Source of the DNA: Magallana gigas
Lineage: Eukaryota
DNA: 64,000 nucleotides
Direction: 5' to 3'
NCBI RefSeq assembly: GCF_963853765.1
Contig: NC_088859.1
Span: 51,832,001-51,896,000 of the forward strand
The notes below the pieces were generated by a model. The model had not been told where the DNA came from, did no database searches, and saw only the letters and a program-made list of their open reading frames with translations. The position numbers were made by a program, and so were the translations under genes. Within the stretch, counting starts at the first letter, position 1. Each line of letters starts with the position of its first letter. Below, piece by piece: positions 1 through 64,000 of this stretch.

Positions 1-341
1 CATCCTATGAATGGTGAATTATTTTCACTTTGTTTAAAAGCCTTGTAATGAAGACTTAGAGGACGGTAATAAAATTACTTGACAATACAAGACGTACATT
101 GTAATGACTTTATTCCACATATTTCAGTTTGGATTAATATAAAACAATATCATAAGATGACATGAGACAATTACATCACAATGATCAACAGTTTTGTAAA
201 ACCATGTCGGGTATTCCATAAACATACCGGTAACATATAGATTTGATCTCGCTGAAATAATCAAAAACGTAGAAAGATATACATCAAGGCTTTCTACTGA
301 CACACACACAGTAAGCCAACCAGAAAATGGCACTGCCACCG

Positions 342-3300
342 TCACGTGTCTCCCTTCTTGATTTTGTGGAACCCAGATGTACTAGAGAAGTACTTGGCAT
401 TGGCGGCTTGTACTTTACGTTCAGCGGCCTGGGGATTCACGATCTCAAGTCCCTGTCAAATAAGATATATTTGTGAATATACATGTACCATCTCCACATA
501 GTAGAACAAATGTCATGGCCAGACTGAGATCTCGAGCTCTATGAACTACTCACTACATTGTAGGGTATTCTAGGCACTATACAAACTGTGGAGGGTGTAC
601 AGTACATGCAACACAAAGTACAGGGATCTAACAGCAGGCACGTAGCATCAGGGGGGGCCAGGGGGGGCCTGGCCCCCCCCACTTTTTCCCGCAGCAACAA
701 ATTTGTTAAAATTTACATATAAAAAAATGAATTATAATGGAGTTGGCCCCCCCACTTTTTTGGAAGTTTGTAAAAAATTGATATGAGAATAAGGAAATGA
801 GTAGTCAATTTGAAGTTACCTTCCCCCCCCCCCCCCCCCCCCCCCCTCCACGGATTAGGAATTTCATGATTTGGAGGAAAAAAAATTATGGTAGGGAACA
901 ACTTTTTTTGGAAGTATAGTTGAGTCTCCCCCCCCCCCCCCCACGGATTAGGATTTTGAAGATTTCTGGAAACTGTAACTTTCCCTTTTATTTTTTATTT
1001 TTTGGGCTTGTCAAGATTTTTTGGATGGGTCTGGCCCCCCCACTTTCAAAAACGATGCTACGTGCCTGTAACATACCTGTAAAGGGGTGCAAAAGCCAAA
1101 CTAAAGGCTGTTCTATTATACATAACTGAAGAGGTCTAAATATATGCACTGGAAACTGTTCTATTATACAGGGTGTCCCATAATATCTGATACCATTTTC
1201 TCTTGGAATAACTTTTGATTAATTTAAATAACAGAAAACCAAAGTCATTTTCGTAACTGTATATGATGTAAATTTTCACTCAACAAATTTTACAAACATT
1301 CATAACTTTTCGACAAATTAAGCATTGTTTTAAAAAAACAACAACAAAAAAGAGGTTGCGTCAAAATGACATCCCTTTTTTATCAATGACAACGTCAATT
1401 TGAAGAGTAAAATTACTCTGTACCAATCTCATCTTCTTAAATCTTCTCACTATTTAGAGAATCTGTTGCCTGCTGAATTGTTTTTCGATAGGCTAATCTT
1501 ATTCAATACTAGTAATTCATACACCTATATCTGGCGTCTGTGTTTAAAATACAGTTTTAAAATGGAAGATACCTGCTCTGTTGTTCAATTCATTTATTCA
1601 ATTCAACCAAAGAAATATGATACAATTTTGTGACATCATAATTCAATGAGAAGCAAATTTTTCTCCTAAACTTTTTTATGGGGAAAAATTAAACTATTTC
1701 ACATTTTATTTGAGTCAAAGTTTACCAGTTTTGGCCATGCAATAATTAATTTACATGCATTTCAAATGGTATCAGATATTCTGGGACACCCTGTACATAC
1801 CTGTAGGGGTGTAAATGACACACTGGACTGTGTTCTATTATACATACCTGTAGGGGTGTAAATGCCACACTGGAGACTGTTCTATTATACATACCTGTAG
1901 GGGTGTAAATGCCACACTGGAGACTGTTCTATTATACATACCTGTAGGGGTGTAAATGCCACACTGGAGACTGTTCTATTATACATACCAGTATGGGTGT
2001 AAATGCCACACTGGGGACTGTTCTATTATACATACCTGTGGGGGTGTAAATGCCACACTGGACGCTGTTCTATTATACATACCTGTAGGGGTGTAAATGC
2101 CACACTGGGGACTGTTCTATTATACATACCTGTAGGGGTGTAAATGCCACACTGGAGACTGTTCTATTATACATACCTGTAGGGGTGTAAATGCCACACT
2201 GGGGACCGTTCTATTAAACATACCTGTAGGGGTGTAAATGCCACACTGGGGACCGTTCTATTATACATACCTGTAGGGATGTAAATGCCACACTGGGGAC
2301 CGTTCTTTTATACATACCTGTAGGGGTGTAAATGCCACACTGAGGACTGTTCTATTATACATACCTGTAAGGGTGTAAATGCCACACTGGGGACTGTTCT
2401 ATTATACATACCTGTAGGGGTGTAAATGCCACACTGGGGACTGTTCTATTATACATACCTGTAGGGGTGTAAATGCCACACTGGGGACTGTTCTATTATA
2501 CATACCTGTAGGGGTGTAAATGCCACACTGGGGACTGTTCTATTATACATACCTGTAGGGGTGTAAATGCCACACTGGACGCTGTTCCAGCAATCTGTCG
2601 TTTCACTGTTGTACTTCCTCCCCAAACATTGTTCTGCTTCTGAACTTTAGCCTTAACAAAATGGATATCAGAAATTACAATCATATCTAATAAATGTCAT
2701 TGTAACTATGCTGTAAACAAAATTAAATCACAAGCATTTTATAAATGACCTTACTCTCTAATATGGTACATGTACAATAAAGAAAAAAACAAACACAGTA
2801 CATGTACTAATATTTCAAATTTTTCAAGTAGCTCTATTTTTTCTTTGAGAACACTGCATGTAAATGCAATTTGCTTTGCTATTTTCTTATAATAAAAACA
2901 ATGTTTTTGTACACCACTTTAACACTGTTAATTTGTGAAAGTAAAAAGTTGCGTATAAAACTTGGTTGACAGGAGAACAAAAACAATATTCACGGCGGTA
3001 AGGAACAAATCACTGTAACAGTACATGGTAAAAGTACGCAAAAACGGATCAAATATTGTTAATTTTTGCTAAACATTTATAATATTTATCAATATTAATA
3101 AAAAAAAAATTGAATCCCTGGCAAAATCATTATGGTACATTTTCAAATGGCTAACTTTCAAGACAAACCAAGTTACATGTAGATAACCACAAAAATTCTG
3201 TTTATACAGTTTTGACACAAGTATGGTACTACTGAATCATTCTGTGACATATGTGTACATGTACAGTACTGACACAAGTATACGGTACTACTGAATCATT

Positions 3301-6300
3301 CTGTGACATATGTGTATATGTACAGTACTGACACAAGTATACGATACTACTGAATCATTCTGTGACATATGTGTACATGTACAGTACTGATACAAGTATA
3401 CAGTACTACTGAATCATTCTGTGACATATGTGTACATGTACAGTACTGACACAAGTATACAGTACTACTGAATCATTCTGTGATACAAGTGTACATATAC
3501 AGTACTGACACAAGTATATATATGTGTACATGTAGACCTCCATGGTTTCTTCTTGTATTGGCTTTAACTAGCACACCTTACCTGTAGAGTCTTAGAGATT
3601 CGGGCCTTGGTTTTGGAGTCCACCACTGGCCCACGGATTTTTCCAGACCGCGATTTGCCTAAAGCTCCGAGAGAAAATCCCAGATCATCTTGATAAGCAT
3701 CTTCCTCAATCTGTAAACATCAACCCTGGTTTGAAGTGATACTACGTTGGCTTAAACTCAATATCAGATTTTGACCTGCAATTATTTCTGCTTACAAAAT
3801 AATTAGTACATATCTTCTTTTATTACCATTTCGCTAAAGATAAAATGTGATTAATGGGCAATATGTCATAAATCTCTTTTAAACTTAATTATTTATCTCT
3901 GAATGCATTATATCAACACAAAAATTAAATAGCAACTATATTTAAACATTTATAGATAGGGCCATCAAATCTTCATTAATTTAACTTAAATGCATCTGAT
4001 GTAATGCTTAATGTGTTTATTTTACCTCTCCAAAGTTCATTCTGTTGGCCGCTTTTCTAACTTCTGTTAATCCTAATCTTTCTTTCATTTTTCTTGCCCT
4101 TAAAAATTAAAAGAGAAGATTAATTAGATTAATGAACACAGAATCCATTTATTATCAAATCGTTGATAAGCCTTCTGTAACTTGCCTTCTAAATCATAAG
4201 AGCCCGTTCTCACCATCCTCGATTTTTCCTGTACAGATCTATAAAGGCTGACTTCTATTTCACTACAAACTACGTTCAAACATTTTTCCTGGACTACTCT
4301 TTATACATCACTAGAACCTACATGAACCTTCACCTTTTCTAGTTGTTTAATTGATTGCTCCATTGTTTATCACTAGAACCTTCATGTACCTTCACCTTTT
4401 CTAGTTGTTTCATTGATTGCTCCATTGTTTATCCCTAGAACCTACATGTACCTTCACCTTTTCTAGTTGTTTCATTGATTGCTCCATTGTTTATCACTAG
4501 AACCTACATGAACCTTCACCTTTTCTAGTTGTTTAATTGATTGCTCCATTGTTTATCACTAGAACCTTCATGTACCTTCACCTTTTCTAGTTGTTTCATT
4601 GATTGCTCCATTGTTTATCCCTAGAACCTACATGTACCTTCACCTTTTCTAGTTGTTTCATTGATTGCTTCATTGTTTATCCCTAGAACCTACATGTACC
4701 CTCACCGTTTCTATTTTATCCCTATAACCTACCTTCTTCCTCCTCGTTTTTTCCGGGACTGCTCAATAGGGGCTGGCAGTGGTTTGACCGTTTTGACGGG
4801 GGGTGGTTCCTGAAGCTTGTCAAGTTTCTGCTCGATCTCTGCCCTTAGGCTGTCACCGATGGCTCCGTCCACGCTCTCGTGGAAGCTGTCCACCCGGGCA
4901 GCCAGTGTACACTTGGCAGCCACTAGACGGGCCGCTTTCTTCCTCAGGTCCTGATCATAAAACATGATTTTTTTTATTACTGCATCAACAAGAAAACCAG
5001 GTCCAGTAACTGTCCTACTTAATCATTACAAGCTACATATAGAATTTGGTTAAAATTAATACTGTAGTGTTTGAAGAGGCTGAAAAGATAAAATTGTAAC
5101 AACATCTGACAAATAATGAACACAAAGTAAGCCCTGTAAATACTTTCTATGTTTGCGATAAATAAAACATAAGCAAGTGTCAACTGTAAATTCTTAGAAA
5201 ATATTAAGGAAGTTACCGGCGGAGTTTTCTGGGCGATTTCACTGTAATACACGTGCCCTGTGTGGGGGAGAATGGCGGCTGTTGAAAATCCAGACAAGGT
5301 TCTTTTCTGTGCACCAAGTATTTGAACGTTACAGGCCGGCATTTTGGATAAATTTGTCAGGCCCCCAGCAGTTCCTAACAATATTACATACATTTGTATA
5401 TATAGAACAATGTTATAGAGTACAGATGAATTAGTCAAATCATCAGCAGTTTTTAAAATAGTTATTACATGTATGAAATATTTATGTGTTAAATTCAACA
5501 ATACTATGGCTGATATACTGTAGATTATGCTGGTAAATTAACAACCAGCCATGAATCGTTCCATTCCAAATGTTATCAATGATGAATTGTTTCACTCTAT
5601 AGATCCAAGAATACTGCAAATTATCAATACAAGTTGTTTTGTTCTGTGTGAAGAATGACCCAAGTTTATGGCCACTTATAAGTATTTTATGAACAACACA
5701 AGTAGTTTTGCTGTATGTAGTGACTGACCCATGAGTTTGGCAGCTATGGAGGCTCCCACGATGATGGACAGATTGGGGGCGATGAAGGACATACGAGACT
5801 CTACGTACTCAAAGATCTTAGCCTTGCACTCCGTCAGGTCGACGGCCTGTAACAAACAAACAAACAATAATCCACATAAACAGAATATACTCGTCACTTG
5901 ATTCAGTCTATTGAATTTGTATGTAATTTTAATGATCGATCAAATTGTTTAATTAACCTCAGTTTTACACAGACTACCTTCAACATACACATGACTTATT
6001 TTTTACAGAAACTTAAGGAGGCCGATTTGGGTTTCTTTGCGGAAAAACTACAATAGCATAACTCTTTATTTTTTAACCATATGTTATTTAAACCAACTCT
6101 AGTTTATATGCGAAGGTTCATGAAAATCGACCGTCTGGTTCTTTTTAGGGACCATCTCAAAATAGAGGTACATTTACTATAGGAATAAATAGGAAACTGT
6201 CATTTTCCGCACATCAAAGCAGTTTTAAAAAAATACTACAATAGCTTTTTTTCTCAAATTGTTATATATGATAAGTAATATCATTTCCTACCTTATATGT

Positions 6301-9300
6301 AAAACACACAAAATTCTACCGTCTGGTTTTTAATGGGGGCCATCTCAAAATATTAAAATGCACCAAATTTTGCTATATATTTGGATCATTACGAATGATG
6401 ATTGGTATAATGGATTTATTCCAAAATTGAGGAAAGTATCCTCGAGGATAGCATCATTCTGTGTATAAAATTTCAACAGCGTACAATTTTTACTTTTTCT
6501 TTTATATTATTTCTTATAACGTACTCCTACAAAGGTTCATTTTATCATAACGTCATAAAAGCGCAATGGCAATGCGCTCCTACTGCACAACGTAAAAATC
6601 GTGTTAAAAATAAAAATTTCCTTTAAAAATCTAAATATTTTTATCTGTATTTTGTTTATTGTGTTCAATTTTATAAATGATATCGAAAAAAATTCATAAG
6701 AAGTATAAAACAACTGTATTATATTACAATGCGCAAAAACATGCGCAATGCAAACTAAAGTCGGCCTCCTTAAGGCTTACCATTTTACATGCTTCGTTAA
6801 CGACAGCCAGTTCCTCGGGGGTCAGCTCTGACCTACAAGATGAAGAAAGTTTTCAACACAGCAGATCTTGTCTAATTTCTATCAGAAAAACAAATTCACA
6901 ATACAAGAACTGTCTCTGAGGACTATTTCAATTCCTGTCATGTAAATGATGATGTTTTACGGTTACCGTATTTAAACAGGCTGACGCTAAATGAAAAATA
7001 TTTAAAAATAAGTTTGGGTCATGGAAACGAAACACCCTTAATTTAAAACATAATTTTTGCCCCAAATGAGCTCCTTATTTTTGTTTATAAACTACATAAA
7101 ACATATGCATCTCACTGACCACCATTATAGTGTTTGTGCCCATGTAGGTGGGTGGGGGATGTCTGAGGTACTTACCCCTGTGTAGTGGATGCTGTGACAC
7201 TGACCACCATTATGGTGTGTGTGGGTGGGTGGGGGATGTCTGAGGTACTTACCCCTGTGTAGTGGACGCTGTGACATTGACCACCATTATGGTGTGTGTG
7301 GGTGGGTGGGGGATGTCTGAGGTACTTACCCCTGTGTAGTGGACGCTGTGACATTGACCACCATTATGGTGTGTGTGGGTGGGTGGGGGATGTCTGAGGT
7401 ACTTACCCCTGTGTAGTGGACCCTGTGACATTGACCACCATTATGGTGTGTGTGGGTGGGGGATGTCTGAGGTACTTACCCCTGTGTAGTGGACGCTGTG
7501 ACACTGACCATCATTATGGTGTGTGTGGGTGGGGGATGTCTGAGGTACTTATCCCTGTGTAGTGGACGCTGTGACATTGACCACCATTATGGTGTGTGTG
7601 TGTGGGTGGGGGATGTCTGAGGTACTTACCCCTGTGTAGTGGACGCTGTGACACTGACCACCATTATGGTGTGTGTGTGTGGGTGGGGGATGTCTGAGGT
7701 ACTTACCCCTGTGTAGTGGACGCTGTGACATTGACCACCATTATGGTGTGTGTGTGTGGGTGGGGGATGTCTGAGGTACTTACCCCTGTGTAGTGGACGC
7801 TGTGACACTGACCATCATTATGGTGTGTGTGGGTGGGGGATGTCTGAGGTACTTACCCCTGTGTAGTGGACGCTGTGACACTGACCATCATTATGGTGTG
7901 TGTGGGTGGGGGATGTCTGAGGTACTTACCCCTGTGTAGTGGACGCTGTGACACTGACCACCATTATGGTGTGTGTGGGTGGGTGGGGGATGTCTGAGGT
8001 ACTTACCCCTGTGTAGTGGACGCTGTGACATTGACCACCATTATGGTGTGTGTGGGTGGGTGGGGGATGACTGAGGTACTTACCCCTGTGTAGTGGACGC
8101 TGTGACACTGACCACCATTATGGTGTGTGTGTGTGGGTGGGGGATGTCTGAGGTACTTACCCCTGTGTAGTGGACGCTGAGACACTGACCACCATTATGG
8201 TGTGTGTGGGTAGGTGGGGGATGTCTGAAGTACTTACCCCTGTGTAGTGGACGCTGTGACACTGACCACCATTACGGTGTGTGTGGGTGGGTGGGGGATG
8301 TCTGAGGTACTTACCCCTGTGTAGTGGACGCTGTGACACTGACCACCATTATGGTGTGTGTGGGTGGGTGGGGGATGACTGAGGTACTTACCCCTGTGTA
8401 GTGGACGCTGTGACACTGACCACCATTATGGTGTGTGTGTGTGGGTGGGGGATGTCTGAGGTACTTACCCCTGTGTAGTGGACGCTGAGACACTGACCAC
8501 CATTATGGTGTGTGTGGGTAGGTGGGGGATGTCTGAAGTACTTACCCCTGTGTAGTGGACGCTGTGACACTGACCACCATTATGGTGTGTGTGGGTGGGT
8601 GGGGGATGTCTGAGGTACTTACCCCTGTGTAGTGGACCCTGTGACACTGACCACCATTACGGTGTGTGTGGGTGGGTGGGGGATGTCTGAGGTACTTACC
8701 CCTGTGTAGTGGATGCTGTGACACTGACCAACATTATGGTGTGTGTGTGTGGGTGGGGGATGTCTAAGGTACTTACCCCTGTGTAGTGGACGCTGTGACA
8801 ATGACCAACAATATGGTGTGTGTGGGTGGGTGGGGGATGTCTGAGGTACTTACCCCTGTGTAGTGGATGCTGTGACACTGACCACCATTATGGTGTGTGT
8901 GGGTGGGGGATGTCTGAGGTACTTACCCCTGTGTAGTGGAAGCTGTGACACTGACCAACATTATGGTGTGTGTGGGTGGGTGGGGGATGTCTGAGGTACT
9001 TACCCCTGTGTAGTGGACGCTGTGACACTGACCACCATTATGGTGTGTGTGTGTGGGTGGGGGATGTCTGAGGTACTTACCCCTGTGTAGTGGACGCTGT
9101 GACACTGACCACCATTATGGTGTGTGTGTGTGGGTGGGGAATGTCTGAGGTACTTACCCCTGTGTAGTGGATTCTGTGACATTGACCACCATTATGGTGT
9201 GTGTGGGTGGGTGGGGAATGTCTGAGGTACTTACCCCTGTGTAGTGGACGCTGTGACAATGACCACCATTATGGTGTGTGTGTGTGGGTGGGGGATGTCT

Positions 9301-11914
9301 GAGGTACTTACCCCTGTGTAGTGGACGCTGTGACACTGACCACCATTATGGTGTGTGTGGGTGGGTGGGGGATGTCTGAGGTACTTACCCCTGTGTAGTG
9401 GACGCTGTGACACTGAGCACCATTACGGTGTGTGTGTGTGGGTGGGGGATGTCTGAGGTACTTACCCCTGTGTAGTGGAGGCTGTGACACTGACCACCAT
9501 TATGGTAGCTGGGGTCAAGATCTCCTGTAACACTTCATTGCTCTTTGAGTTCTCCAGGATGTTGTTGCCAAGTTCCTATCAATATACACAGCCTTTTAAT
9601 GTATGATTAAATGAAGTATAATTGGCAATATTATTACCAGGGATAAATTCACACTTAGTAAGCAAGAAGAAATGTGCACAAAAGAAATGAAGAGAACCTT
9701 TTACCTGTACAGTCCTAATGTACTCTAGTGGTGTGGGAACGAGTGATTCCAGTTCAGGGAACCTCTTAGAGTAGTGATCTCTTGTAAACTTGTGAATCAC
9801 ATCTATAAAAACAAAAATAGACATTTAATTGTCAGACCATGTCTGCAAAAGTGTAGATTTGTTGTACACAATAACAAGCAGTGTCTCACTTATTTCATTG
9901 TCGATCTCTACGGTGATGTTGTTCGCCTCCACAATCAGCTGATACTCTGGGTCAGCCTCTACCGGACCCGCCACTGTCAAACATCAACAAATTATATCAG
10001 TGTATCATTGAAACTTTCTCTGTCAAACTTCAAAAAATTTTACGTGTAGCTTATATTTTTTAAAATAATTAAATCAACTAAAATCACTGTGACCATTGTT
10101 GTAAAAGCAGAATCATTTTTCGCTGATTATTTTTACTTTCATCAAACATGTAAGCTTGCCAATATAATATTTATCTGTATGCTCAGAAAGACCAATTTCT
10201 TACAGAATTAGGCTTCTAGCTTGACTAACATTTAAAACCTCTGATCAATCGACAAATCTGTTTTCTCTGAAGATGCAAGTATTGGCTATAGATTAAGAGT
10301 AAAGCCTAGATCACATTTAAGCTGATGGTTGGGCAAACAAATTCTCCTCGAATAGTCAGCTGATGAAATATGATTGCTCCACACTGATATAGGATGACGC
10401 GGAGCAGTCAAATTAAGGTATTCGATGTATAAAGACCACATTTTGTACCTAATAAATGATTGGTTCGATATTCTTAATCATGATATCATTCTGAAGGTGT
10501 TATCAAATAAAAATTAAATACTCCACAAAAGGAATTTTCAACATTTTGATTATGGTCCAACTAGTCACACCTTTAATTTTGCATTGAAGTCTATGGACAA
10601 TGTATGCTTTATTAAGATATTGTAAAAAGTAACTTAAAATTCATAAAACTCTCTTGGTTAATACATGCATAAACTTTCTCTTTACTAAAATATGAAATAA
10701 AATGAATTATTTACCGCAGATATTTTGAGGAAATCAAAATTTTCTTTTCTTCATCAAGAAGAGATAACTCTTTAGATTTGAGACGCAAAATGACAGGCTA
10801 CTGAAAGGTTGTCAGTCATGTGAATTTGGTTCATTTTACTTTCATTGTTTTCTAGCAATACATATTATACTAGTTTAAAATGATTCAAAATTGTTCAATA
10901 TCCCATCATTATACATTGAATACCTTAATTCCAAGGAACATTGATAACTTTAAATAAAAGTTTGAATATTTATTAGCTGACAAATCACTCCCAGATCATC
11001 GAGCGCTGGGCCACAGTTTGATTTTCCCAAGCCTTTAATTTCATAAACAAGTCGGCAATTGCTGATATTCACTTGTAACAATGTGGGCATTGCTTCAATT
11101 TACTTATAAAAAGGTTTGGAGCATGGCCTTGTTTGCCTGACCACTGCTTATTAAGCAATAAATGGTAGATGTTTAAAGTAATCCGTATACGATCAGCCCT
11201 TCGTCAGTAGATTTATCAAAACCGCCTGACAGACCAGTCGACCCTCTGTTGAGTTTTTATCCTCATTAGGTGTCTGCCAGCCGATATGTAAGAAAAACCC
11301 AAATGCCTAAATGTCGAACAACTGACAACATACATAACAAACTGTCTGCTGATGATTGGGAATTGCTTGGCAGACTATTCAATGACTGCTTCAACAGAAG
11401 AGATTGGCCACCAATGCAGAAAAGATTAGAACATGGCCCAACAGACACAAATTTGGTCAGCCAAAAAAAAGAGTTCAAAATCCGCCAATAATTTGGCTGA
11501 TGAACTGCACTCTATTGCCCAAAAAATCCCATTTTTGCCTCAAAACTGTCAGCCATTAGTTGTTTTTTGAGATGTGACTGAAATTTAAGACTAAAGCTGT
11601 TGTTTCTTATGTACCGGTAATGTCCATCATACAGGGACTTGCAAAGTCAACAGATTAGGTTATTAAACAATTATTTATAGCTAACCTTTGTCCCGCCGCG
11701 GTTGACTGGCATATCTCTTTACTTCTGTCATAATGCGCGCCAGGTCTGGTCCATCCCGGAGTTTTGCAATGTGTTTTACGGATTCTTTGTTGGAGTAATC
11801 CACCTCTGGAACTACTTCATCCACCTCAGCGATGTCATCCATCGCTTCCTCCTCCACATTCTGCTCCACATCATCGTCCTCAAAGTCCGCCAACAACTCG
11901 TCCGCCAGAGACAT
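342..11914 (-). CDS. PRPF31: U4/U6 snRNP protein Prp31 (pre-mRNA processing factor 31), complete, 12 coding exons, 492 aa
   Basis: Exons: complement join 11686-11914, 9890-9973, 9705-9802, 9466-9575, 6781-6832, 5729-5846, 5217-5374, 4733-4950, 4026-4098, 3582-3710, 2553-2651, 342-452. All introns are GT-AG with consistent phases; total 1479 nt. Motifs: [116 protein letters not shown] on the - strand at 109-114. Confidence 0.97.
635..1068. mobile_element. Non-autonomous TIR element (MITE) in the last PRPF31 intron
   Basis: Perfect 15-bp TIR: CAGGCACGTAGCATC (635-649) / GATGCTACGTGCCTG (1054-1068). Flanks TAACAG / TAACAT form a near 6-bp TSD. Internal poly-G/C and repeated GGCCCCCCCACTTT motifs. 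Confidence 0.8.
1169..1793. mobile_element. Tc1/mariner-type MITE, 625 bp, inserted into the 47-bp minisatellite
   Basis: 30-bp TIR CAGGGTGTCCCATAATATCTGATACCATTT / AAATGGTATCAGATATTCTGGGACACCCTG (1 mismatch), TA on both sides, no ORF. Confidence 0.88.
1794..2590 (-). repeat. 47-bp minisatellite (~17 copies, plus decayed copies at 1069-1168) built from a PRPF31 exon 3' end and its 5' splice site
   Basis: Minus-strand unit GAACAGTCCCCAGTGTGGCATTTACACCCCTACAG|GTATGTATAATA; period measured at 1841 and 1888. The top copy is the real exon end (..AFTPLQ, donor at 2552). Confidence 0.95.
3213..3535. repeat. 59-bp minisatellite, ~5.5 copies, intronic
   Basis: Unit GACACAAGTATACGGTACTACTGAATCATTCTGTGACATATGTGTACATGTACAGTACT; period seen at 3241/3300/3359. 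Confidence 0.92.
4309..4730. repeat. 62-bp minisatellite, ~6.7 copies, starting at the donor of PRPF31 exon 4733-4950
   Basis: Unit CACTAGAACCTACATGTACCTTCACCTTTTCTAGTTGTTTCATTGATTGCTCCATTGTTTAT; period seen at 4321/4383/4445. Confidence 0.92.
6017..6769. mobile_element. TTAA-target non-autonomous DNA transposon (Kolobok-like MITE), 753 bp
   Basis: TTAA|GGAGGCCGA ... TCGGCCTCC|TTAA, with TSDs at 6013-6016 and 6770-6773. GG..CC (RR..YY) ends fit Kolobok rather than piggyBac CCC..GGG. Confidence 0.8.
7113..9506 (-). repeat. 73-77-bp minisatellite, 31 copies, each containing the PRPF31 exon 3' end and its GTAAGT donor
   Basis: Minus-strand unit ACCATAATGGTGGTCAGTGTCACAGCGTCCACTACACAGGG|GTAAGTACCTCAGACATCCCCCACCCACCCACACAC. 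I counted 31 donor positions from 7171 to 9461; the copy near 7548 has GT mutated to AT. Confidence 0.97.
10417..10924. mobile_element. Second TTAA-target (Kolobok-like) MITE, 508 bp
   Basis: TTAA|GGTATTCGATGTAT ... ATACATTGAATACC|TTAA: 14-bp TIR with 1 mismatch and TTAA TSD. Confidence 0.78.
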
Positions 11915-12239
11915 GGTCAATCTTTCTCAGTTTTTATTATTGGTAACTAAATAAACAGATCAAATAAATATCTTAATTGAGATAGCTCAATGTTGAATGT
12001 CAAATGACTAAAAGAACCTAAGTGATAGCGCTCTAAACTTCTGGTATCAGATATTGTGTTGCAACTTTCCTTGTGAACTTGTTGTCTTCTCTTAAAGTGT
12101 ATATTCCTTAGTAACTCATGTGTTCGTTTAAAAGACCAAGTAACTCAGAGTTTCCCAGTTAAATTGAGTGTTAAACACCGAAACTGAAGGACCTCATTAA
12201 CAAAGTGAGAAAAGATTCAAAGTACAATGTGTTTTGTTG

Positions 12240-12880
12240 CAAACTTATTCTAAAAATATTTATCAATGATTTGCCTTATAATATCCAAAATACTGATAAT
12301 GATGTTGATTTAAACGACAATTTTATTTATGCAGATGATGTTGTTTTGTTATCAAAGTCTCAAATGGGTCTTCAACAAAAATTTGATTGTCTTAGCAAAT
12401 TCTGTAAGGACTGGTGCCTCACAGTCAATGTGTCAAAAACAGACTCTAATTTTAATCAATAAAGCAGGTTGCCACATATCGCGGGAATTTTTGCTAGATA
12501 CAGAGCCAATAGAATGTGTTACTCCTATAATTACTAAGACATTTATTTCAGAGCATCTTGACGTTTCTCTTTGGCCACGAAGAAAAATATCAAAAAGCTC
12601 AAAGCGCTAAAAGCTTATTACAAACTTCAGAAGGATTTTTTGTGTTTAAACCTTGGTGTGAAAAACATCTAACGGCACTCACATTTTTGATTATCATTAT
12701 CATACCATTAAACCTATACTACTATATGATGGTGAAATATGGGGTTCATTTAAAACTCAGTCATTCAGAACATTTTCGAAACAATTCCACTGATTCAGAT
12801 GAAATATATTCTAAGACTTGTGTAAAAAACTTCATAGTATATGTATTAAATTTTACAGATATATTCTCGGAGTTCATAAG
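12240..12880 (+). mobile_element. Degenerate non-LTR retrotransposon RT fragment (CR1/L2-like), antisense in PRPF31 intron 1
   Basis: Frameshifted peptides IFINDLP..YADDVVLLSKSQMGLQQKFDCLSKFCKDWCLTVNVSKT, LINKAG..PIECV and a GEIWG-like segment, typical of LINE RT and its C-terminal region. Confidence 0.8.
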
Positions 12881-12915
12881 AAAAATGCAAAATTTGCAAT
12901 TCAAACGTAACTTAC

Positions 12916-12980
12916 AGAACGTATCCGTAGAGAAATACGAAATATCTTCGTTTTCACTTTGACAAGGGCGCTGCCATCTT
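12916..12980 (-). promoter_or_regulatory. Probable non-coding first exon / TSS region of PRPF31 with YY1-like AAGATGGC motif
   Basis: Minus strand AAGATGGCAGCGCCC (12966-12980) is followed by a GTAAGT donor at 12915; a matching TAG acceptor precedes the ATG exon at 11947-11949. Inference, no transcript data. Confidence 0.45.
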
Positions 12981-13652
12981 GAATTTTTGTTAGTTCAATC
13001 CTAATTTATTCGGAAATTCAACTCTTCGCACACCGTCGGCATTCTCAGTATTCCAGTGTACTTACGTCCTAAATAAATATAATAAGGCATAGTGAATATA
13101 AACGATTTGTTAAATATTTCTATCACGTATCGATTTTGCAAGCATCTAGATTTTCCTCAGAGAACTCTATACATATATCATGCCAGGGACATGTATACTA
13201 CTTAGTATATATATACGTCCCTTGATCATGTATATATATACCGGTCTATTTAAGTTGTCTTCAGAACTGGAAATCTCTAGGTGAATTTCAGCTCATACTA
13301 GGCTTCCTCGAAAGAATAACATTATTATTTGATTTTTTTAAAATCCATACTGCATATGTAGCTTCTTAATTATAAATACGTTAATTTCACTAATAATACC
13401 ATCGGTCCATTTTCTTAATAAAAAGGATTTGTAAGCACCACCACCCCACCCCCGATTTGTTGACCTCCCTCTGACTCCAAAATGGATGGGTCTCTTTTTT
13501 TGTTTGCGTGTGTGTGTTTTTTACTTAATTTAAAGTTGTTTGTGTAAGAGGATGAAATTTACTGATTCTAATTAAAAGTTACGCATTACTCATAGTTCAT
13601 TATCGACATCATCACTTTCATCATTCGATCTATTCTATCTACATGCACGCAC

Positions 13653-13695
13653 GTACGTAGCATCGTTTTTGAAAGTGGGGGGGGGGGGGCAGACT
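13653..13695. mobile_element. Solo terminal fragment of the same family as the 635-1068 MITE
   Basis: ACGTAGCATCGTTTTTGAAAGTGGGGGG is the reverse complement of 1036-1063. Confidence 0.65.
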
Positions 13696-13861
13696 CAAAG
13701 AAAAAATCTTATCTTGACAAGCAAAATAAAAGGAAATTCATTTAGTTTTACAAATCATACATTTCAACAAATTATTTGAACAACCAAGTTTTAAAATTAA
13801 TTCATTCCGGATTTCCTCCACCAATGTTCTAAATTCTGCCCACTTTGTGATTGAATATTAC

Positions 13862-15902
13862 AAGAAACCTCGGTGTTAAGACATGGTGCTGTGGTCCAAA
13901 CAAGCAAAAACGATAGCTTTAGCAGAGCTGTACATAACAGAGCGGACAGTGCCAAGGGAAAAAAAACTGCGACCAGGCCCACCAGAGGAACCTGAAAACA
14001 CGGACCTAATCGCAGACTGTAGGGAGAAGGGTTGGAAAACTTGTTGTTCCCTGTCAAGATTGGATGATGCTGTTCCAGAAGCTAGGAATAGTGTCATCAT
14101 CACGTAGGACTGCAGTACGACAGCTACATGTAACAGGGACAGCAGTGACGTCATCCTGTTGGCCCCTGATATGGCACAGACAAGATGAGTCCGGCTAAAT
14201 GCCCGGAACCAACGAGTATGACCACCACTGCTGACTCATCCACTGGAGGGTGTCATGGTCGATCAGGGTTGAATTTTACATCCGAAGAAAGTTGGAAACC
14301 ATCTGGAACCAGGCAGAGCTAGAAAGGGGCGAACTCATGTCAGGCATAGATATAGTGGAATGCGAGGACTGCATTAGCAGAGTATCATCATCTGTAAACT
14401 TCTTCGTTCATATGGGCAACCATTAACGGCCAGGACAGACGGGATAACGACCAGAGAAGACTGACTGGTGACACTGGCAAGACAGTTGGCTGCCAGGAAT
14501 AGACTGGTGACAGATGCACAGAGACAGTTACGGAACGCAATAGAGAACAACGCCCCTAGAGCCTCCTGGGAGAAGAGAAGGATAAGAAACTCAACAAGAT
14601 AGACAATTGAAAGCAAACCGGAACAAGTCAATGACTATGAAAAGGATAGGTTTAATAACATTGGATGGAAGGATAACAGAAACACGATGCCATTGTGGCA
14701 AGATCTGCAAGAATGCCAGAGGTCTGAAGATACATCAATCCGGTTTTGGAACAAATGGGTGAACAGTGATCGCTGCTGAGACACAGGAAGAGCCAATTCT
14801 GGACACACATCGCAGTAATAGGAACCTTAGCCATTACTCGACAGGGTCTCGGATTTGGTTGACAACGGCAGACCGAAGGAGCTCCGTACCTCAAGAGACA
14901 CGACAGAGGGTGGCGTGACCTGAGATGAAGGATGACAAAGCATGTAATACCTTTCAGTGGGACATAAGCATAATCCTGGAGAGAAGTTTACAGGAGGCAA
15001 AGCAGAAAGAAAGGTAGATACACTTTTCAACCTTATTTACAACACTGGTAAAGATTTGGCATAAAAGAAGAACAGCAAGGCTCAATCACAGCGGAAACAA
15101 TAGAAAATAGGTCTGGATAGGAGAATGCCGAGAACTTATCGGCTCAACATAACTTGCCCATATCATCGGTTAATGAATTAAGAGTTCAAGGTGGTCAAAT
15201 GCAGAATTTAATGGCGATGACGCTAGGAGCTTCGTGAGATCATTAAGTCTGAGACGCAGGTGTCCAGACAAGGTCAGTCCAGAAGGGGGTCTGCCATGAC
15301 AGCTGTAGACATACTGGAAACCCGCAAGTCATGCAATGGCAGAGAAGGGATTGGAGTGACACACTTCCAGCAGTGGGCAAAGGCAAAAGACGGAGAGGAG
15401 GGGCGTGATGCAAGGAGAGGTGTGAAGAGAGGTTGAAGACGGCAGAATATCAAAGGCTGCAGAATTCGGCGAGCAAGGAGCCTGGATGGAAGCTTTCACA
15501 ACGCAACATTTCACGTTTGAAGCTATAAAAGAAGAATTAATACGAGATTGTGTTTCTATTAGGTCGTTGCACGATACCCTACCATCACCAGCGAATCTAC
15601 ATCAATGGCGATAAATCGAAGATCCTGCATACAAACTGTGTAGGAAAAGGGCACCATTGCTTTTATTTTATCCGGGGAGATCGGTTGCAATGACCAAGGA
15701 CGGTACAAGTGGAGACACGGCAAAGTCTTGAAAGGGAGAGAAGGAAAGCAAAAGAAAAAGGAACAGCAGTTAGAAGACTGGTGGAATCAACTTTATCAAA
15801 GAGGATATGACACCTGAAAATAAGAAGTGCTTACTATCAGTGTTTGAGGCAGGAAGTGACTGGGAACTGTGGGCAGACTTAGACAGGAAGCTTGCCTTTC
15901 CA
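13862..15902 (+). mobile_element. Decayed R2-superfamily (HERO-like) restriction-endonuclease non-LTR retrotransposon, internally deleted and permuted
   Basis: Peptide remnants: DMVLWSKQAKTIALAEL and DLIADCREKGWKT (13880-14045, endonuclease C-terminus); CHCGKICKNARGLKIHQS (14688-14741, N-terminal Zn finger); RSLHDTLPSPANLHQW, DPAYKLC..QGRYKWRHGKVL and WELWADLDRKLAFP (15560-15902, CCHC region). Many stops and frameshifts. Clade call is from recall of the motifs. Confidence 0.65.
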
Positions 15903-16099
15903 AACAAGACTAATGTCTTGATTAATAAAGCAAATCGGCGTCTGTCTGATTAACAAAACTATAATGCAATTTTCATATGGAGACTTCTTTATTTACATAA
16001 CATATAAACAATATCATGGCACTTACTTTGATAAAAACATAACACAAAGTAAATGTTTCTTTTTTTAGATCACATTGCACTTTACTTTGCCCAATCATT

Positions 16100-16940
16100 T
16101 AGTTATATACACCGTAACAAATAAACACAGACTCAGAATAATATACACCGTAACAATTAAACACAGACTTGGAGTAATATACACCGTAACAAATAAACAC
16201 AGACTCAGATTTACATACACCGTAACAAATAAACACAGACTTGGAGTAATATACACCGTAACAAATAAACACAGACTCGGAGTAATATACACCGTAACAA
16301 ATAAACACAGACTCAGAGTAATATACACCGTAACAATTAAACACAGACTTGGAGTAATATACACCGTAACAAATAAACACAGACTCAGATTAACATACAC
16401 TGTAACAAATAAACACAGACTCAGATTAACATACACCGTAACAAATAAACACAGACTCAAACTAACATACACCGTAACAAATAAACACAGACTCGGAGTA
16501 ATATACACCGTAACAAATAAACACAGACTCGGAGTAATATACACCGTAACAAATAAACACAGACTCAGAGTAATATACACCGTAACAATTAAACACAGAC
16601 TCAGAGTAATATACACCGTAACAAATAAACACAGACTCAGATTTACATACACCGTAACAAATAAACACAGACTTGGAGTAATATACACCGTAACAAATAA
16701 ACACAGACTCAGAGTAATATACACCGTAACAAATAAACACAGACTTGGAGTAATATACACCGTAACAAATAAACACAGACTCAGATTAACATACACTGTA
16801 ACAAATAAACACAGACTCAGATTAACATACACCGTAACAAATAAACACAGACTCAAACTAACATACACCGTAACAAATAAACACAGACTCGGAGTAATAT
16901 ACACCGTAACAAATAAACACAGACTCAGATTAAAACTACA
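16100..16940. repeat. 36-bp minisatellite, ~24 copies, downstream of the CTL stop codon
   Basis: Unit ATATACACCGTAACAAATAAACACAGACTCGGAGTA; period seen at 16141/16177. Confidence 0.96.
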
Positions 16941-17191
16941 CAAATATATCACAGAGTAGAGTCTGGTTGATTTCTGTTGTATACACTTCATAAGAAAATG
17001 GTAGATTGAGAATAAGAGAGTTATCCAAGACGCATCAGATTTTCATTCTTCTTTAAAGTTCTATTTCCATCTCCTCGGTTTCGACAGCAGTTGTCACAAA
17101 CCACTAACCGAACACTCAAATGCACAGCATGGTTGTTGGTGAAGCAACCACATAAGACGGTGGTTGTTCATCTAGAAAGTGACGTCATTAA

Positions 17192-20100
17192 TCACGTGGC
17201 TTCAGTTTTTAAGTGAATACGTTTGACCTCTATATTTTTTGCACTGTGAGCTCCAGTGACAAATTTCTACAATTATAAAAGAAAATATGAAAATATATAT
17301 CCTATGGTAACAAATGAAACGTGGTCTAAAAAAGAAAATGTGTCTCACCAGCAACCCTGTGCTCATGTAATAGGGCTTCTCCACTCCGTCATTTCTTTCG
17401 CAGTCCTCGCAGAAACAGATGAAGATGGTGTCGATGCAAAGCTGGAAAGAAAACGATTAGATCGAACAACGAATATTGTATAGGTTTCTTGTTGCAAACT
17501 TTGAAGGATTATGCTATAAAATGAGGATGTATAGTTCTGAGGATGTACATGTATTGTTTTGATGTTGTGCATTGAGTGTGTATTGTTATGAAAGTGTACT
17601 GTTTACCTCGTACACTCCGATCAGACAGCTGGCGATGATGAAAGCTATTATACAGGACAATGAGATCGGTAACCATGGGTATATGACGTCAGATCTCGTC
17701 TGAAAAATGACGCATGCATGATTACCATTCAGGGATTTATTGGATTTTTACATATCAAGATTAATTTGAAATCCACTTACTGCCAATATTTCTATGCCAA
17801 CCACTGCTACCACGGCGACGGTGCCGACCTTGCCGAGGAATAACGTAAAGTCGCCTATCGAGTTGATGGCGGCCAGGCGGAGAGAGTTAGAAACGATGAT
17901 CTTGAGCGCCCGCTGGGCGGAGCTGCAGAAGCCCTCTCCAATAATGGCTGTCAAAACAAATTATAAACACGTGAACCTAATTGTGAACTTTCAATGAAAT
18001 AGTTTATTAATAGTAATTAATAGATTCATCTTGTCAAACAATTACACTGTAGAGGATGACACGGTGAAGTACCTATCTCGATGTAGGCGTTGCTATTGAT
18101 GAATCTTATGGCGTTCTCGAAGCACCAGAAACAACAACGGAGGCACTTCATCAGGAAATCTCCTACGGAACCTGTGCTGTTCTTTACTCTAAACAAGACA
18201 GAATTTATAAGTTGCAATGATTCTTAGAATTAAACAAAGAAGCAATATTTCCCTATAGCACGACCGTCAAATTTCTTCATTTTACAACCAACCTTTTATG
18301 GATGAAACCAAGGATCCAGTTGACAACGACCAGAAGGGTGATGATAAAAGATCCAAAGGCGGCGGATCCAAGGTGGTACCTAAAACCAAAACAGAACGCA
18401 CTGATTAAACATCACTGAATGGTATAAAGATTGATAAATCCTGAAACAGTACGTTTAACATACCTTGAAATGTCTAGTATTAACAAGGAATGAAATAAGT
18501 ACCAGTACAATGAACTGTGATCAATAGATGCAAGAAATACTAACCTGACCAGTCGTCGGATGGACAACAGGATGGGAAAAACTGGCATTCCGGAATCTCT
18601 GTAAAGATATTGAAAGATATTGAAGGCATTGAATTAAATAATACAACCGGTATATGTCGCACGCTATGTACTGTACACTATAAACTATTATGTAGTAAAG
18701 AAAGATGTCTTAAATTTTAGCTTTTAATTTTGAGAATTTCCCAGTATCTTTATAAAGAGCTCTTCTTCTTAAAGAGATAAATAAAGTCTAAAAATGGCCA
18801 TGACAATCCAGCCCTCTTAAGTAAACATCACCTCTGGAAATACCAGATAGCTACAGCCCCCGCCATGACGATCCTCTCACAGGCCAAGATAAACTGGAGG
18901 ATCCAGACACTGGCTATCAGGTGGTACCAACGGAAGATCTGGAGAAAACATTGATATTGTTAGTGGATATAATATACAATATGGTTAAACATCTTACATC
19001 ATCAATACATCATCATAAATAAAGATGGTGATGAAAAAACCCACCTTCAAGGGTTGATCCTTTTCAAAAGATACAAAGCCCGTTGTGTTTGATATGTTTA
19101 TCTGGCCTAAAATCGAACAATTTAAGTAAAAACATAAACATAGGTACATGTAGTTCATATTTACAATAAATCAGGTACAATGTTTATTATATCAAGATAA
19201 ACAGAAAGTTGAAAACTTCACCAGCAGATTCCATCGCTAAGAAGATATAGGAGACCAAAGCTAAAAATCCCAGAAAGCAGATGATTGTCTGAAAGTAAGT
19301 AGAAAGAAAATCAGATAAAAAGAACTTGCACTTTGTTTGACTTCTATTGTTAAGTATGCAAAAATGTCTCGGTAGGTTGAGAGAGTTAAACACATCATTG
19401 TTTGTACTCGGTTTATCATCTCCGACACCCTTACCCACAACGGCAGCAGCAGCAAAAACGGGACACTGGAAACCACGTGACCCGCTTCTTTAAATAACTG
19501 GACGACCTGTAGTGAATAAAATATAGCATCAGTACATGTTAATTAAGTGTTAAAGGGGTTAAGTAGCATACCTCTAAAATTTAATGCATGTGATTTGACC
19601 GATGTCCTACCAAACCGATTCTTTTCCGCATTACCAGCAAAACCAGAATCACGATCACCATGACAACAGTAGCGACGATGGAGCCAATCAGCCAATTCCT
19701 CTCTTCCTCCTGACTGGAGTTTCCCTTCAGTTCGTAGTAATGATACCTGGAGTACGAGTAAAGAAAGAGGATTTTCTTTCGCAACCCAAGTGTCAAGAGA
19801 AGTTTTCGGCTGGTTAAGATGGACTTAAACGTACAAAATGTTCGTAATTTTATATTTATGTAATGTAAGTGTTGCCTCAAAAGTCAAAGTCAAAACCTAT
19901 CGTAACCTACCAGCAAAGAGCCGTGCCCACGACACTGCCCAGCCCCAGTAACAGGACCATCAACCAGATCACGATCCCGGCGATAAATCGTAACAGAATC
20001 ACGATAGACATCGATACACCTACAATTTGTCGTAACAAAATCACCAAAGAATCATGATAAACGATACACGTACAATATATCGTAATAGAACCGCGATATA

Positions 20101-23100
20101 GTCAGCGATACACCTATAATGTATAGTGTCACTGAACAACGATAGACACACCTACAAGATATTACCACATAATAACGATGGACAGAAACAAACCCACAAT
20201 AGCGCGAAACAAAATGATAATAGAATCATGATAAATAATACAATTACATATATGAATATTAAATATCATACAAAATATATCGTAATAGAACCACTAAATA
20301 GATAGCGACACGTCTACAACATAGCGTAAAAGAATCACTATAGACAGTTATACATCTACAAAATATCGTAATATAATCCCTAAAGATAGCGATTCACCTG
20401 CAATGAATCGTAACAACATATTGTAATAGAATCACGACTGGTACTGTCACACCTACAATCTATCGTAACAGAATCACGATAAACAGCGATATAACTACAA
20501 AATATCGTTATCAGAATCACGATAAACAGCTATATACACCTATACAAAATATCGTTATCAGAATCACGATAGACAGCGATATACACCTATACAAAATATC
20601 GTTAACAGAATCACGATAGACAGCGATATAACTACAAAATATCGTTAACAGAATCACGATAAACAGCGATATACACCTATACAAAATATCGTTAACAGAA
20701 TCACGATAGACAGCGATACACCTATACAAAATATCGCTAACAGAATCACGACAGACAGCGATTCACCTACAAAATATCGTTATCAGAATCACGATAGACA
20801 GCGATACAACTATACAAAATATCGTTAACAGAATCACGATAGACAGCGATAAAACTACAAAATATCGTTATCAGAATCACGATAAACAGCGATATACACC
20901 TATACAAAATATCGTTAACAGAATCACGATAAACAGCGATATACACCTATACAAAATTTCGTTAACAGAATCACGATAGACAGCGATACACCTATACAAA
21001 ATATCGTTAACAGAATCACGATAGACAGCGATACACCTATACAAAATATCGTTACATGGTTACTATAGTATATTAACAATGTTTCGATAAACCAAGCGAC
21101 ACTTTGCAAATAATCGCGACACTGCTGCGCAACCTGGTAAACAGTTATATATATACAGGAACACAGGTACAAAGGTAAACGGTTATACAGTTACCCAGAT
21201 ACATAATTGACAGGTTCACAGGTGAATTATTCACGTACAGGTATCTGTGTCACTCACCGAGTGCTGTAGCCGACAGGTAACAAATCTCCTGCCAGGTCTT
21301 CTGGAGGTCGGACACACATTTCTGTGAATGAAAGCATCATCTCGTGAAAATTTTCACATACATAGTATATATTTGTCCTTGTTCATTCTGGAAAACAGGT
21401 CGTAATAACGCAGGCGTGGGGGGGGGGGCTTGTACCTCCATATTCATTATTCTCTTATGAGAAGTGGACAGGTGTTGTATAGCAGTTTTTCCGCCATAGT
21501 AGCTTCTCCCCCCGGAAAACCTACTATATAGTAGCCTTTCCCCCTGGGGGGAAAAGCTACTATATAGTAGCTTTTCCCCCATAGTAGGGTTTCTCCCTCA
21601 CGTTTTTGGTTCAGATTTTATAAAAAATATTGATGGAAATCCAGCAAGGATTAAAATTAATGTTTTTACACTCCCAGGTTGCATACATGTACAACTGAAT
21701 TCATCTATAAAGGCTAAGTTTCGTTTTGCCAATTTATAAAATTATAGACTATGCTGAAAATTGAACACGTGTGTAATGGAATTACACATAAAACTAAATT
21801 TAGGTAATTAATTGAAAAAAATACTTGGTTTTACAAGTTATACACTTATATGCATAATTCTGTGTTCTGAATTTGTACTAAGCAAGAATGTTTAAAGAAT
21901 TTTTTGATAAATCTATCGGACTGTCTGTCTGTTTTTGAAAATTTCATCCAGGCTAAACCTCTGTTTTAAAGAGATTTTGTTTCCAATGTTTCAGAGCCCG
22001 GTTTTTAAAATCCTATTATAATGATTATAGTGCATATTCTTAAGGGTCCAATGTCTCATAAACTAGAGATGACCATATCACCATATTTTCATAGTGGCAG
22101 TGGTTTACCACTTGTAGATGACTCTGAAAATTTCAGCCCTCAGGGTAGGGGCCATTGATGTTTCAGGGCCCGATGTTTAAAACCCCGTTATAATGATTGA
22201 AAAGTGTTCTATAAGTGGGGATCCGAATCTCATATTCTAGAGATGACCACTTAACCATATTTTCACAGTGATAGTGTTATACCACTAGTAGATGACACTG
22301 AAAATTTTAGCCCCCATGCAGGGTAGGGGCCTTTGTTGTTTTCGAGCCCGATGTTTGAAATCCAATTATAAAGAAAATGTATTTTTTAGGGCCCCATATT
22401 TCAAAAACTAAAGATGACCACATGAACATATTTTTACGGTCATTTAAAAGTAAAAACATCATTTAAAAATACACAATCGCTCATATATTTCCTTATCAAA
22501 ATGATTGAAAATTACGATTCTGCTTTTCTTTTTTAAGAACTATATATAATATGATTTAAATTTGGCCCCCATAATTCGCAATTTTTTCAAGTGTTTCGGG
22601 TACAGTAAAATGTTATGTTATTTTTTAGAAGAGTTGATTTAAAATATATTTTTTACCTATTCATTTGGTTTATTTGCACTCACTTGCAGTATATGACGTC
22701 AGAAGTAACGCTATTACTACAATTCAATCAAAATCGGTCAAAAATTGACATTTTTCTTATCCGTTTACGAATGGGAAATATAGAGCGCATGCTTGAACAA
22801 AGATATTTTTTGTTACTTATTAGTCTTGGCTATAAATATCTCTGATTAAAACAAGCTGTTTTATGCTAAAATTGCAAAAATGGCGGGAAAAGGTTGTCTT
22901 TACGATGTCATATTTCTTAAATGTGAGCACTTGAATCAAAATGAACATTATGTATAAACATCACATATATATCTGTACAAAGAAAAAAAAAGAATTGAAG
23001 TAAAACGACGATGTTCATTTTAGGGGGCCATCTAAGGCGCCCATATCATATATAGTCCAAAGTTTACGAACAAATTTTTTTAAAAAGGTACGCAGGTAAA

Positions 23101-26100
23101 TTCATTATTCTTTAAAACATTTAATCAATTCATAAGATGACTAATGATATAATAAATAACTAGATAAATAAATCAATAAACTTTTATTCATAAAAGGGGC
23201 AACCGAAAATCAAAAATAAATAACCAACCTAAGCGCATACATGTATACGACTTTTGTAACTTGTTAGTTGATTAGAAGACCAAGCTTATATTTAAAAAAA
23301 AAATAAGTCAGCTCATCACAATAGATGTGGTGGTTTGTTGGGGGTTGGTTTTTTTTTTAATTACCCTTGTTTCATTGTTCGAAGAAATAATATGGTACAC
23401 AAGTAAATCTTTATTGCAATAATATGAAACAAATAGTAATATACGATTTTTAGGTAAGTGAATCGATTTATATGGCATCGTTTTCAAAATTGTATATTTA
23501 TAAATCACGTTGCAAACTTAAAAGTGGAAAATTAGCAAATACTGAGTGTAAATATATACATAAGGTTAGTTCAGGCTCCATTTCACATTTTCCAAAGTAA
23601 CCAGCAAAGATACCGACATTGTTCTGGTTGTGAAGACATTTTTTTTTTGAAACAAAATGTTTACATCATAAAATCTCACGTTTCGTAAAAAATGTGCTAA
23701 AAAATATGAATATGTGTAATTTTAAAACAAAATTGTAAACACTAACTTTCACATGCTTTTAATATATAATCAATTAAAATACCCCTTACCCATGATTTAG
23801 AACCCCATCAATCTAAATAAAACTAAAACATTTCAGTTCTCATCATATCATCGACCCTGTTTGATATTTAGAAGAAGAAATATAATTGTTTTTAAAATCG
23901 TCAATTCGAACGGTATTATTTAAAATTGATAGCCTTTTGGACGAAGGGAGTAATACATTTCCACTTTTTATTCCCTTCCTCTACAAAATTAAGTCAAGAT
24001 TGTACAGTTAGTTCCCTCGGAGAAGCTTATACAGAGATGGTAATACATTGGAAAATTAAAGTTCCAAACCAGCGTATTTTTACTCAAATGTGTTCTCACG
24101 TGTTCTTAACGTCAAAGTCGAAACTGTAGATAAGCATCGATTAGATGAAAAAGATTCGAGGTATTCCGAAATCCGTGTAAATGGTGTTTCAAAAAGGTGT
24201 AAAAACAAGTGAAATAAACGACGATGACACATGAATGTTATGGAGGCGCGTGCCTTAGTTCATATTTGGGGTTAAAAAACCATGAAATACTATTTTATTC
24301 TATGTATTGATAAATGCCATAATTATCCTTTTCTATGAGAAATTGATATCATATAAATTATTGCAAATTATATATTGCCACGAATGGTCCACCATATACA
24401 TGGCCGGAATGTAAAAGAAGGGGGAAAATCCACTATATAGTAGGTTTTCCGTGGGGGTAATCTGGCTATAAAAAGGGTAAAGCCCACTATATAGTCAGCT
24501 TTCCCTGGGGGAAAAACTGCTATATAGCCATTTTTCCGGGGGGAAGAACTGCTATATAGCCATTTTTCCGGGGGGAAAGATGGCTAGGGGGAAAAGGCAC
24601 TATATAACACAGGCATAGCCTACATCCACGGATGTAGGCTATGCCTGTCCACTTCTCAAAAGAGAATACATATTCATAAGTTGACTTTATCCTCATATTT
24701 TTACCAAAAAATAAGTTTTGAAAAGCAGTGCCCCCTCCCTTCTTTTCGAAGGTAACATATAATTTGTCAGTGAAATTTGATGAAAAATTTTCAAAATGTT
24801 TCAAACACCCCCTTCTATTGTATAAATCTTCGCTCATTCAACCAAAAAAATATAGGTTTGCATCTAAAGAAATGTTTCTGTCATATATTCTCCAAAAATA
24901 AAAAAAAAATGTTAGTTTCATTACCTCTGTGAAATTGGGGTCTATTTTGTTGAGGATGTCATTAATGGCCCCAGTCAGAATCTCAAAGGGTTGATTGAAA
25001 GACTTGGGTATACACCGGAACAGAAATGACTCTCTGTAATGGAAAGGTGCAGTATGAACTTAAACTTAGTCAAGCTTTATATTCATATATGAAAAATGTA
25101 TAAATCTGATAGGCTGTACAACGTCTTACTGGGCTTCTATCGGTAGGTTAGGACATTTGTCAAGGCCATTGGAATTCCCGTCAAAAAATGAGTCTCGCGG
25201 GATGTCATACCAACATAGGCTCGTCCCCGTGTCATTGAAGAATGTTTGTAGATCCGCCACATTTGTCTGGGATTTGGTGGGACAGCTCTTCACGCAAACA
25301 GCTACCGTATCAACGGAAACGTGAGAGCCAGGGATGTAGTTGACAAATATTGACTTGTCGTAGAAAAACAGATTTCTGTAAGCAAAAAGTCATTTAAAGT
25401 GTTGCAAATAAAGGATCCTGTAGAAAATTAACATTTAAAGTATATTTAAATTGATTCATTCAATAAATTACCGTATGCAAAATTCATATTCGGCTACTGG
25501 ATTGTTTACATGTTCAATGTGTAAGCAAAATCTCCGTCAACATCTGACATTAAACACTTTAATTAATATTTCCTACTTTAATTTTTCCCCTTCAGAATCA
25601 GCTAATATACAACACAATATACTCTGTGCTGTATTGTATATAATTATATACAGCATATATGTCTGGCCTCTAGCCCGTGTCTTACCGCCTGTCCGAGCAG
25701 TCCTCCCCCGACCTTGACACGCCCTCTATCCGCCCGTTTCGCTGACCACAAACGTTGCCCCAACTGTCCACGCCGTAGATAAGTCTATCCGGATCCCCCA
25801 GGTAAAAGGCCAGGTAAGTCCCGTACCCCGTCCCTCCCAGCATACACACAAACACCAGCAGGCACACAACATCACGGCACGACCTTTTCTGGAGGGGCCC
25901 ACAGAATTCCGGGGCCGCACCCCCGGAACCCTGAAAACAATACTTGTTGGGCATCAAGGAACAAAGTGATGAACAACAGATAGGATGAGACTGATACAGA
26001 TGGGGGATTTCTCTACACGTGAGACCTCACGTGTACGGGGAATTATTAATCTATCTAATGAGGTCGAAATCCGATTTGGACCTAAAACCATATAGTACCG

Positions 26101-26635
26101 CTTACGGTAAAAAAAAAAACGGTAAAAAAGCGTGTAAACACAATGCGGTTCCAAAATACATAAATATAAGTACATATTTCCTAGAACGTGGATCCATAGG
26201 ACGAGGCTTACTAGACCTTCCCCGGATAAAGAACCTGTGTACGCTTTGTAAACTTTCATTCACTGACTGTTGTTAATTGCGATCTTTTACCTGACGAACT
26301 TTGTTGAAACAAAGACATCGATGACTAAAACAAAAGTCCCGTGTGATGTCACAATGCTGACTGAATTTAATGACAAATCGCGTAATATCAGGAAATGAAG
26401 AATTTTTCACAAAATAAACTTTTTTACGCTTTATTTCACATCCTAGGTGAGATAAAACTAGTTCAGAATTCTGTTGACAACAGAAAAAGTGATGGATCAT
26501 CATTGGAAAAAAACCCAGCTGAATGAGCCTGCAGTCATGTCTCTTCAATAACAACAAGCATCTCCTTCACTGGAGGGGGGGGGGGGGTCTTACCTTATAG
26601 GGCGCCACCCGGTGGCTCTCCCCGAAACATCCCAT
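17192..26635 (-). CDS. SLC44A1: Choline transporter-like protein (SLC44/CTL1-like), complete, 18 coding exons, 647 aa
   Basis: Exons: complement join 26594-26635, 25686-25930, 25130-25375, 24925-25033, 21258-21321, 19911-20019, 19611-19746, 19435-19506, 19222-19288, 19045-19106, 18832-18938, 18545-18598, 18293-18379, 18073-18188, 17781-17947, 17607-17699, 17349-17441, 17192-17266. All GT-AG, phases consistent, 1944 nt. Motifs: MGC start, [85 protein letters not shown]. The paralogue (A1 versus A2-5) is less certain than the family. Confidence 0.93.
20025..21055 (-). repeat. 45-47-bp tandem array built from the 3' splice site and first ~30 nt of CTL exon 19911-20019
   Basis: Minus-strand unit ATATTTTGTATAG|GTGTATCGCTGTCTATCGTGATTCTGTTAACG versus the true junction AAATTGTAG|GTGTATCGATGTCTATCGTGATTCTGTTACG. 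About 13 well-preserved copies at 20460-21055 and decayed copies nearer the exon. Confidence 0.9.
21990..22430. repeat. ~172-bp diverged tandem unit, ~2.5 copies, inside the Ginger-like element
   Basis: CTA(G/A)AGATGACC recurs at 22063, 22237 and 22408, with aligned flanking sequence. Confidence 0.7.
22537..23058. mobile_element. ~520-bp MITE (family X), nested in the Ginger-like element
   Basis: Ends GAACTATATATAATA / TATCATATATAGTCC with subterminal TTGGCCCCC / GGGGGCCAT. A second, interrupted copy lies at 27768-29495. Confidence 0.75.
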
Positions 26636-27957
26636 CACAGATGTGGGGTCATCGGGGGCCGCTGTCTAGAGAATTAAACCCTGGAGCAGCGGGGCCGGGA
26701 ATCGGTGCATCTCCAATAAACCTGAAACAAAACATGAAACCTCGACAATTCAGTTTTGTCGGTCATTGTCGGGGACAGGGGGAGGACACGACCCTGGGTC
26801 AGACTCTGATTTATTTCAGTAAATTCTTCACCAAATTCAGAAGAAATTCCGGGAAACCCCTCTTGTCGTGTCCCCAGGTAAACAGCGTTAATTGTAGTAA
26901 TGAGTGTTATGTTCGAGGACCACAGCATGTCATTTTACCGTATTTTAATCACTTTTCTGACGTTCACGGTTTGTGTCAATTTAGACGGGATTCCGTTTAT
27001 CTATTTCTGTTTATGACAAGACATCAGCAGGAGAGGTCTTCCGGTCAGGTTTTAAGTTTACTTACCTTTATAATTAAGAATGAATCTCCTCGCCATGTCG
27101 CATTACGTCATAGAATTCGCATAGGTGAGCTTCAGTTGTCATGGCAGAATCGACCCGCAGGTTACTCTCGTTTATCGATTCCGCCGGACTGATGCCTGTC
27201 TTATTTGCATTGTAGATTCGGTCATATATCAACCATATCCTTTCTTTATATTAGTTTCACTCTGGTTCTTTGCTTTCTCTGTGTCTACTACTACAAATTG
27301 AAGGGTCGATGCACGTTATCATTTGTAATGTACCGATATTGATTTTAAAAATTTTTTTCGTTTGGTTATATACGCGATGAATATTATTTGCAACTCGTTA
27401 ATGTTATTGGTTCAGGTAAAATCCGAAAGTGACAAGTTGATGCTAAATGTAGCGGTTTTGATTTTATATTTATATATATAAGTATATGAGTATGTTCCAA
27501 AACCAGAGGGGTCACCGTAAACAACCCCTAACTCGGGGGAGTCGACAAAAAGTAGGGGGGAGTCGATTCCAACGCATGGGGGAGTCAATTTTCGCCGCTT
27601 CGGAGACGGGAGGAATTTAGGTCACGCCTTTTGTAGGTATTTATAAGAAGTATTTCCAAAAAAGATATTCCGCACGGAAGACAGCGATAGTCAAACTTTG
27701 TGTCGGTCATTGGTCCGAGTTCTCTATGCGTCTAGTAGTCTCAAACACTTCGAAAATATTTGACAAAGAACTATATATGATAAGAGTTAAATTTGGCCCC
27801 CATATTTCGCCATTTTTTAAGTGTTTCGGGTACAATAAAATGTTAACTAATTTTTTAGAAGAGTTGATATAGAATATATTTTTCATCTTTTTATTTGATT
27901 TATTTGCACTCACTGTCAGTATATGACGTCAGAAGTGACGCCATTTCTATAATTCAT

Positions 27958-28117
27958 TAAGAAATGAAGATAATAATTTTTCTATTGATCGACGTATCAA
28001 AGAAAAAATTGACCGGAAAACTTCATCAATGCGCGTAGCGCATTGATGAAAAAGTTTTCCGGTCAATTTTTTCTTTGATACGTCGATCAATAGAAAAATT
28101 ATTATCTTCATTTCTTA
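27958..28117. repeat. 160-bp near-perfect palindrome
   Basis: ~78-bp arms around a 3-nt loop: ..CATCAATGCGC GTA GCGCATTGATG..; the only difference is a 3-A indel. Confidence 0.93.
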
Positions 28118-28719
28118 TCATTTAATATAACATTTTCAAATCAAAAAATGTGAAGTGTCATTGATCAAAAATGTAAATAATGTAAATAAAGCGGCGCGTA
28201 TGAATACAAAACAACAACAGCAACAATATTCAAAATGGATGCGTCTTCAGCTGATGCAGAGCTATTGTACTGAATTTAATGGATTAAACACAAATAGTGA
28301 GTTAAAATCAGAACCGACTGAATTGAAAACGAAAGGAAAATACATGCGATAGCTTGTGATATTATTCACTGTGCAGAAAAATTCGTAATAAAACTAGTTT
28401 TCATGTGAGATCGGTGGAATATGCAACTGGACATAACCATCCAAGGAGAGGCGATCGTGGACGAAAATAGTTGTTATGTCGACAAAGAATAGTATGTATA
28501 AGCGACTTTTGTAAACGTTGTGGTAACTAGATAGCCAGTGATGTACTTAAATGGTATACTAGTATCTGCCGCTTGGAATGCGCCGAAGGAGTTGATGCAT
28601 TGTACTCATAACGATGCTTATTTTGAATTTCTGATGACCGATCATGTAGGGTACTGTGTAAATATAAAAATCATCGTTACCAAATTTGAACAGCAGTGTT
28701 ACCGTGAAAGTGTATGGGC

Positions 28720-29109
28720 CTATATGTTCGTTATAATTATTCCGGAAAAGGAACAGCCAGCCTCGCAGTAATGTTGATTGATCTCAACGACAAGCAGACG
28801 AAATCGTTAGAAGACGCTTAATTTTCTATTTCGTGAATTAGATATTGTGTTTTGTTTATTTTTGAAGGTTAGACTTTCAAGTTTTTATGTTTATAAAGAT
28901 GTATTTTGTTTGCTGACAATAAAACAGACACAACATTACACTTTGTTGACAGTGTTTTTTTTGAAAATTCCCGTTCTATAAATAGTGTTTGATCAGAACA
29001 GTTGAGAAAAGTAGATCCGGCAAAAAAAATTATTGATGCAGGTATCAAAGAAATTTTTCGACCAATCAGAAGCGCCGATATCTCATCAAACGAATAAATA
29101 TTAAATGAT
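28720..29109 (-). repeat. Interspersed repeat (family Y), inverted homologue of 50620-51000
   Basis: Its reverse complement matches 50620-51000 (for example GCGCTTCTGATTGGTCGAAAAA, ACACTGTCAACAAA, CGATTTCGTCTGCTT). Confidence 0.8.
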
Positions 29110-30630
29110 ATCAAAATCAGCCAAAAATTAACATTTTTCTTATCTATTTACGAATGGGAAATATAGAGCGCATGCTAGAACAAGGAAAAATTTTTTGTCA
29201 CTTATAGGCCTTGGCTAGATACACCTCTGATTAAAATATTTTATTTGTTCAAGAATGCGCTCTATGTTTTCGGAAGGAAAAACTTCTTGAAAACAAGCTG
29301 TTTTACGCAAAAAATGCAAAAATGGCGGGAAAAGGTTGTCTTTACAATGTCATATTTCTAAATTGTGGGCACTTGAACCAAAATGAATATTATGTAAACA
29401 CATCACATACATATCTGTACTAAAAAAACAAAGAATGATAGTAAAATGATGTTGTTCATTTTAGGGGGCCATTTTAGGCACTTATCGTATAGTCCTTTCA
29501 AATTCACGGTTATCGGGTGGTCAAAATATGCATGATTTGTAAAATATACGACTTGCTTTGGGTTACAGACAGTTGAAACAGTCGAACAAATGATCAACCT
29601 TGTAAGTGCAATGATCAAATCCTAACAAATCTTAGGAAAAAATGAATGATCAAGACATTTTCTGTTCAGATGTAACGGTGACGAAGGGGGGAGTCGATTT
29701 TCAGAAAACCGAACGCACGGGGGAGTAGAAAATAGTGTAAATTTAACTTTACACTGAACTTGTATCATCTTTCAAACCTTATTTGATATCAGTTGTCAAT
29801 ATATAAAGTATATTAAACACTGTTTACAAACGGTTTCATAACCAGTAGCTAAAAATGCAAAATATGTGTTCAAATAAAACGATATATCTTCATAACTTTA
29901 CTTTTTCTCTTTTCTTGTGATTTGTGTATCTCAAACCATATCAAAGACACATGGGGTTCACAACAACATTCACAGAACTACATTTATCTGTTGTGTTTTG
30001 TCATTATCCTGTGTGTGTGTTGTTAGTTTGTTTGTTTTTTTAAATTCGTTGTTTTCGTACATATAAACACACTAGTAATACAGAGGATATGATTTAAAAT
30101 GCTGTATTTGTTTTTGTCATCTGTATATCATGTATGTATTTGCTACCGAAGGGTGGTTTGTGGGTGCTCTTGTCAGTATGATTATCTAGTAAGGCCGCGG
30201 CGACGTTGACTTGTTAAATTGGGGGGGGGGGGGGGGGGGGCAAAAAGTAGTTGTATTCCTGTGGACTGTATGTGAACAGAATGCCTGCTTTTCTCTTTTG
30301 TGCTGATTGAAGCATAGTTAAATCATAAATTTTATATTTGGCTGATGAATTATATAATTATCAATATATGTACTCCTATTGTACGATAAATAGTATAGTC
30401 ATCAATTGTGTTTATTCAAACAATAAAGTGCTTTCTTTGGTTATGCATACCGGTATATGATGGTAGCTAACATTCAAGAAAAGTACATAATCCGAGTTAT
30501 CAGTTTACGTATGTATATATATCCTGATATTTTTGCTACTATCATAGCCCTAAGAATCACTGAAGAAAGCATGTTTACTGTTTATTTTGTAATAGTGTAT
30601 ATATAATAGGCTCATTACTGTCACGCTCCT

Positions 30631-30700
30631 ACTAGCACTAGCTAGTTGGACCGTTGGTTATTAAACTGAATAGTCGCAGGTTCGAGCCTAGATCTGGTCA
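30631..30700 (+). pseudogene. Degenerate tRNA-derived sequence (SINE head or tRNA pseudogene) inside the Transib-like element
   Basis: A-box-like TAGCTAGTTGG (30639-30649) and B-box GGTTCGAGCC (30679-30688) at tRNA-like spacing. The stems do not pair properly, so this is not a functional tRNA. Confidence 0.4.
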
Positions 30701-32293
30701 TTCCTCCATTTTCTATCACTATATATTTTCATCCACCAAGTATACTTTCCTCTATTTCTTACGGAAATTGATTGTATAGTATAATTCATAGCTCTGAAGA
30801 AACTGACAGGACTGAAGTCTATACGCCTCGTTTATCAACAGCTCGAAATCTTCATCAAGCTAGGAAAAATCACCGACTGCACGAAATGATCATGATGATG
30901 TCAGACTCAGTTTCTAATTAAATACGATTTGGCTGCTGCTCTTAAATAACGTACTGATGTACATCGACTATCATTTAGTTAGTTTTACTTTTTACAATCA
31001 GTTTATTGATGTTTTAAAAGAAAGATGTACATTTAAACAATGAAATGCTTTCTTTGTTGATTAATGTAGTTAACGAATGTAGCAATTATTGCAGAAAAAA
31101 TACGCATTTTTTTCTGCAATGTCGCCATCTTCATATCCCGCATGAATCACTAAAAAAAAGCATTTTATTTTTTTATTTATTGTCAAAACGTTACACTGAA
31201 CTAACATCCATATTCCGGATCCATATATGAAGAAGTTACCATGAGAACTATAGCTACTTGGAAGTTTGAACTTAGCCCTTGTACAGTCCGTGCTTTCGAT
31301 AAGTAGCTTTACTAGAATCGCTCAATCAAGAAGGGAAAAAAACGCACGCAATTCCAACGTTAACATTAAAAGTACAAAAAGACATCAACGACCGATGTAA
31401 AATATTTATCAATATAGCTCTTCAAATATTTTTTAAAAATTTGATCAGCTAAACTATGGATTAAAAAGTAGTTCTTGAAAGTCAATTAAACGTTTATGAA
31501 TACGTTCACACACATGTGGTTCGTTTCAATAATTCGCGCAACTATATGTTTTTTAAAGAAATAGAAAGAAAATACCTTTTAATAAATGTATTCTTTTTTT
31601 AATTCAATTTAAAAATAAAATAAAAACAAAATATGAAATTAAATGGAAAACATGAGTAGTACATGTACCTGTCTTTATTGCTTAAATAATTGTGAATAAG
31701 TTGAACCAATTTATTTATTAGATAAAGTCGACTTTTATAGACCTCGTAATTCTTTATGAAAATATAAGTTGAACATTCCCGATAGAGTGAATTGAATTGA
31801 ATTTTTCTACTCCCCCATGCGTTCTGTTTTCCGAAAATCGACTCCCCCCTACGTCACCGTTACATCTGAACAGAAAATGTTTTATCATTCATTTTTTCCT
31901 AAGATTTGTTAGGATTTGATCATTGCACTTACAAGGTTGATCATTTGTTCGACTGTTTCAACTGTCTGTAACCCAAAGCAAATCGTATATTTTACAAATC
32001 ATGCATATTTTGACCACCCGATAACCGTGAATTTGAAATTTGTCAAATATTTTCGAAGTGTTTGAGACTACTAGACGCATAGAGAACTCGGACCAATGAC
32101 CGACACAAAGTTTGACTATCGCTGTCTTCCGTGCGGTATATCTTTTTTGGAAATACTTCTTATAAATACCTACAAAAGGCGTGACCTAAATTCCTCCCGT
32201 CTCCGAAGCGAAGAAAATCGACTCCCCCATGCGTTGGAATCGACTCCCCCCTACTTTTTGTCGACTCCCCCGCGTTAGGGGTTGTTTACGGTG

Positions 32294-32404
32294 GGGGTGT
32301 TCAGCAGAGCGGGTGCTCGCGAGCGCTCTCCAAAATTTGTGTTGCAGGTGTAGGGAAATTAATTGGCGAGCGCTGGCGAGCACCCGCTCTGTTGAACACG
32401 CCTG
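32294..32404. mobile_element. ~115-bp mini-MITE whose left TIR was the insertion target of the Transib-like element
   Basis: GTGTTCAGCAGAGCGGGTGCTCGC ... GCGAGCACCCGCTCTGTTGAACACGCCTG. Removing 27513-32293 and one TSD restores a CAGAGGGGTGTTCA left end. Confidence 0.72.
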
Positions 32405-33262
32405 TGGTATCCCTAGCTGTCACCACCCCCAAACATGTCACCTGACGATGTGTACAGTGTGAAAATTCCAATCACTGCTTTGTGTCACTATTTAAGCAAA
32501 AACCTGTAAGTTCTAGAACATATCATATCATATTTGCGATGCATTAAACGCTTCGAAATAAATTCGCTTTTAGGGCGAGGTCTCTCCTCATTTTATGTTT
32601 TTAATGCTGTATAACTTTAATCATTTTTTCCAGAAAAAATAATACCAACCCTTGGACGATTCGGCAAGAGAACCGCTGACTTCTCGGCTCTAACCGACAA
32701 CTTATAGCCTTACATCTCTAAATAAATAGAATGTTTTAGAAAAAAATATATGCTTCTGTTGTGAAAAATAGTATTTTGTGGCATTTTTTGATCGAAAAAA
32801 ACTCCATTCATTTTTTAGAAGAATTTAAGAACGTGTCACTGGGTTTATATTACCAAACTAGTATATAGGTTACTAAAATAATTTAGCAACTTTGCAATTT
32901 ACTTTGAGAAAAAGTAAGAGTGTACTTGTGTGCATCCTCACGATTTCGGGGTCCTGTGTCCACTTCGGCTGTGGGATGTTCCATGGCCATGCACAATAGG
33001 ACTCAGGTCAGTCAGGACCCCCGATGTAGCCAGGATATTCACGAGATTACGGTGTAATCGATCTAAATTACTTTTTCACTAATTTCGTAATTACCATACA
33101 AGGGGCTTTTCTTTTTTAAATATCTTTTTACTTAAACAGAACAGGAAATAACTGTAGGAGGAAACAAAGAAATTGAAAAAAAAAAAACACCATGAATTAT
33201 GCTACATCAATCATGTGAAATAAGCAAGGTCTGGAAAGTGGAAACCGCCTCGCACCGTTATC

Positions 33263-33339
33263 CATCTTCGCTAGCCAAGGGTTTACGATCCGCTTCTCTC
33301 CTCTAGAAGCGGATCGTAAACCCTTGGCTAGCTAAGATG
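33263..33339. repeat. 35-bp-stem hairpin ~245 bp upstream of the ZNG1 ATG
   Basis: CATCTT(C)GCTAGCCAAGGGTTTACGATCCGCTTCT ctcctct AGAAGCGGATCGTAAACCCTTGGCTAGC(T)AAGATG. Confidence 0.9.
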
Positions 33340-33581
33340 ACCATTATCAGAAATTGATAATGCTGGTTACGAATAAGACAAGGTACGAGCTAACAGGAAT
33401 TTTCGCGAGAAAAAAATAAACAAGCATGACTTCGGCAGTTTAGACTCCACTGTCTTAAAAAGCCCATCTCACCGTGCAAACATCACTGGATTGACCATAT
33501 TTCATTCTTGAATTGAAGCTCACATTTCTCCACAGATCTCCGTCGCTATAATCCGAAGATCACGCGCTAGCCGCAATCGGA

Positions 33582-36500
33582 ATGTCAGACGAAGACGAGG
33601 AAATTCCGGACCTGGTTCCTGCCACCTTTGAGAGGGTCCCCATCACTGTCATCACTGGATTCCTCGGTAAACTAACAATTTACCGAAACATCTCACACTG
33701 ATTACAATTTCACGCGACAAAATGTAATTAAAAAAAGGTTTTCATCCTTTCTATGCAATCAATTGATCAACAGTTTACACAAATTTCTACAATCAGGCAA
33801 TATATTGCTCATGCTGTTTAAGATAAAATAGAATATGCTGAATGCAAATTAAAAATCAAATTTGTTAATGTTTAGAGCAATATATCTAACCATGCTAACC
33901 TCAGAAACACAGTACAATAGTAACAGAAAACGTCATACACAGACTGGCTGTATTAACAAAGATGTTTTCTATTAAATGTTCAGGAGCAGGAAAAACCACT
34001 CTTCTGAATTATGTCTTGACAGAGCAGCATGGAAAGAGAATCGCGGTCATCATGAATGAATTTGGTGAAGGTACATCACAGCATAACCCAAACAATGTTA
34101 TTGTGCAAGATCTGGGACGTATACACTGTATTATATAGTATATACGTCCCCGGCTAGATGTAGAAGATGTTTCTGATTCTGTGTTTGTTTGCCTATCTGT
34201 ACAATTATGTTATTGTTATGTGTAAGATCATTGGTCAGGTACAAGGACAACCAATAATGGATGTCCCGTGCCCCACTATCAACCATGGCCACTTTAATAT
34301 TCTTCTTTCTTATTCTGACATATTCTTCTTAACCAATTACCTGTACTGGCCGTAGATGTAATTTCTTATGTAACTGTCATCCTTTCTCATTGGATTCAGG
34401 AGACTCTATTGAGAAGTCCATGTCTGTGGGACAGGAGGGTGAACTCTTTGAGGAATGGCTGGAGCTTAGGAATGGATGCTTGTGCTGCTCAGTCAAGTAT
34501 GTGGCTAGTTGTGGTTCATTGTAGCAGGTATCAATGTAGCTCACATTGGCAGCTTTTGTGATTTGTGCACTCTTTTTTCCCACTGAACTTAGTACATGTG
34601 TATATTTTCAGAGATAATGGGGTCAAGGCCATAGAGAACCTGATGACCAAAAGAGGGCGCTTTGATTACGTTCTCCTGGAAACAACAGGACTAGCAGACC
34701 CTGGTATGGACTACATACTAACTCAGTCTTATTTTATGTTTGTGTCTTATTTCTCTTTCCTATAGCTCTATACAATGTTGCTACAATAATAAGATTTGAC
34801 CCTTTTGTCTTAGTCTCAAATTAGACCATCACCACACATTTGGTTAAAGGTGCTAATACATTTCATTTGGAAAAAATCAATCATTGATTCTTTTGACCTG
34901 GAAGAATAATTTCTGAATATTTCTGAATTTTGTAATAACATGTCCTTGCACCTTTTGTAAATCAGGAAAATGACACACAAACATGCAAAATTAATAATTT
35001 GTAAAATTTGAACACTTATCCTTTGTTTGGTTTGGTTTGCCCATTATAGGCAGACAAGGTTTCATCTATTAACTTCCTATATTTAGTTAGTGTGGCTGAA
35101 GCTTTAATTGATATGTTTTCTACTCATTAGGTCCTATAGCCTCTATATTCTGGTTAGACGAAGAACTGTGCAGTGAAATATTTCTGGATGGTAAGTTAAA
35201 CAATATCATGATTTCTAGTGCTGTAATAATAAAATGCTATTTATATTTTATATATGTATGTATTATTGACCTTTAAGAATTGTATTTGACTGCCTATAAA
35301 GATGTTAATTTATTAACACCACATGTTTTTGTTTTAATCAGGTGTCATCACCATGGTGGATGCTAAACACTGTCTACAGGTATAGAACACTGACTCAGGC
35401 TGTAGAATGAGATCCAGATACATGTATAATATCCATGGAATTAGGCTGTAGACTGAGATCCTGATACTTGTATAATATCCCTGCCTGGAATTAGGCTGTA
35501 GAATGAGATCCTGATACATTTATAATATCAATGGAATTAGGCTGAAGACTGAGATCCTGATACTTGTATAATATCCCTGCCTGGAATTAGGCTGTAGAAT
35601 GAGATCCTGATACATTTATAATATCAATGGAGTTAGGCTGAAGACTGAGATCCTGATACATGTATAATTTCCATGGAATTAGGCTGTAGACTGAGATCAA
35701 GATACGTGTGTAATATCCATGGAAATAGGCTGTAGACTGAGATCCTGATACATGTATAATATCCATGGAATTAGACTGTAGAATGAGATCCTGATACATG
35801 TATAATATCCATGGAATTAGGCTGTAGAATGAGATCCTGATACATGTGTAATATCCATGGAATTAGGCTGTAGAATGAGATCCTGATACATGTATAATAT
35901 CCATGGAATTAGGCTGTAGAATGAGTAAGCTGTAGAATGAGATCCTTATACATGTATAATATCCCCATGGAATTAGGCTGTAGACTGAGATCCTGATACA
36001 TGTGTAATATCCATGGAATTAGGCTGTAGAATGAGATCCTGATACATGTATAATATCCATGGAATTAGGCTGTAGAATGAGTAAGCTGTAGAATGAGATC
36101 CTTATACATGTATAATATCCCCATGGAATTAGGCTGTAGACTGAGATCAAGATACATGTATAATATCCATGGAATTAGGCTGTAGAATGAGATCCTTATA
36201 CATGTATAATATCCATGGAATTAGGCTGTAGAATGAGATCCTGATACATGTATAATATCCATGGAATTAGGCTGTAGAATGAGATCCTGATACATGTATA
36301 ATATCCATGGAATTAGGCTGTAGAATGAGATCAAGATACATGTATTATGTAATTTTTTTAATGACAATTTGATATTTTATTGATATATCTAAGAGTTATA
36401 GTTCAAATTTGCTAATAAGTCATAACACACAAGTTTAGTTACTTTAATACTTTATAGTCTTAGTATTTCAATGCAAGAGTTATGGAACTTGGACAAGAAT

Positions 36501-39500
36501 TGGAGACTTCCTGAGAATGAAAACTGGTAAATACCAATAGTTGCAAGTGTCAAGTTATTGTATGTCATTTAACAGTTTTACTCTCACAAAGTTAGTAAGA
36601 GTAGAATGGACACCAAAGCATTAGTCATACCAGTACCTCGCGTTACTGCTTGATCTGCCGGATTAATGCGTCTATGTAGAAATGTTTCTTTTGTTTTCAG
36701 CATCTAGAGGAAGTTAAACAAGATGGTTCTACCAATGAAGCCACACGGTGAGTGAATAGTATTCCACCTTTGGATTCTGTAGCTTGTACACCACCACTAG
36801 ACTTTGTTCTGTTCTTGAATTTGGGACAGTATGTTTATTTTCCTAGTCCATCCATTTGTACAAGATTTGGGATAGTAATTCAGAATGAGTTTGGGTGATG
36901 TGACTGAATAATCATCTAGAAAGCTTGCTACCACCTTCGTACTTGAATACAATCTATACTTCAGTGTGACTATATTAAAATAATAGACTCGAATTTTTGG
37001 GCTTTAAAATTAATACCTAGAAATCGGAAGAGTACTGTCTTTTGTTTTGTATATTTTAAACATCATTGGAAATTCCTTTTAAAAATCCTGAAATCATCTG
37101 GATTTTTTGGATTTTACAATCTTGCGCATGCGCATTAATTACATTCACGCTAAATCACAGGAGGCTCTTTAGTTTATGTTTCCACAATATCACTTTTGCA
37201 TGGATAAACTCAGAAACGATATTAGAATTACATGTAAATTTTCATTAAAAATTTATCATATATTCTGTTCATCAAAGGAAATACGGGAGATAACTCTCAG
37301 TGGCATATATGGCAAGAAAATAGGACTATGTTTTGAGGTGATACTTTTGTACCCTAGGGTACACTCCTATATCTTTAAGGAGAAAAGGGGTTACAAGGAG
37401 GGTACAGTGTAAAAGCATTGGAAAATGAAAGTAGCAAATTATTAAAAATACTTGTAAGTCACTAAGGTACAGAGGGTACAATGGTAACATAATGACTGAA
37501 TGCCACAGACTTTTAACTGTGGTGAAGGTCTGTCCCTAGACACAGTTAGATTATTCTAGCTAGGCAGAATGTAGTGAAATTAATAGCATTATTGTCGGCT
37601 TAAAGCTTGGATGTGTAAATGTCGACAATACATTGATGTATCTATTTCGTAAATGTCCAATATCATATGCAATGTCAACCTGTGCATGCACAGGTCAAAG
37701 TCTAGTAAAAAAAATAATCATTTGATGTAAATATGTATTTGTATATAAATAGGTACAATCAGAAATGTGTCATAGCAAATCCAAGCTAACTTGCCAAATA
37801 ACAAAAATTGTCTTTTTCAACATGTTTCTATAATTTGATATTTTTCTCCACAGGCAGGTGGCTCTAGCTGATGTGATTATAATTAATAAAACTGACCTAG
37901 TTAATGCCAAGGAACTAGACCAAGTCAAATCAAGTATACGGTATGTCAAGAGAGAGAGAGGAAGAAAACACAAATTCAATTTAATAAGGGATTCTGATGT
38001 GATATTTAGCTGACCCTGATGTATTTACTTTTCAGATCTATAAATAGATTAGCCAAATTAATTGAGACTACTAGGGCTAGGTAAGTATATACACAGTTCT
38101 TCATTCTTATCGTTTGCTATTGTTTCCATTTCATATTTTCATTAATAATACCTGTTTGTAAGCAGTAGTTTTGCTGTCAAAGCCATTTATGAGGCATTCG
38201 TTTCTTGTTTTAGAACTGACCTTGACTCCATATTGGATCTAAATGCATATGACGGCAAAAGTAAAACAAGGTAACGTACACAGGAATTGAGCTCTGTGCT
38301 TTTTTTTTTAAATGAAACTGTTCAATCAGTGTTGTGACTTGAAATAGGAGAAGTTAATGTGAGAGATACTTGGTATTTTTTTTTTCAGTTTGGAGGAATT
38401 GTTTCAAGAGAGAGGATTTGAGAAGGAAAATGTACACAAAATTGATCAGGTCTGTCAACTACAAATCTATTTTGGGGTATACTGGGCTGCGTTCAAGATC
38501 GTAGCTGCTACGTAGGGCTACGTAGTTGAACGGTAGACTAGCCTAGCTGCTACATAGATATTCGTAGCCTAAATATTTTATGCTAAGCATCAAATTCAAG
38601 ATGGCCACCTTAGTTACCATTTTGTAACCAACCTGAAATCTATTTACTTAGTGATAATTTGTTCAGCCTTTAAGTTAAATTGAATATTAACATGTATATT
38701 TCCGCTTGAAATTAACAAATTATGTCGATATAATTAGTCTTAGTTGAATATTTCCAACTTCAAATCTGACTTAGTGGCTAACTTAGCGGTCCGCTCAAAA
38801 GACCTAGATATCTACGACCTGGTGGCTAGGCTAGCTGCTACGATCTTGAACGCAGCCCTGGTATTTATAATGATAGTACTTTATATTCTGTACGCAGCTT
38901 ATATACATGTATGGTGGTTGATGGTTTTTAGGATGTGACAACATTTACCATGGAGTTTTCAGGAAATATGGATAAGCAGAGAATTGACAAGGTCCTACAG
39001 GATTTACTTTGGGACAAAGAACTAGTCAATTCAAGGGGAGATAAGCAGGAAATCTACAGACTCAAGGTACTCAACAACTTATAGATATACAATTCAAGGG
39101 GAGATAAGCAGGAAATCTACAGACTCAAGGTACTCAACAACTTATAGATATACAATTCAAGGGGAGATAAGCAGGAAATCTACAGACTCAAGGTACTCAA
39201 CAACTTATAGATATACAGTACAAATACAAATAAGGAATATTCATGCAATGTTGAATCTCTCTCAAAGACAGACTTTCGTGACAAGAAATCTATTAATATC
39301 AAGCGTGGTTATTGCTTCATTCACACATAGAACACTAAAGGAAAGTGACAATAGCTGTGGGCTCTCTCTCTCTCTCTCTCTCTCATCATCATCAGAGTAC
39401 ACCTGACCAGGTTAGGAAATCTTATCATTTATCATACTTTCATAATGTTAAACAATATTTCAAAAAATGTAGCCACACGGTAAGTGAATAGTATTTGACC

Positions 39501-40927
39501 TTTGGATTCTGTAGTTGTACAGCACCACTAGACATGTTCTGTTCTAGAATTTAGGACAGTATGTTTATTTTCTTAGTCTCTCTCTTGTGGGCTCTCTCTC
39601 TCTCTTTCTCTCACTCTCTCATCATCATCATCCTAAGAGTGCGCCTGACCAGATCAGGAAAACCATTTATCATACTTTCATAATGTTTGGTATTTCTGAG
39701 GTGAGAGAGAACATCAATTTTATCAAAACAATTCACTGCTACTACTCACTAGATTTGATACTGCAAGATAAATATTAAGGTCATTGTAAATTATATGACC
39801 TTGAAACAGCATTTAAAATACTCCCCCCCCCCCTCCAAAAAAAATTTTAATTTTTTCAATATACCTGCAATTATAATTCTTGCTTAAAAAATCCCCCCTT
39901 TCAGGCTTTGTCTGTATTTTCCTGCAGGGTTTGATATCAGTGGCGGGAGATGACAGACGCCTAGTTGTACAAGCCGTCCACGAGTTATACGATTCCTTCT
40001 TCACGTCAAAATGGGAGGAAGAGGATCAACGGATTAACAGATTAGTCTTTATAGGTATATACTTGTTAACTTGTTCCACAATGTAATCAATTGCAACTAT
40101 GCAGTTAACTAGTAGGGACAGTTAGACTAAGAATAACATGTCTTTCATATTATGATAGTCACTTTCTTTGTGACTTTGGGCTCAATAAAAACTCACAAAA
40201 AATATGTACCGGTAAATATGAATTTTCATCTTCCATCAAGTTAAAAATTTGATATACCGATACATGTATTTGTATTTTAAGATGAGATATTTTTTTCAAT
40301 AAAATACAGACAGAAATCACATGAATGAAACAGAAAATCCCTATTCCCAAGCAGAAAGGGGAATACCCCCAGTACATAATGCTTTTTAACTTGTTCAGCA
40401 GCCATTGGCTGTAGAGCAAGTGATTTTCTTTATTAGGGCTAGTATGACTTTATAGACACCAGCACTGACTTATGTCTAGCTACAGCCTCGGTCACGGTGG
40501 GTTAACTCAGGGGTGAACCAACTTAGGTATAAAGGAATTATTTCTAGCTAGGTCAGTTGGATCTTGTCAGTAACAAAGTTCACAGACAACTAAAATTTAG
40601 ATTTTAGGAAACTGGTCTCTTAATTCTACAGTAACTGCAAAATGTAAAGCATTAAACCTAATGATTTCTGGGGGGTTGTTCCTGCATTCATTGAATTACA
40701 AACATTTGTTCTTGTTAATGACATTACACAGGGAGATTTAAATCTGTGGAGTGTTTGCTCCACTAACACAACAGACTTCTAGAGTAGATGTGAGGTTTTA
40801 AAATGTTTGGATTGAGATGTTAACTGTATACCCAGCTGTTTGTCATCTCTTGACAGGTAGGAACTTAGAGAGAGCCTCCCTGGAGTCCAGGCTCGCTCTG
40901 AGGGGACCAGCCAATCAGAGCTCTTGA
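33582..40927 (+). CDS. ZNG1: Zinc-regulated GTPase metalloprotein activator / COBW domain protein (COG0523 family), complete, 14 exons, 362 aa
   Basis: Exons: join 33582-33666, 33984-34070, 34400-34496, 34612-34703, 35131-35190, 35342-35379, 36701-36747, 37854-37940, 38036-38080, 38214-38270, 38389-38449, 38932-39066, 39928-40054, 40857-40927. GT-AG, phases consistent, 1089 nt. Motifs: IPDLVP N-terminus, Walker [45 protein letters not shown]. Confidence 0.96.
35392..36345. repeat. 46-bp minisatellite, ~21 copies, starting ~12 nt after a ZNG1 donor
   Basis: Unit AGGCTGTAGAATGAGATCCTGATACATGTATAATATCCATGGAATT; period seen at 35821/35867. Confidence 0.95.
38485..38857. mobile_element. PIF/Harbinger-like MITE, 373 bp, in a ZNG1 intron
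   Basis: CTG|GGCTGCGTTCAAGATCGTAGC ... GCTACGATCTTGAACGCAGCC|CTG: 21-bp perfect TIR and 3-bp CWG TSD. Confidence 0.82.
39028..39217 (+). repeat. 63-bp exact triplication of a ZNG1 exon 3' end and its donor
   Basis: AATTCAAGGGGAGATAAGCAGGAAATCTACAGACTCAAG|GTACTCAACAACTTATAGATATAC at 39028, 39091 and 39154. Confidence 0.95.
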
Positions 40928-41416
40928 TGACGGCTCCACTCGACCCGTCGAGGCTTAGGATAGCTGGGGGAATTGGACGGTATTAATATTTATTGTTCCT
41001 GCACACAACAATTGGGCCTAGGATTTAGTGCCTCTCCAGAACATTTAATTGTGATCCAATGTCAGCTACTGCCAAATTTTACCAACGAAAACAGAAAGAT
41101 TGTTCACATGGATTTATTTTATTAATATGGACAAAACACTCTCAACAAATATGCACAAAAATTGATGCTAGGCAATTGAAAGACTGAATGTGGGCCACAG
41201 TGTGTTGGTAATTGATCAACACATAAAATACATGTGGCGTGTGGCATTGAATAATACTGACGGTTTTAGCTACCACTGTTTGTTAATAAATGAATAATCA
41301 AAACTAGAAACAGCAAGTTGTTGACTTTTGCTTACTGTAGTATCACCTTAAACAGCTGAGACTTGTCACTTGTTTATGAAATCTATTCACATTTAATGAC
41401 AGTGGTCACCCTTCCT

Positions 41417-42562
41417 TCAAGTACAGGTTTCCACAATGGCAGACTCAGAGTTTGAATTAGAGGAAGTAGACAGGGCAAGGATACTTTTTGATAACGCCGG
41501 TTTCTTCATCCACTCGGGCTGGTATTGGTCAGAGTAAATTCGGAATATGGTAGTCATGTCGGGAATTATAGCTGGTTTGGCCCGCCGGGAGAGTGCGATC
41601 AGTTTGGCGGTTGAAGGGTGGGGAATGCGGCCTTTTTTGTACGACGACGGACGCTGTAGGGAGTCAAAATCGTCGATCTCGTCTAAAACCAACTGCCGGG
41701 CGTCCATCCCATCCACGAACGTTTCACTTCTCTCGAACTCTTGCGACGTTTGGAGGTTCGGGAATCTGAGCGACTGCGCGGACCAGGGCAGCTGGTCCTT
41801 GTGCTTCTTCCCGTGATTACAGGGCTGGGTGGTGGGGGGCTGGTACATGGTCGACTCGCGGGAAAAGGACAGAGTGGTGGCGCTGGCGGGGAGAGATGGG
41901 AGAGTCCGGCGAGGGGTGTACTTGGAGGACGACTCGTTCCCGCCTCTCTGAGCCCATTCGGTGGCGTTGAGAAATATTTCGTTATCGCGTAAAGTGGGTG
42001 AGGCGTTGCCCTTCTTTAGTAATAAATGCGCGGATACAAAATGCCCCTTCTTTAGCGCCAAGAGAAGAGAGGTGTAGCCAAGACTGTTTCTGGTGTCGAT
42101 ATCCAGTCCGAACTTCACAAAACAGTCCACTAACATCTCCACTATGGACGGGTTGCCGCTGCTGGCGGCGTGATGGAGCGGTGTGTTGCCGTCGTTGTCC
42201 GCCTCGTTAATGTCTAGAACGTCCTCCTTCAGAATTAGACCCACAATGGACGCACGTCCATTCATGCACGCGTAACTCAGGGCAGTCCTTCCTAGCGCGT
42301 CTCTCAAATTCAAAAACGCTCCGGCACTGAGAAATATCTTGGCCATTTTGTAACCGAACTCTTCTTCAATCATGCAGGCAAGCATCATGGGGGTCCGGCC
42401 GTGGAGATCCTTACAGTCTACATTGACGTTGTGTTTGGCGACTAGCAACCGGACCTGATGCAGACGACAGTCCAGCACCGCCTGATGCAGCGCTGTTTTG
42501 ATTGGGCGCCTGAATAATCCAGAACCCACCGAAGAACCCGTCGGCTGCAATGATGTGGACAT
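41417..42562 (-). CDS. Ankyrin-repeat protein (ANKRD63/ANKRD34-like architecture), single coding exon, 381 aa
   Basis: About 5 N-terminal ankyrin repeats (TALHQAV, GRTPMMLAC, GRTALSYAC, GNTPLHHAA, GYTSLLLAL) followed by a low-complexity tail. An acceptor TTCACAG lies 14 nt before the ATG (exon starts at 42576). Confidence 0.88.
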   Translation of the reverse strand: MSTSLQPTGSSVGSGLFRRPIKTALHQAVLDCRLHQVRLLVAKHNVNVDCKDLHGRTPMMLACMIEEEFGYKMAKIFLSAGAFLNLRDALGRTALSYACMNGRASIVGLILKEDVLDINEADNDGNTPLHHAASSGNPSIVEMLVDCFVKFGLDIDTRNSLGYTSLLLALKKGHFVSAHLLLKKGNASPTLRDNEIFLNATEWAQRGGNESSSKYTPRRTLPSLPASATTLSFSRESTMYQPPTTQPCNHGKKHKDQLPWSAQSLRFPNLQTSQEFERSETFVDGMDARQLVLDEIDDFDSLQRPSSYKKGRIPHPSTAKLIALSRRAKPAIIPDMTTIFRIYSDQYQPEWMKKPALSKSILALSTSSNSNSESAIVETCT

Positions 42563-44516
42563 GTTCTCTGCTGCGCCTGTGAAGACAAAATGAAGGAAAC
42601 TGTTGAACAATGGGCTGTTATTTCACTGTTAGTGTGTTTGGCACGATGTCTGTTATTCAAGAGGATTTTGTTTTAATGAAGTCAATGCCGATGGTTGATC
42701 GCTCGTTTTGGCGTACTTTGGGATTACGGATCGGGGCGGGTAATCCGGGCTGAATAATGTTTGTGTATTTCGGGGCGGGGGATTACAGGTTTTCATATGA
42801 AGTCTTTGTTTGCTCAGAATCAGATTGATTTAATATAACTTAGAACTGAAATATTTGAACAACTTGTAGTGGAGATCGTACACTTGTGTAGAGTGGGTCG
42901 TAAATACATCTACATATGAAATACAACTGATGTCTACTTGATTTGACATTGACTTGACACTGTGTTATACCACGGGTCAGTGTTATCATTGAGTACCACG
43001 GATTTAATCAGAGAACAAACCCTAATCGATCTCCTATCAGTGTTTGTGCCTCGGTAACTCCTGACTTTTAAGATCCGTCATTCCTGTGTTTGAGGGGGGT
43101 CCGGTATATTCTGAAACAATGCCGAGCTTGTTTTCTGCTAGGGTAGAACTGCTTTTAAAAGATAAAATAAGGCCAGGCATTCAGAAACTTTACGTCTGCA
43201 TGTCTTGCAAAGTTACTTGGTATTCTAATAAACATGGGAACCCCTTACCCAAGAATTTTAGTACAACTTGGCAAATTTGATTTTTATCTATTATTGCTAG
43301 AGGCGAATCCTCGAAATAAAATGCCAACAAATATGGTAATACACGAGTATGAACCCCACGAATTGATAAAATTTCTTTTATACGCGAAAAACTATCTTGC
43401 TGAAAAATAACTTTTTGAGAAGGGGAAAAATCGATTCCAAACCTGTATGGTATATTTCAAATGTGCTCAAAAGACATATCTCCTTTAAACTATTACATAA
43501 TTCTTGTATTTTAATATTTGTTCCTTGATCTTTGAAGTACTTTTTAATGAATTGTTTAGAACATTAACTGCATTGAAGAAATCGATATTCAAAGTCTCTA
43601 TTGAGTACTTGCCATATTTCACATTGCATTAGGATCTCGACATTGTCGATCACATGGGAAAATGCACTGCTAGACGTCTGTCACTTTTTGAAAACTTAAA
43701 AATTGAAGTGCTGATAATAAATAGCGCCGCCATCCGACGGGGATTTATTCCTTTGTACCGGGATCTATTGCAACCCGTTCTGTTGGAGTCAAAACGGCAT
43801 CGATTGTCTGTTTATCCGTGTCTTACCTGGCGTTATATTTGTACAACACCTGAAGGAGGAGCTACAATAAACAGGGCTCTCATTTTATCAATTAAACATT
43901 TAACACAGAACACCGACTGAGCAGTCTTATAGAAACAAGGCGTTCAAGTGGTCCCAACAAGACAATATTACGAAGCTACATCAGAACACTCGAATTGATA
44001 GTAATCAAACTTTAACGGTTTCTTCTTTGTTGATTCAATTCATAACGCAAAGTACGTGAAGGCAGGGACGAGATGAAATGCGTGTCAGCAGAAAAAAATG
44101 TTGATAAAGAAATGGTAGGATTTAATTGATTTTAAACGCATCCATTGCGGCGAAACTGTGTCAAACTTAATTAAATTTCAATAAAATCTTACCTTGATAT
44201 CTATCACCTGTATTTTTTGTCAGTGGGATAGGTTACTAAAGTATTTGTTACAATCACTGTTTTTTAAGTTTACTTTATTATGAATTGTACGTAATTCCTT
44301 GGCCTGCATTTTTATTGTCTTTGATAAGTAATGTTAATTCTTTTGTACCAGTATTTGAAATATGCATATGTTAATTAGTTAAGAAATTTTTACAAATGAT
44401 TAGCATAATTTTACAAATCAGAAGGAGTAACTTCCCAGGGTAATTGAAATGAAGTATAAACCAGTACATATTAAAGGAAACGTGCATATATTTTTTTTAA
44501 AATAAAGTTAAGATAG

Positions 44517-44611
44517 TGTCCTTTACAAAAATTTAGATTATTGATAATCAAAATTTGTAGTTGTCATGTACAAATTTTGATTATCAATAATCTAAATTTT
44601 TGTAAAGGACA
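44517..44611. repeat. Perfect 43-bp inverted repeat with 9-nt loop
   Basis: TGTCCTTTACAAAAATTTAGATTATTGATAATCAAAATTTGTA gttgtcatg TACAAATTTTGATTATCAATAATCTAAATTTTTGTAAAGGACA. Confidence 0.93.
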
Positions 44612-46084
44612 ATAGATCAGATTCTTATTCTGCGATCTCTGAAAATCTACCTGGAGTTCTAAATAATCGTAGAAATGAGGAAGCGCAAGGTTTTAGTGTA
44701 ATACATTATTTGGGGTGCCAAGACAAGGGGGTGGGGCGCGATAGGATATACTGCGAAGGGGGGGGGGGGGATGATAATCCTGTGAAGACAAAAAAAATTA
44801 GCCTTATTGGTCGGGTAGACAGAAAATACACCAAAGAATCCCTATACTGGGAAGGTGGCCGTAACGCGGGGAAATCCCTTGTTGAATTAATATCTGTAGG
44901 GTGGAGAAGAAAGTCCCTGAACCGTGGGGGTTGGGTCTGAGAAAACTGGATATTCATATACTTACTGCGTTGTCCCGTAGATACCGTTCCCCTACTGGAT
45001 AATCCAGATCTGTCCATGACGGCCACAATCTACAAATCCTATAATCCTCTGTCACCCACTTATAACTTTCACATTGTTAAGTGGTTGTAATCGATTACTG
45101 ATCAAGCTTTGTGCATTTTAAATGACGACTTACATCTCTCCCCCCGGCTCGCTTGAGAGATCTTGACATGGAGTAATATGAGCGTGGTTGCTAGGACCGC
45201 TCAGTGCTTCACACGAGCTAACAGAAGCGTGTAGGGTTATTGACACGTTGTAGACGGGGCAGCCAGTCAACTGATTAACCTGTTACTACACTTTAAACAA
45301 TAGCGGGCGCAGTACACAACACAGAGAGACCGTGAGGGACCCAGTCCCAGCGCGCTACCCCGGAACGCTTTATATTACATGTACCCTAAATAGAGTTTCT
45401 GTGTAACTCGACGACTATATATTCACAATTATTATTGATATGCAAGTGTATTTATTACGGGCTATTTCCTATGCTTTTATATATTAGAAATATTAAAAAC
45501 TTCAAGATAAACTTAAGTTTCTGGGAAAGGTCAGAGGTCAGGTCAGGTTTGTGAGGTCACATCCTGATGGACACGCCCCTCCTGGGAAGATCGACAAGAA
45601 AAGACTAAGGTATAAAAAATTCAGTTTTGATTTTTTTTATTTGTCAATTATAACAAAATGTCCCCAAATATTTTAGAATTAGCTACATTAACTTACGAAT
45701 GATGTCTTATAAAATTTCAAAAGCTACATCAAATCAAAACTTGGACTCAAAGAGCTGGGCGGTCGTAGTCATTTTTAGACAAAACTTATCTCCTGGAAAA
45801 GGAGAGATCTGTATAAAGATGTTGGAAAATGTACTAAAATTTTATAATTATCTATAGTATTTGTTAGATCTGATGGATTATTTCATTGGTCATCCAGACC
45901 TCTTAGGTTAATTAACTCTCGATCAGTTTATTGTCTTGTGACCGGACTGACCCTGATCTGAAAATTTCCCTTTTCTTGTTCATCCCTCTCATTTTCAACG
46001 ATCCATGCAAAAGGATATGGAATGATAGGTAAAACCTTACTATCGTGGCATTTATAAAGAAAAAAAGCATTGCTTCTGTCGGAG

Positions 46085-46630
46085 GGACACGAGTCTGTCG
46101 AGTTATGGACATAAGATCTGTATCGAGTCTGTCGAGTTATCGACATAAGTTATCGACATAAGATTTGTACCGAGCCTTTCGAGTCATGGATATAAGACCC
46201 GTATCGAGTCTGTGAAGTTATGGACATAAGACCCGTATCGATTCTGTCGACTTATGGATATAAGACCCGTATCGAGTCTGTCGAGTTATAGACATAAAAC
46301 CCACACCGAGTCTTTCGAGTTATGGATATAAGACCCGTATCTAATCTGTCGAGTTATGGACATTAGACATCGAGTCTATCGAGTTATGGATATAAGATCC
46401 GTATCGAGTCTGTCGAGTTATGGACATAAGACCCGTATCGATTCTGTCGACTTATGGATATAAGACCCGTATCGAGTCTTTCGAGTTATGGAAATAAGAT
46501 CTGTATCGAGTCTATCGAGTTATGGACGTAAGACCAGTATCGAGTCTGTCGAGTAATGGACTTAAGATCTGTATCGAAACTTTCGAGTTATGGAGTATGG
46601 ACATAGGATCTGTATTGAGTCTGTCGAGTT
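46085..46630. repeat. ~34-bp minisatellite, ~16 copies, intergenic
   Basis: Unit GTATCGAGTCTGTCGAGTTATGGACATAAGACCC; period seen at 46201/46235. Confidence 0.92.
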
Positions 46631-46926
46631 TGTCTCGAATAATTTGGTGTTATTGATCTCTATCAAAAAATATGTATTGCATTTAAAATACTCGGTTTAT
46701 AGTCGATACGACCGAATTAATTTGAGTATGGACCAGCATATTAAGCAACTAATTTCGGCGCTGCTTTAAAGGTTTTAAATGTTTCATAAAAGACCAACGC
46801 TAAGTTAACACATTGTGAAATCAATTTTATACATCAACATTTATTGCAGGCATCAGCTTCTTTATATAGAACTGTTCTTTCCTACCATGTTGTATGCGAG
46901 CATCATTCATTCATTCATTCAAAAGT

Positions 46927-46928
<2 letters not shown>

Positions 46929-46978
<50 letters not shown>
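46929..46978. repeat. (CT)n microsatellite, ~25 units
   Basis: Read directly; shorter (CT)n runs also occur at 39363-39383 and 39593-39620. Confidence 0.95.
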
Positions 46979-46981
<3 letters not shown>

Positions 46982-47843
46982 AACCACTCTGAATGAAGAT
47001 ACGTCCCTTTGGTAGCAAGAAATATAATCTGCTGCTTCGTTTCGACCGGTGCCATTCGATATCTTGCTAGCTGTTCTAGTATCATCTAGTCCCTAATAAA
47101 GCCATGACGATACCATTACGTGTAATTCTCAAAACGAAACCTGTAATCAAGTTATAAATATTCTTTTCGTTACAAACTACTTTAAATTCCAACGGACCCT
47201 GAAAAATGAAATTTGATCCTAATGTCAAACCGGGTATAGATACAATGTTATCCGAACGCACCTCATATATTATAACTCTTGTGTCTTCGTGCCATGATAA
47301 AGTTGTAAATTTCAACCGAAGAATTGGTCAGTACATCATGAATCCTGTATCTTCCTGTGGATTGACTGACAAAAGAAACGTGTATGAACGTCAGGGGTAA
47401 TGAATCCGTTGGCTGATCAAGCAGGAAGGGTATTGGTTGGGGGTGAGAGGCGCACCTGTCGCCTATAGACGGTGTTACCTGTCGCTGTTATAGGTACGCT
47501 TACACCTGTGTTACATATTTTTCTCCGTGCTAGGGATAAATCTGTGACCGTTACCCGGGATTGTGCGGTAGGGACCGGCGTCGCTACCCCCGGGGAGTTC
47601 GTGACCCGACGGTCTGGTGTAGGAGACCTTTCATTGATAAATCAGCTGACGGTAGGTTGTCTTATCGCCAAGTATATCTACACGGCGAGCTCCCCAGTCG
47701 GTATCATGACTTAAGACAGTACCGCAAGAAAAGAATATTGATCGAAAACAAATCATTGGTACATGTATTCCGGGTGATTTATTGTGGTTACATGTTTAAA
47801 TTTTAGTCGGATATTTCGATTTCTTGGCCTTTCATATCTGATT

Positions 47844-48242
47844 ATGTCCAATTCCTGGCCCGATTTGCTGTACAAGTTGACAAGAAACGGGAAAGTGGAA
47901 AAGGCAGCAATTGTGGACCAGCATGGTCACGTGATCGTGTCAAGCCGCGGCTTCAACGTCACCAAGGAAGACCTTAACAGCGTTCGAAGCGCCTTCTATG
48001 GTTGTCACAGTACCCTCATGAAAGTCAAAGTTCACGGACAGTTATACACCTGTTTCAGACACAGCACCCCTACCGACACAGTGGTTGGACAGGCAGGGGA
48101 CGACATCCTGGTCATCCACAGGACCGAGGGGCTGAGCGTGGTGGGGCTAGGACACGCAGGGACCCCCGGCTCATGCTTGTTTGAAATCACAAAATTCGCG
48201 ACTGAAATTCAAGAAAAACGGAAGAACTCGCGTTTTAAATAG
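47844..48242 (+). CDS. Profilin-family protein (divergent), intronless, 132 aa
   Basis: MSNSWPDLL..GKVEKAAIVDQHG..SRGFNVTKEDL..KVHGQLYTCFRH..TVVGQAG..GTPGSCLFEITKFA. Length and motif order (N-terminal W, AAI, S.GF, PG..C helix) match profilins. Confidence 0.75.
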   Translation: MSNSWPDLLYKLTRNGKVEKAAIVDQHGHVIVSSRGFNVTKEDLNSVRSAFYGCHSTLMKVKVHGQLYTCFRHSTPTDTVVGQAGDDILVIHRTEGLSVVGLGHAGTPGSCLFEITKFATEIQEKRKNSRFK

Positions 48243-48507
48243 AACACCAGATATGACCCAAGGCAATCGTGTTATACTAAATATGTGAATAATTCTGCGT
48301 GGTTCGTCATAACATGTTAAGGATATAGACTGTTTACATCTGTCTTTACTCCAGTCAGAAACATTGAATAAGTTCTGATTTAAAAATCCGTTCCACGATC
48401 GTCAAGTTTTGTTGGTGACTGTATACTAGTTCGTGTGGCGACCCCTGCACTACACCTGTATTGAGTATAATGAACTGAAAGTTCACGATGTTATCAGTTA
48501 AATAATA

Positions 48508-50166
48508 ATGTCAGCGAGACATGCACCAGGTGAAATGGAAATCAGCTGTAGAAAGAAGACAAGTCGCAAAGATTATGAAATATTTGGAGACATTTCTTAC
48601 GAAACTCCTGAGAAAACTTCACACAAGACCGTCTTCGACCTTTACCTTCCTCGATCTCGCGGAGGCGCGGATCTAACCCCTCGCCCATCGCAACCGGTCG
48701 CGGTGTTTGTCCACGGCGGGGGATGGCGCCGCGGAGACAAGGATACGTGGAGACATTTCGTATTTCAAGACGTTAATTTTCTGGCAGCGTTCTTTTACTG
48801 GTGCTACGGTCTGTACGGGAACGTGGGAAAGGAGTTCGCCAGGAGGGGGATACCGTGCGTTGTGACGTCGTACCCTCTCACAAAACTGAAAACGCCATGG
48901 CTGTTGTTGGAAATGGCGACGTCATATTTTGGCTCTGTGATATTTTGTGGTATTTTGTTATTCATGATTTTCATTTCGGTGTTTGTGATAGATTTTTTGA
49001 CAGGTCTGATTTTTATAACTGTTTTCCCCAGACAACGATTCAGCATTACCGTGTCAGACGTTCTGACAGTTTACCTCGTTTTTGTGAATCTAGTCACTCT
49101 TTTCGTCATTTCAATACAGAGATCTAAACATGGACTCCAAACACACCACGTGATCGCTCTCTGGGCCGTTCTTCTCGGGCATCTTTTCGCAGTAATACTA
49201 CTCGAACACTCTTTACTGAGCCTGTGGATGTTTAGTTTTTTAACTGTTCAGGGAACTCTGCTACAATTAAATCTAAGATCTGAAGACTATACACATGATG
49301 ACCAGCTAACGGCATTATCAAAGTGCATCAAAAAAGTAGTCGATATAGGACAGGAAACGCGTTACTATGACTACAACTCCCTGTTCCTGATCGGGCACTC
49401 GGCGGGCGGCCATCTTTGTTCACTCATCGCTCTCCGCCCCGACGTGCTGGCTAGTGCTGGCGTGGAGTCTACTCCTATTAAGGTATGATTCACATGCGAA
49501 TAGTAGGGGTGAAATTCAACTTTTATTAAATTTTACTTTAAGTACTAGTATATTACTACGTGATTTTTATTCAAGAATTTCATTGAATATAGCGATGTGC
49601 ACAGCAATATTTTTACGCGCATTGTAACGGTCAGTTGCAATTTTGTAGAAATGTTTATGCAACTGGTGATTGTAAGGTATAATAGCAAGGATACACTAGA
49701 AATGGCATTGAGAATGTTTTCCCCACTTTTTCAGGGTGTAGTGGCGATCTCAGCGGTCCTACAGGTGGAGAAGCTCAACACCCCCGCCCTCCGCCCCCTC
49801 TACCTCCACCCCACGTTTGGCAAGGACCCGGATGACTGGTCGTCTGCTTGTCCAATGAGTCGTCTGCAGAACAAAGAGTATTCAGACCTCCCCAACTTTC
49901 TAGTCATTACAGCCGAGAAGGACTGGCATCTCCACCACGAGGCCGCCATGTTTGCTGAGGAGCTCGGGGGTCGGGATGCTCACCGGGGGAGTGTGGTGTT
50001 CCCCCGGACCACCCATCTATCGATTATTTGTAACTTTGACAGGGAATGTGAAGTCCTTAACACCAGCGTGGCTAACCAGTGCGTCCAGTTCATACAGCAA
50101 ACGTATGACGCAGAGCAAACGAGTACAACTTGTGCTTTACAGAGGAATAGGGGGAATGTCACGTGA
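48508..50166 (+). CDS. Alpha/beta hydrolase of the HSL / kynurenine formamidase / ICME-like group with an internal multi-TM insertion, 2 exons, 468 aa
   Basis: Join 48508-49482 (AAG|GTATG) and 49735-50166 (TTTTCAG|GGT). Motifs: DLYLP, VFVHGGGWRRGDK (oxyanion hole), GHSAG (nucleophile Ser), GVVAISA, FLVITAEKD (acid), THLSII (His). Confidence 0.88.
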
Positions 50167-50619
50167 TTATCAGCATTTTTTAACGGAAAGATGTTTGGTT
50201 GACAATTCTTTAATTGTGTTGTGTTTAATGTGTTGTCTTATTTTGTTATATCATTTTGTCTGTTAATTAATCATTGTAAAAATATAATTTATACTATATA
50301 AATCATACCTTAATTTAAACTATACATAATCTATAGCTCTATCCTATAGGAGTGTATACCTGACCCAGACATCATTATCTAGGACAATACTATTGAGAAT
50401 GAATGTTATCAAAATCAAATACAGGTCTATTAAAGTGTACATGCACGACCTAACTGGAGTAACTACGTGTATAGGCTGTGACCTACATCGATAAGACGTT
50501 GGTTCGACACCCGTATTCAACATTTATCAAATAATTTAAATATTAAGAAAACAACTAAAATCAAGGTACAAAAACTGTACCCGTCCAATATTTGTACAAA
50601 GTTACGGATTTTTTAGATC

Positions 50620-51000
50620 ATTAAATATTTGTTATTTTATAAGATATTGGCGCTTCTGATTGGTCGAAAAATTTTTTGGATACCTGCATCAATAAAAAAT
50701 TTTCTGGATCTACTTTTCTCAACTGTTCTGGTTTAACACTAATCATAGAACGGTAATTTCCAAAATAAACACTGTCAACAAAATGTAATGTTGTGTCTGT
50801 TTATTGGTCAGCAAACAAAAGACATCTTTATAAAAATATAAAAGTAAAAGTTCAACCTTCAAAAATAAAACAATACACCTTTATTTATTTCACTAAATGA
50901 AAAACTAAACGTCTTCTCACGATTTCGTCTGCTTGAGATCAACGACCAACATTTACGGCGAGGCTGGCTGTTCCAATTCCAGGAATAATTATAACGAGTA
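50620..51000 (+). repeat. Interspersed repeat (family Y), homologous to 28720-29109
   Basis: Colinear inverted match to 28720-29109. Confidence 0.78.
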
Positions 51001-52444
51001 GGTATATATATATACTTACACGGTAACACTAACGATACTAAGGTTGGTCAGTTGGTCCATTTTAGAACCTATGATATGATGTCCCAAAAGTAGCTTTCAA
51101 TTATCTTTCTTTTCTATATTGTTTTAAGTATTGTCTGACATAGAATACAGTAAAAATTTTGTAAGTTTTACAGTAAAAGAGTTTCATATCTAAAAATGTC
51201 GAAAGAGATACAAAAACAGTTGTTTCGGCGAGCAATGTGGGCCCTGGGCCTCTCATTAGTAATGAGCAAATTCACTGCTGCCCTGCCCTAAAGGTAAGGG
51301 TTAAACCATGTAGTCATCGTAACACCAGCATTAACATGGACTGTGCCACATCGCGATAACAATGGTTATCATGGGCTGTTTCACATAACCATTGCAATGT
51401 CAATGGTAAATGTTTGATTGTTAAAAGTGAAATAAATAACTTCCTATAAGGTCTAAGAAGACCTGATACTCATGCAGGGCCTTTTTTTGATACAATGAAA
51501 AATGAATATTAAAACTATCACATTTTATTCAGAAACAAAACAATATTTCAGGTTTAATTCAATGTCTTCTACAAGTGTTGCATAAAGTTTTACAGGTATT
51601 TTGCATTAACATTTTTCCACAAAATTCTTTTGATACAATTATTTCATGCAATCGCCCACATGTGAACTATGATTCTTTATAAACAATTTTTTTTTACTAG
51701 AATCTGATTAAAAAAATGAAATATGATTTCATATCATGTGTCAGCAATTTTATCATTAATTTGTAACTTAAAGGCATTGAATATGATTCAAACATAAATA
51801 TTTGTGAAGTGTTATAAAACACAAGAGCCACACAATAAACATGTAGACTTTACCAATATCAAACATTATTTTAATATAAATGGTGTTGTAAATCTGCTTC
51901 ACACAATGACATTGAGTGCAAAATAGAAAAGTAAATACAAAGTAAGAGTACAATACTGGTTGTAAGATGGAAACAGATATGTATATGCTGTTATACATGA
52001 TTTCATGGATTTTCATTAATGCCCTGCAGTGAAAAATAGATTTCCCTTCATAAAATAAAAAAAAAACAGGTGCTCCAGTAAATACCGGTAAATACACATA
52101 ACTTATTTGACATCAGGATGTATCAGCTATGCTAGGCAGTGTTGGATCTTTCTCTGGAATTCAGTGTGAACTGAACAGCATTGTTATAATGCAAGGGAAG
52201 GATATTGTGTACAGGCTGTTCCAAGACCCACCACAGAAAGTTGTTAAAGTACTCCCAGAGGATTGTCTCAGATCTGATAAGATGTGTGTTTCTGACAGTG
52301 TCTAGTCTATGCCCTTCACAGTGTAGACACATCGCTATGGTCCTATACGTGTCACTGTGTTATCCTCCACTGCAAGGCGATCAGTTTTTAACAGACACAC
52401 AAACATGACAATATGAGCAGTGAGTTATCTCCCTTTCTCTATGA

Positions 52445-55400
52445 TTAAATCTGTCCCATTGGTTTCACCTCAGGTGCCACCTGGAAAACAAAATGACGAT
52501 GGATTATTCAACATTTCTTATAAATTCTAACAATCGATTTTTTACATGTAGAATAGGAAAAAGACCTTTACACATGGTCCAACATATGATTCTTTATTTC
52601 CTTTTTTCAGTCAAACCTTCCACTCTGTTTGCTTAGTAAGCCTTAATAATTTACATTTTGTAAATTTGATTGGCAATATAACAAGGTACTTTCAATTCAA
52701 AGTTATGATTGTGTCATAGAGTAAACCAAATATTACAAACATCATGTTTATTCGGAAAGTGTCTGATTGAGAATTGATCCACAATGATTAATTTTCACGA
52801 GCAAGTTATCATTTTTTATCAGTGCAGAAAGCAGAAATAACATTAGTCCAGGGCTCCAGGCCAACAGTCACACATACAGAATTATAACACTAGTCCAGGG
52901 CTCCAGGCCAACAGTCACACATACAGAAATAACACTAGTCCAGGGCTCCAGGCCAACAGTCACACATACAGAAATAACATTAGTCCAGGGCTCCAAGCCA
53001 ACAGTCACACATACAGAAATAACACTAGTCCAGGGCTCCAGGCCAACAGTCACACATACAGAAATAACACTAGTCCAGGGCTCCAGGCCAACAGTCACAC
53101 ATACAGAAATAACACTAGTCCAGGGCTCCAGGCCAACAGTCACACATACAGAAATAACACTAGTCCAGGGCTCCAGGCCAACAGTCACACATACAGTCAC
53201 ACATACAGAAATAACACTAGTCCAGGGCTCCAGGCCAACAGTCACACATACAGTCACACATACAGAAATAACACTAGTCCAGGGCTCCAGGCCAACAGTC
53301 ACACATACAGTCACACATACAGAAATAACACTAGTCCAGGGCTCCAGGCCAACAGTCACACATACAGAAATAACACTAGTCCAGGCCAACAGTCACACAT
53401 ACAGAAATAACACTAGTCCAGGGCTCCAGGCCAACAGTCACACATACAGAAATAACACTAGTCCAGGGCTCCAGGCCAACAGTCACACATACAGAAATAA
53501 CACTAGTCCAGGGCTCCAGGCCAACAGTCACACATACAGAAATAACACTAGTCCAGGGCTCCAGGCCAACAGTCACACATACAGAAATAACACTAGTCCA
53601 GGGCTCCAGGCCAACAGTCACACATACAGAAATAACACTAGTCCAGGGCTCCAGGCCAACAGTCACACATACAGTCACACATACAGAAATAACACTAGTC
53701 CAGGGCTCCAGGCCAACAGTCACACATACAGTCACACATACAGAAATAACACTAGTCCAGGGCTCCAGGCCAACAGTCACACATACAGAAATAACACTAG
53801 TCCAGGCCAACAGTCACACATACAGAAATAACACTAGTCCAGGGCTCCAGGCCAACAGTCACACATACAGAAATAACACTAGTCCAGGGCTCCAGGCCAA
53901 CAGTCACACATACAGAAATAACACTAGTCCAGGGCTCCAGGCCAACAGTCACACATACAGAAATAACACTAGTCCAGGGCTCCAGGCCAACAGTCACACA
54001 TACAGAAATAACACTAGTCCAGGGCTCCAGGCCAATAGTCACACATACAGAATTTGGTGGATATTTATCTCTGGCCTTTAATTCTTCGTTTACATAGTTT
54101 GACAGTTGATGAGTTGAGAGAATTTGATGCTGTTACATTCATACCACAAATTCACAGCCGGTGGCTCCAACAATGCTTGGAATATCCTCCGTCTCCGCAA
54201 TCTCTGTTAGGACGAGTCCCTTCTCTTTGTCCACCTCAAACACACACTATAACACAGAAAGGGGAGAGGGTTAGTGACTGAGAACATTCAAAACGGACAC
54301 ACAAACCTGCTCCACATCTGTAGGCAACAAAGTTATCACTCCATTTCCAATTACACAGTCACTCATTTAATCATTATTTATACATAGAAAACTTGCTCAG
54401 GAATGAAAATAAAATTCTGAAGAAAATGAATTCTAACAGATTTGTAAATTTTCAATGATGATTAATAAATGCATTATAAATTGACTTTAAAAAATCTGTA
54501 ATACATTATTCATATTAAGGGAAGTCAATATAAGATGAATACATTTTGGTATGCTTGTTCTGTGACATCCAATGAAAGTATTTGTACCATAACTATCGGT
54601 ACTTTTACAACCTTTAGTTACTGTTTAACCAGATCTGTAATCTTACTTTGTCAGTGATGATCATATCTACACAGTTCTTGCCAGTCAATGGCAGATTACA
54701 ACTATCCACTATCTTGCTATTTCCTTTCTGTAAGAAACACAAAATATAATCAATTACACAAGGTACATTCTGATAAACGCAGCAATCAACCGGGGAGAAG
54801 CTAGTCTGACCTTGTCCTGGTGCTCCATGGTTACGATGACCTTGGTTTTGTGGCTGGACACAAGATCCATAGCTCCACCCATCCCCTTCACCAGACGACC
54901 CTGAAATCAAGGTCATACAATGCATTAAATAAAACACAGTTCTTCATTCAATCAGCAGTCTCTAAATATTCTATCATAATTAAGTGATGCTAATTAAAAA
55001 TTTTATGTGTCCACAGTGATGTCAGATTTTCTACTGACAGGTAATGAAAATGAGGGGTCAAGATCAAAGTAAGTTGAATGAAATTGAGTAAAATTTTGGT
55101 GATTGAGAAAGGGTGAAGTGAGCATAGTAATTACTATTACTTAATTACTAAAATCATTTAAGTTTTGCAAGCATTTAGAAATAAATGTCAATAATTTTTT
55201 GATGTACCGGAATCATCCAGTTGGCCAGGTCTCCATAGCGTGAAACTTGTAATGCACCAAGAATGGTGAGATTTATGTGGCCTCTGGAATGGAAAGGGAT
55301 AAAGTTTTACACAACAAAGTTTTGAACAAATTCACACAAAATTATCAACTATCTTATTAAATCTTCATGTGGATGTAACTTCATAGCATTGAACATGAGG

Positions 55401-58400
55401 CATAAATTTAAACGATCACTTGCACCCTCGCATCGTGGTTTATGATATAAGCATACAAGAACACACATATACCAGTACACAGATCATGGTATATGAGTAA
55501 GTTCACATGACCAAACGCACCATTAAATTATGGTGTAAGCACAGGCGCCCAACGTTAAAATTTTTTTCTTATTAATAAAATTATCCCCAGTGCAATAATT
55601 ATATTAATTATACATGTAGGAATTATTATTATAGTACAGGGGATAATTCTATTATTAAGAGAAAAATCTTTAATGTTGGGCACCTGTGGGTGAATGATAT
55701 TGAACAAGTTGAGTACACATACCCTCGGATCATGGCAAAGGAATCGTCGCTGGAGAAGAAAGAGCTTCCCGGGATGTTGGTAACGGTTTGTTTCCCAGCA
55801 TTGATCAAATCGGGGTCCACCTCGTTGGGCAGTGGGTAGGGGCCCTGTCAACAGAATATAGCTGTAATGGTATAGTTTCTCAAACAGACATTTATTCAAT
55901 TCTAAATACTGTGAAACCATTTGAATTTGTGGGGGCTAATTTCCATGGATTGCCAGTGTCTTGTAGGTTTGTGGTCACATATATTTCATGGATTCACTTT
56001 TAAGAAATAAAAATAAAACATAATTTGTTGACGATTGAAATTTCTGTGGTACTCATAAAATTAATGATAATTGAGCCACAATGAATTTTTATGGTTTTAC
56101 AGCATATCTGAACTTCTGTTGAGCATCTTGAAAATCTTATAGGCCATGCTTTTAAATATTCTTACTACCATTTCATTAATGTAACACTACTGAATTTACA
56201 ATGTTAAGTGTTATAGAATTGGATTTTATCTATGAGAGAAATGAAGAACCTACCAGTCCCATGATTCCGTTCTCACTCTGTAAATGGACGGTCATTCCCG
56301 GAGGTATGTAGTTACTGGCTAACATCGGCATCCCAATACCAAGATTGGCTGAAATTTAATGTAATACATGTATACACCTGTAGCTATAATATCTATAAAC
56401 TGTAGATGTGAAATAAACCTGTAAAATGTCAATGAATTGTAACTTTTGTAAGACTACAATCAGACAATCCCTGAGGATACCACAGATTGACAAAATACCA
56501 TAGATTCCATCGTGGAACTCCAGCGCGGCCCGTTTGATGATTCTGTTCCTCATTTCGGCGGCGGCATCGTTCGCCTCAGGGTCACTCTGACCTTCAGTTC
56601 TTGTTGTCATCCTCTGTAAGGGAGATCACTCAATGAGAAATTAGTCTCATCGCTGTGTGTGCATAACTATTTTCCCCAATAATTATGAGTTTTTTGGGGT
56701 TTAAACATAACAAAGAAAATAAGCACACCGCATAAAAGAACTTGTATACTGAACCCTATGACCCCTATACTGGCCTACATTACCTATCTCATACATCAGC
56801 CCACGTGACCTACCTCAATCCTCTTCTCGTAGCTGGGCCCCTTGATGACCCTCTGGACGTAGACGTGAGGTACATGGATGTCCTCCGGGGGGATTTCCCC
56901 AACCTCCACAATCTCCTCCACCTCAGCGATCGTGATGCGGCCCGCCTTACACATGGGAGGGTTGAAGTTACGGGCAGTCTTCCTGCAAACATTGTTCTAA
57001 AGATTATTCAACTGTCTTTGGCTTCATTTCATCATTTATGTAATATATCTCATTTAAAAGAGATGTATTATGAATTGAGTAATTCATCCGACTTCCGATG
57101 ATATTTTAAATCCAGAAGATAGGGTATTGAGTCTGTTCATTTACTTTAGCATCTTTCAGAACTTAAAAGTACAGGTGATGATTTACCTGAAGGCAAGACT
57201 GATCACTTTCCTCAGTAAATTGTTATTTTACAAGAATGTAAATATAGTTGAACTTTGATATCTCGATCACTGATATCTCAAATACCTGGTAAAAATTGGA
57301 TATGTCAGTGATTTGTACATCCCAACCACTTATTTTTAAGTATTCCACCCTCAATATCTTGAATACTTGGATATCTCGAAGTTTTTAATAAGTCCCATAT
57401 AGTTTGAGATAACAAAGTTCGACTGTAATTTACTTGAAGGGGAGAGTAATGATCAAACTGAAGGAAATCTTGATAATTTTTATGAAAGTGAGGTTGCTTC
57501 TTTATGTAAAGGAAGATTATAATAAAACAGAAAGGAATAGAGTTAATTTATCTGAAGGAGAAGTTAACAATTGAGATGAAGGAGAGGTTAACAGTTAAGA
57601 AGAAGGATTATTAAGAGGGTTTAACAGTTATGATGATGGAGAGTTTAAAAGTTATGATGAATGAGAGTTTAACAGTTAGGATAAGGGAGAAGTTAACAGT
57701 TAGGATGAAGGAGAGTATAACAGTTAGGATGAAGAAGAGGTTATCAGTTAGGATGAAGGAGGGTTTAACAGTTAGGATGAAGGAGAGTATAACAGTTAGG
57801 ATGAAGGAGGGTTTAACAGTTAGGATGAAGGAGAGTTTAACAGTTAGGATAAGGGAGAAGTTAACAGTAAGGATGAAGGAGGGTTTAACAGTTAGGATAA
57901 AGGAGAGTTTAACAGTTAGGATGAAGGAGAGTATAACAGTTAGGATAAGGGAGAAGTTAACAGTTAGGATGGAGGAGAGTATAACAGTTAGGATGAAGAA
58001 GAGGTTATCAGTTAGGATGAAGGAGGGTTTAACAGTTAGGATGAAGGAGAGTATAACAGTTAGGATGAAGGAGGGTTTAACAGTTAGGATAAGGGAGAAG
58101 TTAACAGTTAGGATGAAGGAGAGTATAACAGTTAGGATGAAGGAGGGTTTAACAGTTAGGATAAGGGAGAAGTTAACAGTTAGGATGAAGGAGAGTATAA
58201 CAGTTAGGATAAAGAAGAGGTTATCAGTTAGGATGAAGGAGGGTTTAACAGTTAGGATGAAGGAGAGTATAACAGTTAGGATGAAGGAGGGTTTAACAGT
58301 TAGGATAAGGGAGAAGTTAACAGTTAGGATGAAGGAGAGTATAACAGTTAGGATGAAGAAGAGGTTATCAGTTAGGATGAAGGAGGGTTTAACAGTTAGG

Positions 58401-58881
58401 ATGAAGGAGAGTATAACAGTTAGGATAAGGGAGAAGTTAACAGTTAGGATGAAGGAGAGTATAACAGTTAGGATGAAGGAGAGTTTAACAGTTAGGATGA
58501 AGGAGGGTTTAACAGTTAGGATAAGGGAGAAGTTAACAGTTAGGATGAAGGAGAGTATAACAGTTAGGATGAAGAAGAGGTTATCAGTTAGGATGAAGGA
58601 GGGTTTAACAGTTAGGATGAAGGAGAGTATAACAGTTAGGATGAAGGAGGGTTTAACAGTTAGGATAAGGGAGAAGTTAACAGTTAGGATGAAGGAGAGT
58701 ATTACAGTTAGGATAAGTGAGAGGTTAACAGTTATGATGAAGAAGAGTTTAACAGTTAGGAGGTGATGTTATACCTGAAGATGAGGTTGCCCAGTTTGTC
58801 TGCCTTGTAAGCTTTGACCAGGGCAAAGTCACCAGTGATTGCCTCCTCCATGATGTACTTAAATCCATTGAATTCTCTGAC
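52445..58881 (-). CDS. OXCT1: Succinyl-CoA:3-ketoacid CoA transferase (SCOT), 3' nine coding exons; 5' exons not found in the window
   Basis: Exons: complement join 58775-58881, 56814-56982, 56499-56613, 56254-56348, 55723-55844, 55208-55283, 54811-54900, 54647-54727, 54145-54246 and terminal 52445-52480. Motifs: [45 protein letters not shown] (catalytic Glu), [12 protein letters not shown]-like [42 protein letters not shown]. Counting the terminal exon there are ten segments. Confidence 0.95.
52845..54050. repeat. 45-bp minisatellite, ~26 copies with +12-bp and -9-bp variants, in the last OXCT1 intron
   Basis: Unit CTAGTCCAGGGCTCCAGGCCAACAGTCACACATACAGAAATAACA. Confidence 0.96.
57560..58765. 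repeat. 24-bp purine-rich minisatellite, ~50 copies, abutting the OXCT1 donor at 58774
   Basis: Unit AACAGTTAGGATGAAGGAGAGTTT with recurring variants; it produces the spurious 378-aa ORF. Confidence 0.95.
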
Positions 58882-61084
58882 CTATAAAGTGAAACCGATC
58901 TTGTAGTAAATACAGTATTCATTTTGGTCATACATCTCATATAACAATGAGATATATCACAGCTTGAATTTTATCATTTTAGTCATTTTATTTGCTTTAA
59001 TTTCTCTATTTTCAGTAGGCAAATGAAAGTCAGACGCAACCTATCTTCCAATATTTCCTTTTTTCCCTATCTCTGCAATATGGAGATTTCCACCACTAAT
59101 TCAAAAATTATATTTTCATGTCATAAAATTTTTTTCTATTTGAATATAAAGTTTCAATTGAAAATATATAGTCCGACTTTTTAAAAAAGCATTTGTTTGC
59201 AATTAAAAGTAAAATTCAAAATATTCTAACTCCAAAATTAGCGTGGTAATGCATCCTGAGTTTTTGAACATAAACAGGTTTTAATGCAAATAAAGAAGAA
59301 ATAATCTATCAAGGAAAATTATCCAAAACTGAGGAATGTTGCATCTATCCTTAAAATGAAAATACCGGTACTTGAAATGGTAATTAAGATAAAATAGTGT
59401 GATACTGCATATTCTAAGTTGGGGCAAATCTTTTACTACCAAATGTGAAATAAGACAGAAATATATCACTGCAAAAAAAACCCTCTATCAATATCTGTTT
59501 TTATGTGTTTTCATCATCTCAAACATCAATCAATATAAAATTGCAAAATTTGAACTAACTTGAGCTTATTATTACCGTTACATTTTACCAGGTTTAAGGA
59601 AATGTTTGATGTTCTCGATAATAAAAGCAGTTTCCTGTACAGAGAGCTTCCTTACACTCATGGTTTTTTTTTTTTTATGAAGTTATTTGTTTATTTCACA
59701 AAAAAACCTTATCCTTGTTTGTTTGTCTTTAAATTTATTTCCGTGATGCAGTAGCACTGGACAGCAGACACAGCCTATTTTTGTCCTCTCCCACTACTAT
59801 ATACTATGTACATGTATAAATCTTTCCTACATTTACTTCACTAGACAAAATTTTATCAAGGTCAAGAATGAATTGATGCTTTTTTCCCGTCTGACAGATA
59901 TATAATTTAGGCCACTGTTTTTCTTCAAATTTTGAAATCTAAACTAAGCACTTAACACGTAAAAGTTCAATTTGAACCAGAGATATGCAGTCAAGGGGGC
60001 TCTAGGACTTTGATGAAAATAAAACACTTGTTCACCGTAATTCAAAACCTGAGTAAGTATGGATAGGACTGGGAAATTAGCTTAAGCAATACGAGCTGCA
60101 ATTTTCATGCTGAATTTTTTTTTTACGAAAATGTTATTTTCTACCAAAATGACAAAAATTATCATGGTTTTTAAAATTTCTGTTTGCCATATTTTTGTGG
60201 GAAAAGCCGCTGAGAAGCCTTAATTGGAACAAAATTGAATTATTGTCGTCCTGTACAAAAATTGATCTGCTATATCTGGCAAAAAATAATATTTTTGCAA
60301 GTCTTATACATCATTAAAGTTTAAGCTATATGCAGACTTATCATACCAGCAGGTTTGATGGGGAGGGGGTCTGGACCCCCCTGACCCACCCCCTCCCCTA
60401 GATCTGCACGTTTGTTTATTATGAAGTTGAATGCATGATTACTTATTTTTGTAAAATATTAAGTGGAAACAGACCATGTTTGTTCAGACGCAACAATAGT
60501 TTGCTTTGTTAAAATCATAAGTTTCTGATGACCTTTACTCGGTAACAGATTTGAGGTATTGATTAATCTGATTCAAATGTAGTTCACATCAATTTTAAAC
60601 CATGAAAAAAAATGTAAATTTCTGTTTCTGTGAGGTGTGCTTCATCATCATTTGCTCTGGGCTTTGTTGCACACATTGCATAACACTGAAAAATTACTAA
60701 TTTCAAATAGTAGCATATTTTGAATTGAATGTTTGATGTATATTGTCATTACTTAGGGTTTATCTTTTTCTGTTCCATATCCCAACACTGTAAAAGAAAT
60801 TACAGATACAGAGGATTGTCCTCCTTCTCGCCTAACTTCCATCATAATCATGGATGGTATAAATATAATGGTATATGGTGAATAGATTAATCAACCAGAG
60901 GACTATCGTTGTAGGAGCAGACAACTCTAGTATCATCACTTACGACTACTTCATTCCATGTCTTATACTTTAGGTTGAGGAAGTTTGTTGAACTGACAAG
61001 TCAGCAATTCAATTATTGCAATACACCAGAATAAAAACAACAATGTAAAAAACATAACCATGAACATATTACTAAATATGTGAC

Positions 61085-61875
61085 ACTAAGATGCATGTAG
61101 TGTAACCAACATCAGAATGTATGTAACATAACCAACACTAGGGTGCATGTAATATAATGTAACCAACACTAGGGTCCATGTAGTGTAACCAACTATGGGA
61201 TGCATGAAATGTAATGTAACTAACAAAAGGTGCAAGTAATGTTAGCAACACTAGGGTGCATGTAATGTTACCAACACTAGGGTGCATGTAATATAATGTC
61301 ACCAACACTAGGATGCATGTCATGTAACCAACACTAGGGTGCATGTCATTTAACCAACACCAGGGTGCATGTAGTGTAACCAACACTAGGGTGCATATCA
61401 TGTAACCAAACACTAGGGTGCTTGTCATGTAACCAACCCTAAGGTGCATGTCATGTAACCAACACTAGGGTGCATGTCATGTAACCAACACTAGGGTGCA
61501 TGTCATGTAACCAACACTAGGGTGCATGTCATTTAACCAACACTAGGGTGCATGTCATTTAACCAACACTAGGGTGGATGTCATGTAACCAACACTAGGG
61601 TGCATGTCATGTAACCAAACACTAGGGTGCATGTCATGTAACCAACCCTAGGGTGCATGTCATGTAACCAACCCTAGGGTGCATGTCATGTAACCAACAC
61701 TAGGGTGCATGTCATGTAACCAACACTAAGGTGCATGTCATGTAACCAACACTAGGGTGCATGTCATGTAACCAACCCTAGGGTGCATGTCATGTAACCA
61801 ACACTAGGGTGGATGTCGTGTAACCAACACTAGAATGCATGTAGTGTAACCAACACTAGGGTGCATGTCACATAA
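61085..61875. repeat. 26-bp minisatellite, ~30 copies
   Basis: Unit TAACCAACACTAGGGTGCATGTCATG; period seen at 61456/61482. Confidence 0.94.
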
Positions 61876-62789
61876 CCAGTTTCCTAACCAGACAATGGTT
61901 TCTCCTTTATCTTGTTTATTATACCAGTTACACAGAACATCACAATGTTTCCATACAGTGACATATGGGGACAGAATCTGCACACAAAAATATCATAAAT
62001 TGCTTTGTTAGCTCTAAGGTATCCCAGGAACAGCCCTGTAACAGATTTACACTATTGATTTATCTGAATAAAATGCACCTCAGATCAATTTTAAAAGCAA
62101 AGAAGACCGTTGTTTTCTGTCGATATTACGTGTAACATCTGCAGATCTCAGGTACACGGTCCTTTATCAACACATGGTCTTAGCTTCATTTTTCAAAATA
62201 AAGAATATGTCTTACATATTACAATGCATTTAAAAAATAACACTTACTAAACTACAGTTACATAGTACTTAGTAGACAGTCATAAATTGAGATGATATAT
62301 ATCAGTACAGTTTGATTTTCTTTACATTTCTATACAAAAGATCATTCAATGTTGTATCTGCCAGGTCTGTCATGAATTGTTTAGTTACAAGATCCGAGGA
62401 TCTGGTGTTGTTATAAACACTTACATTAACGTCTCATGAAAGAACTCAAGAACTTAATGAAATATTGCACCACTCTCATAATACGTAAATATAAAACTTT
62501 TGGCCTTTAAGCAATAGTTAATATACAGCCAGCAAGCAGTCTAAACAGCTCAGACATTGAGATAGTAGACAAACAGACAGACAGACACAGATGGGGAGAC
62601 AAGCTGACAGACAGACAGGCAACCACAAGACTTATATTTATATACACTGTCTAAATGTCAACCTTTGGATCAGTTTACTGTGCCTTTGTTAACAAAAGTT
62701 TGTAAACGTGTACAATAGTACACACTCATTTCTGGGTAGCTTCCTGTTCACATAACACTGGATTATCCAGTCAGTTGTTAAGACACCCA

Positions 62790-63020
62790 CAGCCTTCACT
62801 GACAGTCAGGACCCCGTGATATACACTGGAGACACACACAGACCCAAAGTTCCCCCGAGTGTTGACAGTCAGGACCCCGTGATACACACGGAGACACACA
62901 CAGACCCAAAGTTCCCCCCGAGTGTTGACAGTCAGGACCCCATGATACACACGGAGACACACACAGACCCAAAGTTCCCCCCGAGTATTGACAGTCAGAA
63001 CCCCATGATACACATGGAGA
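62790..63020. repeat. 63-bp tandem repeat, ~3.6 copies
   Basis: GACAGTCAG recurs at 62801, 62864, 62927 and 62990. Confidence 0.9.
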
Positions 63021-63239
63021 CGTAAAGTTTTCCCCTAGTGTCCTCTGTGACTCATACACCCTTCTGATTTTATCACCTGTGAATCTTATGCCTTCAGGAA
63101 GTTTAGTGACAAGTTTAATTTGAAATAGTAAAAGAACAAGACTTATACCTGCATATAAATTAAGTGTTTTTTTATTATGACTTTCTTCAATGCACATGGT
63201 CCATGATGTATGAATGTTAGGAATCTCTGAATCAATGTT

Positions 63240-64000
63240 TTATCCTGAATCACTATTGTCAGTCATGGTTATGACAATGATGATGACAACAATGACAATA
63301 ACGGTGATGAGGATGGAGAAACAGATGATCTTTTTCTTCCGTGCGGCACACTGACTCTTCTGGGCCTCCTCCAGTTGCTGATTTCCACTCTGAACCTCAC
63401 TAACCGCCTGCTCTACGTGTTTCTCAATATTGTCTACCATTTTGCCCTGGTCTTGTACCATGCCATGCATCTCCTTGAACAACATGTTGACCTCGTGAAT
63501 TTGGCTCTCAAGGTCGTTCAGTTCTCTCTCTCGGTCCTGGAGATCTTGAAGCTCTGAGATGGCTTTCTGGGATTCCTGAAAATATGGATCAATGAAAACG
63601 GCAGATGGGTTCTGAAAGTTCATGTCGAGGTGTACAGAGTTTGTGTTCACATCATATTGAGGGTCCCCCACGATTTGTCTCTGTTTGTTTAGCCTGGCCT
63701 TAGTTCTTTCCAAATAACTGGCTTGGCTGCTACGGAAGTCATTCATGGTTGTTCGCAGTTCATGTGAAAGTCTTTCTATCTGCAGGCTCTGGACCCTCTG
63801 TTCAGCGTTTGACATAATCAGTCCTTTTTTCTGGGACTTTTGGTCCGTGCCAGCAGACGACAACAGTTCTATGTCTTTTCTGATAGTGATGGAGCTGGAC
63901 AGAATCTGCTCAGCCAAGTTCTCCATCTTCTGGAGGTCTGATTCTAACACTTTGGGGGCGCAGTACAAAGTGTTCTGCATTTTCTTGAGTTCGCTGACAT
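63240..64000 (-). CDS. Qa-SNARE syntaxin (STX7/12-like), intronless over the visible 760 bp, 5' end beyond the window
   Basis: Habc-like helices (QIERLSHELRTTMNDFRSSQASYL), SNARE motif DRERELNDLESQIHEVNMLFKEMHGMVQDQGKMVDNIEKHVEQA with 0-layer Q, then RKKK and a C-terminal TM helix. The frame stays open from 63980 to the window edge. AATAAA on the - strand at 63171-63176. Confidence 0.9.
   Translation of the reverse strand, partial: VSELKKMQNTLYCAPKVLESDLQKMENLAEQILSSSITIRKDIELLSSAGTDQKSQKKGLIMSNAEQRVQSLQIERLSHELRTTMNDFRSSQASYLERTKARLNKQRQIVGDPQYDVNTNSVHLDMNFQNPSAVFIDPYFQESQKAISELQDLQDRERELNDLESQIHEVNMLFKEMHGMVQDQGKMVDNIEKHVEQAVSEVQSGNQQLEEAQKSQCAARKKKIICFSILITVIVIVVIIIVITMTDNSDSG

What the first reader, a model, noticed from the sequence alone, without database searches (positions are those of the whole stretch)
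27513..32293. Non-autonomous element with Transib/RAG-like ends (CAC termini, 5-bp GC-rich TSD) and unusually long TIRs
Seen: exact GGGGT duplication, CACCGTA..TACGGTG ends, and ~480-bp near-identical TIRs with repeated GGGGGAGTCGA motifs (candidate transposase binding sites). The boundary is confirmed independently because excision restores a mini-MITE TIR. Established: CAC ends with 5-bp TSDs characterise Transib and ProtoRAG/RAG-like transposons, relatives of the V(D)J recombinase, whereas Chapaev/CACTA make 2-4-bp TSDs. Inference: high TIR identity implies recent activity and an autonomous partner elsewhere in the genome. It lies between the divergent CTL and ZNG1 promoters.
Basis: partly seen in the sequence, partly recalled or inferred. 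Interest (0 to 1): 0.7.

Follow-up and report, generated by a model that had tools for sequence, protein, structure and literature searches.

The report
Oyster jumping-gene relic with 5-bp footprint
This is a real but protein-less DNA transposon, present in some oyster haplotypes and absent from others, whose end sequence and 5-bp target duplication fit the RAG/Transib group of jumping genes, although the enzyme that moves it could not be identified.

Summary
Window 27513-32293 starts CACCGTAAAC, ends GTTTACGGTG and is flanked by an exact GGGGT duplication.

- **Arms:** the right arm is 491 bp (31803-32293). The left arm is the same sequence (97.4%) but is split by a 1,728-bp nested high-copy element (27768-29495).
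- **Motifs and coding:** each arm carries five GGGGGAGTCGA-type repeats. No ORF exceeds 81 aa.
- **Filled and empty sites:** 18 public oyster contigs carry the filled left junction and stop 27-29 nt inside the element. Six contigs of a 7-11% divergent haplotype show the uninterrupted host MITE, i.e. an empty site.
- **Second copy:** an old 467-bp copy (L082) has the same ~21-bp ends and an exact 5-bp duplication, ATTAC. The long arms and the GC-rich target are therefore not family-wide.
- **Copy number:** read depth suggests roughly 25-40 copies.
- **Superfamily:** CA..TG ends place it with the CMCT transposons, and the 5-bp duplication points to Transib/RAG-like. No transposase partner could be found. 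The ends resemble published oyster RAG-like ends only in CAC, and subterminal repeats are more typical of CACTA or hAT.
- **"Recent activity":** not supported for this copy.

First readers flagged four other CAC/5-bp elements elsewhere in this genome. None was followed up.

The parts
27508..27512 (.). left copy of the 5-bp target site duplication, GGGGT
27513..27767 (+). outer 255 bp of the left arm. It begins CACCGTAAAC and holds direct repeats 1-3 at 27535, 27556 and 27578.
   Evidence: The left junction is seen in 18 public contigs.
27768..29495 (.). nested very-high-copy element that splits the left arm. It has no target duplication and is not part of the family.
   Evidence: The empty site GACAAA|TTTCAAA is preserved in the right arm. 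Depth is about 400-500 times single copy. Other copies lie at 22535-23055 and 50610-51030.
29496..29732 (+). inner 237 bp of the left arm, with direct repeats 4-5 at 29687 and 29719
29733..31802 (.). non-coding internal region. It includes a run of 21 G at 30221-30241 and a high-copy segment at about 30686-31267.
   Evidence: No ORF over 61 aa. Depth is 3-14 times single copy outside the high-copy segment. No tRNA or Rfam family reaches threshold.
31803..32293 (-). uninterrupted 491-bp right arm ending GTTTACGGTG, with five direct repeats at 31806, 31838, 32218, 32240 and 32261
32294..32298 (.). right copy of the target site duplication, GGGGT
32299..32408 (.). host mini-MITE into whose left inverted repeat the element inserted. 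The MITE's first 11 bp are at 27502-27512.
   Evidence: (I5). The MITE end is uninterrupted in L085, L087-L089, L091 and L092.

Best explanation
This is a non-autonomous cut-and-paste DNA transposon of a moderately repeated oyster family.

**Conserved ends and target cut (shown).** The family's conserved ends are about 21-22 bp, CACCGTAAACAACCCCTAACGC. Insertion makes a 5-bp staggered cut, which leaves a 5-bp duplication.

**Mobilising enzyme (inferred).** The element is moved in trans by a DDE transposase encoded elsewhere. That enzyme most likely belongs to the CA..TG-ended CMCT clade and, because of the 5-bp duplication, is of the Transib/RAG-like type.

**Subterminal repeats (inferred).** The 11-bp repeats (GGGGGAGTCGA, spaced 21-22 bp next to the end) are the likely transposase or accessory-protein binding sites.

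**Long arms (inferred).** The 491-bp arms of this copy are a derived inverted duplication of the left end, not a requirement. An older relative keeps one arm and only a ~21-bp right end.

**History of this copy (shown).** It inserted into a small MITE between the CTL and ZNG1 genes on one haplotype lineage. It was later hit by another element and is now an old resident. One allele has even lost the left end.
For: - Anatomy.
- Insertion status: excising the element restores the host MITE, and six contigs of a divergent haplotype show an empty site.
- Boundary: 18 contigs from different samples carry GGGGT|CACCGTAAAC and all end 27-29 nt inside the element. This is what 31-mer assembly gives when the sequence becomes multi-copy at the CAC.
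- Multi-copy family: in raw reads the arms are 25-60 times single-copy depth and the internal region is 3-14 times.
- Second copy: L082:701-1167 is 82% identical and flanked by an exact ATTAC/ATTAC.
- Deletion derivative: one contig joins the left arm to the last 37 bp of the right arm (table 5c).
- No coding capacity.
- Literature: the CMCT clade has CA..TG ends and 2-5-bp TSDs (PMC12730594). Transib, RAG and RAG-like elements make 5-bp TSDs and have CAC ends (PMC1131882, PMC7204232, PMC10629977).
Against: - No transposase was linked to the family.
- The ends match the oyster RAG-like TIR (CACTATCAAACC) only in CAC. They match the Transib heptamer CACAATG at 4 of 7 positions.
- Arrays of subterminal repeats are a hallmark of CACTA and hAT elements. 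They are not described for Transib or RAG-like elements.
- Classical Transib transposases are almost absent from molluscs: one element in the survey of PMC10294476. Only a damaged RAG1-like core is reported for the Pacific oyster (PMC4411706).
- The second copy's target is AT-rich.
- In that old copy the third base of both ends is not C (CAA and CAT). This is presumably decay.
- Only two TSDs were seen.
Confidence: 0.5

Rival explanations
1. The family belongs to another or an undescribed CMCT lineage (CACTA/EnSpm-, Chapaev- or Lanisha-like) that happens to make 5-bp duplications. Multiple subterminal repeats would be bound by a TnpA-like accessory function.
For: - It has CA..TG ends and subterminal direct repeats in both arms.
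- TSD length in the CMCT clade ranges from 2 to 5 bp (PMC12730594).
- Earlier follow-ups in this genome report RAG1-fold, Chapaev-like transposases with atypical (zero) TSDs (s1-382346, s1-395841). These were not checked here.
Against: The named CMC lineages make 2-4-bp TSDs, whereas both copies here have exactly 5 bp. The terminus is CACCG, not CACTA.
Confidence: 0.25
2. It is a hAT-type MITE of the hAT5 group. That group also makes 5-bp duplications and typically has short TIRs plus subterminal repeats.
For: - The TSD is 5 bp in two copies.
- The conserved TIR is short (~21 bp) and comes with subterminal repeats.
- CANCG resembles the hAT end motif YARNG, and the old copy's left end, CAACG, fits it.
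- A hAT5 group is cited in PMC12730594 (its reference 31).
Against: The third base is C at both ends of the window copy and at the left end in 18 population contigs. hAT ends have G at that position (PMC1131882, legend of Fig. S7) or a purine generally (my own knowledge).
Confidence: 0.12
3. It is not a mobile unit. A local inverted duplication or rearrangement mimics TIRs, and the 5-bp repeat is chance.
For: Only one full-length copy was seen directly.
Against: - An empty site exists in other haplotypes.
- The repeat boundary falls exactly at the CAC in 18 samples.
- Depth of the arms and of the internal part is multi-copy.
- An independent copy elsewhere has its own 5-bp TSD.
Confidence: 0.02

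Closest known systems
Transib and RAG-like (ProtoRAG, mollusc RAGL-B) transposons
   Same: 5'-CAC...GTG-3' ends and a 5-bp target duplication. One of the two targets is GC-rich. An A-run at TIR positions 35-39 overlaps the place of the Transib nonamer.
   Different: - No RAG1-core transposase is linked to the family.
- The heptamer is CACCGTA rather than CACAATG or CACTATC.
- It matches 8 of 17 positions of the protostome consensus CACTWMCAAACKTYKBB.
- It has five subterminal direct repeats per arm and, in this copy, 491-bp arms. Neither is described for those families.
CACTA/EnSpm and Chapaev (CMC) elements
   Same: CAC-type ends and arrays of short subterminal repeats near both ends.
   Different: Those families make 2-4-bp duplications and this one makes 5 bp. 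The terminus is not CACTA.
hAT5 group of hAT transposons
   Same: 5-bp duplication, short conserved TIR, subterminal repeats and MITE-like derivatives.
   Different: The third terminal base is C, not a purine. No hAT transposase is linked to the family.
IR/DR-type Tc1 elements (e.g. Sleeping Beauty); comparison from my own knowledge
   Same: Long inverted arms carry binding-site-like direct repeats at their outer and inner ends.
   Different: Those elements duplicate TA and belong to an unrelated superfamily. Here the long arms are not family-wide.
KolobokP composite-like elements of bivalves (PMC9587614)
   Same: Terminal repeats of about 450 bp in an oyster, and some TSDs of 4-5 bp.
   Different: KolobokP repeats are direct, have their own short TIRs and end RR..YY. 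Here the repeats are inverted and the ends are CA..TG.

Membership tests
Transib / RAG-like transposons | 5-bp target site duplication | tested here: met
   GGGGT/GGGGT at the window copy. ATTAC/ATTAC at L082. Only two copies were seen.
Transib / RAG-like transposons | Termini 5'-CAC ... GTG-3' | tested here: met
   Both ends of the window copy and the left end in 18 population contigs. The old copy has CAA and CAT, taken as decay.
Transib / RAG-like transposons | RSS-like TIR: heptamer plus A-rich second block (Transib CACAATG-N23-AAAAAAATC; protostome RAGL CACTWMCAAACKTYKBB) | tested here: inconclusive
   By eye against the consensus sequences quoted in PMC1131882 and PMC7204232. It matches 4 of 7 positions of the Transib heptamer. 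AA is present at positions 35-36, about a 0.1 chance. It matches 8 of 17 positions of the RAGL consensus, several of them degenerate.
Transib / RAG-like transposons | Preference for GC-rich targets | tested here: inconclusive
   GGGGT in a 57-60% GC site within a 38% GC window. The second copy sits in ATTAC.
Transib / RAG-like transposons | Autonomous partner encoding a RAG1-core/Transib DDE transposase | not testable with these tools
   There is no transposase in the element or the window. The oyster genome could not be searched by DNA. Collection scans found nothing relevant.
CACTA/EnSpm, Mirage, Chapaev (CMC) | 2-4-bp TSD | tested here: not met
   5 bp in both copies. 4- and 6-bp models fit the host MITE worse.
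CACTA/EnSpm, Mirage, Chapaev (CMC) | CA..TG ends with subterminal repeats | tested here: met
hAT (hAT5 group) | Terminal motif YARNG, with a purine at the third base | tested here: not met
   CACCG at both ends and in 18 contigs.
hAT (hAT5 group) | 5-bp TSD | tested here: met
Non-autonomous DNA transposon (MITE-like family) | TIRs, TSD, no coding capacity, multiple copies, and both empty and filled sites | tested here: met

The most novel reading that the evidence does not exclude
The family is the natural substrate of a still-active RAG-like or Transib-like transposase in oysters. That enzyme would recognise a CAC end plus an array of subterminal 11-bp direct repeats, an IR/DR-like mode of end recognition not described for this superfamily. 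It would have produced tens of MITE-like copies in a protostome.
Probability: 0.25. Interest if true: 0.55.

Novelty: new member of a known kind. Interest (0 to 1): 0.32.

Why it matters
If the partner proves to be RAG-like or Transib-like, these copies would be a ready set of natural substrates. They come with filled and empty alleles, for studying how an invertebrate relative of the V(D)J recombinase recognises its ends. They would also show that such enzymes have been active enough in molluscs to build a MITE family. Otherwise it is one more oyster DNA transposon. Its practical value is as a 4.8-kb presence/absence marker between two divergently transcribed genes, CTL and ZNG1.

Tried and rejected
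- **Public DNA collections.** Exact-pattern scans for the repeat pair or the terminus gave 50 chance hits in metagenome contigs, none similar to the element. Prokaryote genomes and viral contigs gave nothing.
- **ORF inside the arm.** Homology search with a 60-aa arm ORF found nothing.
- **Flank ORFs.** Exact look-ups of several flank ORFs found nothing. One contig was too short to reach the element, and the ankyrin-gene contigs also stop short.
- **Transposase in the window.** None was found.
- **Each arm as a small element with its own ends.** Rejected. The inner 'CACCGT' is only a 6-mer, with 3 mismatches over 10 nt.
- **tRNA-derived SINE inside the element.** There is a B-box-like string, but ARAGORN and Rfam give nothing above threshold.
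- **Other CAC/5-bp elements in the window.** None.
- **Heterozygosity from contig depth.** Not convincing.
- **Earlier findings by sequence.** Blank.
- I did not type published RAG1-like protein sequences as queries, so oyster RAG-like loci were not fetched to compare their ends.
Full report
**What is in the window**

The stretch 27513-32293 begins CACCGTAAAC and ends GTTTACGGTG. It is flanked on both sides by GGGGT, at 27508-27512 and 32294-32298. The 20-nt terminus occurs only at these two places in the 64-kb window, against 0 expected. A scan for CAC...GTG inverted ends with exact flanking repeats of 3 to 8 bp finds only this pair, apart from a trivial palindrome inside the arms.

The right arm is one piece of 491 bp (31803-32293). 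The left arm is 27513-27767 plus 29496-29732, with 1,728 bp of foreign DNA in between. After splicing, the arms align over 492 and 491 nt with 12 mismatches and one indel, which is 97.4% identity.

The motif GGGGGAGTCGA (up to 1 mismatch) has 10 hits in the window, against 0.33 expected, and all lie in the arms. There are five per arm, all in the same orientation within an arm. They start at arm positions 23, 44 and 66, so the spacing is 21-22 bp. Two more start at 446/447 and 478/479.

Nothing inside the element codes for a protein. The longest ORF is 81 aa and lies in the nested element, and Pfam finds nothing.

**It is an insertion and its boundaries are exact**

The element sits in the left inverted repeat of a 121-bp MITE. 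Removing it together with one GGGGT extends that MITE's inverted repeat by 6 bp, of which 5 pair. The alignment score is 70, against 65 for a 4-bp duplication model and 63 for a 6-bp model.

I fetched public oyster contigs through an ORF in the left flank.

- **Filled site.** Eighteen contigs from different samples read ...CCAGAGGGGT|CACCGTAAAC.... Every one stops 27-29 nt inside the element. This is what 31-mer assembly gives if the sequence becomes multi-copy right at the CAC. That step is an inference from how such contigs are built.
- **Empty site.** Six contigs (L085, L087, L088, L089, L091, L092) come from six samples and belong to a haplotype 7-11% different from the window. They run straight from the left flank into the MITE...AACCAGA-GGCGCTT-GTTCAGCAG.... 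So the site is empty there.
- **Target sequence.** The MITE's other arm has GGCGT at the matching place. The simplest history is therefore an ancestral GGCGT. It became GGGGT on the reference lineage before the insertion, and gained two bases on the other lineage. This history is inferred.
- **Both alleles in the same series.** Filled and empty contigs come from the same accession series (SRR6063..., ERR13913...). I could not tell whether these are two haplotype lineages of one species or two closely related species.

**The family**

- **Copy number.** In raw reads, single-copy depth is about 2.5. The arms reach 66-154 and the internal region 8-34, outside a high-copy stretch at 30686-31267. 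That suggests some 25-40 copies of the ends and fewer of this internal part. It is a rough estimate, because the number of reads laid was capped.
- **Near-identical sister copies.** Short internal contigs have 1-2 differences per 144 nt. In run X15 they sit at 334-474 depth, against 88-156 for the flanks. So a few near-identical sister copies exist.
- **Deletion derivative.** One contig joins the left arm at 29553 to the last 37 bp of the right arm (table 5c).
- **Second copy.** A homology search with an open frame inside the arm found one called protein, P0044. Its contigs, from two samples, hold an independent old copy at L082:701-1167. It is 82% identical to the arm. Its ends are CAACGTATACAACCCCTAACGC and, reverse-complemented, CATCGTATAAACCCCTAACGC. 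It is flanked by an exact ATTAC/ATTAC.

It consists of one arm plus only a ~21-bp right end, so the 491-bp arms are a derived feature of the window copy's subfamily. Its target is AT-rich, so GC-rich targeting is not established.

**Age of this copy**

Several things argue against that for this copy.

- The left arm has been hit by another element.
- The arms differ by 2.6%. At five of the differing positions the reads show that one arm carries a private change (table 3).
- The filled junction is present in all 18 informative reference-like contigs. Their flanks differ from the window by 1.4-3%.
- The filled junction is also present in runs under two organism labels and in an oyster metagenome (table 8).
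- One sample has an allele that joins about 27435 to 29871, removing the left end (L080).

The family as a whole may have moved more recently, given the near-identical sister copies.

**Which superfamily**

CA..TG ends place the family with the CMCT clade: EnSpm/CACTA, Mirage, Chapaev, Transib and relatives. That clade makes 2-5-bp duplications (PMC12730594). Within it, 5 bp is the mark of Transib, RAG and RAG-like elements, together with an invariant CAC (PMC1131882, PMC7204232, PMC10629977). That is the positive case.

Several points weigh against it, or leave it open.

- No transposase could be tied to the family.
- The end is unlike the eastern-oyster RAG-like end CACTATCAAACC (PMC7204232, supplement). 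It fits the protostome consensus at 8 of 17 positions, several of them degenerate.
- The Transib heptamer is matched at 4 of 7 positions. An A-run at positions 35-39 falls where the Transib nonamer lies, but that is only about a 1-in-10 coincidence.
- Arrays of subterminal repeats are typical of CACTA and hAT elements. They are not described for Transib or RAG-like elements.
- A survey found a single Transib transposase across molluscs (PMC10294476).
- Only a damaged RAG1-like core is reported for the Pacific oyster (PMC4411706).
- A hAT5 group also makes 5-bp duplications (cited in PMC12730594). However, hAT ends have G where this family has C (PMC1131882, legend of Fig. S7).

I put Transib/RAG-like at about one half, another or an undescribed CMCT lineage at one quarter, and hAT5 at about one eighth.

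**How it most likely works**

A transposase made elsewhere binds the terminal ~22 bp and the 11-bp direct repeats. It pairs the two ends, cuts at the CAC and integrates with a 5-bp stagger.

- **Shown:** the ends, the 5-bp stagger in two copies, the empty and filled alleles, and the lack of coding capacity.
- **Inferred:** that the repeats are binding sites, that the long arms arose by inverted duplication of the left end, and the type of enzyme.

**Earlier notes of this scan**

First readers flagged four other CAC/5-bp elements in this genome (s1-359049, s1-361718, s1-375871, s1-399459). None was followed up, and I cannot tell whether they belong to the same family. Follow-ups report RAG1-fold, Chapaev-like transposases here that insert without a duplication (s1-382346, s1-395841). 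I did not test any of these notes.

**Limits**

The oyster genome itself could not be searched by DNA. Only two TSDs and one end of the population contigs were seen.

Noticed in passing
window 27768-29495; also 22535-23055 and 50610-51030: This is a very-high-copy element, about 400-500 times single-copy depth, with short inverted ends (GAACTATA...TATAGTCC) and a 71-bp-arm internal hairpin at 27958-28117. It inserted into the left arm without any target duplication, and the right arm keeps the exact empty site GACAAA|TTTCAAA. Most genomic copies are a short form lacking 27957-29109 (779 reads show the joint). Flanks of other copies are AT-rich. It may relate to the no-duplication transposons reported elsewhere in this genome, or to Helitron-like carriers. 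This was not resolved.
   Followed up: partly
L080 (sample SRR6063216); L081 breaks at the same point: A structural allele at this locus joins window ~27435-27441 directly to 29871. It deletes the last ~70 bp of the left flank, the whole left arm, the nested element and 140 bp of the internal region.
   Followed up: partly
L092, L087 versus window 21448-24668 and 32337 onward: The divergent, empty-site haplotype also lacks window 21448-24668 (3.2 kb, including one copy of the nested-type element). Its sequence to the right of the MITE's left arm does not match the window. The whole intergenic region therefore differs structurally between haplotypes.
   Followed up: no
window 27533: The window has T here. 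All 18 population contigs and the right arm have G, so the T is a private or rare variant of the assembled individual.
   Followed up: yes
window 16075-16991: A tandem array of 36-bp units, each containing CACCGTAACA, is open in both strands (ORFs of 294 and 298 aa). It lies inside the CTL gene region.
   Followed up: no
window 30221-30241 and 30686-31267: There is a run of 21 G inside the element. There is also a 0.6-kb segment at 100-180 times single-copy depth, preceded by a B-box-like string (GGTTCGAGCC at ~30680). No tRNA or Rfam hit was found.
   Followed up: partly
window 57630-58763 (+): A 378-aa ORF built of short repeats hits beta-helix and fibre-type Pfam families (Gp5_trimer_C, Adeno_shaft). 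It is probably a repetitive low-complexity ORF.
   Followed up: no
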